A DNA stretch of 32,000 nt. Source: an uncultured Clostridium sp. (GTDB lineage: Bacteria; Bacillota; Clostridia; TANB77; CAG-508). The translations under genes were made by a program, and so were the position numbers. Positions 1 through 32,000 of this stretch are shown here, in pieces; positions within the stretch are counted from its first letter, which is position 1, and each line of letters begins with the position of its first letter. The notes under the pieces are model-generated. The model was not told where the DNA came from, searched no databases, and saw only the letters and a list, made by a program, of their open reading frames with translations. The stretch is from contig USNR01000001.1 in the NCBI GenBank assembly GCA_900556135.1, positions 16,485-48,484 on the forward strand. The letters run 5' to 3'.

Positions 1-374
1 TGAAGATTTATATCTTCCATTGGAGCAACTTGAGAATAACCTCCTCCAGTTGCTCCTCCTTTTATTCCAAATACTGGTCCTAAAGAAGGCTCTCTCAATG
101 CCAAAACAGCATTCTTTCCTATTCTTGTTAGTCCATCTGCTAATCCGATAGCCATTGTTGTTTTGCCTTCACCTAATGGTGTTGGATTAATTGAAGTTAC
201 TAGTATTAGCTTTCCTTCTTTTTTATTTTTTAATCTTTCTAGAATTTGCGTGTAATCTAATTTTGCTTTATACTTTCCATATTGCTCTAATTCATCTTCC
301 TTAATGTCAATTTTCTTTGCAATATTTTCAATTCTATCCAATTTTGTACTTCTTGCTATTTCAACATCTTCCAT
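1..374 (-). CDS. fhs: Formate--tetrahydrofolate ligase, N-terminal part (gene continues beyond window start)
   Basis: Manual minus-strand translation from ATG at 374-372 gives [39 protein letters not shown]...[24 protein letters not shown]...[34 protein letters not shown]. This is the conserved N-terminus and P-loop region of Fhs. The ORF is absent from the track because it is partial. Confidence 0.9.
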
Positions 375-413
375 ATTTTCACGTCTCCTTCTATAAAAAT
401 TAATTTTATTCTA

Positions 414-845
414 CTAAAACACCATTCCAACAATAAATCCAATAATTGCTCCCGCAAAAACTTGTACCGGTGTATGACCTAAGGCTTCAACCAATTTTTC
501 TTTTACCTCTACATTACTAAGTCCTGGTGTATTTATTATTTCATTTAACAAATGTGCCTGTTTACCAGCTTCTCTTCTTACACCTGCAGCATCATACATT
601 ACAACACATGCAAATACTACAGACATTGCAAACATGGGTGAATTTACACCTTGGCTTCTACCTATCATTGTTGCTAAAGCAATTACAACAGCAGAATGAG
701 AACTGGGCATTCCTCCTGCTCCCATTATTCTTTTAAAATTAAATTTTTTCGTTGTAACTAAGTCCCATATCACTTTAAAAACTTGTATAAAAAACCATGT
801 TAAAAATGGAACTAAAATATATCTGTATTCTGTATAAAAATTCAT
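414..845 (-). CDS. Divergent PAP2 / DUF212 (YuiD-like) membrane protein
   Basis: 143-aa ORF with several hydrophobic helices and a GGMPSSHSA motif typical of the divergent PAP2 acid-phosphatase-related family. Confidence 0.7.
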   Translation of the reverse strand: MNFYTEYRYILVPFLTWFFIQVFKVIWDLVTTKKFNFKRIMGAGGMPSSHSAVVIALATMIGRSQGVNSPMFAMSVVFACVVMYDAAGVRREAGKQAHLLNEIINTPGLSNVEVKEKLVEALGHTPVQVFAGAIIGFIVGMVF

Positions 846-875
846 TTTTATCCCCTTTTCCTGTTTCTTAATATT

Positions 876-1106
876 TTATTCAGCAACAAAATCCTCTTCT
901 CTTATATTTCCATCTTCGTTTATTATTACTGAAATTTTCTTTTCTGCTTTATTTAATATTTCACTACATTTTTTAGACAATTGCATTCCCTCTTCAAATT
1001 TACTAACTGATTCTTCTAAAGTTAGTTTGCCATTTTCTAGTTCACCTGCAATTTCTTCTAACTTTTTCATTGACTCTTCAAAGCTTAATTCATTTTCCTT
1101 CATCAT
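876..1106 (-). CDS. xseB: Exodeoxyribonuclease VII small subunit
   Basis: 76-aa acidic helical protein (SFEESMKKLEEIAGELENGKLTLEESVSKFEEGMQLSKKC) immediately downstream of xseA. Confidence 0.85.
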   Translation of the reverse strand: MMKENELSFEESMKKLEEIAGELENGKLTLEESVSKFEEGMQLSKKCSEILNKAEKKISVIINEDGNIREEDFVAE

Positions 1107-1158
1107 TTATTCCTTATAAAATATATTTAGGTTTTTACAAAGATTATACCTATAAACT

Positions 1159-2358
1159 TTAACATATCTTACTAATTTTTGCTCCATCTGCAAATCTAAT
1201 TTCAACTTCATCATCTTTTTTTAATTGATTTGCTGATGTGACAATTTTAGTTTTTCCATCTTCTTTTATCGATGTTATGCTATATCCTCTTGTTAATGTT
1301 TTTAGAGGACTTAATGCATCTAACTTTGCAACTTCTTTTACAAACTTGGTTCTGCTCTCTTGCATTTTGCTTTGTATATAATTTTGAATATCCTTTACTT
1401 TCATATCTATAATCATATATTGTTCATTTATTTTTTGTAATGGATTTGTAAATACTTGCCTTGTCATACATTTTTCAAATGTTAATTTTGCTAATTCTAA
1501 TTTCTTTCTTAATGCTATTTTCAATCTATTATTATATTTTTCTAAATTAGTTTTAACCTCTTCTACATCCTGTACAGCTAGCTCAGTTGCTGCTGAAGGC
1601 GTTGGTGCTCTTAAATCTGCCACAAAATCTGCTATCGTAAAATCTGTTTCATGTCCCACCGCCGATATAATTGGAATTTGCGAATTATATATTGCACGCG
1701 CAACACATTCTTCATTAAAAGGCCACAAGTCTTCTAATGAACCTCCACCTCTACCAACTATCAAAACATCAGCCATTTTATTTTTGTTCATAAACTCTAT
1801 TGCCTCTACAATTTTAGCTGCTGCTGTTGGTCCTTGCACTGGAACTGGATATAATTTTATATGAACATTAGAATTTCTTCTTGTTCCAACATTTATTATA
1901 TCTCTTATAACTGCTCCTGTGCTTGCCGTTAGAACCCCAATTGTTTCTGGCATAAATGGTATTTTCTTTTTATGAGCTTCATCAAATAGCCCTTCACTAC
2001 TTAACTTTGCTTTTAACTTTTCAAATTCTTCGTAAAGATTTCCCAATCCATCTTCTTTCATAGCCTTAGCATATATTTGATAAACTCCATCTCTTTCAAA
2101 AACAGATACAGTTCCAAGTATCATAACTTTCATTCCATCTTTTGGCATAAAAGACAAATGCGTAGTATATGATTTAAACATTACGCATTTTATTAGTGAA
2201 TTTTCGTCCTTTAATGTGAAATATAGATGTCCTGTGTAATGATTTTTAAAGTTTGATATTTCTCCCTTTACTAAGACATTATTTAACATTTCATCATTTT
2301 CAAATTTATTTTTTATGTATTTATTTAAGTCTGTTACAGTTATTGGATTATATTCCAT
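1159..2358 (-). CDS. xseA: Exodeoxyribonuclease VII large subunit
   Basis: OB-fold N-terminus (VKGEISNFKNHYTGHLYFTLKD) and core motifs (GRGGGSLEDLWPFNEE, ISAVGHETDFTIADFVAD). The track ORF starts at a TTG (2373). The ATG at 2358, preceded by GGAAGGA, is the more likely start. Confidence 0.9.
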   Translation of the reverse strand: MEYNPITVTDLNKYIKNKFENDEMLNNVLVKGEISNFKNHYTGHLYFTLKDENSLIKCVMFKSYTTHLSFMPKDGMKVMILGTVSVFERDGVYQIYAKAMKEDGLGNLYEEFEKLKAKLSSEGLFDEAHKKKIPFMPETIGVLTASTGAVIRDIINVGTRRNSNVHIKLYPVPVQGPTAAAKIVEAIEFMNKNKMADVLIVGRGGGSLEDLWPFNEECVARAIYNSQIPIISAVGHETDFTIADFVADLRAPTPSAATELAVQDVEEVKTNLEKYNNRLKIALRKKLELAKLTFEKCMTRQVFTNPLQKINEQYMIIDMKVKDIQNYIQSKMQESRTKFVKEVAKLDALSPLKTLTRGYSITSIKEDGKTKIVTSANQLKKDDEVEIRFADGAKISKIC

Positions 2359-2413
2359 CTTTTTTCCTTCCAATTCCTATCTTATTAAACAATTTCATCT
2401 TTCAAACAATTCC

Positions 2414-2555
2414 AATGCATCTTATATGTTAATAATTATCGTTCTCCAGGGAACCCAGAAATTTTCCTTATGAAACTATGATAAAGACGAACATTCATAG
2501 TTAAGAGAAAATTCCAATCCCTAGCTTTCTCTAATTACTAACATATAAGAGCATT
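2414..2555 (+). repeat. Long-hairpin element, copy C1 (conserved core 2447-2523 inside a locus-specific ~24-bp outer stem)
   Basis: AATGCATCTTATATGTTAATAATTA (2414-2438) pairs with TAATTACTAACATATAAGAGCATT (2532-2555). The core CAGGGAACCCAGAAATTTTCC..ACTATGA-TAAAGACGAACAT-TCATAGT..GAGAAAATTCCAATCCCTA matches 17437-17513 directly. It matches 16860-16933 and 29079-29153 as the reverse complement. Confidence 0.8.
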
Positions 2556-2605
2556 ATAGATTTCATTATTAAATTGCACGCTTTAAAATGTCATATAATT
2601 GAATT

Positions 2606-3007
2606 TTACAAATTAGCAACAACGCTTGCTAAAACTCCATTAATAAACGAACCAGAAGATTCTTCTCCATAAACCTTTGCATAATTTACAACTTCATTTA
2701 TTACAATTTTATATGGAACTTTTTTATATTTTATTTCGTAAATTGCAAGCTTTAAAAAAGCTAAATCTATAGTTGATATTCTTTCTATAGTCCAGCCTGA
2801 CTTTAAATTATCTGATATTATTTTATTTATTTCTTCATCATTTTGTTTTATACCATTTGCAATTTCTTTAACATATTCTCTTGTTTTTGGATCTTCTATA
2901 TCATTGCTATCTAAAAATAATTTAACCTGACTCTTACTATTTTGTTTTTGAACTTCCTGGCTATATATATAGCAAAATGCAAGTTCTCTTTTTGTTTTTT
3001 CTTCCAT
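2606..3007 (-). CDS. nusB: Transcription antitermination factor NusB
   Basis: 133-aa ORF with NusB-like helices (RELAFCYIYSQEV..., WTIERISTIDLAFLKLAIYEI, INEVVNYAKVYGEESSGSFINGVL). It sits upstream of xseA as in many Firmicutes. Confidence 0.9.
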   Translation of the reverse strand: MEEKTKRELAFCYIYSQEVQKQNSKSQVKLFLDSNDIEDPKTREYVKEIANGIKQNDEEINKIISDNLKSGWTIERISTIDLAFLKLAIYEIKYKKVPYKIVINEVVNYAKVYGEESSGSFINGVLASVVANL

Positions 3008-3017
3008 CTGCTTCCCC

Positions 3018-3221
3018 TTATAATCTATCTATAAAACTCTTTAATTTTTCTTTTACATCTGTCTTGTTTTGTTGAATATAATTTCCTACAAAAATTCCAA
3101 ATGCAATAAATATAATCCATATCATTAATTCATACAAATGTGTGCATAAAATTATAATAGCAACCAAAGCTCCAATAATTGCACCTGCATATGTACTTAA
3201 AAATCTTTTTATTTCATCCAT
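3018..3221 (-). CDS. Small integral membrane protein (DUF2273-like)
   Basis: 67 aa with two hydrophobic helices. It follows the Asp23 and AmaP-like genes, the usual context of DUF2273 proteins. Confidence 0.6.
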   Translation of the reverse strand: MDEIKRFLSTYAGAIIGALVAIIILCTHLYELMIWIIFIAFGIFVGNYIQQNKTDVKEKLKSFIDRL

Positions 3222-3256
3222 ATTATATTTCCAATCCTTCCTACATGGTCAAAATA

Positions 3257-3829
3257 TTACTCTTTTACACTATTTTCATTTGTATCTATTACATTCTTTA
3301 TTCTTATGTCTATATTTTTCACTTCTAAATCTAAAGATTCTTTTATTTTTTCTTTTATTCTCATTTGTAGATTATTACTTAATTCTTTAATTACAGTATT
3401 GTTTGTAGTTTCTATTGTTAAAATAATAGACAAGTTATTTTCATTATCTAATACAACTTTAGCTTGTGAACTTTTAACACTAGAAAATCCAGAAACCACA
3501 GCATTTACCATGCTAACTAAAGTTTCTTTTGTAATCAATAATTTTCCGTCATCATTTTCTAATAAAACTCCATCATTATACGATTCTTCACTTTTGTATG
3601 CTGACTCGAAGAAAATGCTTTTTATTGCTAATAATATAAATACGCAATTTAGCCCTAATAATACATTGCATGTTACTTTATCAGCTAACACATGTGTTGC
3701 TATCATATATATAGTTGTTATATCCATCCAACCAAATATTACTAAACAACTTATAATAGAAATTAATAATATTAATACAGAAAATACTGCTAATGCTATT
3801 CTATCTAAAAACTTCATACTTAATCCCAT
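3257..3829 (-). CDS. Alkaline shock response membrane anchor protein AmaP-like
   Basis: 190 aa with N-terminal TM helices plus a soluble tail, encoded directly downstream of an Asp23-family gene. The start could also be the ATG at 3817. Confidence 0.6.
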   Translation of the reverse strand: MGLSMKFLDRIALAVFSVLILLISIISCLVIFGWMDITTIYMIATHVLADKVTCNVLLGLNCVFILLAIKSIFFESAYKSEESYNDGVLLENDDGKLLITKETLVSMVNAVVSGFSSVKSSQAKVVLDNENNLSIILTIETTNNTVIKELSNNLQMRIKEKIKESLDLEVKNIDIRIKNVIDTNENSVKE

Positions 3830-3974
3830 TCCTTTCTATGGTACACGTTATTATTGAAATAAATTTAAATTAATCAAGGAAGTTAGAAATTAATAATAAC
3901 TTCTAACATTCCCTATATGCTTATTAATTTTAAAATTCAGTCCTTTGCAGTTTGAAAATAATTAATTTTGGCTA

Positions 3975-4026
3975 GGCAAACAAACAAGAAAACCGAAGGC
4001 GTGCTTTGTGCACGTCGAGGATTTTC
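3975..4026 (-). terminator. GC-rich imperfect hairpin plus U-rich tail between asp23 and the amaP-like gene (possible attenuator or terminator)
   Basis: The minus strand reads GAAAATCCTCGACGTGC-ACAAA-GCACGCCTTCGGTTTTC followed by TTGTTTGTTTG. The stem has 5-bp apical and 5-bp basal helices around an internal loop. Confidence 0.35.
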
Positions 4027-4072
4027 GAAGTGTAGTTTAACAACGTCAAAATTGTAATTATTTTTAAACTAA

Positions 4073-4504
4073 CTACTCCTCTGTGCTTTCCTCTTCGCTT
4101 TCTTCATTACTCTCTGTATTAACACCTTGGACATGAACATTAACAGCAACAACTTTTAAGCCTGTCATTCCTTCAACAGCACTTTTAACTCTATTTTGTA
4201 TATCAAAAGCAACATCTGGAATTCTTGTTCCATATTCAACTATAATGTTAACATCTATTTTAGCTTCTTTTTCTCCAACTTCAACTTTAATTCCTTTAGC
4301 TAAATTTTTCTTTCCACTTAATACTTCTGATATTCCACCTGCAAATCCACCTGCCATTGCAAATACTCCAGGAGCTTCTGTAACTGCTTTACCTGCAATT
4401 ATAGCAACAACATCATCAGATATTTGTATTGTGCTTGTTTGTCCTTCAGAGTTTTCAACCTCTACTGCCACTTCGTTTTCTTTTACATTTTCTTCATTTT
4501 CCAT
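4073..4504 (-). CDS. Asp23/Gls24 family envelope stress protein
   Basis: Typical Asp23 core (IQISDDVVAIIAGKAVTEAPGV...VEVGEKEAKIDVNIIVEYGTRIPDVAFDIQNRVKSAVEGMTGLKV). GGAGG lies 8 nt before the ATG at 4504, so the track start at 4519 is probably too long. Confidence 0.85.
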   Translation of the reverse strand: MENEENVKENEVAVEVENSEGQTSTIQISDDVVAIIAGKAVTEAPGVFAMAGGFAGGISEVLSGKKNLAKGIKVEVGEKEAKIDVNIIVEYGTRIPDVAFDIQNRVKSAVEGMTGLKVVAVNVHVQGVNTESNEESEEESTEE

Positions 4505-4653
4505 AATATATACCTCCATATTTTTTATTTTATCTAAAATTAAAAGTTTTATTATATCTTTTAATTCTATTATAGTATATCAATATACTGCAAAATTTAC
4601 AACAAGTTTTAAAAATTTCTTACTATTCATTTTATCACATTTTATTTTTTATA

Positions 4654-6105
4654 TTACATAAATAGCGCTGGTCTAAATCCATGATATGATTGTGCTTGAT
4701 CTGGTCCACCTAAACGATATCCCGCTGGGCTTCCCTCTCCGCTATGTCTTCCAACATACGCTCCTCCTCTTCTAGTACATATAAGACTTGTACTAGATGT
4801 TTTTTCCGTTGTCCATTCCCATACATTTCCTCCCATATCATATATATTACAAACCGGTGTAGTTTGTCCCGTTGGTATTAAAACAGATTCACTTGCAGCC
4901 TTCGTTTTGCTTGCCCCTTTTATATCTTTATATGAAGTTAATCCTAAATCATTATAGTTCCCCTCTTTTGAATCCGAACCATAATTAGTCGCTTTAGTTT
5001 GAATAAAAGCTATTGCTGTATCCCAAGCATAACTACTACATAATTTTGTTTTAGCTTTATAGCCTTGTTTAGTTGCCATTCCCTCTGCTAAGGTTTGTGA
5101 TTGCGTCTTAGTTACCCAATTATATGGAACCTGACTCTTCTTCACAGTTACTGTATTACTTACAGTTGCTCCACTCACTCTCATAGTTTGTGATGCAGTA
5201 CTTTCTTTGTCTCCTGCTTCATATCTTCCTATATAATATCCTTTATATGATTCTACGCTTGCTTTCTCATCCGAAGGCATAGATTCTACATAATAGTATG
5301 TAGTATCAGCACTATTAATCTTTTCCGACTTAGTTGTTGTGTCTATTGTACCTGTAGATGTATTAATTGAATATGCAGCTCTCTTATAATCTGCTATACT
5401 TTCTACTGGTATCCACACAAACTGATTTCCGTCTTTATCTTCTATTACTATTCCGCCTGATACTTCTGTTGCTGAATCATATGCTATTTTAAATCCACTT
5501 GGAATTACTACTCTATCTTCTCCTATTAATATTGGTGTATTTACAGTTTTGCTTACCATAATATCTTTTTGTGCCTCATTTAATGAAATTGAATATGTTT
5601 TGGAGCTTATTATTGCTGTAGATTTATGGTTTTCTACATCTGTTGCTTCTACTGTAATTTCATATATTGTTGCTTCTTCTAGCCCTGTAAATGTATATGT
5701 TGTTGCTCTACTGTTTGTGCTATCTGTTTGCCAATCTCCATCTCCAATTTTGTATCTTATTACTGCAATTCCGCTTTTTGTTTCTGTAACATCAGCCTTT
5801 ACAGTAATGCTATATTTGGTTCTATCTGTAACTTTAACACTATTTATTTTTGGTGCATCTGTGTCAGCTACAACTTTTACTCCGTCTTCTGTGTATTCAT
5901 CGTCTTGTTTTAATTCATCTAATTTTGCTTGTCCTTCTTCTTGTGCTAAGGTTTGGTTTTGCTCTGTTTCTCTCATAATAGTTATCAAACCATTTTTCCC
6001 CACAGTAGTATTAAGTGTTATTCCTGCTAAAATCATTATAACCACAATAGTAATTACAAGCGCTACCAAAGTTATTCCTTTAGAATCTTTCACAATTTTT
6101 TTCAT
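4654..6105 (-). CDS. Pilin-like N-terminal helix + Fn3-like domain + FGE-sulfatase (SUMF1/C-type-lectin-like) domain surface protein
   Basis: The N-terminus MKKIVKDSKGITLVALVITIVVIMILAGITL is prepilin-like (G|ITLVA). An Fn3-like segment follows (DAPKINSVKVTDRTKYSITVKA...YEITVEATD). The C-terminal part has FGE-domain motifs: FVWIP, GYYIGRYEAG, NIYDMGGNVWEWT, RRGG and GFRPAL. Confidence 0.8.
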   Translation of the reverse strand: MKKIVKDSKGITLVALVITIVVIMILAGITLNTTVGKNGLITIMRETEQNQTLAQEEGQAKLDELKQDDEYTEDGVKVVADTDAPKINSVKVTDRTKYSITVKADVTETKSGIAVIRYKIGDGDWQTDSTNSRATTYTFTGLEEATIYEITVEATDVENHKSTAIISSKTYSISLNEAQKDIMVSKTVNTPILIGEDRVVIPSGFKIAYDSATEVSGGIVIEDKDGNQFVWIPVESIADYKRAAYSINTSTGTIDTTTKSEKINSADTTYYYVESMPSDEKASVESYKGYYIGRYEAGDKESTASQTMRVSGATVSNTVTVKKSQVPYNWVTKTQSQTLAEGMATKQGYKAKTKLCSSYAWDTAIAFIQTKATNYGSDSKEGNYNDLGLTSYKDIKGASKTKAASESVLIPTGQTTPVCNIYDMGGNVWEWTTEKTSSTSLICTRRGGAYVGRHSGEGSPAGYRLGGPDQAQSYHGFRPALFM

Positions 6106-6154
6106 CTCATGTTCCTTTCTCTACATATTATCTCACTATCTAAAGTGACTTAAT

Positions 6155-7138
6155 CTATTCAAAGATGCTTCCCGCTTCTATGCTATTTCCTCTTAAAAAT
6201 TCTTTTATATCCATCTTTCTAGAATTTTCTCCTTGTATTTCCGTCACCGAAATTATACCATTGTTTGCTTTAATATACAACCCCTGTTTTGGATTTGAAA
6301 ACAAAACAGTACCTGGTTCTAATTTTACAACATTGCCTTTATATTCTTCTAGTTCCTTATTTTCTTCTATCAGCTTGTCCAAAGAAAGTACTTCTACCTT
6401 CCAAAACTTTATTTTCTTATCCTTTAAATGCGAATATGCACCCATTATAGGATTTAGCCCCCTTACAAGATTCTTTATTTCTTCTGCTGACTTATTTTGC
6501 CAGTCTATTTTTGCCATTTCTTTAGAAAGCATAGGTGCCATTGTAAATTCTTCTGGTTGTTTTGTTCTTGTTACTGTTCCTGCCTCTATTTCTTTTAAAG
6601 TTTTTACTAATAATTCCCCACCTATTTTACTTAGTCTTTGCCATAATTCTCCTGTAGTTTCATTTTCTCCAATTTTCACCTCTTGCTTAAGAATCATGTC
6701 ACCAGTATCCATGCCTTCATCCATATACATTGTTGTAATTCCTGTTTTTTTATCGCCATTTAGAACAGCCCATTGTATTGGAGCAGCCCCTCTATATTGT
6801 GGTAAAAGAGAGCCATGAACATTTATACATCCTAATTTAGGTATCTCTAATATTTCTTTAGGTAAAATTTTTCCATATGCAACAACACATATAACATCTG
6901 GATTTAACTTTCTAATCTCATCAATAAATTCTGTGTTATTTCTTACTTTTATAGGCTGAAATATTTTTAAGCCTTGCATTTCAGCATATTCTTTAACCGG
7001 AGATGGAATAAGTTTCATTCCTCTTCCTTTAGGTTTATCTGGATTGGTAACAACCCCGATTATGTTATATTTTGCTTCTACCAAACTTTTTAATGATTCC
7101 ATTGCAAAATCTGGCGTCCCCATAAATAATATGTTCAT
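6155..7138 (-). CDS. fmt: Methionyl-tRNA formyltransferase
   Basis: MNILFMGTPDFA..., HGSLLPQYRGAAPIQWAVLNGDKKTGITTM, in the def-fmt gene order. Confidence 0.95.
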   Translation of the reverse strand: MNILFMGTPDFAMESLKSLVEAKYNIIGVVTNPDKPKGRGMKLIPSPVKEYAEMQGLKIFQPIKVRNNTEFIDEIRKLNPDVICVVAYGKILPKEILEIPKLGCINVHGSLLPQYRGAAPIQWAVLNGDKKTGITTMYMDEGMDTGDMILKQEVKIGENETTGELWQRLSKIGGELLVKTLKEIEAGTVTRTKQPEEFTMAPMLSKEMAKIDWQNKSAEEIKNLVRGLNPIMGAYSHLKDKKIKFWKVEVLSLDKLIEENKELEEYKGNVVKLEPGTVLFSNPKQGLYIKANNGIISVTEIQGENSRKMDIKEFLRGNSIEAGSIFE

Positions 7139-7174
7139 AAAATCTCATTCCTTTCTCACTTTTAAGTATATGAA

Positions 7175-7654
7175 TTATTGCTCTTTAGGTTCAACATACT
7201 CTAATGTTCCTGGTTCCATTTTATCCACAAAAAGTATTCCATTTAAATGGTCTATTTCGTGTGATAATGCTTGTGCTAATAAGTCTTTTGCAACTATTTT
7301 TACTTTTTCTCCATTCTCGTTAAGAGCAGTTACTATTACTTCTTTAGGTCTTATTAATTTTGCATATTGATTAGGAAAACTCAAGCATCCTTCTTCAACT
7401 TCTTGTACACCTTTTTCTTTAACAATTTCTGGATTTACTAATTTTAAAGGTGGCTCCCCGTCATACAAATCTATAACAATTACTCTTTTTAAAATTCCAA
7501 CTTGAGGTGCAGCTAACCCTACACCATTATATTCATGCATAGTTTCTACCATATCTTCTAATAATACTTTTATTCTGTCATCTACCTCTTCTACAACTCT
7601 GCAATTCTTTCTTAATATTTCATCTCCAGATAATCTTATTTCTCTTATTGCCAT
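7175..7654 (-). CDS. def: Peptide deformylase
   Basis: GVGLAAPQVG, EGCLSFP and HEIDHLNG motifs. Confidence 0.95.
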   Translation of the reverse strand: MAIREIRLSGDEILRKNCRVVEEVDDRIKVLLEDMVETMHEYNGVGLAAPQVGILKRVIVIDLYDGEPPLKLVNPEIVKEKGVQEVEEGCLSFPNQYAKLIRPKEVIVTALNENGEKVKIVAKDLLAQALSHEIDHLNGILFVDKMEPGTLEYVEPKEQ

Positions 7655-7699
7655 TTTTTAATTCCTCCTTACTTATTCTGAATGATAACAATAATACTT

Positions 7700-9958
7700 T
7701 TACATCATATTATTTGGATTTATATCACAAATAATTTTTGTTTGATTATTTTTATTTTTTGAAATTTCTTTATTCGCCTTTTGTAATACTTCATTTAATA
7801 AAACAATTATTTTTTCATTAAGTTTGCACTTTATAATTATTCTCCATCTTATTTTATTTTTTATTCTATCAATTGGAGCTGAAACTGGTTTAAAAACATT
7901 CATTTCTATATTATTTTTTTCTTTGTAAATGTTTATAATGTTAAAAATATTTTTAGCCGTATTTTTCACTTCTTCTTTTGTTCGTCCATTAATTCCAAGC
8001 AATATTATATCACAAAAAGGCGGATATCTCAATTGTTTTCTTATTTGTATTTCCGTATCGTAAAACTTTTTATAATCTTGCAATTTAGAATACTGAATGC
8101 TAAAACTGTCCGGGTTATATGTTTGTATAATAACATTTCCCTTGTCTTTTCCTCTTCCCGCTCTTCCCGCTACTTGTGTTAGTATTTGAAATGTTCTTTC
8201 ATTTGCCCTATAATCATCAATATTTAAGCTGCTATCTGCCGCAATTACTCCAACCAAAGTAACATTTGGGAAATGATGTCCTTTAACTACCATTTGCGTT
8301 CCTATTAAAATATCTATATTTTCATTTCTAAATTTATTTAAAATTTCCTCATGAGAATTTTTCTTGGTTACTGTATCAACATCCATTCTAATAGTAGTAG
8401 CTTCTGGAAATAATTTATTTATTTCTGCTTCTAGCTTTTGAGTTCCAGTTCCAAAATATCTAATGTTTTTACTACCGCAAGTAGGACATATATTTATTGC
8501 TTTAGTTTCATACCCGCAATAATGACATTTTAATTTATTTTCTCTTAAATGGTATGTTAATGATATGTCGCAGTTCTTGCATTTAGCCGTATATCCACAA
8601 TCCCTGCACATTATAAAAGTTGAAAAACCTCTTCTGTTCAAGAACAAGATAGTTTGTTTTTTGTTTTTTATATTCTCTTCTATCATAGTATGCAATTTTC
8701 CACTTATCATTGATTTATTGCCTGATGCCAATTCTAATCTTAGGTCTACTATTTCTACTTCAGGCAGTTCCGAATTGTTTGCTCTTTTAGTTAATTCAAC
8801 TAATTCCATTTTTCCATTTGTCGCTTTATAGTACGATTTTATATCTGGTGTAGCACTTCCTAATACTAACGGAACATTATTTTTCTTTGCTAGGTAACTT
8901 GCAATATCTTTTGCATTATATCTAGGAGTTGTCTCTGATTTATACGACTCATCATGTTCCTCATCTATTATTATTAATCCTAAATCTTTAACAGGTGCAA
9001 AAATTGCTGAACGTGCTCCTATTACAATTTTTGCATCTCCTCTTTCTATTTTTTTCCATTGGTCATATCTTTCACCAACAGATAGCTTACTATGTAACAC
9101 AGCAATTCTTTCTTCTCCAAATCTACTAGTAAATCTATCTACTGTTTGTGGCGTTAATGATATTTCTGGAACTAGCATTATACTTGTTTTATTTTTTTGT
9201 AAAACCTTTTCTATCAGCTGAATATATATTTCTGTTTTACCTGAACCTGTTACTCCAAATAATAAAAATTCTTCATTCTCATCAAATTCTATACATGCCG
9301 ATATTTTATCAAAGGCTTCTTGTTGTTCTGCAGTTAACTGCATATTTTTTGTTTTATTTACAACTTTATGTATAAAAGGATTTCTTTCAACCTCTTTTTG
9401 TATAATCTCTACATAACCATTCTTTTCTAAAGTTTTTATTACCGCTAAAGATACATCTGCAAACATTTGCAAGTCCGATGAAAGTATTTCGTCATTTTCC
9501 ATTAAAAATCTTAATGCACGTATTTGTTTTTCTGATTTTATTATTTTATTTTCTATGTCTTCTTCTATTTCGTCATTATCTTTTTTTAAATATACAAAAT
9601 TTTTAAATTTATCATTAACTCTATTTTCAAATTTTTTTGTTGTAGTTCCTGGGGGTAGCATTAATTTTATGCAATCCGAAATATTACAAAAATATCTATG
9701 TGCCATAATCTTTGCAAGCTTAATATTTTCTTTTGTTAAATATTGTTTTTCCTCTATGTTTGCAATGCTTTTCACCTTATAATCAGAAGTTTCTTTAATT
9801 CCAACCACAAAACCTTCTTCTAGCTTTTTTAAGTTTCCAAAAGGCACAAAAACACTACTTCCAATAGATATTTTTTCTTCCATATCTTGTGGAATTGCAT
9901 AATCGAATGTTCTATTCAAACTCTTTACATTGCTATTTATTATAATTTCTGCTATCAT
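7700..9958 (-). CDS. priA: Primosomal protein N' (replication restart helicase PriA)
   Basis: MIAEIIINSNVKSLNRTFDYAIP N-terminus, Walker A GVTGSGKTE, DEEHD box, and a Cys-rich zinc region (CRDCGYTAKCKNCDISLTYH...CHYCGY...CPTCGS). The ATG at 9958 has an AGGAAGAG RBS, so the track start at 10030 adds an implausible 24-aa extension. Confidence 0.95.
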   Translation of the reverse strand: MIAEIIINSNVKSLNRTFDYAIPQDMEEKISIGSSVFVPFGNLKKLEEGFVVGIKETSDYKVKSIANIEEKQYLTKENIKLAKIMAHRYFCNISDCIKLMLPPGTTTKKFENRVNDKFKNFVYLKKDNDEIEEDIENKIIKSEKQIRALRFLMENDEILSSDLQMFADVSLAVIKTLEKNGYVEIIQKEVERNPFIHKVVNKTKNMQLTAEQQEAFDKISACIEFDENEEFLLFGVTGSGKTEIYIQLIEKVLQKNKTSIMLVPEISLTPQTVDRFTSRFGEERIAVLHSKLSVGERYDQWKKIERGDAKIVIGARSAIFAPVKDLGLIIIDEEHDESYKSETTPRYNAKDIASYLAKKNNVPLVLGSATPDIKSYYKATNGKMELVELTKRANNSELPEVEIVDLRLELASGNKSMISGKLHTMIEENIKNKKQTILFLNRRGFSTFIMCRDCGYTAKCKNCDISLTYHLRENKLKCHYCGYETKAINICPTCGSKNIRYFGTGTQKLEAEINKLFPEATTIRMDVDTVTKKNSHEEILNKFRNENIDILIGTQMVVKGHHFPNVTLVGVIAADSSLNIDDYRANERTFQILTQVAGRAGRGKDKGNVIIQTYNPDSFSIQYSKLQDYKKFYDTEIQIRKQLRYPPFCDIILLGINGRTKEEVKNTAKNIFNIINIYKEKNNIEMNVFKPVSAPIDRIKNKIRWRIIIKCKLNEKIIVLLNEVLQKANKEISKNKNNQTKIICDINPNNMM

Positions 9959-10087
9959 TTTTCTCTTCCTTTTGACATATTTTATCATACAAAAAAAGCA
10001 AAGTAAAGGCGATAAAACAAGAAAGTACATGATTGTTTTCTTTTTTCAACCATGTACTTTCTTATCTATCCCTGACCATCTAAACAG

Positions 10088-10648
10088 TTATTTATTTATC
10101 CATTCTTTATATTCTTTAATTATTTTATCTGCTACTTCTTCTGGTGCTAATCCTGTGGTATCTATAACTAAATCGTAATTAGACAAGTCATCTTTTCTTA
10201 CGTTATATAATTGCCAATAGCGCTCATTCTCCAAAGCATATCTTTTTTGCATGTCTGCTTTATGTTGTTCTATAGATTCGAACTTTTCTGTTTCTTTTCT
10301 GTTTTCATCTTCAAATGCTCTTCTAGCAGCAACGTCAATATCTACAGTTAGATATACTTTAAAAGACTCTGGCACAGCATACCAACCAAGTCTTGCATCA
10401 ATTATAAATTTTTCGTGGTCTTTTGCATACTCTGCAGCACTGTTTTCTATTTGTCTATCTATTTCTGGGTGAGATTTAACATACTCATTAAATGTTGTGA
10501 CATCCATTCCCATTTCTTTTCCTAATTTTCTAAAATAATCGCCATTTCTATATATGCCATAATTTAATTTTTCCATTAGTACTTTAGAAACTGTGCCTTT
10601 ACCACTTGCTAATTCACCACCTAGGGAGATGATCTCTTTTTTATTCAT
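10088..10648 (-). CDS. P-loop nucleoside monophosphate kinase, cytidylate kinase-like family
   Basis: 186 aa with the P-loop GGELASGKGT and an NMP-kinase-like layout. Its start overlaps the rpoZ stop by 1 nt (TAATG), which suggests translational coupling. Confidence 0.7.
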   Translation of the reverse strand: MNKKEIISLGGELASGKGTVSKVLMEKLNYGIYRNGDYFRKLGKEMGMDVTTFNEYVKSHPEIDRQIENSAAEYAKDHEKFIIDARLGWYAVPESFKVYLTVDIDVAARRAFEDENRKETEKFESIEQHKADMQKRYALENERYWQLYNVRKDDLSNYDLVIDTTGLAPEEVADKIIKEYKEWINK

Positions 10649-10848
10649 TATTCTTCTTCCTTACATACTTGAACTTTATCGTCTTCAATTTCGTCTGCAG
10701 CTATTGAAACTGTAGCTACATCATCTGTTTTTGTTAATGGTTCGTTCCCTTTTGCTAATTGTCTTGCTCTTTTTGCAGTTGCTATAACTAGAGTATATCT
10801 GTTATCCACCTTTTCTAATAATTCTGCAACAGTTGGTTTTGTCATCAT
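10648..10848 (-). CDS. rpoZ: DNA-directed RNA polymerase subunit omega
   Basis: 66 aa, PTVAELLEKVDNRYTLVIATAKRARQL, downstream of remA. Confidence 0.9.
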   Translation of the reverse strand: MMTKPTVAELLEKVDNRYTLVIATAKRARQLAKGNEPLTKTDDVATVSIAADEIEDDKVQVCKEEE

Positions 10849-10869
10849 AATAAAAATTCCTCCCTTAAT

Positions 10870-11121
10870 TTACAAATCTTCTATTATATTATTAGCCATT
10901 CTATTGGCTATTGTTTCTGGCTGAATTGCTGATAAAATTACATTTCCCGTATCTATCAGGATTACGGCTCTCGTTTTTCTTCCACAAGTTGCATCTATTG
11001 CAACTCCTCTGTCTTTAGCTTCTTGAATCATTCTTTTAACTGGCGCGGCTTCCGGACTGACAATAGCAATTACTCTGTTTGCTACCACAATATTGCCAAA
11101 GCCAATATTGATAAAATGCAT
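10870..11121 (-). CDS. remA: Extracellular matrix / biofilm regulator RemA (DUF370)
   Basis: [71 protein letters not shown] is the highly conserved RemA sequence. Confidence 0.9.
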
Positions 11122-11395
11122 CTTTTTTTTCCTCCTTTACTATATATTCTCACTCACTCTTTAAATTAACTAAGTTATTCTTATACCCTATTGGAGGCAT
11201 TGTAAAGAGAGGCTTGTTCCATATATTGCCGCTTTTGGTTAATCCGATTCTTTTTACAGCTTATGTTTTATATAATTTTATAACTCTCTTTTCAATTTTA
11301 CTACATAATTCCTAATAAGTCTAGTATTTTCAGTATATTTGTAGAATTTTAATTTTTCTATTGTAGAAAAAACTTATTAAATTATTTTTTATTTT

Positions 11396-12691
11396 CTATT
11401 CTTCTATAATCTCTTTTACATCACTTATGCTATTTTTGTAATTTTTCTTTTCTTTAGCATCAATCACAGTAGCTTTTATTATGTAATATAGATCTATTAA
11501 CATTATTACAAAATTTATAAGTATCATAAATTTTTCTCTATGCAATATATACACATAGATTGCTACTAATGTTATCACTGATACTCCAAAAAATTCCACT
11601 CCTATTAGTGCTAATTTTCCACTATCTTTATTGTATGCATTTTCAAATATCATTATAGTAACAGCTATCAAAGATAAACTAAATACTCTTAAATCCACTA
11701 AAAACGATTCTGGCGCAATATTTAAACATCCTAAATTTAAGAATATAAAATATATTGTTATTAAAATTGCTAATAGCACATTTATTCCTATTTCTTTGTA
11801 TATTTTTTGTTTTACCTCTTTAGGTAATTTCTTTTTATTTTCTATTTTTTTAGCAATTTCTTCTGGATTATATTTTTCTTCTTTTTTTCTTTTTGCATTT
11901 TGATTTTTGGTATTATTATCTATTTTTAGTTTTCCTGTTGTCTCATCTTCTTTAATCTCTACTACTTTTTTGCTTCTTTTTTCTTCAACTTTTTCTATGT
12001 TAGCTAATTGCTCTGCTATTATTTTCTTTATCTTCTCATCATTCTTTTTGGCTTGTTTTGTTGCATTTCTTGGTTTTTTCGTAGTTTTAGCTGTTGCTGT
12101 ACTCTTTTTTGCAGTTGTCTTCTTGGCCTGAGTGCCTTTAGCATCTGCCTTTTTTGAATTTGCTTTTTTTGTTATCTCTTCTTTATTTTCATCATTCGTT
12201 TTTCTTTTTTTGCTATCTGACTTCGTAATCTTTTCTAGACTCTCATCAATATCACTCATTTTCTTTGCCCTTGGCTTCGTACCACTACTGTTTTTTGCTT
12301 TACTTGTGCTACTTTTCTTTATTTCTTTTTCAACTTTATTTTCCGTATCTTTTTCTAATTTTTCGCCTTTTTTAGTTGTTACCTTTGATGTTTTTTTAGT
12401 TGTGGTTGCAACTTCTTTTTTTGTCTTTTTCGCTGTATCAGAATCTTTCTTTTTATCTACTGATTTTTCCTTAACTCCAGATTCAACTGTTGTTTTTTTA
12501 ATGCCACTCGTTGTCTTTTTTCTTGTTGAAGTTTTTTTAGTATCTTCAACAACTTTCGCACTTTCAGCTTTCACTTTTTTTGTGTCTGTTTTCTTTTTAG
12601 TAGTAGTAGTTTTGCTTGTTGTAGTTTTTTTATTACTATTTTCCAATGGTTCTATTGTTTCTTCATTTATTACTTTTTTTCTTCCAGCCAT
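11396..12691 (-). CDS. Lys/Thr/Glu-rich low-complexity protein with C-terminal 4-TM membrane anchor (unknown function)
   Basis: 431-aa ORF. The first ~300 aa are KKTT/KKxK low complexity. The last ~130 aa contain four hydrophobic helices (INVLLAILITIYFIFLNLG..., VFSLSLIAVTIMIF, LALIGVEFFGVSVITLVAIYVYIL, FMILINFVIMLIDLYYII). Confidence 0.6.
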   Translation of the reverse strand: MAGRKKVINEETIEPLENSNKKTTTSKTTTTKKKTDTKKVKAESAKVVEDTKKTSTRKKTTSGIKKTTVESGVKEKSVDKKKDSDTAKKTKKEVATTTKKTSKVTTKKGEKLEKDTENKVEKEIKKSSTSKAKNSSGTKPRAKKMSDIDESLEKITKSDSKKRKTNDENKEEITKKANSKKADAKGTQAKKTTAKKSTATAKTTKKPRNATKQAKKNDEKIKKIIAEQLANIEKVEEKRSKKVVEIKEDETTGKLKIDNNTKNQNAKRKKEEKYNPEEIAKKIENKKKLPKEVKQKIYKEIGINVLLAILITIYFIFLNLGCLNIAPESFLVDLRVFSLSLIAVTIMIFENAYNKDSGKLALIGVEFFGVSVITLVAIYVYILHREKFMILINFVIMLIDLYYIIKATVIDAKEKKNYKNSISDVKEIIEE

Positions 12692-12757
12692 TTTTTCCTT
12701 TCTTCCCTTTCTTTTTCTTCTTACTTCTCATCTTGCATTATCAATTTTATATCTCAT

Positions 12758-13501
12758 TTATTTTTCTAATTCATATATAATATTGCTTGCCATTACTAGA
12801 CCTGCAGTTTCAGTTCTTAAAATTCTATTTCCAAGTGTTACTATTCTCACATTTTCCAAACTACTAAGCATTTCAATTTCTTTTTCGTCTATCCCGCCTT
12901 CTGGTCCAATCAAAATTCCAATATTATACTCTTGCTTTTCATTTATTTTTTTCAATTCTTCTTTTAAAGTAGTTTTTTTCTCATTTTCATATGCTATAAA
13001 AAATAAATCAAAGTCCTTTGTCTGTTTTTTAACATCCTCCATATTTTTAATATTAGTCACTTCCGGTATTATATCTCTCATTGACTGTTTAGATGCAATT
13101 TCAGATATTTTTCTCCATCTTTCTATTTTTTTATCTTCCTTACCATTTAGTTTAACAACTGTTCGTTTCATCATAACTGGAACTATTTTTACTACTCCAA
13201 TTTCTGTATTTTTTTGAATTATTAATTCTAATTTATCAAATTTTGGTAGTCCCTGAAAAATTGTGATTTTTACATTAGACTCAGTTTGGCTTCCTATTTT
13301 TTCTACTATTTTACATTCAACTATATCCTTGCCATAACCTTGGATAGCTGCTAAATAGTTTTTCCCATTTTCACTATTACAAATGTTAATTTCTTCTTTA
13401 GGCTTCATTCTCAACACATTTATTATATGATTTACATCTTCGCCTTTTATTATTATATTATTATCTCTAATCTGTTCACTTTTCACAAAAAACTTTGGCA
13501 T
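12758..13501 (-). CDS. rsmE: 16S rRNA (uracil1498-N3)-methyltransferase
   Basis: MPKFFV... N-terminus, a PUA-like N-domain, and the C-terminal SPOUT knot motif GILIGPEGGIDEKEI...LGNRILRTETA. Confidence 0.85.
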   Translation of the reverse strand: MPKFFVKSEQIRDNNIIIKGEDVNHIINVLRMKPKEEINICNSENGKNYLAAIQGYGKDIVECKIVEKIGSQTESNVKITIFQGLPKFDKLELIIQKNTEIGVVKIVPVMMKRTVVKLNGKEDKKIERWRKISEIASKQSMRDIIPEVTNIKNMEDVKKQTKDFDLFFIAYENEKKTTLKEELKKINEKQEYNIGILIGPEGGIDEKEIEMLSSLENVRIVTLGNRILRTETAGLVMASNIIYELEK

Positions 13502-13594
13502 ATCTCATTTCCTTCAAAAAAATTCATTAATATTATATCACAAGTTTCTCCAGTTTGCCATAATAAGATACCAAAAATTATAAATCATAAAAAA

Positions 13595-16231
13595 TTACAA
13601 CCATTCTCCATATTGCTTAATATACCATTTTTTTATAATTTCTACTAAAATTGAATACATTACAAGAAGTAATAATACAAATCCATAGTAGTGTAGTGGT
13701 AATATTTCAAAGTGAAAACTTTTTACATTGTGTAACAAAATTGGCGTTAATATTGTTCCAACTATTGTTGCAATAGTTCCTAATGTTAACCATTTATTTG
13801 CTCTAGACTCTATAAAAGGTTTCTTTGCAGTACGCACATAATGAATTATCATTGTCTCACTTATCAAACACTCTACAAACCATGCTGTTTGGAAAAATGT
13901 TTCTTTACTTGCATTATATCCAAATACAAACCAGAATACTAAAAATGCGATAACATCTGTAATAGAACTTGTAATTCCCATAACATTCATAAATTTACTA
14001 ATTCCAGAAGTGCTCCACTTTTTTGGTCTTTCTAGAAATTCTTTATCAACATCATCATATGGTATCGCAATTTGTGAAATATCATACAAGAAATCTTGTA
14101 AAAGCATTTGAATAGGTAACAATGGTAGGAATGGCAAGAAAATACTTGCAATAACAATACTAAAGACGTCTCCAAAATCAGAACTTAAAGCCATTTTCAT
14201 ATATTTTATAATATTACCATATACTTTTCTGCCTTCAATAACACCATTGTATATTACATTCAAATTCTTCTCTAACAAAATAATATCTGCCGCTTCTTTT
14301 GCTATATCCGTTGCAGAATCAACACAAATTCCTACATCAGACATATGAAGTGATGGTGCATCATTAACTCCATCTCCCATATAGCCAACTACATGTCCGT
14401 TTAATTTTAGTTGCTTTACAACTCTCTCTTTTTGCAAAGGATTCATTCTAGCAAAAACATGAACTTCTTCTACTTTTTTTGCTAGTTCCTCATCAGACAT
14501 TTTATCTATTTCTGTTCCAATTAAGATTTGCGTATTATCAATTCCCACTAAATTGCAAATATTACTAGTAGCATATTGATTATCCCCTGTTAATATCTTT
14601 GTATCTACTCCAATTTTCTTTAGCTTATTAATAGTTGATTTTACATCTTTTTTAGGCGGATCTAAGAATGCTACAAATCCAATAAATGTCATTTCTTTTT
14701 CATCTGATAAATTAAATATATTTATTCCCCTGTACTCTCTTTTTGAAGCTAATGCTATAACTTGCATTCCCTGAGTTGCAAACTCTTTTGCCTTTTCTTC
14801 AACCAATTCAATCATATCTGGTGTTAAATCTACAATTTTTCCTTCATATTTAACACGCGTACATACTTTTAGAATCTCCTCTAGTGCTCCTTTAGTAAAC
14901 ATTCTATATCCGTTATTTTTATTACTTTTTACCACAACACTCATGCGTTTTCTTGTATAATCAAAAGGTATTTCGTCTATTTTAGTATATTCATTTATAA
15001 TTTCTTTTACACCATTTTTATTACCATAACTTATTATTGCTCTATCCACAAGATTTTTCATTCCTGTTCCAAAATAGCTATTAAGATATGCGTATTCTAA
15101 AATAGATATATCTTCTTTTCCATGTACATCAATATACTTTTGTAAAACTATTTTATCTTCTGTTAAAGTTCCTGTTTTATCTGTACATAAAACATCTATA
15201 GCTCCTAAATTCTGAATAGAATTTATATTTTTAACAAGCGTTTTTTTCTTGGCTAGTACCTTTGTTCCTCTTGTTAAATTTACATTTACAATCATTGGTA
15301 GCATGCTAGGAGTAATACCAACTGCAACAGATAAAGCAAATAGAATAGCCTCTAGCCAATCTTTTCTAATAAGTCCATATATAACAAATACGCCAATAGA
15401 CACTACAGCCATATACTTTATAAGCATCTTTGTTATATTATTCATTCCTTTTTCAAAATTTGTTAATTCCTTTTTATTATCTAGTTCTTTGCTCATCCTT
15501 CCTAAATATGTTGTAAATCCAGTATCTATAACTACACCAGTTGCACTTCCACTAACAACACTAGAGCCCATTAAACATATATTAGGAATAGAAAAGATTT
15601 CCTTTTCTTTTGCTGCTGTACCAGGCAAGTGTGCCATTTTTTCAACCGGTACACTTTCACCTGTAAACACAGATTGGTTAACAAATAAATCCTTGCTTTC
15701 TATAAGAATTAAATCTGCTGGAATCATTGCTCCCGCATTTAAATGAACAATATCACCAGGCACAACATTCTCTACCCTAATTTCTTTTTCTTTATTATTT
15801 CTTAGAACATGTGTTGTAGTATACAGCTTAGATTTTAGTTCTAGATTAAATTTATATACACTATAATCTTGAAAATATCTAATCAAAGCACTAACAACTG
15901 CAATCCCTATTATTATATAACTTCCTAAAGCATCACTTAGAAAATAATTTATAACTGCTAGTACTATCAAAATTAATATAAACTTGTCCCTAAACGCATC
16001 AACTAAAAAAAGCAATCTACTCCTTTTTTCATTTTTCACAACCACGTTTGGTCCATTTTCCTCTAACAACTCTTCTGCTTTTTCTTCTCTTATACCACAA
16101 TCTCCTGTATTAAACTCTGTAAATACTTCTTCTTTATTCTTAGTTGATTCTTTATAATATTTTTCAAATAACTCGGTGTCTTCTTTTTTTAACTTTTTAT
16201 TATTCTTTTTTATATCAAATAATTGAATCAT
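13595..16231 (-). CDS. mgtA: Magnesium-translocating P-type ATPase
   Basis: 878 aa with TGES (FTGESVPVEK), the phosphorylation site CTDKTGTLT, LTGDN and GDGVNDAPSL. Length and topology fit the MgtA/MgtB subgroup. Confidence 0.85.
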   Translation of the reverse strand: MIQLFDIKKNNKKLKKEDTELFEKYYKESTKNKEEVFTEFNTGDCGIREEKAEELLEENGPNVVVKNEKRSRLLFLVDAFRDKFILILIVLAVINYFLSDALGSYIIIGIAVVSALIRYFQDYSVYKFNLELKSKLYTTTHVLRNNKEKEIRVENVVPGDIVHLNAGAMIPADLILIESKDLFVNQSVFTGESVPVEKMAHLPGTAAKEKEIFSIPNICLMGSSVVSGSATGVVIDTGFTTYLGRMSKELDNKKELTNFEKGMNNITKMLIKYMAVVSIGVFVIYGLIRKDWLEAILFALSVAVGITPSMLPMIVNVNLTRGTKVLAKKKTLVKNINSIQNLGAIDVLCTDKTGTLTEDKIVLQKYIDVHGKEDISILEYAYLNSYFGTGMKNLVDRAIISYGNKNGVKEIINEYTKIDEIPFDYTRKRMSVVVKSNKNNGYRMFTKGALEEILKVCTRVKYEGKIVDLTPDMIELVEEKAKEFATQGMQVIALASKREYRGINIFNLSDEKEMTFIGFVAFLDPPKKDVKSTINKLKKIGVDTKILTGDNQYATSNICNLVGIDNTQILIGTEIDKMSDEELAKKVEEVHVFARMNPLQKERVVKQLKLNGHVVGYMGDGVNDAPSLHMSDVGICVDSATDIAKEAADIILLEKNLNVIYNGVIEGRKVYGNIIKYMKMALSSDFGDVFSIVIASIFLPFLPLLPIQMLLQDFLYDISQIAIPYDDVDKEFLERPKKWSTSGISKFMNVMGITSSITDVIAFLVFWFVFGYNASKETFFQTAWFVECLISETMIIHYVRTAKKPFIESRANKWLTLGTIATIVGTILTPILLHNVKSFHFEILPLHYYGFVLLLLVMYSILVEIIKKWYIKQYGEWL

Positions 16232-16313
16232 TCTAATCCCTCTTTCTATATTCTATATAATAACACAACATCAAAAAAATATCTGTATTTTTAGAAATTT
16301 TTTTAATTTTTTA

Positions 16314-16350
16314 TATAAAAAGAATAGAGCAAACTTTTGCTCACTCTATT
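16314..16350 (-). terminator. Rho-independent terminator downstream of the small pilin-like gene
   Basis: The minus strand reads AATAGAGTGAGCAAAAGTTTGCTCTATT followed by CTTTTTATATAAAAAA. Confidence 0.5.
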
Positions 16351-16414
16351 GTCTTACATTATCAATCTAAGTTTAATATAATTTTTCAATTCAAAAAGGC
16401 CGTACTTCTTCATT

Positions 16415-16780
16415 CTAAATATATAAAATAGCTCTAAAACCAACATCTTCAGAGGTATCAGTAGGGTAAACCACATAGCTTCTATTTTCCTCAACATAAT
16501 TACCAGAACTTTTTATTTTGCCAAACTCAGAGTTATCAATTCCCAAAATTTTATCTATGTCACTATCAGCTGTTTCTAATTGCTCTTGCTCATTTGCACT
16601 AGCATTTGAATACTTATCTCTACTCTCGCCTGATTTTTTTATAATTCCATTATTATCTAATACCAATGTAATGCTTATTCCTGCTAATATTAATAACACA
16701 ACAATCGTTACCACAAGTGCCACTAATGTGATGCCCGAGTGTCTTCTTTCCTTTTTTAAAATTTTACATTTGTTTTTCAT
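16415..16780 (-). CDS. Small (121 aa) pilin-like N-terminal helix protein
   Basis: MKNKCKILKKERRHSGITLVALVVTIVVLLILAGISITL is paralogous to the N-termini of the 4654-6105 and 28105-28956 proteins. The ATG at 16780 has a GGAG RBS. The track start at 16858 lies inside the conserved non-coding leader. Confidence 0.75.
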   Translation of the reverse strand: MKNKCKILKKERRHSGITLVALVVTIVVLLILAGISITLVLDNNGIIKKSGESRDKYSNASANEQEQLETADSDIDKILGIDNSEFGKIKSSGNYVEENRSYVVYPTDTSEDVGFRAILYI

Positions 16781-16826
16781 ACTAAATTTTTCTCCTTTTT
16801 TATATTTCTCCTTTTTAATATACTCA

Positions 16827-16970
16827 CTAGCGCATTTGCTAATAAATATGAGACACAATTAGGGATTGAAATTTTCTCTTAACTATGAACCCACGTCTTT
16901 AACGTAGGACGATAAGGGAAATTTCTTTTCCTAATTTGGAACATATTATTAGTCAAAATGAGCGGTTGTC
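16827..16970 (-). repeat. Long-hairpin element, copy C2 (core 16860-16933), part of the 5' leader of the small pilin-like gene
   Basis: The minus strand reads GACAACCGCTCATTTTGACTAATAATATG...TAGGAAAAGAAATTTCC...TAAAGACGTGGG...TCATAGTTAAGAGAAAATTTCAATCCCTAATTG...CATATTTATTAG..ATGCGCTAG. It is homologous to 29046-29189 (same strand) and to 17400-17546 (opposite strand). Confidence 0.8.
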
Positions 16971-17060
16971 CTTCGCATTATTTTCTAATTTAATGCTCTA
17001 GTTTCAATGTTTACAAGCATTTCAAAATTTGGTATTAAGTATATTTTTGTTCATACTGAA

Positions 17061-17089
17061 AGTATAGCAATAAACTGCGAAAAAATCAA
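17061..17089 (-). promoter_or_regulatory. Sigma-A type promoter of the small pilin-like gene leader
   Basis: The minus strand reads TTGATT-N17-TATACT with TGC immediately upstream of the -10 (extended -10). Hexamers and spacing are identical to 29283-29311. Confidence 0.6.
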
Positions 17090-17399
17090 CATTTGAAAAC
17101 AAAAAGTTTTAAACAAATTATAAGAAAAATATTTTTTATAAGTCATTAAAAATTACTAGGAATGTTAGAATGTCACGGATATATACTAATAAAAAAAGAA
17201 TGCCAGATTTTCTTAAGTAATATACTTAATTCAAAAATAATTTTTATGTAACCAAATTTTATTTTATCTTGCTTAAATTCTATAACAAACCGTTTTATTT
17301 TTCAAGTCATTTTATCCTCAAATTTTAATTAAAGTAAAAATGAAAGTAATTTTCTATCACAAATTAAGGTCTATAATTTTTGTCAATTATTTTTCTTCT

Positions 17400-17546
17400 G
17401 ACATCCGCTCATTTTGCATAATAAAATGATGTAAATCAGGGAACCCAGAAATTTTCCTTCTGCAACTATGATAAAGACAAATGCTCATAGTTAAGAGAAA
17501 ATTTCAATCCCTAATTGTACATCATTTTTATTATGCCATGCGCTAG
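17400..17546 (+). repeat. Long-hairpin element, copy C3 (core 17437-17513), orphan copy in inverted orientation relative to C2
   Basis: GACATCCGCTCATTTTGCATAATAAAATGATGTAAATCAGGGAACCCAGAAATTTTCCTTCTGCAACTATGATAAAGACAAATGCTCATAGTTAAGAGAAAATTTCAATCCCTAATTGTACATCATTTTTATTATGCCATGCGCTAG. The outer stem GCATAATAAAATGATGTA / TACATCATTTTTATTATGC is nearly perfect. Confidence 0.8.
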
Positions 17547-17672
17547 AAAGAAGTATTTCATTTTTTCATTAATCTAAAATACTGGACGTCCTTCGTATAA
17601 AATTATAAAATAGTCTTACTTTCTTTCTAACAATTTTTGTTCACTTTTTAACTATATCATTTTACTTATTCA

Positions 17673-18986
17673 TTACTTCAAACTAACATACTCTTTGTAA
17701 TTAATATCTTTTTTTCTATACTCCTCTGGTTTCAATCCTACTCTTGTTTTCATAAACTTTAATATAGCAAACATTGCCAATGTAAAAATTCCGCCAAACA
17801 AAATAACAGATGTTTTCAAATCATATTTAGAAACGATTACCGTGCCAATCAGGCCTATTAAAGTATTTCCAAGTCCAGTTACTATCCCATAAGCCGAATA
17901 CACTTTATTTACCATTTGAGTATTTGTAAAATTAGTTATATACTTTTTTATTAATACTAAATACGAACCTGAACAAATATATCTCACAACATAAGCTAAT
18001 ACAACTACAAACACCATTACTCCAAATGGAACTTTAGAAACACATATCGTTCCTGCTACCAAACACGCAATGGTATACGATATACCTATAACCGATAAAG
18101 TTTTATTCTTAAATCTTTCATGCAATTTATACTGTTGCTTTGATGCAATTCCTGCCACTAATTGCATACTAGCATATATTATTCCAATTGCGGTTGAAGA
18201 TAATTCTATTTCTTGAAGCAATCCCATTTCATATGTATTCATTACCATAATTATTCCATACATTACACCAGAAAAAATCATTAAAGCCTTTAATCTTCTA
18301 GAATGAAATATAAATGAAAAAGCAAGCTTTAAATCTTTAAAATACTCTCCATACTTTAAAGCAATCTCTTTTCCTATTTTTTCTTCCTGCTTTTTATCAT
18401 CTATCTCGCTAAATAATGACGCAACTCTTGCAGCAATTAGCAATATAATTACACATATTGTCATCGGAATATATCCATTTATCTCAAACAATATTCCAGA
18501 AACACAGGCTGAAACAGCTGATATAAAATAAAAATTGCCTAATCCCTTAGCATCAATCTTGGAAAAAATTGCCCCCTTGTTTTCTGAAGCTGGTATTGAT
18601 TTATTTAAAATTCCATTTTCAGCAACCTCTTTTATAGCAAATGAAATTCCTGATACTAAATTAGCTAATATTAATATTGTTAAATTTGTAGATAACATTA
18701 CAATTACAACTGCCAAAGCCATCATAAAATCACTTAAAACTAGACTCTTCTTACTACCTATTCTGTCTATTAATATAGTAGTTGGAATTTGAAATATAAC
18801 TTTGAATATTCCAAAAAAAGCCGTAGCTAAAACAATGTTGCCTGCTGTTAAACCTTTTATTTGTGTTAAAAAAATAAATTTAATCGCATAATAAAATAGT
18901 AAATCCGCAGTCAACATTCTATGTATTGAGTATAACTTCATATTCTGTTTTCTTTTTTCTGATAATACTTTTTCTTCTTGATTCAT
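17673..18986 (-). CDS. MFS transporter
   Basis: 437 aa with about 12 hydrophobic helices and an MFS-like loop (LIDRIGSKKSL). Confidence 0.85.
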   Translation of the reverse strand: MNQEEKVLSEKRKQNMKLYSIHRMLTADLLFYYAIKFIFLTQIKGLTAGNIVLATAFFGIFKVIFQIPTTILIDRIGSKKSLVLSDFMMALAVVIVMLSTNLTILILANLVSGISFAIKEVAENGILNKSIPASENKGAIFSKIDAKGLGNFYFISAVSACVSGILFEINGYIPMTICVIILLIAARVASLFSEIDDKKQEEKIGKEIALKYGEYFKDLKLAFSFIFHSRRLKALMIFSGVMYGIIMVMNTYEMGLLQEIELSSTAIGIIYASMQLVAGIASKQQYKLHERFKNKTLSVIGISYTIACLVAGTICVSKVPFGVMVFVVVLAYVVRYICSGSYLVLIKKYITNFTNTQMVNKVYSAYGIVTGLGNTLIGLIGTVIVSKYDLKTSVILFGGIFTLAMFAILKFMKTRVGLKPEEYRKKDINYKEYVSLK

Positions 18987-19030
18987 TCATTACCTCTTTT
19001 CTCTTATGTTTATTGCTTCTTTAGGTATTA

Positions 19031-19414
19031 TCATGAAGCTTGTTTTTTTAATGCTTCAATTTTCTTTTTTATTTCTTCTATTTTAGCCTTTTTTACTGCT
19101 ATTTGTTTATCATATAAATCTATAAGTTGATCTTCTTGTTCTTCTGTTAAATCTTCTATTTTTATTATTCCGTCACGCACTTTTCTTTGCAGTTCTAAAA
19201 GCTCACTATCAGCCTCAACATCACTATCAACCTTTAAATTCTCTATAAAGTTATTTCTAGCATTTTCTTTATCTATTTGTTTTGGTATTACAACAGTCCT
19301 TTTCACTATTTTCTTTTTACCAAACAAATTCTTAAAGAATAGTCTAATTCTTCTAAAAATTCCAATATTATCTTCTATCTTTATTAACTTTTTTTCCTCT
19401 GTATTTTCGCTCAT
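19031..19414 (-). CDS. Hypothetical coiled-coil protein
   Basis: 127-aa ORF with an RBS-like GGAGGAAG upstream and a charged, heptad-like C-terminus. No family recognised. Confidence 0.55.
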   Translation of the reverse strand: MSENTEEKKLIKIEDNIGIFRRIRLFFKNLFGKKKIVKRTVVIPKQIDKENARNNFIENLKVDSDVEADSELLELQRKVRDGIIKIEDLTEEQEDQLIDLYDKQIAVKKAKIEEIKKKIEALKKQAS

Positions 19415-19455
19415 TTTCTTCCTCCAAAGATTAATTTAAATATATATCTATATAT

Positions 19456-19596
19456 TTATATAGTTGGTTGTTCTTCTTTTTCTGCTAATAGTTTATTATA
19501 TTCATCTTGATATTCCCCTAAAGTGCTAGATAACACTTTATATTCTTCCATCAGGGCTTGTAATCTGTATTTATTATTGTTTCCTTCGTTTACCAT
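19456..19596 (-). CDS. Possible small protein (46 aa), below the ORF-track length cutoff
   Basis: Manual translation gives MVNEGNNNKYRLQALMEEYKVLSSTLGEYQDEYNKLLAEKEEQPTI. AGGAAGGAA lies upstream of the ATG, and a strong promoter sits about 50 nt upstream. Confidence 0.35.
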   Translation of the reverse strand: MVNEGNNNKYRLQALMEEYKVLSSTLGEYQDEYNKLLAEKEEQPTI

Positions 19597-19650
19597 AAAA
19601 TTTTCATTCCTTCCTTTTGTAAATTAATCTCTTCACATAAATCTACTCAT

Positions 19651-19678
19651 ATTGTAACATAACAAAAATTATTGTCAA
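19651..19678 (-). promoter_or_regulatory. Sigma-A type promoter (TTGACA-N16-TACAAT with TGT extended -10)
   Basis: The minus strand reads CTTGACAATAATTTTTGTTATGTTACAATATG. It lies upstream of the 46-aa ORF and the 19031-19414 gene. Confidence 0.5.
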
Positions 19679-19814
19679 GAGTTTTATTTTATATAATAAG
19701 AAAGCTATATAACTTTCCTATTATATAAAATACCTTGCATAGAGAATTTATTTCATAAATTTTTGCACATGAACAAACTTACTGAAATTTCTAATTTTAT
19801 AGAAAAACATAAGA

Positions 19815-19847
19815 AATAAAAAAAGACTGAAAATTGAAAATTTTCAG
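19815..19847 (-). terminator. Rho-independent terminator after the M23 peptidase gene
   Basis: The minus strand reads CTGAAAATTTTCAATTTTCAG followed by TCTTTTTTTATTTC. Confidence 0.5.
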
Positions 19848-19924
19848 ATTTGTTTCAAAGGTACTGGACTTTACACTTGTGAATTTTGATTTTCCGTTTT
19901 CCTTGGCATAAAGTCCAGAAAATA

Positions 19925-20752
19925 TTATTTTATATATAAATTTGGATCAACGTTTACTCCATCTTTTAAAATTTCAAAATGTAAATGTGTTTCATCAGCT
20001 ATTTCAAACATTGCAGTATTTCCAACTGTTGCTATTGTTTGACCTTGTTCTACTTTTTCTCCAACCTCTATAAATTCTGTAGATAATAAATTTGCATACA
20101 TACTTGTAAACCCATTGCTATGTTCTATTACAACTGTTAAACCATAACGTGGATCATTTTTTATAGATTTTACGGTTCCACCCGCTGCTGCTTTTACTAT
20201 ACTTGTTTTTTCTGCCTTGTAATCTATACCTAAATGTGTAGTCCATTCATCTAAAGTTGTTGAATATACTAAATTATCTGATGAGTAATTTTTTATTACA
20301 TCTCCCTCAACAGGATTTATAAAGCTCACATTCTCGCTTGTTTCACTTTTTACATTTTCCTCATTTGAATTTGATGTTGTTTCTTCCTTTTGGGTATTTC
20401 TTTCTTCAACAACATTTTTCTCTATAGCACTTGTATTTACAGCCCTTTTTTCTACATTTTCTGTGTTGGCATCCACAGTGTTTGTTTGACTTTCCGCTTC
20501 TGCTTCATTTACAGATTTTCCTATTTCTAAACTTACTGCTGATGTTTCTGAATTTGTTAACACAGCTGTATTTTGATATTCTGCCCTTCTTTCTACATTA
20601 GTTATTTTGCTTTGATTTGCTAACCTATTTCCATATAAAACATATGCAACTATAAAACTTACAACTGCCAAAATAATCACTGCAACCATCACTAAAATAC
20701 TTGTTTTTGCTTCACCATTGTTTCTTTGGTTTCTTCTTGAATTTCTATTCAT
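19925..20752 (-). CDS. M23/LytM family metallopeptidase with N-terminal membrane anchor (possibly SpoIIQ-like)
   Basis: TM helix ILVMVAVIILAVVSFIVAYVLY, then a LytM domain with intact HxxxD (HLGIDY) and HxH (THLHFE) motifs. It lies just downstream of spoIID in a sporulation cluster. Confidence 0.8.
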   Translation of the reverse strand: MNRNSRRNQRNNGEAKTSILVMVAVIILAVVSFIVAYVLYGNRLANQSKITNVERRAEYQNTAVLTNSETSAVSLEIGKSVNEAEAESQTNTVDANTENVEKRAVNTSAIEKNVVEERNTQKEETTSNSNEENVKSETSENVSFINPVEGDVIKNYSSDNLVYSTTLDEWTTHLGIDYKAEKTSIVKAAAGGTVKSIKNDPRYGLTVVIEHSNGFTSMYANLLSTEFIEVGEKVEQGQTIATVGNTAMFEIADETHLHFEILKDGVNVDPNLYIK

Positions 20753-20906
20753 ACTAAAATTTTCCTCCTTAAAACACTTACAAACTTTTTATATCATAAG
20801 TATTTCCTAATTTAGAAAATTTATACATTAAAGATTACCAATCTCAACTCCTGTATAAAAATGTTTTATAATTTCTTCACATGTCATCCCCTGTTTTGCT
20901 AAGCTA

Positions 20907-21845
20907 TCAGCTCCAGTTTGACTCATTCCGTACACCATGGCCATATCCCTTTACTACAAATTTAATTTCATTCTCCGATATTTCCACATTAAAATTTGCA
21001 GATTTTAGACCTAACAAAGTTCTTACTTCTACACCGGACAAATTCAAATTTCCAATTTTTATAGTTTTTATTCTGTTTCCAGCTGTATATTCTACAACTT
21101 TAATACACTCTGGATCTGAATAATCTATACTAAAATCTGAATGTTTATCTTTTATTTTATTTTCAAAATCACTCTTAGTAAATGTTGCTTCTGATAGATA
21201 TTGTGAATATGCATCTTCTCCAGAAGTTTCCACACTTTGTAAATAAGGCATATTAGTACCACCCCAAACATTTGATACTTCTTCTGTTTTTCCTCCACTA
21301 TTAGAATGGAAAAAAGCCTCTATTACCTCTCCATTATATGTAATTATCTTTCCTTGTGTTTCATAAACAGAGCTTCTTATTTTCTCCCAGTTCTCTTCTT
21401 TTTTACTTTCTTCCCATTTAGCTAGCCTATTTTCTTTAGATATCCATGCCTGGCAACAAGCTGAATTATCACATATATCTGCATTATCATGTTTTTTCGA
21501 GTTCTTTATCGTATATACTGTATATGTTCTTGCAACAATCGCTTGTGCTTTCAGTGCTTCTTTTTTAAAACTCGCAGGCATCTCAGCTGAAACAACTCCT
21601 ATCAAATATTCATCAATTGGAATTTCTTCTACATCACCCGTAGAGTTGTGTAATAGTTTAATAATTTCAAAACTTGAATATTTGTAATCATTTGCATTAC
21701 TTTTCTCTTCATTTTCATTTTCATTTACATTTTCCACTACATCTCCACTTATAGCCTCTTCCGTTCCAAATTTTTTTGTTAATAATAATGGGAGTAAAAA
21801 TGTTGCCAAAACAATTACTCCTATATAAACAATTATCCTCTTCAA
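20907..21845 (-). CDS. spoIID: Stage II sporulation protein D (lytic transglycosylase), apparently frameshifted near the 3' end
   Basis: SpoIID motifs AQAIVARTY and EAFFHSNSGGKTEE. The ORF ends ...GYGHGVRNESNWS*. The canonical continuation GMSQTGADSLAKQGMTCEEIIKHFYTGVEIGNL* is read in another frame down to 20828. Confidence 0.85.
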   Translation of the reverse strand: MKRIIVYIGVIVLATFLLPLLLTKKFGTEEAISGDVVENVNENENEEKSNANDYKYSSFEIIKLLHNSTGDVEEIPIDEYLIGVVSAEMPASFKKEALKAQAIVARTYTVYTIKNSKKHDNADICDNSACCQAWISKENRLAKWEESKKEENWEKIRSSVYETQGKIITYNGEVIEAFFHSNSGGKTEEVSNVWGGTNMPYLQSVETSGEDAYSQYLSEATFTKSDFENKIKDKHSDFSIDYSDPECIKVVEYTAGNRIKTIKIGNLNLSGVEVRTLLGLKSANFNVEISENEIKFVVKGYGHGVRNESNWS

Positions 21846-21860
21846 TATTATCTGCCTTTC

Positions 21861-22589
21861 TTATGCTAACTTTTGTCGCATTTGACTCAACACCTTTTTT
21901 TCTATTCGTGAAATTTGAACTTGACTAATTCCTAATTTTTTCGATATTTCTGTTTGAGTAATTCCTTTATAATATCTTAGCATTATGATGCTTTTTTCTC
22001 TTTCATCTAATTCACTAATTAATTTTTGAATAGATAACTTATTGGTAATCTCATTTTCTTCATTTTTACTTGATGCAATAGTATCTGCAATACATATACT
22101 GCCATCTTTTCCTTCATACACTGTTTCATTTATTGATGATACTAAATTATTAGAAGTAGCATCAATCGCTACTGCTACTTCTTCTTTTGATATTTTTAAT
22201 ATTTGGGCAATTTCTTCTACTTTTATATCTCTTCCTTCTTTTTCTAAATATTCTTTTTTTAAGCCGTTAATTTTCGTAGCCAGTTCTTTTATACTTCTAC
22301 TTACCTTAATTTTTCCATCATCTCTAATAAATTTTTTTATTTCTCCTAATATATATGGCACTGAATAAGTAGATAATTGAACTTCATAATTAACATCAAA
22401 ATTATTAATTGCTTTTACCAGGCCAAGAGCTCCAATTTGATTTAAATCTTCTTGTTCATATCCTCTTCCTTGAAATCTTTTTGCAATAGTATAAACTAGC
22501 CCCATATTTTCTTTAACGAGGCTAGCCATCTTTTCTTTATCACCTTTCTGAGCCTGAACTATGTTTTCATAACAATTGGCTTTCAACAT
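21861..22589 (-). CDS. sigF: Sporulation sigma factor SigF
   Basis: Sigma-70 regions 2-4 (GLVYTIAKRFQGRGYEQEDLNQIGALGLVKAINNFD, KVSRSIKE, ISQVQISRIEKK), third gene after spoIIAA-spoIIAB. Confidence 0.9.
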   Translation of the reverse strand: MLKANCYENIVQAQKGDKEKMASLVKENMGLVYTIAKRFQGRGYEQEDLNQIGALGLVKAINNFDVNYEVQLSTYSVPYILGEIKKFIRDDGKIKVSRSIKELATKINGLKKEYLEKEGRDIKVEEIAQILKISKEEVAVAIDATSNNLVSSINETVYEGKDGSICIADTIASSKNEENEITNKLSIQKLISELDEREKSIIMLRYYKGITQTEISKKLGISQVQISRIEKKVLSQMRQKLA

Positions 22590-22604
22590 ATATTCCCTCC
22601 ATAT

Positions 22605-23135
22605 TTAAGATATGGCATGCAATATTGTATCTATTTCCTTATTTTCTTCTCTATTTATATCTTCTTCTTCTTTGCTTTTCTCTTCAAGTTCTCCATTCTT
22701 GCTTTCCTTATCTATGTATTTTTTCATAGTAACCTTTGTTCCCAGTCCTACTACAGATTGAATTTTCACTTCATCCATAAAGCTTTCCATTATTGTAAAT
22801 CCCATTCCAGACCTTTCTAAGTTAGCCTTTGATGTATATAATGGTCTTCTTGCCAACTCTATGTCTTCAATTCCTTTTCCTGTATCAGATATTTCTATTT
22901 CTATGTAATTATCTTTTAACTTACAATCTATCTTTATTATTCCATCAGATTTTTCGTATCCATGTATAATACAATTTGTAACCGCTTCTGATACTGCCGT
23001 TTTAATATCTGCAAGTTCTTCTATTGTTGGGTCTAATTGTGAAGCAAATGCAGCAACAGCAATTCTGGAAAAAGCTTCATTACATGACTTGCTTACAAAC
23101 TCCAATTTCATTTCGTTATCATATATTCCTAGCAT
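22605..23135 (-). CDS. spoIIAB: Anti-sigma F factor (serine kinase SpoIIAB) with an acidic C-terminal extension
   Basis: HATPase_c motifs ([47 protein letters not shown]). It is 176 aa, whereas my recollection of typical SpoIIAB is about 146 aa. Confidence 0.9.
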
Positions 23136-23146
23136 TTCACATCCTC

Positions 23147-23476
23147 CTAACTAACCTGATTTTCCAGCTTATCTGCAACTGGGATTATTTTTAAAATGCC
23201 ACTCATTTCAAAAAGCTTTTTTATCTGCCTATTAATATTAATAATTTCTAAACAGCCTCCTAACATTCGTATAAGCTTATACCTTCCTAAAAGCATGCCT
23301 ATTCCGGCACTGTCCATAAAAGTAACGTTACTAAAATCAAACACAACTTTTCTTGGCAAAAATCTAGTAATTTCATTATCCATTTTCCTCCTCATTTTTT
23401 CTGTAGTATGCTCGTCTATTTCCTCCGTAATTTTAAGTGTAAGTACTTTACTGCTTGGCACATATGTACATTCCAC
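23147..23476 (-). CDS. spoIIAA: Anti-sigma F factor antagonist (STAS domain)
   Basis: 109 aa with a STAS fold and the phosphorylatable-Ser context [17 protein letters not shown] start preceded by GGAAGGGGGA. Confidence 0.9.
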
Positions 23477-23515
23477 GTTTTATCCCCCTTCCTATGTTTT
23501 TATTTAACTATGGAT

Positions 23516-23544
23516 AGTATACTATTATTTCCAGTATTTTCCAA
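23516..23544 (-). promoter_or_regulatory. Candidate promoter of the spoIIA operon (TTGGAA-N17-TATACT)
   Basis: The minus strand reads TTGGAAAATACTGGAAATAATAGTATACT, about 40 nt upstream of the GTG start. It is sigma-A-like by sequence. The sigma-H dependence expected for spoIIA could not be confirmed from the sequence. Confidence 0.3.
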
Positions 23545-23745
23545 TAGCAAAACTTGGCAAGTTTGCTCGATTTATGGGAAGTTTCCGACATTTTTTGCAT
23601 TTTTCATAAGAGAACAAATCTGAGATTTTCAATTTTCAGTTTTTTCCTACTATTTATGCTTTTCTATAAAATTAAAAATTTCATTAAATTTTCCGTGCAA
23701 TGTATTTTATATAATATGAAACCCTATATAATTTTCTTATTTATA

Positions 23746-23781
23746 TAAAAAAACAATATTAAACATCTTGTCTAATATTGT
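23746..23781 (-). terminator. Rho-independent terminator of the GT2 / membrane-protein operon
   Basis: The minus strand reads ACAATATTA-GACAAGATGTT-TAATATTGT followed by TTTTTTTATAT. The left arm overlaps the GT2 stop codon. Confidence 0.6.
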
Positions 23782-24452
23782 TTCTCATACAAGCTCTTAG
23801 CAATCTTAATAGAATCACTAATTGCCCTAAAGCTACTTTTTTTATTATTATTTATATATATACTTAATATATTTATTTCTCTTATTTTGATATTTTTTTC
23901 TATACAGTACATAAGCACATTCGTTTCATACTCATATCTACTACCTCTTACATCTGCAATCTCTGATAAATACTTGTATGGTATTGCTCTTAACCCTGTC
24001 TGAGTATCTTTCAATTTTCGACCTGTATTCTTCGAAAAAAGGATGTTTATAATTTTGTTCCCTACTTTGCTTTTCCATGGTATTTCTTTATCACCAAACT
24101 CTCGACTTCCAAGTATAACACTATCTTGATTTTCCTCAAACTCCTTATAAACTTTGTTTATATCATCTATACAATGCTGTCCATCCGCATCAACAGTTAT
24201 AACTCCTATTATTTGTTCATTACTGTTTCTAATATAATTAAAAGCTGTTTTTAAAGCTTCGCCTTTACCTCTATTAATAGTATGGTTTAATATTATAACA
24301 TCTTTTATTTCTTTGAAAATCTGTGAAGTAGTACTACCATCATTTACAACTATAATATTGTAAAACATATTTTTCTTAAGATCTTCCACTATTTTTATCA
24401 AATTATTGTCTGGGTTATATGCTGGTATAACAATTACTACTTCACTTTTCAT
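23772..24452 (-). CDS. Glycosyltransferase family 2
   Basis: VVIVIPAYNPDNNL, VVNDGS and VDADGQH (DxD-type) motifs, 226 aa. Confidence 0.85.
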   Translation of the reverse strand: MKSEVVIVIPAYNPDNNLIKIVEDLKKNMFYNIIVVNDGSTTSQIFKEIKDVIILNHTINRGKGEALKTAFNYIRNSNEQIIGVITVDADGQHCIDDINKVYKEFEENQDSVILGSREFGDKEIPWKSKVGNKIINILFSKNTGRKLKDTQTGLRAIPYKYLSEIADVRGSRYEYETNVLMYCIEKNIKIREINILSIYINNNKKSSFRAISDSIKIAKSLYEKQY

Positions 24453-24459
24453 CTTATTT

Positions 24460-26268
24460 TTATTCCGCCTTTAAAATTATCTTTCCTTCATTTTCCTCTA
24501 CTTTATATAAGGTATCATTTTTCACATTTTCATCCATAAAATCAGATTTTATCACATTACAATCTTCACTTTTAATCCTATAGATAAATACATAATCATA
24601 TTTTCTTACATTGTTTTCAAATTGTTCTATATTTGAAAAAACGCCACTTATCATTTGACTTATTTTTATTGGCATTAATTCATACGCATTCAAAGCCTTT
24701 AAATATTCCATATCTGTATTTGTACCAGCAATATACAAAATCGTATCATCTACATTTAATTTAGTGCTATATCTTTTTATTTTAGTATATACACTTCTAT
24801 TTATGTTAGATACTGCTAAATAATTTTTTCTGTTTATATATTTCTTTTCTATGTTCTCTTGTGGCATTAAAAATATTAATATCGTAAATACTACTATTAC
24901 TTTTTTTATACTCACTTCTTCTTTTAAATCAGCCAAAATTAGTAACTGAAAAACAACGTTTGCTAGTAATATGGTAGAACTGTATCTATCAAAACAGCTC
25001 AAAATATCAGCTTCTAGTGGTTCAAATAATCTTGCATATGTAAAATACATTGATATCATATATATTATGATTGAAATAATCATTGTAATTAGATAGAAAT
25101 TTCCTTTTTTATTGTTTTCCTTCAATCTTTTACTTACAAAGAATCCAGTACATATTATTGTAAGTGTTGTTACAAATACAGTTAAATTTTTATCAGTTAT
25201 GCTCTGGTTTAAAAATATAGCAGTAACAAAACTTTTGGCAACATTGTTGTGATTATCATTACTTTTTTCATATGTTGTACTCTCATTAATATATTGATTA
25301 AAATTCCACCTTTTTACTGTTCCATTTACTTTTATATACCATATTCCAGTTAATGTGGCAACCGCAACAAATACAATCCCTAATGCTATTAGTTCCTTAC
25401 CAATCTTTTTATCTTCTTTTTGTTTGTCAATAATAATTTTCAATAAAATTATTATCATGGCCAGTACTGCCAATGCAATTCCAGAAGTTTTTGTTAGAGA
25501 CATCATTGTAAGCATTGTAAAGATATTAATGTATTTAAAAATAATCTCTTCTTCTTGAAAAGCATAAAATATACATGTTCCAAACATTATTCCTAAAGTT
25601 CCATCAACTAAAATTTCCAAATAAAAATTTTTATAAAAAATCATTGGTACGAATAGTATCATTGGAATAATTAATATTGCATTTTTTAAACTTTTATCCC
25701 ACTTAATATTCTTGGTAACTGGTATTATGATAGATAAGTATAAAATACATTTTGCTGTAATTATTACATCCTCACTATATATGTTCTTCACAGCTAGAAA
25801 TAAAAATTGAAAAATAGCTGTAAATGGCGGATATTCATTAAATGTAACAACTGATTCAGGATTTGTTCCATAAGTGTTATATAAAAACATATTCTTTATT
25901 ATTCTTGCCCAATGATTAAATTCATCATAATCCCCAAAAATTCTTCCCTTGTTAATAACAATAAACATTATTGAAAGTATAATATAAATAACAACTCCAG
26001 GTGTTATTATATTCTTTATTTTTTCTTTTATAGTATTAATTTCTTTTTCCCTACATAGATGAAATAAGAGAACTCCAACTTGCATTACTGCAATTATTTC
26101 AGCAGCAGTTACTCCAAGTTTCAAATTATCAAACATCCCAAATAAATATACAATTATAGCAATTACAACCACACTAATTGGTATAGCCTGCTCTATTCTT
26201 TTTTTTAATATTGAAGATATAGTTATTGAATAAATTAAAATCAAACTAATTGGTACAATATACGTCAT
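24460..26268 (-). CDS. Polytopic membrane protein (about 13 TM) with C-terminal soluble domain, GT-C-like candidate partner of the GT2
   Basis: 602-aa ORF that is very hydrophobic for about 470 aa and ends in a ~130-aa soluble tail. Only 7 nt separate it from the GT2 gene. No specific family motif was recognised. Confidence 0.55.
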   Translation of the reverse strand: MTYIVPISLILIYSITISSILKKRIEQAIPISVVVIAIIVYLFGMFDNLKLGVTAAEIIAVMQVGVLLFHLCREKEINTIKEKIKNIITPGVVIYIILSIMFIVINKGRIFGDYDEFNHWARIIKNMFLYNTYGTNPESVVTFNEYPPFTAIFQFLFLAVKNIYSEDVIITAKCILYLSIIIPVTKNIKWDKSLKNAILIIPMILFVPMIFYKNFYLEILVDGTLGIMFGTCIFYAFQEEEIIFKYINIFTMLTMMSLTKTSGIALAVLAMIIILLKIIIDKQKEDKKIGKELIALGIVFVAVATLTGIWYIKVNGTVKRWNFNQYINESTTYEKSNDNHNNVAKSFVTAIFLNQSITDKNLTVFVTTLTIICTGFFVSKRLKENNKKGNFYLITMIISIIIYMISMYFTYARLFEPLEADILSCFDRYSSTILLANVVFQLLILADLKEEVSIKKVIVVFTILIFLMPQENIEKKYINRKNYLAVSNINRSVYTKIKRYSTKLNVDDTILYIAGTNTDMEYLKALNAYELMPIKISQMISGVFSNIEQFENNVRKYDYVFIYRIKSEDCNVIKSDFMDENVKNDTLYKVEENEGKIILKAE

Positions 26269-26479
26269 TTGTTTCCCTCTTTTTCTTTTTTTATATTCTA
26301 TATCATCTTATACCATTCTGCAACATTTTTCTATATTTTTATTGTTTTAAATTGTAAAGCGTTGCAATGGGAAAAGTTATTATATTATGCTCAAGGATGC
26401 TATTTAGCAAAAAATGCTGAGAGCTTAATCAAAGAAGATTTTTTAACATGAAAACTAAGCTGATTGTATAAATCTGTAA

Positions 26480-26518
26480 ACATCAAAAACCTCGGAAGTG
26501 TTGATACTTCTGAGGTTT
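26480..26518 (-). terminator. Rho-independent terminator after rpsI
   Basis: The minus strand reads AAACCTCAGAAGT-ATCAAC-ACTTCCGAGGTTT followed by TTGATGTTT. Confidence 0.65.
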
Positions 26519-26542
26519 GATATATTTTGTGTAAAAAGCAGA

Positions 26543-26953
26543 TTATCTCTTTGAGAATTGTGGAGCTTTTCTTGCTTTCTTTAAACCATATTTCTTTCTT
26601 TCCTTCATACGAGGATCTCTTGTTAAGAAACCATTTGATTTTAATGTTTGTCTATATTCTTCACGATCAGCTTCATTTAAAGCTCTAGCTATACCATGAC
26701 GAATAGCTCCTGCTTGACCTGAAAAACCTCCACCTTTTACTGTACAGATAACATCATATTTATCTAAAGTATTAGTAGCAGTTAAAGGTTGTCTTACTAT
26801 AACTTTTAATGTTTCTTCTCCAAAATATTCATTTAAGTCTTTTCCATTAACTGTTATATTTCCTTTTCCAGCCATAATTCTAACTCTTGCAACTGAACTT
26901 TTTCTTCTTCCTGTGCCATAAAATACTACTTGTTCTTTTTTTGCTCTAGGCAT
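26543..26953 (-). CDS. rpsI: 30S ribosomal protein S9
   Basis: [14 protein letters not shown]...[19 protein letters not shown]...[26 protein letters not shown]. Confidence 0.95.
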
Positions 26954-26970
26954 TTCTTATTCCCTCCTAA

Positions 26971-27405
26971 TTAAAAATTCCAAACTTCTGGTTTTTGAGC
27001 AATATTTTCATGCTCTGCTCCAGCATATACTCTTAATTTTTTAGCCATTTGTCTTCCAAGGCTATTGTGTGGAAGCATTCCTGTTACAGCTAAAGTCATC
27101 ATTTTTTCTGGTTTGTTTGCTAACATATCTTTAGCTGAAGTTTCCTTCATTCCTCCGATATATCCAGAATGATGTCTATAAATTTTTTGATTTAATTTGT
27201 TTCCTGTTAAAACAACTTTTCCACAATTGATTATAATAACATGATCACCATTATCCATATTAGGAGTATAAGTAGGTTTGTGTTTTCCTCTTAAAAGTTT
27301 TGCAGCTTCAGCAGCAACTCTTCCTAATGGTTTGTTTTCGGCATCAATTATATACCATTTTCTTTCAATTTCACTTTTCTTTATGCTATATGTTGTATTA
27401 TTCAT
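26971..27405 (-). CDS. rplM: 50S ribosomal protein L13
   Basis: [53 protein letters not shown] precedes the ATG at 27405, so the track start at 27450 is an artefactual extension. Confidence 0.95.
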
Positions 27406-27596
27406 GGTAAAAATTACCCTCCATTCAATAATTATTTCTATATGAAACATACAATAAATGACTACCGGGGAGAAGCCTTTATTTATGTAACATTCAATTT
27501 GCTATACTATTTTATTACAAAAAAAGGAAAATGTCAACACTAACGCAACAATTTTATTAATAACGTGTGTCAATTTTTATATTCCTATTTTATTTC

Positions 27597-27635
27597 ATAA
27601 GAAAATCCCAGACAAAATATTATTCTTGTCTGGGA
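27597..27635 (-). terminator. Rho-independent terminator after the 27644-27988 ORF
   Basis: The minus strand reads TCCCAGACAA-GAATAATATT-TTGTCTGGGA followed by TTTTCTTATG (perfect 10-bp stem). Confidence 0.7.
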
Positions 27636-27643
27636 TAATAGAT

Positions 27644-27988
27644 TTAATCGTCTCTTAAAATTATAAGATACTTTGCTACTCTGCATGATACATTGTGGTC
27701 CTCTAATATTTTACGATTTTTCTCAGTTAAGCTCATCGTCAAATACGTCCTCTTGTCCGCAGCATAATGCAAGACTTTCAAGATGTGATATTTCTCACGC
27801 AACTCACGCGACTGGAACCGTTTTGTTTTCACAATGTACAGATACGGAAGTGCCTCATAGCCAAGAACTTCTGTAATGTACTCAAATTGTCTGCGGTTCA
27901 ATTTCCACTTTACATTCCGCTGTCCGTTGTTTTTTCTTTTCTCTAGCTGGTACTTAAGAGCCCTTAGATCATGTTGCTTATTTTTCAT
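27644..27988 (-). CDS. Hypothetical basic 114-aa protein in a GC-anomalous island
   Basis: Uninterrupted ORF with AGGAGG 7 nt before the ATG and its own terminator. Hand counts give about 40-42% GC against about 27-30% in the neighbours. No family recognised. Confidence 0.6.
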   Translation of the reverse strand: MKNKQHDLRALKYQLEKRKNNGQRNVKWKLNRRQFEYITEVLGYEALPYLYIVKTKRFQSRELREKYHILKVLHYAADKRTYLTMSLTEKNRKILEDHNVSCRVAKYLIILRDD

Positions 27989-28104
27989 AAGCTCGCCTCC
28001 TATTAAATCTATTGACTTAAAACGCTATGTTATAATTTTACACTATTTCTAGCAAATTAGCAAGTTTTTTGTCGAAAAACGTCGTAGTTATAGCATTTTC
28101 ATAA

Positions 28105-28956
28105 CTATTTTTTGTAATTAATGTTCATAGTAGTATTTGTATAATAAGTACTATTCCACTCTTCATTCCAACCGTCTGGTTTCTTCCCTGCCATAAACGG
28201 TACATTTATAGTAATGTCTACTGAACTACCAAATGCATAAGCTCCTACTGTAACTACCTTATCTGGTATCGTTATCAATGTCAGACTACTTCCACTAAAA
28301 GCATAAGAGCCTATTTTCTCTAATTCATCTGGTATATCTATATTAGTTAAGCTAGTATTTTCATAGAAAGCTGAGCTTCCTATAGTTTTTAATGTACTGC
28401 TAAGATATACGTTTTTTACAGCCCTACATCCAGCAAAAGAATAGTCTCCAACTTCTTCTATACCGTCTGAAATAGTTATTTTTGTAACAGTTTTATTACC
28501 ACTGAACCAACTTGCGCTTCCTCCTATGTGAACTGTTTCTCCATTATGTGGCAATATATTTTTACCTTCTATTCTTTTTACTGCTACTCCATTTATATAA
28601 TTTGGAATAACAATTTCTGTTTCGGTACCTTTATATTGCGTTATTACTAACTCCCCATTATCTTCTGTTTCACAGGCCCAATCACTTGGATTTTCAGGCT
28701 CCACAACCTCTATTGTTTTTCCGTGACTCTCTATCCAATCATTTGCTTCTTTCATACCATTTTGTTCATTTACTTTTGCTTGTCCATATTTTTCTCTACT
28801 CTCTTCAGCTTTTGCTACTATTCCATTATTTTGTAAAATTAAATTAATACTCACCCCTGCCAATATCATTAAAATAACTATTGTAACCACAAGAGCCACT
28901 AAAGTTATACCTTTTTCCTTCCTTACTTTCTTAAAAATTTTGCATTTGTATTCCAT
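28105..28956 (-). CDS. Pilin-like N-terminal helix + BspA-type leucine-rich-repeat surface protein
   Basis: The N-terminus is MEYKCKIFKKVRKEKGITLVALVVTIVILMILAGVSINL. The C-terminal part has repeats of the LRR_5/BspA type (I.IPNYINGVAVKRIEG, ITISDGIEEVGDYSFAGC, VYLSSTLKTIGSSAFYEN, IDIPDELEKIGSYAFSGS, ITIPDKVVTVGAYAFG). Confidence 0.8.
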   Translation of the reverse strand: MEYKCKIFKKVRKEKGITLVALVVTIVILMILAGVSINLILQNNGIVAKAEESREKYGQAKVNEQNGMKEANDWIESHGKTIEVVEPENPSDWACETEDNGELVITQYKGTETEIVIPNYINGVAVKRIEGKNILPHNGETVHIGGSASWFSGNKTVTKITISDGIEEVGDYSFAGCRAVKNVYLSSTLKTIGSSAFYENTSLTNIDIPDELEKIGSYAFSGSSLTLITIPDKVVTVGAYAFGSSVDITINVPFMAGKKPDGWNEEWNSTYYTNTTMNINYKK

Positions 28957-29045
28957 AATATTTTTTCTCCTTAAAAATTTTTTCCTTTTGTAAAATACTT
29001 ATTTTTACTAATACTTTCGAAGCTCTGCGTTAGTATAAGCTCAAC

Positions 29046-29189
29046 CTAGCGCATTGACTAATAAATATGAGACACAATTAGGGATTGAAATTTTCTCTTA
29101 ACTATGAGCTCACGTCTTTATCATTAGTTGCAGAAGGTAAATTTCTTTTCCTAATTTGGATCATTTTATTAGCCAAAAGAGCGGATGTC
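29046..29189 (-). repeat. Long-hairpin element, copy C4 (core 29079-29153), part of the 5' leader of the LRR pilin-like gene
   Basis: The minus strand reads GACATCCGCTCTTTTGGCTAATAAAATGATCCAAATTAGGAAAAGAAATTTACCTTCTGCAACTAATGATAAAGACGTGAGCTCATAGTTAAGAGAAAATTTCAATCCCTAATTGTGTCTCATATTTATTAGTCAATGCGCTAG. It aligns along its whole length with 17400-17546. Confidence 0.8.
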
Positions 29190-29282
29190 CTTCGCATTAT
29201 TTCATCACTAAATGTTCAAGTTCTAACGTTTCCAAGCATTCTTTTATTTGGTATTAAGTATATAACTTAAGGATTTATTGAA

Positions 29283-29311
29283 AGTATACCAATAATCTAC
29301 TGAAAAATCAA
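29283..29311 (-). promoter_or_regulatory. Sigma-A type promoter of the LRR pilin-like gene leader
   Basis: The minus strand reads TTGATT-N17-TATACT with TGG immediately upstream of the -10. Hexamers and spacing are the same as at 17061-17089, within a homologous block of about 285 bp. Confidence 0.6.
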
Positions 29312-29350
29312 TATTTAATAATAAAAAGTTTTTATTTTGAAAGTCGACTT

Positions 29351-30100
29351 TTACTCTACTACCCTTATTGCATCTGTGCTGTCTGTTGTATTCAAATTGT
29401 AATATGAGTTTGGAACATTTCCAACTATTATTGATTCGGCTATTAAGACTTGATTTACTATATTAGTTTTTATTGTATCATACGGCGTTAATATTGTAAC
29501 TTCCGCATTTATCTCCAAATATATTCTATGTAAAGTTTGATTAATACCTTGCGCTGAAAATTCTGATTTTAGAGTAGTCGCTACATTTCCAGTATTTGCA
29601 ATTTTCGCTTTTATTTTAGGTCCTGCTCCCGAAAAAATTTTCATTCCCAATGCACTTCCCAAATATATATTTATTTTACTATTTGAATCTTTTTCAAAGG
29701 CCTCCACTATCTTTACCGGAATATCTGAAGATATGCTATTAATCGTATTTACATTTGCTTGCAACATAACCACATTTTCTTCCTCATCTTTTACTACTGT
29801 AATAAAATCCTCATACTGATACTTATCCATAACAACTGTAGCTTGTTCATTTGCAATTTTTGTCGCTATGTTTTTAGCTTCATCCAAACACAACTCATCA
29901 ATTATTGGATTTATCGACCTTATAATAAAAGCGGCAGTAATTGCCGCAATTATCATTATTATAACTATCTTATTAAAATTTTTATTTTTTATGGGTGTTT
30001 TCTTATTTCTGTTAAAATTCCCGCCTATCAAGTATCTTTCTATATTTACTCGTGGTCTAGAATAAATTTTTGTTTCTTTTTCTTTAACCTTCATATCCAC
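29351..30100 (-). CDS. yunB: Sporulation protein YunB
   Basis: 249 aa with a basic N-terminus, one TM helix (IVIIMIIAAITAAFII) and YunB-like blocks (INPIIDELCLDEAKNIATKIAN, GAGPKIKAKI, GINQTLHRIYLEINAEVTILTP, VGNVPNSYYN). Confidence 0.8.
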   Translation of the reverse strand: MDMKVKEKETKIYSRPRVNIERYLIGGNFNRNKKTPIKNKNFNKIVIIMIIAAITAAFIIRSINPIIDELCLDEAKNIATKIANEQATVVMDKYQYEDFITVVKDEEENVVMLQANVNTINSISSDIPVKIVEAFEKDSNSKINIYLGSALGMKIFSGAGPKIKAKIANTGNVATTLKSEFSAQGINQTLHRIYLEINAEVTILTPYDTIKTNIVNQVLIAESIIVGNVPNSYYNLNTTDSTDAIRVVE

Positions 30101-30102
30101 CT

Positions 30103-31626
30103 CTATCTAGGAATAAACAATTGCTCCCCAGCCATTATTAAATCTGGATTTTCTATTTTGTTAATTTTAACAATATCATCTATAGTACTTCCAAACCTTT
30201 TTGCAATATTCCACAAAGTATCCCCTGTTTTAGTATAATAAATTACTATGCTATACTTCTCTCTATCTCTGTTTTCAACTCTATCTACTTCATCAATTAT
30301 ATTTATATCTTCCATGTTGGAAATATTCAATTCAAATTCTAAATCAACCTTTATATCTATACTCTCGTCTGGCATTACTATAAAATCTTGCATATTTACG
30401 CTTATATTTGTTTCTATTTTTGTTCTTGTACTTACCTTATCATCAGCTATATTAAAACTGAATGGTTCAACTAATGTTTTGCTGTTTATTCTACCATTTT
30501 CTGACGTTTCATATAAGAAAGTTAAATTCATCTCTCCTTCATAAGATACTCTTCCCATCACAACCTGACTATTTATTATTACTGGTCTTACTTCTACATC
30601 TACGATTTTATTCTTTCCAATCTCTGGTATTGCCTCTTGTTTTCTTATATTACACACTTGTTTTATTGTTCTTTTATCTTGCATTATTCTTATATTTTTT
30701 TGTTTGTATTCTAAATTACAACTAGGGCTATACAAATCTTGAATTATATCTATTTGTCTATTTTCATATACAAAACAAGCTATCTCAATTTCAGCTTCTA
30801 CATATATTGAATGTTCTTCTATTGAATTAGGTTTTATCGAGATATTTTTTAACTCGTAATTCACTTCACACAGATTATCTTCATTTACATTTTGTATATC
30901 TATAAATCCCATCACAGGTATTTTTGCTGTTACAGTGTTTATTCTATTATCTTCTGTCATATATACTATTCTAATATTTGCATCAGCTTTTGCTAGTACT
31001 TTATTGTAACTAACTTTTGTTTCTTTGTTTGTTATTTGAATCTTTGTTTTTATTATTTCTGATAAATTATCAGCTCCATCTATTTGTATTGTATCTTTTG
31101 CATATACCTTCGTATTTCCTCTTCCTAATAACGAATTTATATTATATGTTTTATTTAACTTTTGAATATCCATTACATCTTCAACGTCTTTCATAATTTC
31201 AATATTTTCATTTGAATAAACACATGCTTTTAATTTTATATTAGCCTGCAGGCTTATCTTTCTTCCATTTAATATTTTACTTTCAATTGACTTAATTTCG
31301 CAACAAGTTTCTAACTGCATATCTGGCTTTATTCCTTCTATGTCTATTGTTTTAGAAAAGTCTAAACTAGAATTTATACATCTAACACTTGCTATTTCAT
31401 CATCAGCAACATAGATAGTATATATATACACACTTCCATCAAATCTAACTTTTCCATCTTGTATTTCTTTCTTATATATACATATAGTTCCATTTGAAGA
31501 TATAATATTTAATACATCTGGTTTTATATCTGGAACAATTTCATCTCCTTCTATTAAAAAATTTTCTTCCTTTTGTCCTACAATTTGATTTATACATATA
31601 TTTTCTTTAGACATTTTTATACTCAT
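30103..31626 (-). CDS. sipL: DUF3794/SPOCS-domain protein with C-terminal LysM domain (SipL-like spore morphogenetic protein)
   Basis: 507 aa. It has N-terminal DUF3794-type repeats (VPDIKPDVLNIISSNGTICIYKKEIQDGKVRFDGSVYIYTIY) and a C-terminal LysM (YYTKTGDTLWNIAKRFGSTIDDIVKINKIENPDLIMAGEQLFIP). This architecture matches clostridial SipL as I recall it. Confidence 0.65.
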   Translation of the reverse strand: MSIKMSKENICINQIVGQKEENFLIEGDEIVPDIKPDVLNIISSNGTICIYKKEIQDGKVRFDGSVYIYTIYVADDEIASVRCINSSLDFSKTIDIEGIKPDMQLETCCEIKSIESKILNGRKISLQANIKLKACVYSNENIEIMKDVEDVMDIQKLNKTYNINSLLGRGNTKVYAKDTIQIDGADNLSEIIKTKIQITNKETKVSYNKVLAKADANIRIVYMTEDNRINTVTAKIPVMGFIDIQNVNEDNLCEVNYELKNISIKPNSIEEHSIYVEAEIEIACFVYENRQIDIIQDLYSPSCNLEYKQKNIRIMQDKRTIKQVCNIRKQEAIPEIGKNKIVDVEVRPVIINSQVVMGRVSYEGEMNLTFLYETSENGRINSKTLVEPFSFNIADDKVSTRTKIETNISVNMQDFIVMPDESIDIKVDLEFELNISNMEDINIIDEVDRVENRDREKYSIVIYYTKTGDTLWNIAKRFGSTIDDIVKINKIENPDLIMAGEQLFIPR

Positions 31627-31731
31627 AATATATTCATCCTTTCCTTTTCTTAATTTATGTTTGACTGTGCAAAAACTTCACACTAATCTCACCTCATAAT
31701 AATTATCATATTTCATATATATTACAAGCAT

Positions 31732-31763
31732 AAAAAAAAATTCCTTTTTTTAGGAATTTTTTT
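31732..31763 (-). terminator. A/T-flanked hairpin (bidirectional terminator-like) after the partial upstream gene
   Basis: AAAAAAAAATTCCT-TTTTTT-AGGAATTTTTTT. Confidence 0.5.
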
Positions 31764-31774
31764 AATAATATACT

Positions 31775-32000
31775 TTATCCTATATCATAATCTTTTCTTT
31801 TTTTCTTTTGTGTTTCTTCTGGTGGTAATAATGGGCTGTATGTTTCCCCATTAAATACCTGCAGTTCCACTGTTCTTGTTAAGATATCTGTATAACTATA
31901 TGTTACATTTCTTTCGTTTTCATCGTATTTTACTATAAAAATACTTGGATACGCTTTCTCTAACACTGCCTCTTTCTCAAAAGGTTTGTTTCTTCCTAAA
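31775..32000 (-). CDS. C-terminal end of an unidentified protein (ORF open to the window edge)
   Basis: The reading frame stays open upstream of the GTG at 31966 (...LGRNKPFEKEAVLEKAYPSIFIVKYDENERNVTYSY...), so the track's 63-aa ORF is probably the tail of a larger gene. Confidence 0.45.
   Translation of the reverse strand, partial: LGRNKPFEKEAVLEKAYPSIFIVKYDENERNVTYSYTDILTRTVELQVFNGETYSPLLPPEETQKKKRKDYDIG

What the first reader, a model, noticed from the sequence alone, without database searches (positions are those of the whole stretch)
4654..6105. Pilin-like helix fused to Fn3 + FGE-sulfatase/C-type-lectin-like module, wedged into the conserved priA-def-fmt / asp23 neighbourhood
Three proteins in the window share K/S-G-ITLVALV(V/I)TIV(V/I)(L/I)(L/M)ILAG(I/V)(S/T) followed by NG(I/L)I..(A/S).ES(R/K).KY. 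This looks like the type IV pilin N-terminal cleavage/assembly helix, but with Ile at +1 and Ala instead of the near-invariant Glu at +5. This member carries a large C-terminal FGE-type domain, a ligand-binding rather than pilin fold. It would therefore be a modular pilin or a pilin-helix-anchored adhesin. It sits 49 nt after fmt, where B. subtilis (from memory) has the rsmB...rpmB block, and hand counts put its GC at about 37-40% against about 30% for fmt. No pilB/pilC/pilD/pilT-like gene is in the window.
Basis: partly seen in the sequence, partly recalled or inferred. Interest (0 to 1): 0.7.

Follow-up and report, generated by a model that had tools for sequence, protein, structure and literature searches.

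The report
Pilin-headed lectin adhesin, retroelement-type variable tip
This gene from an uncultured human-gut Clostridium fuses the start of that lineage's own unusual type IV pilin, which lacks the usual glutamate, to a sugar-binding-type domain that related bacteria hypermutate with a retroelement, so it is probably one of many interchangeable adhesins shown on or beside pili.

Summary
The ORF at 4654-6105 (-) is real. Its N-terminal helix is shared with two other window proteins.

- **The helix is pilin-type.** In related gut Clostridia, 136-152-aa pilins carry the same KG|ITL(I/V)ALV..ILAG N-terminus, with Ala at +5 instead of Glu. Those pilins sit inside type IV pilus operons: pilM/N-like, pilin(s), an A24-N-domain protein, minor pilins, pilB, pilT, pilC.
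- **A prepilin peptidase exists in the clade.** It lies just beyond the window's left edge by synteny in 31 of 80 relatives.
It is a C-type-lectin fold (AF2 pLDDT 96.7). The best PDB match is TaqVP, a variable protein of a diversity-generating retroelement (DGR). The last ~45 residues are hypervariable across homologues.
- **Helix-bearing homologues are true DGR targets.** L059 has 21 of 21, and Clostridium sp. CAG:245 has 18 of 21, template/variable mismatches at template adenines.
- **The window copy has no DGR nearby.** No RT, Avd or template repeat lies in the sequence I could read, and the variable region is nearly static against its closest strain variant. Other strains carry a different variable region or a swapped lectin module at the same fmt/asp23 site.
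- **The GC anomaly is not real.** The gene is 34.6% GC and fmt is 32.5%.

Verdict: a modular, Glu5-less pilin-type adhesin and a new variant of known kinds. Cleavage and pilus incorporation are untested.

The parts
4654..6105 (-). Whole gene: 483-aa modular pilin-type adhesin (leader, pilin helix, helical stalk, Fn3, C-type-lectin module)
   Evidence: ORF. An identical protein, P0001, is on public contigs. More than 6,484 homologues were found.
6076..6105 (-). Short basic leader MKKIVKDSKG ending in the invariant Gly (putative prepilin-peptidase cleavage site after Gly10)
   Evidence: Gly, Ile and Thr are invariant in the 43-sequence helix alignment while the preceding residues vary. The Gly aligns with the cleavage Gly of solved pilins and of E. 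coli pseudopilins. Cleavage itself is inferred.
6007..6075 (-). Hydrophobic pilin alpha1-N-like helix ITLVALVITIVVIMILAGITLNT (Ile+1, Ala+5)
   Evidence: Predicted helix 12-33. N_methyl scores 15.8 bits, below the 21.2 cut-off. The same helix is found in operon-encoded pilins at L181 7244-7669 and 7690-8148 and at L183 7717-8127.
5905..5997 (-). Amphipathic helical stalk (aa 37-67), a continuation of the pilin helix
   Evidence: AF2 helix 37-67, low to moderate confidence. The G.NG(I/L)(I/L)..A motif is conserved across the family.
5599..5877 (-). Fibronectin-type-III-like beta-sandwich spacer (aa 77-169)
   Evidence: Pfam fn3 scores 23.9 bits against a cut-off of 25. The AF2 model shows strands with pLDDT about 77. 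Other family members lack this domain or have a different domain here.
4657..5553 (-). C-type-lectin / FGE-sulfatase-fold ligand-binding module (aa 185-483) of the DGR variable-protein type
   Evidence: AF2 pLDDT 96.7, pTM 0.94. The Foldseek top hit is TaqVP 5vf4, a DGR variable protein, at E 3.9e-5, followed by CarF, EgtB, OvoA and FGE. The profile hits SUMF2 at E 0.0026. There are 3,285 representative clusters with E<=0.001.
4681..4803 (-). Variable-region equivalent (aa 435-475): the hypervariable loops of the lectin module
   Evidence: Mean column entropy is 1.57 bits here against about 0.5 in the rest of the module. The scaffold R446 G447 G448, A461 G462, R464, A471, F477 R478 is invariant, and P460 and G476 nearly so. 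GC is 42.7% for the last 150 nt, 4654-4803. It differs by only 2 aa from P0121. It is not alignable by blastn with the allele in strain L088.
16415..16780 (-). Paralogue 2: a 121-aa protein with the same leader and helix and a short tail
   Evidence: N_methyl scores 18.3 bits. The likely start is the ATG at 16780; the longer TTG ORF overlaps the conserved upstream element.
28105..28956 (-). Paralogue 3: a 283-aa protein with the same leader and helix fused to BspA-type leucine-rich repeats
   Evidence: LRR_5 at E 2.5e-25 and N_methyl at 20.0 bits. It is 59% identical to paralogue 2 over the first 76 aa.

Best explanation
The gene encodes a modular type-IV-pilin-type adhesin.

**Shown**
- The domain order is: short basic leader ending in Gly10, a 23-residue hydrophobic helix, a helical stalk, an Fn3-like spacer, and a 300-residue C-type-lectin-fold module.
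- The leader and helix are the same element that heads the pilin genes in the type IV pilus operons of related uncultured gut Clostridia. In that clade even the operon pilins have Ala instead of the near-universal Glu at +5.
- The lectin module belongs to a large family whose last ~45 residues are hypervariable.
- In helix-bearing homologues a neighbouring diversity-generating retroelement (reverse transcriptase, bAvd, template repeat) rewrites exactly that region by adenine-specific mutagenesis.

**Inferred**
- The protein inserts with its N-terminus in the cytoplasm. The clade's A24 prepilin peptidase cuts it after Gly10. The PilB/PilC machinery then lifts it out of the membrane into a pilus. 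There its bulky C-terminal part can only sit at the tip or protrude sparsely, presenting the lectin site to a host, dietary or microbial ligand.
- It is one of several paralogues per genome (three in this window) that put different binding modules on the same pilin handle.
- In this copy no retroelement is nearby and the variable region is almost fixed in the closest strain. Diversity at this locus appears to come instead from replacement of the variable region or of the whole lectin module between strains.
For: Anatomy:
- ORF, fn3, FGE-sulfatase and N_methyl matches.
- AF2 helices 12-33 and 37-67, with an Fn3-like sandwich.
- The lectin module models at pLDDT 96.7. The top structural match is the DGR variable protein TaqVP.

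Pilin nature of the helix:
- The helix profile's five best PDB hits are all type IV pilins (MshA, PilA, PilE1 and two geopilin entries, E 0.005-0.06), aligned at the cleavage Gly where the deposited chain has the leader.
- 41 of 43 family helices match N_methyl.
- hhalign against E. coli pilins and pseudopilins gives E 1.5e-4 with Gly on Gly.
- NCBI names one member 'type II secretion system protein'.
- Decisive: the T4P operons at L181/L182 and L183/L184 contain 136-152-aa pilins starting KG|ITLIALVITIIVLLILAGV. They lie between pilM/N-like genes and an A24_N_bact protein, minor pilins, pilB, pilT and pilC. The L183 pilin passes the Pfam N_methyl cut-off, 22.2 vs 21.2.
- A Peptidase_A24 gene lies 0.8 kb from a helix-lectin gene in L033, and after the sleB-like gene in 31 of 80 relatives. 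By synteny (xseA-xseB-DUF212-fhs-sleB) that position is just past the window's left end.

DGR link:
- The L003 cassette has MutS_I-like, bAvd and RVT_1 genes.
- TR/VR pairs have 21 of 21 (L059) and 18 of 21 (L019, Clostridium sp. CAG:245) mismatches at template adenines. Both targets carry the helix.
- The family shows a hypervariable C-terminal region.

Locus behaviour:
- The same fmt/asp23 position holds three alleles in three strains, with breakpoints at aa ~232 or aa ~432.
Against: - Glu5, which bacterial pilins almost invariably have and which homopolymer assembly requires (PMC4471445), is absent.
- The window protein itself scores below the N_methyl cut-off.
- There is no globular pilin head between helix and modules, unlike the characterised modular pilins PilB and PilC of S. 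sanguinis.
- The gene is not in a pilus operon, and no pilus gene is in the window.
- I could not read the rest of this genome, so its peptidase and ATPase are inferred from relatives with only ~66% identity in XseA.
- No TR, RT or Avd was found in the window, in the 10 kb I could read past its right end, or in other contigs of the species.
- No GC-rich hairpin or terminator-like stem follows the gene.
- The variable region holds Gln and Glu residues that AAC-codon mutagenesis cannot produce (my knowledge of DGR codon logic). It differs by only 2 residues from P0121. This copy is therefore probably not being diversified now.
Confidence: 0.6

Rival explanations
1. Membrane-anchored adhesin. The helix descends from a pilin but here serves only as an N-terminal signal-anchor, cleaved or not. 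The protein stays in the cytoplasmic membrane and reaches through the wall by its stalk and Fn3 spacer. It is never polymerised.
For: - Ala replaces Glu5, and Glu5 mutants do not homopolymerise (PMC4471445).
- There is no pilin head domain.
- The genes are scattered among housekeeping genes rather than in pilus operons.
- The long helical stalk plus Fn3 looks like a wall-spanning spacer.
Against: - The invariant Gly at -1 and the near-identical 20-residue helix across many species and unrelated passenger domains exceed what a simple anchor needs.
- The pilins in the clade's own pilus operons share the Ala5 helix, so lack of Glu5 does not separate anchors from pilins here.
Confidence: 0.27
2. 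Active remote target of a DGR located elsewhere in the genome. The variable region at 4681-4803 is still being rewritten in trans.
For: - Close homologues are active-looking DGR targets.
- Strain L088's variable region is unalignable with the window's while the rest of the module is about 90% identical.
- The last 150 nt have raised GC, as if copied from a template.
Against: - No template repeat was found in about 70 kb of this species.
- No RT or Avd is in the window.
- The 3' end is AT-rich (GGATTTAGACCAGCG), unlike the G+C-rich ends shared by TR and VR in L019 and L059.
- No hairpin follows the gene.
- P0121 differs at only 2 VR residues while its N-terminal region differs more.
- Gln and Glu are present at variable positions.
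Confidence: 0.1
3. A formylglycine-generating enzyme or related sulfoxide-synthase-type enzyme, as the Pfam name suggests.
For: - A Pfam FGE-sulfatase match.
- Structural matches to FGE, EgtB and OvoA.
Against: - The match is sub-threshold (22.2 vs 23.3) and covers only 55 residues.
- The best structural match is a non-enzymatic DGR variable protein.
- No cysteine occurs after residue 446 (sequence), where FGE carries its catalytic Cys pair (from memory).
- The predicted topology is extracytoplasmic.
- The region that would form the active site is hypervariable in the family.
Confidence: 0.02

Closest known systems
Modular type IV pilins PilB and PilC of Streptococcus sanguinis (PMC8179133, PMC9934059)
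   Same: A class III signal peptide and pilin N-terminus are followed by grafted adhesive modules (vWA in PilB; an Ig-like fold plus a ConA-like lectin in PilC). These proteins are proposed to sit at the pilus tip. The host is a monoderm Firmicute.
   Different: - PilB and PilC have canonical Glu5 and a (short) pilin head, and are encoded in the pil operon.
- The protein here has Ala5 and no recognisable pilin head.
- Its gene lies among housekeeping genes as one of several paralogues.
- Its module is a C-type-lectin fold of the DGR type.
Glu5-less tip pilins (GspK / PilK-type 'K' subunit; S. sanguinis PilA)
   Same: They lack Glu5. The literature links absence of Glu5 to being the first, capping subunit of the filament (PMC9934059).
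   Different: In those systems only one subunit lacks Glu5 and the major pilin keeps it. Here the operon-encoded, major-pilin-sized proteins also have Ala5. Lack of Glu5 is therefore a property of the clade, not a tip marker.
DGR variable proteins with C-type-lectin fold (Thermus aquaticus TaqVP, PDB 5vf4; from memory also Bordetella phage Mtd and Treponema TvpA)
   Same: - The fold is shared.
- The variable region is C-terminal, with an invariant scaffold and hypervariable positions.
- Homologues have RT, Avd and TR with adenine-specific mismatches.
   Different: - The N-terminal targeting device is a pilin helix rather than a lipoprotein signal or a phage tail-fibre trunk.
- The window copy has no cassette in reach and a nearly static variable region.
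DGR-diversified type V pilus adhesins of gut Bacteroides (bioRxiv 10.1101/2024.11.15.621889)
   Same: The concept is the same: gut commensals use DGRs to diversify adhesive pilus components.
   Different: The pilus system differs (type V, Bacteroidota) and the proteins are unrelated. That paper does not mention type IV pili, Firmicutes or Clostridia. One survey lists a 'G-type pilin' domain among rare VR-bearing domains without further study (PMC11661182).

Membership tests
Type IV pilin (class III signal peptide, Pfam N_methyl PF07963) | Short hydrophilic leader ending in Gly at -1 | tested here: met
   MKKIVKDSKG. The Gly is invariant in the 43-sequence helix alignment while the residues before it vary.
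Type IV pilin (class III signal peptide, Pfam N_methyl PF07963) | About 21 mainly hydrophobic residues after the Gly, forming the start of a long alpha-helix | tested here: met
   ITLVALVITIVVIMILAGITL. AF2 predicts helices 12-33 and 37-67.
Type IV pilin (class III signal peptide, Pfam N_methyl PF07963) | Glu at position +5 of the mature protein | tested here: not met
   Ala at +5. Among 60 helix-bearing representatives of the lectin-module family, +5 is Ala 43, Ser 9, Thr 7, Glu 1. The operon pilins of the clade also have Ala5.
Type IV pilin (class III signal peptide, Pfam N_methyl PF07963) | Score at or above the curated HMM cut-off | tested here: not met
   15.8 bits against a cut-off of 21.2 for this protein. 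TIGR02532 gave no hit. The family is marginal: 41 of 43 match at E<=1, best 1.5e-5. The operon pilin of L183 passes at 22.2.
Type IV pilin (class III signal peptide, Pfam N_methyl PF07963) | The same N-terminus occurs in pilin genes within a type IV pilus gene cluster (pilB, pilC, pilM/N, peptidase) | tested here: met
   This holds in relatives: L181/L182 and L183/L184, with T2SSE, T2SSF and A24_N_bact domains confirmed. It is not shown for the window's own genome.
Type IV pilin (class III signal peptide, Pfam N_methyl PF07963) | Prepilin peptidase and assembly ATPase in the same genome | not testable with these tools
   Only the window, the 10 kb I could read past its right end, and short contigs of the species were readable. 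Relatives have Peptidase_A24 after the sleB-like gene in 31 of 80 loci.
Type IV pilin (class III signal peptide, Pfam N_methyl PF07963) | Cleavage after Gly, N-methylation and incorporation into filaments | not testable with these tools
   This needs proteomics and microscopy.
Type IV pilin (class III signal peptide, Pfam N_methyl PF07963) | Globular alpha-beta pilin head packed on the C-terminal half of the helix | tested here: inconclusive
   The full-length AF2 model shows helix, then Fn3, with no head. However, its confidence is low (mean pLDDT 51).
DGR variable (target) protein | C-type-lectin / FGE-sulfatase fold carrying the variable region at the C-terminus | tested here: met
   AF2 pLDDT 96.7. 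TaqVP is the top hit. Residues 435-475 are hypervariable across the family.
DGR variable (target) protein | Cognate template repeat differing from the variable region almost only at template adenines | tested here: not met
   None was found in the window or in about 70 kb of the species. The feature is met in homologues L059 (21 of 21) and L019 (18 of 21).
DGR variable (target) protein | Reverse transcriptase and accessory protein (Avd) in the same element or genome | tested here: not met
   There is no RT or MutS_I-like hit in the window. The Avd query gave no hits anywhere, even to its own locus, so it is uninformative. The rest of the genome was not testable. All three genes are present next to homologues in L003; L059 has the RT and the MutS_I-like gene, and L019 an RT.
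DGR variable (target) protein | G+C-rich 3' end of the variable region (IMH) and a downstream hairpin | tested here: not met
   The 3' end and the 130 nt downstream are AT-rich, with no terminator-like stem. The definition of this feature is from memory.
Formylglycine-generating enzyme (catalytic FGE) | Catalytic cysteine pair in the C-terminal part of the fold | tested here: not met
   No Cys occurs after residue 446 (sequence). The position of the pair in FGE is from memory.

The most novel reading that the evidence does not exclude
An abundant clade of uncultured human and animal gut Clostridia builds type IV pili from pilins that all lack Glu5 (Ala5), including the operon-encoded major pilins. 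Each genome carries several 'handle-plus-module' pilins: the same helix fused to lectin-fold, leucine-rich-repeat or other binding modules. The lectin modules are hypermutated by diversity-generating retroelements. This would be a retroelement-driven, combinatorial adhesin repertoire displayed on type IV pili, and a natural exception to the rule that bacterial pilus assembly needs Glu5.
Probability: 0.4. Interest if true: 0.8.

Novelty: new variant of a known kind. Interest (0 to 1): 0.66.

Why it matters
Three established ideas meet in this gene.
- **Modular pilins.** They explain how simple type IV pili gain many functions, but only a few have been studied, all with canonical Glu5.
- **Glu5.** It is treated as nearly universal and as needed for assembly in bacteria. 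A whole clade whose operon pilins carry Ala5 would be a natural test of what Glu5 is for.
- **DGRs.** They are densest in the gut, and their known pilus targets are type V pili of Bacteroides. Here helix-bearing lectin proteins of Firmicutes are clear DGR targets, which points to DGR diversification of type IV pilus adhesins.

The family is large. More than 6,000 close homologues and 3,285 clusters at 50% identity were found, almost all unnamed in public data. Any function assigned here would annotate thousands of gut-microbiome proteins.

Tried and rejected
- **Rfam.** A scan of the window at gathering threshold found nothing. The repeated element upstream of the two paralogues is not a known riboswitch.
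- **Template repeat search.** The repeat finder on the window and blastn-short with three strain VRs against all contigs of the species found none.
- **First AF2 run.** The full-length run with 58 close homologues gave pLDDT 51 and an unusable lectin domain. It was rescued by a diverse alignment from the representative-library search.
- **Reading past the window's left end.** I tried to see whether the peptidase follows sleB in this genome. Only short contigs were returned, twice. L090 stops inside the repeated element.
- **Genome-collection scan.** It did not return the window's own genome (best hit 53% identity). The organism is known only as NCBI assembly GCA_902476995.1.
- **L003 template repeat.** It is an imperfect partner of the adjacent VR (one-codon length difference, non-A mismatches). 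I relied on L059 and L019 instead.
- **L021.** The apparent 'TR' match there is a paralogous coding segment, not a template.
- **Helix-only ORF.** The context of the 75-aa ORF P0219 showed no pilus genes.
- **Canonical pilins.** A regex for canonical GFTLxE pilins across about 2.4 Mb of related loci found none. Those loci were not chosen to contain pilus operons, so this is weak evidence.
- **Foreign-DNA idea.** Rejected on composition.
- **Prophage or tail-fibre origin.** Considered because of the BFVD hits. Rejected for this locus because its neighbours are housekeeping genes conserved across strains.
Full report
**1. What is there.** The minus-strand ORF 4654..6105 encodes 483 aa. It begins 49 nt after fmt and is followed by asp23. 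There is no terminator-like stem on either side, so it is probably co-transcribed with priA-def-fmt. An identical protein, P0001, occurs on public contigs with the same neighbours. The window's genome is NCBI assembly GCA_902476995.1, an uncultured gut Clostridium.

Two other window proteins, 16415-16780 and 28105-28956 (both minus strand), share the leader and helix K/S-G-ITLVALV..ILAG. The similarity also shows at DNA level.

The claimed GC jump is not real: the gene is 34.6%, fmt 32.5% and asp23 34.5%.

**2. Domain anatomy.**
- Pfam gives fn3 (23.9 bits, cut-off 25), FGE-sulfatase (22.2, cut-off 23.3) and N_methyl (15.8, cut-off 21.2). All are just under threshold.
- A full-length AF2 model was poor overall. 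It showed helices 12-33 and 37-67 and a beta-sandwich at 77-169.
- A second model covered residues 185-483. It used a diverse alignment drawn from an exhaustive search of 1.84 billion representatives (3,285 clusters at E<=0.001). It reached pLDDT 96.7 and pTM 0.94.
- Its best PDB match is TaqVP, the variable protein of the Thermus aquaticus diversity-generating retroelement. CarF and the EgtB, OvoA and FGE enzymes follow.
- In the viral library it matches FGE-like domains of phage tail fibres.
- No cysteine occurs after residue 446, so it is not a catalytic FGE.

**3.
- In the abundant homologue P0038, the gene is followed by a MutS-domain-I-like ORF, bAvd and a reverse transcriptase.
- Across 54 close homologues, residues 435-475 are hypervariable. 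Mean entropy is 1.57 bits, against about 0.5 elsewhere in the module.
- These positions are interleaved with invariant scaffold positions R446 G447 G448, A461 G462, R464, A471 and F477 R478, plus the nearly invariant P460 and G476.
- In L059 the template repeat and variable region differ at 21 positions, all template adenines.
- In L019 (Clostridium sp. CAG:245), 18 of 21 differences are at template adenines.
- Both of these targets start with the same pilin-type helix.

The family therefore contains genuine DGR targets.

**4. The window copy is probably not being diversified now.**
- No RT or template repeat lies in the window, in the 10 kb I could read past its right end, or in other contigs of the species.
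- The 3' end and downstream spacer are AT-rich, without a hairpin.
- The nearest strain variant, P0121, differs at only two variable-region residues.
- Variation at this locus takes another form. In strain L088 the sequence is about 90% identical up to codon ~432 and then unalignable to just past the stop codon.
- In strain L089 everything from codon ~232 on is replaced by a different lectin module. The flanks remain 96-97% identical.

**5. Is the helix a pilin helix?**

Sequence evidence alone is suggestive but marginal.
- A 43-sequence helix profile finds type IV pilins as its five best PDB hits, aligned at the cleavage Gly where the deposited chain has the leader (E 0.005-0.06).
- 41 of 43 members touch N_methyl.
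- hhalign against E. coli pilins and pseudopilins gives E 1.5e-4.

The decisive evidence is genomic.
- PilB, PilT and PilC homologues lie 3.4 kb upstream of two family genes in L015.
- I extended that locus (L181/L182) and took the homologous locus of a very common gut species (L183/L184; its PilB is on 791 contigs).
- Both show a complete pilus cluster after rsmB. The order is a pilM/N-like gene, two further ORFs, one or two pilins of 136-152 aa, an A24_N_bact protein, two minor-pilin-like genes, then pilB, pilT and pilC.
- Those pilins begin MKNQKG|ITLIALVITIIVLLILAGV, which is the same leader and helix, with Ala at +5. The L183 pilin passes the Pfam N_methyl cut-off.
- A Peptidase_A24 gene sits 0.8 kb from a helix-lectin gene in L033.
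- The same peptidase gene follows the sleB-like gene in 31 of 80 relatives.
- The order xseA-xseB-DUF212-fhs-sleB matches the window's left end and strain contig L090. The peptidase is therefore expected just outside the window, but I could not read that sequence.

**6. Mechanism.**

Shown:
- The architecture.
- The identity of the helix with the clade's operon pilins.
- The lectin fold.
- DGR targeting of helix-bearing homologues.

Inferred:
- Cleavage after Gly10 by the A24 peptidase.
- Extraction by PilB/PilC.
- Display on a pilus.

The literature holds that Glu5 is almost invariant in bacterial pilins and is dispensable for cleavage. Homopolymer assembly needs it, and Glu5-less subunits can still co-assemble (PMC4471445). 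The natural Glu5-less subunits (GspK-type, S. sanguinis PilA) cap the tip (PMC9934059). A bulky Glu5-less modular subunit at the tip fits that picture. In this clade, however, the operon pilins also lack Glu5, so the assembly rule itself may differ.

The main rival is that these proteins stay in the membrane as anchored adhesins. I put pilus display at roughly 0.45 and simple anchoring at roughly 0.27. The domain assignments and the pilin ancestry of the helix are much more secure than either.

**7. Comparison and novelty.**
- The closest known things are the modular pilins PilB and PilC of S. sanguinis, the Glu5-less tip pilins, C-type-lectin DGR variable proteins, and the DGR-diversified type V pilus adhesins of Bacteroides.
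- I found no paper describing an Ala5 pilin clade or DGR-diversified type IV pilins. One survey lists a 'G-type pilin' domain among rare VR-bearing domains (PMC11661182). The Bacteroides paper does not mention type IV pili or Firmicutes. The literature search was limited to the held library.
- I rate it a new variant of known kinds.
- The window gene itself is an ordinary member of this undescribed family, probably a non-diversifying one. The interest lies in the family and the clade.

Noticed in passing
window 16827-17044 and 29046-29263 (minus strand, sense); 2447-2535 and 17400-17546 (antisense); L090 5350-5597: A ~150-220-nt non-coding element lies directly upstream of the two other helix genes (76% identical) but not upstream of the target. 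Antisense copies lie in the nusB/xseA spacer and 429 nt further upstream of gene 16415, forming a ~145-nt inverted repeat. There are two tandem copies at the end of strain contig L090. It folds as a long hairpin (z -3.56, 0 of 200 shuffles as stable). It has no Rfam match and was found only in this species. It could be a leader RNA, a promoter module or a small mobile element.
   Followed up: partly
L088 4945-6414, L089 4814-6367 vs window 4654-6105: The fmt/asp23 site holds three alleles in three strains. The N-terminal 232 aa are nearly identical. The lectin module is either swapped whole (L089) or differs only from the variable region on (L088). The L088 allele seems frameshifted near its end.
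   Followed up: partly
L003 11424-11930; L059 11835-12305; L077 11443-12213: A small MutS-domain-I-like ORF (PF01624, E 5.7e-8) sits between the DGR target and bAvd or RT in these cassettes. I do not recall this as a usual DGR accessory gene.
   Followed up: no
L181 4268-14120; L183 4791-14125: In relatives, the type IV pilus operon directly follows rsmB. Conserved pilin 5' segments scattered in the genome could have mediated the rearrangement. This is speculative.
   Followed up: no
P0219 (L094 10001-10228), P0234, P0199, P0206: Helix-only ORFs of ~75 aa (leader, pilin helix and a short amphipathic tail) are widespread; P0219 is on 92 contigs. In L094-L096 the ORF is preceded by a PDDEXK_2 (Rpn-like nuclease) gene and followed by a 241-aa ORF with no Pfam hit. 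L003 also has a PDDEXK_2 gene nearby.
   Followed up: partly
P0256 (6477 aa), P0257 (3424 aa), P0258 (5309 aa): Giant proteins carry 10-17 tandem copies of the same 300-aa lectin module.
   Followed up: no
L181 8227-9042 and L033 12213-12962: The clade seems to split prepilin-peptidase features over two genes. An operon-encoded 271-aa membrane protein has only the A24_N_bact domain. A separate 249-aa protein near sleB has only the Peptidase_A24 domain.
   Followed up: no
window 11396-12691 (-): A 431-aa protein has a ~300-residue Lys/Thr/Glu-rich low-complexity N-terminal part and a multi-pass membrane C-terminus. It has no Pfam hit on record.
   Followed up: no
L088 308-985: Strain L088 has a Fic-domain gene inserted between the cytidylate-kinase-like gene and priA. 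The window lacks it.
   Followed up: no

Follow-up and report, generated by a model that had tools for sequence, protein, structure and literature searches.

A putative multi-locus promoter inverton with palindromic 17-bp sites, and a dispersed hairpin repeat, in front of pilin-like genes of an uncultured gut Clostridium

A pilin-like gene in the stretch of DNA analyzed here (the window, 32 kb from an uncultured gut Clostridium) is preceded by a control region of the phase-variable type, in which a predicted promoter lies on a segment bracketed by two short sites, O2 and O1. An initial annotation had recognized an invertible promoter region at this place, and it was right about the kind of element but wrong about its anatomy and mechanism. 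The 820-bp "palindrome" on which it was built probably does not correspond to any single unit. It is better described as a composite of dispersed hairpin repeats, a control module common to a pilin-like gene family, and the particular state of the window copy, with O2 and O1 forming the switch.

Anatomy of the locus

The non-coding gap between the pilin-like gene and the MFS transporter gene, estimated at about 890 bp, measures 892 nt (16781-17672), and its features are listed in Table 1. The two inverted arms said to flank about 430 bp are real: a repeat search recovers hairpin copies C2 and C3 as arms of 144-147 nt that are 77.6-80% identical and 429 nt apart (blastn E = 1e-28), with full alignment extents of 16827-16970 and 17400-17546, respectively. 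Taken singly, both arms form long imperfect hairpins, as had been described, and fold far better than shuffled sequences (z = -4.5 for C2, z = -7.5 and -7.9 for C3). C3 and the stop codon of the MFS gene, which is placed convergently, are separated by about 130 nt. A promoter scan reproduces the consensus promoter on the minus strand, a good sigma-70-type match, TTGATT-17-TATACT at 17089-17061, with the -35 TTGATT at 17089-17084, the -10 TATACT at 17066-17061 and the TG of an extended -10. The TATACT reported at 17182-17187 is also present.

The right side of the gap does not form a second leader unit. Beyond the hairpin, the sole likeness between left and right is an 18-nt inverted repeat that pairs 17028-17045 with 17219-17236 (16/18 matching). 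A 19/21 match to a leader start, previously placed at 17212-17232, holds against the leader start of the paralogous module C1 near 29.25 kb, but base-by-base comparison with the window's own left unit yields only about 14/21; the left unit has lost 10 nt at this place. This match is not a copied leader; it is the distal site O2, which carries the exact 17-nt motif. The neighboring stretch, 17230-17399, read in the minus (gene) orientation, has its homolog in a conserved region that precedes the promoter at other pilin-like loci, and thus belongs to the left unit. Nor does a defective second promoter exist that could be swapped in front of the gene, and a flip would just turn the single promoter away from it.

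Table 1. Coordinates of the pilin-like locus and of related elements in the window
Feature	Position	Strand	Basis and remarks
Pilin-like gene, 121 aa	16415..16780	-	ORF list; N-terminus class-III-signal-like, K..GITLVALVVTIVVLLILAG; large paralogous family
MFS transporter gene	17673..18986	-	Pfam MFS_1, E = 1.7e-26; neighbor, outside the switch
Hairpin copy C2 (gene-linked subtype), within the pilin-like gene's predicted 5' UTR	16832..16962	-	Covariance model R1, 152 bits
Leader segment, from proximal site to hairpin	16963..17034	-	Conserved in gene-linked paralogs C1, L005, L011 and L019 (alignments)
O1 remnant, outer arm and center of the proximal inversion site	17035..17045	.	Inner arm gone, 10-nt deletion
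Invertible-type promoter segment, 167 bp, ON orientation	17046..17212	-	Promoter scan and homologous segments at other loci
Distal inversion site O2, TTAAGTAATATACTTAA on the plus strand	17213..17229	.	Exact motif match
Upstream module, conserved across the pilin-like family	17230..17399	-	Alignment; left flank collinear with that of L019, 88% identical
Hairpin copy C3, orphan subtype	17408..17541	+	Covariance model R1, 140 bits; GGGAACCC insertion and ATGTA/TACAT stem
Paralogous module C1	29051..29311	-	Hairpin 29051-29181, O1 29254-29270, promoter 29283-29311
Truncated hairpin copy C4, nusB-xseA spacer	2416..2551	+	Covariance model R1, 78 bits

The promoter segment and its 17-bp sites

The sites, quasi-palindromes of about 17-22 bp, share a 17-nt motif, TTAAGTA-NNN-TACTTAA, in which 7-nt arms surround an asymmetric 3-nt center. 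Inverted pairs of the exact motif, 186-189 bp apart, bracket TTGATT-17-TATACT at L012, L017, L018 and L019, and inverted site pairs also occur at L103-L106. The short inverted repeats characteristic of a promoter inverton are thus present as exact 17-nt O2/O1 pairs at eight loci, and the segment between them holds a predicted promoter that matches the consensus. This promoter points toward the pilin-like gene in the window and at L012, L017, L018 and L021, and away from the gene at L019, L103, L104, L105 and L106.

Both orientations, with breakpoints in the repeats, are observed between paralogs and at one orthologous locus. The flanks of L019, 120 nt on each side, are collinear with those of the window and 85-88% identical, and its inner 170 bp align solely in reverse, at 76-87% identity over the full length. 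The orthologous comparison involves a LeuRS-adjacent locus in two strains (L105 and L021), with collinear flanks that are 98.8% identical on the left and 92% on the right. The inner 170 bp are 95.9% identical when inverted versus 62.4% in the same orientation. Because the flanks are collinear and the inner segment matches inverted, the breakpoints lie within the 17-nt sites. L005 and L022 have a single hybrid site and no promoter segment, an arrangement that would fit excision between two sites.

Most reversed copies come from one gene subfamily. A few old inversion events could account for part of the orientation pattern among these sequences. No flip signature was found among the pilin-like paralogs of other species.

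The flipped copies also bear on the proposal that the C2 and C3 hairpins are themselves the inversion sites, bounding an inverton of about 430-600 bp that would exchange a strong for a defective promoter before the pilin-like gene. Its appeal is that the arms are true inverted repeats with a single 34-nt exact block and that the hairpins coincide with rearrangement junctions between strains (see below). However, the arms are just 78% identical over 145 nt, whereas reviewed inverton repeats are short, 10-40 nt (PMC11892184) or 10-20 nt (PMC5903667), and C2 and C3 do not supply short near-identical repeats that define a flipped segment. They are also no private pair but two of the four hairpin copies in the window, and the repeat as a whole is dispersed, mostly single or in direct tandem, without an inverted partner. 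What had been taken for the second unit is not a leader, and it forms the upstream end of the very module that serves the pilin-like gene. The comparison of related strains, proposed earlier as a check, finds the C2-C3 interval in the same orientation in both spanning assemblies, and the segment that is flipped elsewhere is a different, smaller one that comprises exactly the O2-O1 segment. Inversion between the hairpins is thus a very improbable account of this locus.

An unlikely, though somewhat better placed, explanation is that the locus is static: the right arm would be the relic of an inverted leader duplication whose gene was lost, as the initial annotation suggested as a fallback, and the paired short sites would be operators of a DNA-looping transcription factor. 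At a spacing of about 187 bp, the paired sites stand roughly 18 helical turns apart and, like operators, are almost perfectly palindromic; the window locus is known in a single orientation, and hairpin copy C4 is fixed in four strains. Against a relic, C3 is no decayed leader copy: it falls into a separate orphan subtype of the dispersed repeat, with counterparts elsewhere, and is the best-paired copy in the window. Moreover, the segment is inverted with breakpoints in the 17-nt sites, including at the same locus in two strains whose left flanks are 99% identical, and an operator role alone leaves this inversion unexplained. Binding of a looping regulator to the paired sites, as operators, could take place alongside inversion or in its stead.

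Misassembly of repeats in metagenome-assembled genomes, giving rise to both the back-to-back layout and the orientation differences, is highly unlikely. Two observations are in keeping with it: a join within a common stretch of 61 nt distinguishes the window, L001 and L003, and Logan contigs of SRR1761702 with 100% identity to the window have breaks at 16867 and 17569. Against this, the layout of C3, module and C2 is identical in an independent assembly (L003, 99.9% over 8.1 kb), the inversion is present in contigs of several assemblies, and a 170-bp inversion with 17-nt repeats cannot come from k-mer graph confusion at the usual k.

Proposed mechanism and recombinase

The preferred reading is inversion between O2 and O1. 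The control module of the family runs from a conserved upstream region through O2, a promoter segment of about 170 bp and O1 to the leader. The segment between O2 and O1 would be inverted by a site-specific recombinase encoded elsewhere, and inversion would let the promoter point at the gene (ON) or in the other direction (OFF), with each of at least eight loci that have the same sites switching independently. The effect on expression is that predicted from promoter orientation. The simple ON/OFF logic could be complicated by a second promoter-like match, TTGAAA-17-TAGAAT, which the promoter scan places in the upstream module at 17305-17277, upstream of O2.

Comparison of 27 proteins of the 32-kb window with Pfam detected no integrase, invertase or transposase. 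A single regular expression for the serine-recombinase motif, which addresses the serine type only, had no match in the window or at loci L001-L022. The recombinases of invertons are often encoded away from their sites (PMC5903667), and one master recombinase sometimes serves many loci (PMC11892184, PMC5903667).

The window copy and its gene family

In the window, the distal site is intact and the proximal site is crippled. O1 has lost 10 nt, reading GAACAAA^AATATACTTAATACC versus GAACAAAATCCTTAAGTAATATACTTAATACC elsewhere, and with them its inner arm, so that 11 nt plus flank remain and the residual inverted repeat is the 16/18 match described above. The deletion is shared with L003 and is absent at all other loci. 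The window locus is found in one orientation alone, in two assemblies. With its promoter directed at the gene and half of O1, the inner one, deleted, the window copy is probably locked ON.

The 121-aa pilin-like protein scores 18.3 bits against Pfam N_methyl, under the cutoff of 21.2, and has homologues in more than 1500 clusters, including 72-aa homologs within type IV pilus operons. Module C1 is predicted to drive a 283-aa pilin-like LRR_5 gene (28105-28956) with BspA-type LRRs, and the 283-aa and 121-aa proteins have a common N-terminus. Homology between C1 and the left unit at the 121-aa gene runs through leader and promoter, over about 300 nt at 81%. The C1 module is without a distal site because yunB ends at 29351.

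The gene content of the window consists of housekeeping and sporulation genes. GC skew on the plus strand is about -0.3 throughout, which makes the minus strand the leading strand and all genes co-oriented with replication.

The hairpin is a dispersed palindromic repeat

The hairpin is a new, lineage-specific dispersed palindromic repeat of 131-145 nt, previously undescribed and absent from Rfam. Four copies are found in the window by blastn and covariance model R1 (C1 to C4, Table 1), and at least 17 in contigs of the window's species. Many copies are intergenic, imperfect palindromes of 100-150 nt, and occur in both orientations. About half are in the leaders of paralogous pilin-like genes, one of which has three direct tandem units with a period of 170. 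The remainder are orphans like C3 that occupy assorted intergenic spots, several of them directly behind the stop codon of a convergent gene, the position that C3 has relative to the MFS gene.

An alignment of 17-21 copies displays near-invariant arms around a hypervariable apical loop of about 16 nt. The block common to C2 and C3 is 34 nt of identical sequence (16855-16888 and 17485-17518). The stems fall into two subtypes that differ by compensatory changes, with C3, C4 and most orphans in the second, and the C3 subtype is shared by L014, L015, L016 and L021. The better-folding strand is plus for C2 and minus for C3. In all 20 of 20 copies the more stable fold is that of the strand antisense to the pilin genes, by a mean of 11 kcal/mol, and the RNAalifold consensus likewise favors that strand (-27.1 versus -10.9 kcal/mol), with G-U/G-C toggles that pair on this strand alone. 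This bias fits poorly with a simple role as sense 5'-UTR RNA. The hairpins are most likely co-transcribed structural elements.

Several other identities for the hairpin were considered. A known RNA family is rejected, as Rfam 15 at the gathering threshold gave no match anywhere in the window; a permissive search of 16700-17700 returned just weak generic microRNA-precursor hairpins (E >= 0.17). An intrinsic terminator is discounted since no T-run follows the hairpin on either strand. A conserved small open reading frame in the loop is likewise rejected, as by inspection none is kept between copies.

The distribution of the hairpin was traced through its invariant core, which has 13 exact matches on 12 contigs of metagenome OIYO01, none in species-representative genomes and none in viral contigs. 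One OIYO01 contig shares 1.5 kb of 100% identity with a contig of GCA_902476995.1, other contigs of which match the window at 99.5-99.9%, so these copies come from the window's own species. Conservation of the arms across species was considered and rejected, because L103 places the OIYO01 contigs in the organism of the window's close relative. At 80 loci encoding related pilin-like proteins in metagenome-assembled genomes of gut Clostridia of other species, no blastn similarity was detected, and the covariance model found no credible hairpin copy there, with one marginal match (28 bits, E = 0.015). These searches speak against a family-wide leader RNA and indicate that the hairpin is lineage-restricted. 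As for analogous hairpins elsewhere, an MFE-domain metric was uninformative, with controls scoring alike. A palindrome self-alignment metric gave a weak enrichment, 28% versus 5%, with controls that are partly coding and a tendency to under-score the window's own hairpins.

All four strains compared carry C4 with an identical truncation, and none has an empty site at this one tested place; the copy alignment reveals no evident target-site duplication at the hairpin ends. The fixation of C4 in these four strains gives no sign of recent mobility.

Hairpins at rearrangement junctions

Three strain-level junctions fall inside hairpins. The first is in C2 itself. In GCA_902476995.1, the MFS gene and the gene for the 121-aa pilin-like protein are on separate contigs, and base-level alignment shows the window to follow the MFS-side locus through promoter, leader and the 5' arm of C2, and the locus of the 121-aa protein from the C2 5' arm onward. 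The two reference loci have both hairpin arms in common and differ in loop and leader. Relative to L001 and L003, the strain-level crossover maps within the C2 5' arm, at about 16902-16962. This junction is either a crossover or possibly an assembly join in the 61-nt stretch common to the two loci. The other two are in the hairpin 5' arm (L104 versus L020) and just past the hairpin loop (L105 versus L021). The hairpins may thus also act as recombination-prone repeats, with the junction between the MFS-side module and the locus of the 121-aa protein inside C2 as an instance.

A stronger version, which seems improbable at present, is that the hairpins could be folded, strand-specific recombination sites between an invertible promoter module (an "expression site") and exchangeable pilin-like cassettes. 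The three junctions in hairpins and the near-invariant arms around a hypervariable loop are compatible with such a role. So are the strand-biased pairing, the G-U/G-C toggles, the compensatory changes and the three-unit tandem array. If this were true, ON/OFF promoter inversion would be combined with cassette swapping in a system that is integron- or shufflon-like and dispersed around the chromosome.

Comparison with known systems

The O2/O1 switch is a further case of the known class of promoter invertons, multi-locus in nature, with palindromic 17-bp sites and pilin-like LRR proteins as targets. Its closest parallels include the Mpi-controlled polysaccharide promoters of Bacteroides fragilis and the RecV-controlled cwpV, flgB and cmrRST switches of Clostridioides difficile. 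There, too, the promoter of a surface-structure gene lies on a segment of at most a few hundred base pairs between short inverted repeats, one repeat sequence recurs at many loci, and both orientations occur in nature. Recurrence of one repeat at many loci points to one trans-acting recombinase that is not necessarily encoded nearby (PMC5903667). Unlike those systems, each site here is an almost perfect 17-bp palindrome that derives its polarity from the 3-nt center, and the targets belong to an uncultured sporulating gut Clostridium, in which type-IV-pilin-like proteins carrying BspA-type LRR tails form an expanded family. A further difference is that the window copy has a crippled proximal site and that the switch is known from assembled sequences, with the recombinase postulated.

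The fimS element of Escherichia coli, acted on by FimB and FimE, is similarly an invertible promoter with ON/OFF control of a pilus or adhesin gene. That element occupies one locus, has 9-bp repeats and lies next to its recombinase genes. The present sites differ in that they are 17-bp palindromes, recur at many loci and have no recombinase beside them.

The hairpin resembles a separate group of elements, small dispersed repeats of the MITE-like type: ERIC/IRU of enterobacteria, the Correia elements of Neisseria, and RUP and BOX of pneumococcus. All are numerous intergenic imperfect palindromes of 100-150 nt that occur in both orientations, are frequently co-transcribed with neighboring genes and are prone to recombination. 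Unlike them, the hairpin shows no evident signature of terminal repeats and target duplication, and no empty site was seen at C4. It is also tied to the leaders of one gene family, forms direct tandem arrays, has no Rfam match, and combines near-invariant arms (such as the 34-nt block in which C2 equals C3) with a hypervariable loop of about 16 nt.

Integron attC sites are comparable in length, in being imperfect palindromes with a variable center and one better-folding strand, and in marking boundaries where gene cassettes differ between strains. Unlike attC sites, the hairpin copies are dispersed among housekeeping genes, form no array beside an integrase, and lie upstream of the gene rather than downstream. 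Identity with attC is rejected on sequence grounds: the RYYYAAC and GTTRRRY boxes are absent by inspection, the ends read GAC[AG]TCCGCTC ... ATGCGCTAG, and no integrase is encoded in the window.

Significance

Few invertons have been reported in Clostridia-like genomes, with a median of 3 per genome (PMC11892184). The 17-bp site offers a handle for a search for the master recombinase and for scoring phase states in metagenomes. A dispersed hairpin that stands beside the real and far shorter sites, as here, could mislead inversion detectors based on a ranking of long inverted repeats. The conserved arms of the hairpin, its variable loop and its coincidence with junctions merit experimental attention. 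If the O2/O1 switch is active, this uncultured gut Clostridium would run an expanded family of pilin-like LRR surface proteins through many copies of one inverton, in parallel to the capsule promoter system of Bacteroides.

A fixed counterpart and variants of the invertible module

Not every pilin-like module carries a pair of inversion sites. At C1, one of the dispersed hairpin copies, the distal site is missing because yunB ends at 29351, and the C1 promoter is therefore fixed. This non-invertible promoter is the predicted driver of a 283-aa pilin-like BspA-LRR protein (see table). In the conspecific locus L005 (2600-2660; identical to L022), the promoter-bearing segment is gone from between the two 17-nt sites and a single hybrid site, TTAGGTATATTACTTAA, is retained; the downstream pilin-like LRR gene looks to be split by a frameshift into 164-aa and 118-aa parts. 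In L018 (461-952), three hairpin units in direct tandem (period 170, 89% matches) lie between the invertible promoter module and a pilin-like gene.

Features of the window and of L001, another locus of the species
Feature	Positions	Strand	Context
Module C1	29051-29311		second pilin-like module: hairpin, proximal site and promoter
C1 proximal site	29254-29270		sole 17-nt site at C1
C1 promoter	29283-29311		upstream of 283-aa pilin-like gene
Pilin-like BspA-LRR gene (283 aa)	28105-28956		predicted target of C1 promoter
Second promoter-like match, TTGAAA-17-TAGAAT	17277-17305	minus	upstream of distal inversion site
Intrinsic-terminator-like hairpin and T-run	16323-16350	minus	directly downstream of 121-aa pilin-like gene
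Truncated hairpin C4	2416-2551	antisense to operon	nusB-xseA spacer
~170-nt repeat, window	19682-19854; 23611-23691
~170-nt repeat, L001	2672-2845; 7134-7300

Two further signals flank the 121-aa pilin-like gene. Transcription from the second promoter-like match, which is kept at L017 and L019, could read through the invertible segment. At the other end of the gene, the terminator-like hairpin precedes a P-type ATPase gene.

Hairpins and other repeats

Across all copies aligned, the hairpin arms are near-invariant, whereas the apical loop of ~16 nt is hypervariable. Relative to the pilin genes, the antisense strand folds better than the sense strand, by ~11 kcal/mol, in 20/20 copies. C4 is present in each of four strains with an identical truncation, and several of its substitutions are concentrated in the apical loop.

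Another dispersed repeat of ~170 nt, unrelated to the C1-C4 hairpin, contains several small hairpins. Its copies are 80-85% identical to one another and fold weakly (z -1.6 and -2.4), and Rfam gave no match.

The pilin-like family in other species

Pilin-like genes are strongly expanded in other gut Clostridia MAGs (L023-L102), each of which has at least 8-13 paralogs. Several of the MAGs that were checked contain a subset of paralogs with conserved upstream regions of 200-460 nt in common; these are unrelated in sequence, some have their own palindromes, and a search among them detected no flipped segments. At L007-L010, 72-aa homologs of the pilin-like N-terminus share their operons with genes for a prepilin peptidase (A24) and a T2SSE ATPase, which supports descent of the family from true type IV pilins.

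Follow-up and report, generated by a model that had tools for sequence, protein, structure and literature searches.

A long-hairpin repeat in prepilin-like gene leaders of an uncultured gut Clostridium

The DNA that we analysed, hereafter the window, is a 32-kb stretch from an uncultured gut Clostridium with a G+C content of 29%. It contains four copies of a repeat that folds as a long hairpin, and we found that this element lies in the leader of 10/10 distinct prepilin-like genes that have a leader of their own, always in the sense orientation. The count covers the window's species and the organism represented by the metagenome OIYO01. An earlier note on the same DNA had described the hairpin and its copies and had missed the main biological fact about them, which is this tight link to the leaders of prepilin-like genes. 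Our best explanation, to which we would give a probability of about 45%, is that a palindromic repeat of the ERIC, Correia or REP2 kind has been fixed as a co-transcribed, cis-acting leader hairpin of pilin-like mRNAs.

Results

Anatomy of the element

The repeat unit is ~145 nt long and is present at multiple genomic sites. Alignment of wider flanks identified three window copies of this length, one on the plus strand at 17400-17546 and two on the minus strand at 16827-16970 and 29046-29189, which score 162, 150 and 144 bits, respectively, with the covariance model R1 described below. The ends GACATCCGCTC…ATGCGCTAG are common to the three copies, as is an AT-rich outer stem, and the conserved 5' and 3' ends of the unit can be given as GACATCCGCTCATTTTG and ATGCGCTAG. 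Nested within this AT-rich shell with conserved ends is a 75-nt core bounded by (T/C)AGGGA…TCCCTA. The fourth copy (2408-2557, plus strand; 72 bits), located in the spacer between nusB and xseA, carries the core (2447-2523) inside an unrelated but self-complementary shell, the arms of which, TCTTATATGTTAATAATTA and TAATTACTAACATATAAGA, are complementary at 18 of 19 positions.

The earlier note had placed a 77-nt core at these four sites, and its positions were confirmed in the sequence; a search for a 23-mer of the 3' arm, allowing up to three mismatches, returned four occurrences in the window, compared with 0.00 expected in shuffles. The 77-nt core is real, but the full unit is longer in three of the four copies. 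Nor are the outer stems specific to each copy, as had been supposed. Because three copies share ~145 nt including the outer stem, the stems are instead specific to subtypes, namely type A, GCATAATAAAATGATGTA, at 17.4 kb, where the full element forms a near-perfect long hairpin, and type B, GACTAATAATATG, at 16.9 and 29.1 kb. The 2.4-kb copy alone falls outside these types.

The whole unit is an imperfect palindrome in which the core ends are TAGGGA and TCCCTA and the conserved ends CCGCTCAT and ATGCGC pair only in part. The conserved 3' end ATGCGCTAG, found at 29046-29054 and in most copies (L008 has ATGCGCTAA), is readable as a start-Arg-stop mini-ORF, ATG-CGC-TAG, which has no ribosome-binding site. 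This reading is probably incidental, because the 3' end pairs with the 5' end and two copies (L006 and L100) have ATA.

The copy at 17.4 kb has no gene downstream of it. It lies ~125 nt past the 3' end of an MFS gene and is inverted, ~100 nt upstream of a promoter (P2, see below) of a pilin-like gene. This arrangement was also found in the assembly GCA_902476995.1 (L100), and ~150 nt of the flank is common with L008 of a related organism.

The element in the leaders of prepilin-like genes

Two window copies, both with type B shells, occupy the 5' UTRs of prepilin-like genes. The copy at 16827-16970 precedes a gene encoding a 121-aa protein (KILKKERRHSGITLVALVVTIVVLLILAG…; 16415-16780, minus strand). 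It starts ~91 nt after the −10 box of a promoter-like site, P1 (17061-17089, minus strand), which consists of TTGATT and TATACT with a 17-nt spacer that includes TG, and it ends 46 nt before the ATG at 16780. The copy at 29046-29189 precedes a gene encoding a 283-aa protein with a BspA-type leucine-rich-repeat domain (28105-28956, minus strand); it starts ~94 nt after the −10 box of the P1 site of this second module (29283-29311, minus strand) and 89 nt separate its end from the ATG at 28956. The products of both genes begin ...K-GITLVALVVTIVVLLILAG..., which is a prepilin-type N-terminus, and the 283-aa protein matched Pfam LRR_5 at 2.5e-25 and N_methyl at 4.9e-4, the latter just under the cut-off. 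Upstream of P1 in the first module lies a second promoter-like site, P2 (17277-17305, minus strand; TTGAAA and TAGAAT separated by 17 nt). The P1 hexamers are repeated in L001, L009, L010 and L100, and the P2 block is conserved in L008 and L009. No terminator-like site was found between the element and the gene in the 16.9- and 29.1-kb modules. From the conserved upstream promoters and the absent terminators, we infer that the leader copies are transcribed together with their genes.

The 10 genes that carry the element in their leaders are the window genes at 16.9 and 29.1 kb and those in L100, L110, L112, L009, L010, L012, L016 and L015. The last of these is truncated, and its pilin-like gene retains only half of the hairpin. 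The leader copies lie between promoter and start, ~50-95 nt after the promoter and 46-170 nt before the start codon. The sole paralogue lacking the element (4654-6105) has no leader, as it begins 50 nt behind fmt.

The three paralogous prepilin-like genes within the 32 kb (4654-6105, 16415-16780 and 28105-28956) are all on the minus strand. The N-terminus KGITLVALV.TIV..ILAG is common to their products, the C-terminal parts of which are unrelated (fn3/FGE-sulfatase-like, short, and BspA-type LRR, respectively); in all three, Ala takes the place of the usual Glu at position +5 relative to the presumed cleavage site.

The modules contain other conserved DNA. The palindrome CTTAAGTAATATACTTAAT at 17212-17236 (inverted pair I19) has a second copy at 29247-29271 and a half-site at 17031-17044. 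Its consensus, TTAAGTA(T/A)AT(T/A)ACTTAA, is located upstream and just downstream of pilin-like promoters and was also found in L009, L010 and L001. We regard it as a candidate operator, likely that of a shared transcription factor. Similar palindromes precede homologous genes in other Clostridia in which the hairpin is missing (L042 and L086). An extra conserved block (CGAATTGAAATTATTATACTAA…TTCGG) stands between the hairpin and the ribosome-binding site at L100:5160-5329, L009:3680-3830 and L016:10716-10866, and AGTATTTTAC.AAAGGAAAA is present just ahead of the ribosome-binding site in all leaders. The hairpin is, therefore, not the sole conserved part of the 5' UTR.

Further copies and variants

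As had been suggested in the earlier note, the copies were used to build a covariance model with which to scan for more. The model, R1, was built from 14 copies; it recovers every copy and found further copies and variants. The metagenome scan returned 14 loci, 13 of which are from one metagenome (OIYO01). The match in L014 was rejected as a chance match within a coding region, and L011 was rejected as a full copy, being a fragment only. Further paralogues of the window's species contributed three more leader copies (L109, L110 and L112), and the total stands at 22 full or near-full copies plus fragments. Many more copies had been expected genome-wide; more do exist, but the OIYO01 organism has ~15 full copies plus fragments, not hundreds.

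The variants include a shell-only copy from which the 85-nt centre is missing (L009:4365-4426), one that consists of the 5' half alone (L015:3467-3606) and one in which the centre is short (L015:10097-10203). In L010 (467-949, minus strand), a tandem triplet with a spacing of 169-170 nt is positioned directly upstream of a pilin-like gene, its units being joined by similar 23-24-nt linkers (…ATAATTATAATGC…). A CRISPR- or attC-like array was considered for this locus and rejected, given the ~145-nt units, the similar short linkers and the pilin-like gene next to them.

The copies outside leaders are orphans in varied sites and in both orientations relative to the neighbouring genes. They occupy the spacer between nusB and xseA, 3' ends of genes (valS-like and others), a divergent promoter region and, in the case of the inverted 17.4-kb copy, the upstream edge of a pilin promoter region. 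Orphans mostly have near-perfect type A shells and leader copies have type B shells. With its multiple copies, its size, its stable fold, its occurrence in both orientations and its deletion and insertion variants, the element has the features of a stem-loop intergenic repeat.

Filled and empty sites could be compared at nusB-xseA, where the 2.4-kb copy is antisense to both genes. The spacer is 206-247 nt long and filled by the element in 4/4 assemblies of this species, so that no same-species empty site was found among them. In relatives with NusB identities of 90% and 82%, the spacer is 59 or 31 nt long or the two genes overlap. As judged by this comparison, the element has been gained at nusB-xseA in this lineage relative to these relatives, which are too diverged to place the insertion borders. 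A TTCTC direct repeat flanks the core within the 2.4-kb shell, which is a single case; the type A copies have no shared flanking direct repeat, and a search for target-site duplications gave no consistent case. In the ORF maps of the window and of L001-L016, nothing resembling a transposase was noticed.

Lineage restriction and database searches

The pilin-like family itself has a wide distribution in uncultured gut Clostridia, and 426 of its loci were confirmed in the genome collection. R1 was run on 437 kb surrounding the 80 best of these loci, all from other Clostridia, and found no copy. The element is, therefore, lineage-restricted, and the result points to a recent and narrow acquisition and rules out an ancient conserved leader. 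It also follows that the gene family does not need the element. Long hairpins that do occur near pilin-like genes of other Clostridia were rejected as homologues, being unrelated repeats or terminators.

An exact 22-base scan of the representative-genome collection (one genome per species) gave 0 matches; the species is apparently absent from that collection, because the best pilin-like matches there reach only 68% identity. Proteins identical to those of the window were found in human-gut metagenome-assembled genomes such as GCA_902476995.1. Among the window's genes are sporulation genes, namely the set for the anti-sigma F factor antagonist, the kinase and sigma F, and those for SpoIID and YunB homologues.

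The earlier note had assigned the hairpin to no named RNA family, and our searches agree with this. Rfam 15 gave 0 matches over the whole window at gathering thresholds and, at permissive thresholds, only weak matches to generic microRNA-precursor hairpins (23.7 bits against a threshold of 83). No match to the element was found in the phage, plasmid and viral collections or, for its sequence, in a full-text search. Function as a terminator was rejected because there is no U tract; no run of T follows the hairpin on either strand, and no terminator-like site on the sense strand coincides with it. The lone overlap is a terminator-like 5-bp stem on the opposite strand (29181-29195) at the 5' end of the 29.1-kb copy.

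Folding and pairing

The sequence at 17400-17546 folds with a minimum free energy of −45.7 kcal/mol, compared with −19.9 kcal/mol for shuffles (z = −7.8), and the z values of the other three copies are −6.8 (2.4-kb copy), −4.6 and −3.1. Its minimum free energy structure is the fold proposed in the earlier note: an asymmetric internal loop separates a 9-bp stem from an apical stem of 7-8 bp, which is capped by a loop of 13 nt. Likewise present are CCTACGT:ACGTGGG, the alternative apical stem of the 16.9-kb copy, and both of the outer stems quoted in that note. The apical motif TAAAGAC, reported as conserved, is constant in the four window copies, but across 22 copies only AAG followed by (A/T)(C/T) is kept; no other part of the element varies as much as the rest of the apical loop.

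When the 22 copies were aligned to the model, 83% of the cells paired. Changes on both sides were seen in 17 pairs (56 cells), a number reached by 0/500 shuffles and by no slid control, in an alignment that was fitted to the structure and, hence, inflates such counts. All 17 of these pairs lie in the outer helices. The 20-pair core helix contains none, and no covariation was detected in it across the 22 copies. Because the double changes derive from only three shell types (A, B and that of the 2.4-kb copy), they represent few events. The inference that compensatory stems reveal selection on the fold is supported only in part: the double changes in the outer helices are real, but these amount to few events, and the core lacks covariation. 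The core of the 2.4-kb copy is 91% identical to the others and its shell has no detectable similarity to theirs; this copy looks like the core placed in a different palindromic context and not like the product of compensatory drift.

The mismatches on the mRNA-sense strand are A.C (35) far more often than G.U (7) and are concentrated in three columns. Furthermore, the opposite strand folds better in 4/4 window copies, reaching −53.2 kcal/mol at 17400-17546. Together, the A.C bias and the better fold of the opposite strand do not speak for selection that acts only on the fold of the sense RNA. The palindrome is maintained; that the sense RNA is the selected form does not follow from these data.

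Conservation, exchange and recombination

Mean pairwise identity was computed over seven aligned paralogous modules. The 5' and 3' arms of the element have identities of 0.89 and 0.95, which exceed those of the apical loop (0.66), the promoter (0.62) and the DNA encoding the conserved prepilin N-terminus (0.70-0.75), and the arms are, therefore, the best-kept DNA of the module. This conservation is compatible with purifying selection on the sequence of the arms as well as with homogenisation between copies.

Evidence of exchange was obtained from the locus orthologous to that at 29.1 kb in another strain (L109), which is 98% identical to the window over 421 nt. Four of six adjacent loop bases are replaced together in L109, and the replaced loop is within one base of that of the 2.4-kb copy. 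This strain comparison indicates that homogenisation between copies occurs.

A second comparison involves GCA_902476995.1, in which both the upstream neighbour and the 5' leader of the 121-aa gene differ from those in the window (L001), and the window's upstream region, comprising the MFS gene, the inverted copy and the promoters, is joined to another pilin-like gene (L100). The flanking genes are MFS in the window and Sm_multidrug_ex and RNase R in L001. When window positions 16827-17100 were compared with L001:8000-8330 and L100:4900-5330, the 16.9-kb leader was found to equal L100 as far as the 5' arm and, starting at the apical loop, L001, which places the crossover within ~70 identical bases of the element. 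The hybrid leader is either a real rearrangement or an assembly chimera, the latter being possible because contigs end inside copies of the element. The earlier note had ascribed the conservation of the hairpin to selection rather than to duplication; that reading needs revision, as the copies demonstrably recombine with one another, which can account for much of this conservation.

The arms at 16827-16926 and 17447-17546 form inverted repeats that are 79% complementary over 100 nt (pair I1). The pair encloses P1, P2 and the palindrome, a layout seen only at this locus and its orthologue.

Discussion

One possible course of events under the leader-hairpin explanation given at the outset is as follows. 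The leader copy would be transcribed within the mRNA and would fold in vivo into a long irregular hairpin. This hairpin would affect expression in cis as a processing or stability module of the mRNA, its helix being of the type that serves as an RNase III substrate, or, alternatively, as a binding platform for a common regulator. The whole prepilin-like gene family might then be handled alike after transcription. The orphans would be spin-offs that arose through insertion, deletion and recombination, and the copies keep exchanging sequence, acting as substrates of homologous recombination that rearranges these loci. Several observations speak against this explanation. The core helix lacks covariation, the sense strand carries A.C mismatches and the antisense strand folds better; orphans exist in both orientations; and one pilin-like gene has half a hairpin. 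In addition, the identity of the arms could stem from exchange between copies and not from selection.

If the hairpin controls mRNA fate, then it would provide simple co-regulation of the whole family of pilin-like LRR surface proteins, which are likely adhesins, and the case would be an example of a repeat that becomes a regulatory module. If it is neutral, the element still marks recombination and assembly breakpoints in these genomes and, therefore, explains the fragmented metagenome-derived assemblies at these loci. R1 is, in either case, a specific finder for the leaders of this gene family.

An alternative that we consider rather doubtful is that the element is a selfish or neutral non-autonomous mobile repeat of the MITE, ERIC or bcr1 type, which spread recently and is carried as a passenger in duplicated pilin-like leaders. 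Its palindromy would be maintained in the DNA itself, through templated correction within quasi-palindromes and through exchange between copies, with no selection on RNA. The lineage restriction and the gain in the nusB-xseA spacer are what such a repeat would produce, as are the orphans in both orientations at varied intergenic sites, the internal-deletion, shell-only and tandem variants, the contigs that break at copies and the TTCTC repeat around the core in the 2.4-kb shell. The lack of covariation in the core helix and the bias of sense mismatches to A.C also agree with it, and the loop replacement between strains attests to exchange between copies. However, no consistent target-site duplication and, at any locus, no transposase was seen, the ends are only loosely complementary and the copy number is low. 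The 10/10 association with fixed orientation and position would be uncommon for an element that inserts at random, although it would follow from duplication of whole modules. Moreover, the arms are far better conserved than the loop, promoter and coding DNA, whereas recent spread would have kept the loop equally similar.

Another scenario, which we think improbable, is that the element is a recombination module that varies the repertoire or expression of pilin-like adhesins. The copies would be crossover sites at which promoters and gene bodies are swapped between loci, and the inverted pair at 16.9/17.4 kb would flank an invertible promoter segment, as in phase variation. The inverted arms do enclose both promoter-like sites and the palindrome, the inverted layout recurs in L100 and its flank in L008 of the related organism, and the break of synteny between strains falls inside the element and joins the promoter region to a different pilin-like gene. 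The tandem triplet and the shell-only remnant upstream of other modules could be read in the same way. On the other hand, both of the assemblies that span the locus (2/2) have the same, ON, orientation, a sample in which rare inversion could be missed; an inverted partner is lacking in most modules; and a Pfam scan of eight neighbouring proteins detected no recombinase domain. The repeats of known invertons are much shorter. Identical breakpoints would result from ordinary homologous recombination at any repeat of 145 nt, and the assemblies may be chimeric.

One could also envision, with similarly little confidence, that the hairpin is the working part of an undescribed system for variation or regulation of prepilin-like adhesins. 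Its invariant arms would be the target of a dedicated protein, which could be a recombinase or a regulator that binds RNA, the fast-changing apical loop would serve as a gene-specific address or hotspot, and promoter inversion and exchange of gene bodies, made possible by inverted and tandem copies, would result in phase or antigenic variation. A ligand-sensing riboswitch or an independent small RNA gene is very improbable: the conserved leader position and internal loops, the partly conserved AAG of the loop and the 17.4-kb orphan, which could be a free-standing RNA, would suit such an RNA, but the element matches no Rfam family, consists of one unbranched hairpin that offers neither a junction nor a pocket, has no adjacent terminator or Shine-Dalgarno-sequestering alternative, is confined to one narrow lineage even though the genes are widespread, occurs as three nearly identical tandem copies and has no convincing promoter or terminator around its orphans.

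The sequence of the element is new, but the kind of repeat is already known in bacteria. It is best placed among the stem-loop intergenic repeats ERIC, Correia and bcr1, with REP2 as the closest parallel for the gene association. As outlined in PMC2649163 and PMC3184786, Correia, ERIC, bcr1 and REP2 are hairpins that are co-transcribed and influence the cleavage or the stability of mRNA, or that are located upstream of co-regulated genes.

ERIC sequences, in the account of PMC3184786 (citing De Gregorio 2005 and Wilson & Sharp 2006), are co-transcribed with their neighbours, and the hairpin can change mRNA decay. According to the same source, they resemble our element in being intergenic imperfect palindromes of ~127-150 bp, present in either orientation and in moderate copy number, with shorter and longer variants that arise through internal deletion or insertion. 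In contrast to ERIC, to which it has no sequence relation, the element has a Firmicute host, most of its copies are tied to the 5' UTR of one gene family, and no TA-flanked ends or target duplications were seen.

Correia elements (CREE / NEMIS) of Neisseria form mRNA hairpins that are bound or cut by RNase III, which alters expression (PMC2649163). They and the element have in common the inverted-repeat arms around a conserved core, the location in 5' UTRs, the mRNA hairpin, which is predicted in our case, and a presence or absence that varies from strain to strain (PMC2649163). Unlike the element, in which none of these was found, Correia elements have defined terminal inverted repeats, a TA duplication, IHF sites and promoter-forming ends; the promoter of our modules lies outside the element.

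REP2 is thought to derive from the regulatory region of a gene and to have been copied from there (PMC3184786, citing Morelle 2003). As PMC3184786 describes them, REP2 of Neisseria meningitidis and IR-A/IR-B of Borrelia are, like the element, upstream or 5'-UTR modules of 120-150 nt with internal stem-loops. REP2 and the element both precede sets of surface or adhesion genes, and the REP2 set, which includes the pilus adhesin gene pilC1, is described there as co-regulated. REP2 contains a promoter and a ribosome-binding site as well as an ATG and has no terminal inverted repeats, whereas the element is one long hairpin between the promoter and the ribosome-binding site and also occurs as orphans and inverted copies.

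The bcr1 repeat of the Bacillus cereus group is transcribed and ~155 bp long, and compensatory changes keep its RNA fold, as reported in PMC3184786 (citing Okstad 2004 and Klevan 2007). Both bcr1 and the element are Firmicute repeats of similar length with a distribution that differs between related strains (PMC3184786). They differ in that bcr1 has flanking 5-bp direct repeats, two stem-loops and no association with a gene family, and there is no sequence similarity between the two.

Other repeats in the window and near pilin-like genes

A different long palindromic repeat was observed near pilin-like genes in other Clostridia metagenome assemblies (L037, L058, L068 and L094), with arms AATGAATAGTGAATAATGAATAA… around a GC-rich GGGTCGGTCAAGACCGACCC hairpin. 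The window itself contains a second, unrelated repeat pair at 19714-19841 (plus strand) and 23625-23721 (minus strand), the members of which are complementary at 85% over 67 nt and at 86% over 37 nt. The pair is inverted around a 3.8-kb segment with peptidase M23, spoIID and spoIIA/sigF genes. It contains a small hairpin, CTGAAAATTGAAAATTTTCAG, and a similar motif adjoins a copy of the element in L015.

Follow-up and report, generated by a model that had tools for sequence, protein, structure and literature searches.

The Window and Its Pilin-Like Genes

The window, i.e., the entire 32,000-nt stretch of DNA that was analyzed, has a G+C content of 28.9% and contains housekeeping and sporulation genes, nearly all of them on the minus strand (xseAB, nusB, fmt, def, priA, rsmE, a P-type ATPase gene, spoIID, the sigF operon, rplM, yunB, and sipL). 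It was 99.8–100% identical to contigs of the human-gut MAG GCA_902476995.1, of an ENA assembly (sample label SAMN03283275), and to Logan contigs of run SRR1761702. The source is therefore taken to be an uncultured, spore-forming member of the Clostridia.

Two further minus-strand genes encode pilin-like proteins. Gene A (16415–16780) specifies a 121-aa N-terminally anchored pilin-like protein (..SGITLVALVVTIVVLLILAG..) that was recognized by family alignment, its match to Pfam N_methyl (E = 0.0017) being below the cut-off. Gene B (28105–28956) specifies a pilin-like protein of 283 aa that has a BspA-type LRR domain (Pfam LRR_5, E = 2.5e-25) and a likewise sub-threshold N_methyl match (E = 4.9e-4). 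The two proteins share the N-terminus ..GITLVALVVTIV.., and all proteins associated with the promoter module described below, in the window and in related contigs, follow the pattern ..GITL[VL]AL[VA]VTIVVLLIL... The PF07963 model scored 18–20 bits against a cut-off of 21.2 bits, and direct reading of the sequence showed ITLVA after the putative G| cleavage site, with no Glu at +5. In the NCBIfam search no pilin model was matched, and gene B gave just weak similarity to LRR adhesins.

Homologous Promoter and Leader Blocks Upstream of Genes A and B

A sequence-only reading had aligned positions 16827–17110 with 29046–29330, and our analysis confirmed the homology, with a mean column identity of 85% (MAFFT) and an E-value of 1e-39 for block A when block B was used as the nhmmer query. 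The promoter reported there, TTGATT-N17-TATACT with a TG preceding the −10 element (an extended −10; hereafter P2), was recovered by our promoter scan at the same places, 17061–17089 (minus strand) at locus A and 29283–29311 (minus strand) at locus B. Long leaders in front of the pilin-like genes are also predicted: assuming that transcription starts ~7 nt past the −10 element, they would measure ~273 nt (A) and ~319 nt (B). Both were found by folding to contain a long hairpin in a shared orientation. Small upstream ATG-ORFs differ, as had been stated; the homologous ATG opens a frame of 9 codons in A and of 31 in B, and the conservation of the two leaders is therefore non-coding.

The homology spans the promoter through ~200 nt of the coding region and is uneven along this length. 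Identity between A and B was 24/29 in the promoter, 73% from the −10 element to the hairpin, 127/145 (88%) in the hairpin, 47% from the hairpin to the ATG, 72% over the first 195 nt of the coding sequence, and 54% over the next 170 nt. Conservation of the hairpin and of P2 exceeds that of both coding sequence and flanking spacers. Being the best-conserved part (88% vs. 72% in the adjacent coding sequence), the hairpin fits either selection or gene conversion, and this comparison is silent on its function.

Two features had escaped the sequence-only reading: the hairpin occurs four times in the window instead of twice, and in related loci inverted repeats of the recombination type flank the promoter.

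Putative Promoter Inversion Modules in Related Loci

A scan of a metagenome collection with the right arm of the hairpin yielded 13 related loci, all from one metagenome. Five of these (L005, L010, L011, L013, and L015) share one layout. In the orientation of the pilin-like gene, it comprises a putative promoter (P1), ~55 nt, the left site TTAAGT-ATATT-ACTTAA (IR-L), ~170 nt including P2, and the right site TTAAGT-AATAT-ACTTAA (IR-R), and it continues past the right site with a spacer of zero or ~45–70 nt, one to three long hairpins, an RBS, and the gene. The 17-bp inverted sites flanking P2 are perfect and 186–189 bp apart in L005, L010, L011, and L013, and carry one mismatch in L015. In each site, an asymmetric 5-nt core separates two palindromic 6-nt arms, as is typical of the crossover sites of recombinases. 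Every intact module, like window locus A, has P2 (TTGATT-N17-TATACT, TG-extended) between its sites, and P2 is conserved in all modules in the ON orientation.

The segment between the sites of L013 was 76–81% identical to the segments of the other modules when reverse-complemented and 62–66% identical in the forward direction, and both outside flanks were collinear. Since the identity is high solely in the reverse complement and the flanks are collinear, the L013 segment has been inverted exactly between the sites. The orientations are compared here across paralogous loci, L013 being inverted relative to L005, L010, L011, and window locus A. A contig search aimed at finding one locus in both orientations, in which places with identical neighbors are merged, yielded contigs from the same few assemblies. 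In L016, a single hybrid site joins the outer flank of IR-L to the outer flank of IR-R, and the segment is precisely absent.

In the related modules, P1 reads cTTGAAA-N14/15-TGtTATAAt. A P1-like site occupies the same position in L005, L010, L011, and L013 and, in another species, in L031, L052, and L066. The conservation of a putative promoter outside the switch complicates a simple ON/OFF model.

The spacers between the right site and the hairpin are of different kinds: a type-1 spacer is homologous in window loci A and B, L004, L007, L013, and L016, a differing type-2 spacer occurs in L002, L005, and L015, and L010 and L011 have none. The succession of promoter, TTAAGT-N5-ACTTAA site, any spacer, and hairpin(s) precedes pilin-like genes at both window loci and in L010, L011, L013, L015, L016, and L017.

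These comparisons suggest that the promoter shared by A and B is one carried inside an inverton, the inversion being seen between paralogous loci as opposed to within a population at a single locus. The segment would be flipped by a site-specific recombinase whose gene lies elsewhere, and this would turn P2 either toward the pilin-like gene or in the opposite direction. Recombinases were absent from the window ORFs according to Pfam, and a phmmer search of the ORFs of at least 100 aa in ~100 related loci, with Hin and XerD as queries, gave 0 matches; the invertase may be encoded elsewhere in the genome. The site sequence TTAAGT-N5-ACTTAA was not found in the literature searched.

Probable State of the Switches at Loci A and B

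At locus A, the putative promoter P1 (TTGAAA-N17-TAGAAT, with TGt before the −10 element; 17277–17305, minus strand; 10/12 in the promoter scan) lies upstream of and outside IR-L and is directed toward gene A. IR-L is an intact 17-bp site (17213–17229; TTAAGT-ATATT-ACTTAA in the minus-strand reading), identical to the left sites of L005, L010, L011, and L013. It is followed by a former invertible segment of ~167 nt (17045–17212, minus strand), recognized by its identity to the inter-IR segments of the relatives and lying in the ON orientation: forward identity was 70–75% to L005, L010, and L011, and 80% identity to L013 was reached only with L013 reverse-complemented. At the right site, a remnant of IR-R is left (ATATACTTAATACC; 17031–17044), the left half-site TCCTTAAGTA having been deleted. 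The deletion, which L017 shares, is visible as a 10-nt alignment gap relative to L002, L005, L010, and L011. With up to one mismatch allowed, the site scan found no second site at locus A. A type-1 spacer, identified by homology, extends from the inversion site to the hairpin (16971–17030, minus strand).

At locus B, the site scan revealed a single IR-R (29254–29270; TTAAGT-TATAT-ACTTAA in the minus-strand reading) with no nearby partner. No left site was found within three mismatches, and P1 is also absent; the stop codon of yunB lies at 29351, 40 nt upstream of the −35 element of locus B. The alignment placed a type-1 spacer at 29190–29253 (minus strand).

Because the right site of A is truncated and B has no left site, the window copies are derivatives of the inverton family and not intact members of it. 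P2 is probably fixed ON at both genes, given the decay of both switches (half of the right site lost at A, the right site alone present at B). At A, the loss amounts to a 10-bp deletion. Both switches of the window are thus read as probably locked ON, with P2 facing the gene.

Candidate Inverted-Repeat Switches Across the Gene Family

A scan of a genome collection by N-terminal alignment returned >480 relatives, and the best 79 loci were analyzed. Nearly all of these 79 belong to MAGs of uncultured gut Clostridia, many paralogs being present in each. Using perfect inverted repeats of at least 15 nt, 100–220 nt apart, as the definition of a pair, we detected pairs in 24 of the 75 upstream windows from these best 79 loci of other species. 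The corresponding figures in the controls were 1/271 for windows taken from the same loci and ~0.05/75 for shuffled sequences.

The sites in other species belong to several families, namely ATTAAAT-N5-ATTTAAT, TTCGTAAAGT-N5-ACTTTACGAA, and AATGAATAGTGAATAAT, and L031, L052, and L066 have the same TTAAGT-N5-ACTTAA arms as the window. The arms are palindromic and the 5-nt cores vary from locus to locus. The best promoter inside the pairs mostly faces away from the gene, as would be expected of a family in which most members are OFF at a given moment. The leaders are short, with ~10–160 nt between the right site and the gene. As judged from these sequences, the inversion switch appears to be a trait of the pilin-like gene family.

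The Long Hairpin as a Dispersed Repeat

The hairpin is an imperfect palindrome of ~144 nt bounded by GAC(A/G)TCCGCTC and AATGCGCTAG, and its four copies in the window are found in both orientations. Copies A (16827–16970, minus strand; 153 bits in nhmmer and 170.7 bits with the covariance model) and B (29046–29189, minus strand; 160.4 bits with the covariance model), both also recognized by their folds, are situated in the 5′ UTRs of genes A and B, and copies C and D at unrelated sites. Copy C (17400–17546, plus strand; repeat search, nhmmer, and covariance model) stands after the MFS gene, with no gene following on its strand; it lies 187 nt from IR-L in the opposite genomic orientation and mirrors copy A across the switch. 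Copy D (approximately 2405–2560, plus strand; 102 bits with the covariance model) is located between nusB and xseA, antisense to both.

The isolated copy C gave fold z-scores of −7.3 on the plus strand and −7.6 on the minus strand. In 18 copies, 95.6% of cells were paired and 6 pairs showed compensatory changes; the covariation score was reached by 0 of 500 shuffles and was above all slid controls, which indicates that the hairpin is maintained. The outer stem of copy D differs in sequence, with complementarity kept.

One metagenome contained more than 20 copies, of which about half do not adjoin pilin-like genes, and the hairpin stands alone at ~11 unrelated sites (window copies C and D plus nine solo copies in metagenome loci). 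In L011, the repeat is tandemly triplicated at a period of 169 nt; the tandem copies share the spacer, and this points to duplication and not insertion. In L015, a family leader retains the left arm only (3520–3606). Within the modules, the one to three copies follow the right site and precede the RBS; they thus lie beyond the invertible segment and would be transcribed as part of the 5′ UTR. As an exact pattern, the right arm had 0 occurrences in GTDB representative genomes and 0 in IMG/VR, and leader B had no match to plasmids and phages in blastn. The hairpin was also absent from the family loci of other species, i.e., the best 79 of >480 relatives, as searched with nhmmer and the covariance model, the latter finding only the four window copies. 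By its sequence and distribution, the hairpin is a lineage-specific dispersed palindromic repeat.

The restriction of this dispersed repeat to one lineage, together with homology extending from the promoter through ~200 nt of coding sequence, would also be expected if promoter, leader, and 5′ coding sequence had simply been duplicated as a segment, with a MITE-like palindrome hitch-hiking as a functionless selfish repeat. We regard this explanation as very unlikely: the hairpin and P2 outconserve the coding sequence and the flanking spacers, and the complementarity of the stems, including those of copy D, is kept through sequence change. No target-site duplications or flanking direct repeats were seen by eye around the copies, and at copy D, the sole site compared across strains, there was no presence/absence polymorphism, the copy being present in all four strains compared (among them L098–L100).

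A maintained lineage-specific repeat could act as RNA or as DNA. G-U and A-C mismatches in the stems are about equally frequent (about 5 vs. 4), and of the solo copies whose context is informative, 2 are sense and 2 antisense; RNA rather than DNA is therefore not singled out as the functional form. If transcribed, the hairpin would form an interrupted duplex of ~50 bp that leaves the RBS free, and it might affect mRNA processing or stability, for example by being cleaved by a double-strand-specific RNase or by protecting the transcript as a stem. By analogy, such a role in mRNA processing or stability appears most likely; the models are the Correia elements and the 5′ UTR hairpins processed by RNase III in Firmicutes. 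The most economical account of its distribution is that a REP/ERIC/Correia-like repeat was incorporated into the 5′ UTR in a single branch of the family and propagated along with that branch.

The Leader as a Candidate Regulatory RNA

The sequence-only reading had proposed a dedicated cis-regulatory leader RNA that coordinates the expression of the pilin-like family in the manner of a riboswitch, a protein-binding site, or a processing site. In such a model, the folded leader would recognize a metabolite or a protein, or undergo processing. Several observations agree with this proposal, since the full module is always situated in front of pilin-like genes, the conservation of the hairpin exceeds that of the coding N-terminus, and the stems contain compensatory changes. 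Nevertheless, the hairpin itself also occurs at unrelated intergenic sites (C, D, and the nine solo copies), in the opposite orientation and antisense to local genes, its copy number varies from 1 to 3 among close paralogs, one family member (L015) has the left arm only, and the 79 loci of other species, the best of >480, lack it altogether. Occurrence of the block at unrelated places is an outcome that the sequence-only reading had itself named as counting against its proposal. We consequently regard a dedicated regulatory leader as improbable.

The structural evidence also speaks against ligand sensing. Searches of the window and six related loci against Rfam 15 returned nothing at the gathering score, and the leader at E ≤ 10 gave only chance matches (E > 4). 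No intrinsic terminator was detected on the sense strand of either leader, no anti-terminator or alternative structure sequestering the RBS was evident, and the RBS was predicted to be unpaired in the MFE and centroid folds of both leaders. The predicted structure is one long interrupted hairpin, a simple palindrome and not a multi-helix aptamer, and a function of the hairpin as a sensor of a ligand or signal is unlikely. A GC-rich block in the L017 leader was considered as a c-di-GMP riboswitch and rejected, as Rfam gave no support.

The idea of a co-regulated surface-protein family survives in part. The full module is specific to pilin-like genes, which were the only genes found behind it, but the hairpin alone is present at ~11 unrelated sites, and a family of invertible promoters explains the co-regulation better than an RNA sensor does.

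Alternative Joins at Hairpin A

Three assemblies whose flanks are ≥99.8% identical differ in their partner exactly at hairpin A. In the window, the MFS gene is joined through the hairpin to gene A; in L017, the MFS gene is joined to a gene for a 388-aa LRR pilin-like protein; and in L002, RNase R / Sm_multidrug_ex is joined to gene A. An identical 61-nt block of the left arm is common to all three. Such three-way joins are the pattern expected of reciprocal inversion between inverted hairpin copies, and the leaders are mosaic, with three spacer types. The hairpin could accordingly be a homology block in a DNA-level recombination cassette that exchanges promoter modules and pilin-like genes, with antigenic variation achieved by shuffling.

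On balance, we consider such shuffling unlikely. Judging from the sample names and the near-identity, the three assemblies seem to come from a single short-read sample or from very similar ones; an exact repeat of 61 nt is a classic cause of mis-joins, short-read assemblers would generate this pattern just as readily as an inversion would, and Logan unitigs break at the hairpins (L003, L018, and L102). The solo copies C and D show no rearrangement across strains. In view of the 61-nt repeat, the similar short-read samples, and the unitigs ending at hairpins, the joins at hairpin A are possibly assembly artefacts. The contiguity of the window at 16827–16973 carries a corresponding caveat.

Discussion

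Based on the results above, the A and B blocks are rather likely to be paralogous copies of one expression cassette with two separable parts, a decayed switch of the inverton type and a 144-nt lineage-specific dispersed palindromic repeat.

Invertible promoters are known from fimS of E. coli, the capsular-polysaccharide promoters of Bacteroides, and the RecV-dependent switches of C. difficile (cwpV, flgB, and cmrRST). Invertons are well-known switches in gut bacteria, including Clostridia (PMC11892184). The modules described here resemble them in that a surface-protein gene is preceded by ~130–190 bp that contain a sigma-A-type promoter and are bounded by short inverted repeats, both orientations occur among the family members, and many switches are present per genome; the recombinase is not adjacent, as is the case with RecV or Mpi acting in trans. 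In contrast to the known invertons, a second conserved promoter-like site lies outside the switch, the sites combine locus-specific 5-nt cores with palindromic arms, and the target is a large pilin-like family in uncultured Clostridia; the window copies, moreover, are degenerate and probably no longer invert. A study of pilins in TANB77 treats the pilus gene cluster and is silent on such switches (PMC11680825).

The family as a whole can be compared with the phase-variable multigene families, with which it shares many surface-protein paralogs, a conserved N-terminus and 5′ region, variable C-terminal domains, and, as predicted here, stochastic ON/OFF control of each gene. Multigene phase-variable surface-protein families of this kind are the vsa/vsp genes of Mycoplasma and the PS loci of Bacteroides. 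Unlike those, each gene here would have its own promoter switch instead of one expression site, and the N-terminus is class-III-like (prepilin-like).

The hairpin has parallels among the intergenic palindromes that are co-transcribed with genes, such as the Correia elements of Neisseria, the enterobacterial ERIC/IRU and REP/BIME elements, and the pneumococcal BOX/RUP elements. Like Correia, ERIC, REP, and BOX, it is a non-coding, multi-copy intergenic element of ~145 nt that constitutes an imperfect palindrome, is found in both orientations, and is often located in 5′ or 3′ UTRs. Its predicted long RNA duplex is of the type cleaved by RNase III in Correia elements. The differences are that no sequence relation, target-site duplication, or link to a transposase was found, that about half of the copies lie in the leaders of one gene family, that tandem 169-nt arrays occur, and that the repeat belongs to one uncultured lineage. 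It is also MITE-like in being small, non-coding, and multi-copy (4 in 32 kb; >20 in one metagenome) with terminal inverted repeats, but unlike a MITE in the lack of visible target-site duplications and of presence/absence polymorphism at copy D.

The pilA1 gene of C. difficile has a c-di-GMP-II riboswitch upstream. The leaders of the window resemble that of pilA1 as long structured leaders before pilin-type genes in a low-GC Clostridium-like organism, and differ from it in having no Rfam 15 riboswitch match, no expression platform, and a single long palindrome. The riboswitch interpretation, attractive as it is, is unsupported and is corrected here.

There is a low, though not negligible, probability that the hairpin is either a programmed recombination cassette re-assorting inverton modules and pilin-like genes or a new structured class of 5′-UTR RNA of the family. 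A recombination cassette, if real, would account for the three joins and superimpose a second level of antigenic variation on promoter inversion. Irrespective of its role, the repeat breaks or mis-joins assemblies of this organism.

The site motifs TTAAGT-N5-ACTTAA, ATTAAAT-N5-ATTTAAT, and TTCGTAAAGT-N5-ACTTTACGAA can be used in PhaseFinder-type read analysis of gut metagenomes. To our knowledge, phase-variable adhesin repertoires are well known in Bacteroides and barely described for Clostridia. The main value of the present analysis lies in the predicted inverton control of a large pilin-like family in uncultured gut Clostridia: pilin-like surface proteins with LRR/FN3 tips would be governed by individual DNA-inversion switches in a spore-forming lineage of gut Clostridia and in at least several related species.

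Outer promoter-like site and remnants of the switch

According to our analysis, a second promoter-like site, P1 (cTTGAAA-N14/15-TGtTATAAt, window 17277-17305, minus strand), lies ~55 nt beyond the left inversion site of locus A, on its outer side, and is directed into the switch, i.e., the decayed inverton-type segment that carries the internal promoter P2. P1 is kept across paralogues and species: besides the window, it was found in the related loci L005, L010, L011, and L013 and in L031, L052, and L066 from another species. The presence of P1 alongside P2 suggests a logic more complex than simple ON/OFF control, for example, interference between convergent promoters in the OFF state. At the related locus L016, the hairpin and gene are preceded by P1 alone: the promoter-bearing segment is precisely missing, and one hybrid inversion site (11075-11091) stands in its place, with the outer flank of a left site on one side and that of a right site on the other.

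The surviving inversion sites of loci A (17213-17229) and B (29254-29270) are mutually inverted and 12 kb apart, with a one-position difference between their cores (AATAT vs. ATATA taken as its reverse complement). A large inversion between the two sites could, in principle, bring hairpin C or gene B beside the other promoter.

Hairpin copies and other repeats

Copy C of the dispersed hairpin repeat (17400-17546, plus strand) mirrors copy A across the switch, and transcription from a flipped P2 would therefore run through it in its sense direction. In the window, copy C is followed by no gene on its strand; in the related contig L009, the corresponding copy is followed by deoD at a distance of 234 nt. 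The arrangement may have been left over from a switch that once worked in both directions. One pilin-gene leader (L011 468-949, minus strand) contains three tandem hairpin units with a period of 169 nt, which takes in the conserved 24-nt spacer, and a closely related gene in L013 is preceded by one unit only.

Assemblies with at least 99.8% identity have differing upstream and downstream partners joined exactly at hairpin A (window 16827-16973; L002 2808-2954; L017 4517-4660). These joins were produced either by genuine recombination between copies of the hairpin or by an assembly error at the 61-nt exact repeat, and the contiguity of the window at 16827-16973 should not be taken for granted.

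A second intergenic repeat family of ~100-130 nt, unrelated to the hairpin, terminates in GACTGAAAATTGAAAATTTCAG.TTTGTT. Its window copies (19714-19841 and 23625-23721) form an inverted pair bracketing a 3.8-kb block, M23 peptidase-spoIID-sigF-spoIIAB-spoIIAA, and the repeat was seen again, by eye, near RNase R in L002 (~1830-1975). Separately, a GC-rich block of ~70 nt (GTCGACCGTCTTATCGAAGC..CCGCACGGAAGACGTG..), for which no Rfam match was obtained, is situated within the otherwise AT-rich leader of a pilin gene (L017 ~4668-4740) and occurs a second time at another locus (L012 ~840-910, reverse complement).

Nature of the pilin-like genes

A third pilin-like gene (4654-6105, minus strand; 483 aa), which starts 49 nt after fmt, possesses no inversion site, P2, or hairpin. 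Its product has weak, mostly sub-threshold matches to FN3 and FGE-sulfatase-like domains, and its N-terminal subfamily differs from that of genes A and B.

For genes A (16415-16780, minus strand) and B (28105-28956, minus strand), the label “pilin-like” given by the sequence-only reading is itself weak: the N_methyl match is under the Pfam cut-off, position +5 counted from the putative G| cleavage site is not Glu, and the NCBIfam pilin models gave no match. The two gene products may be N-terminally anchored adhesins that form a class of their own.
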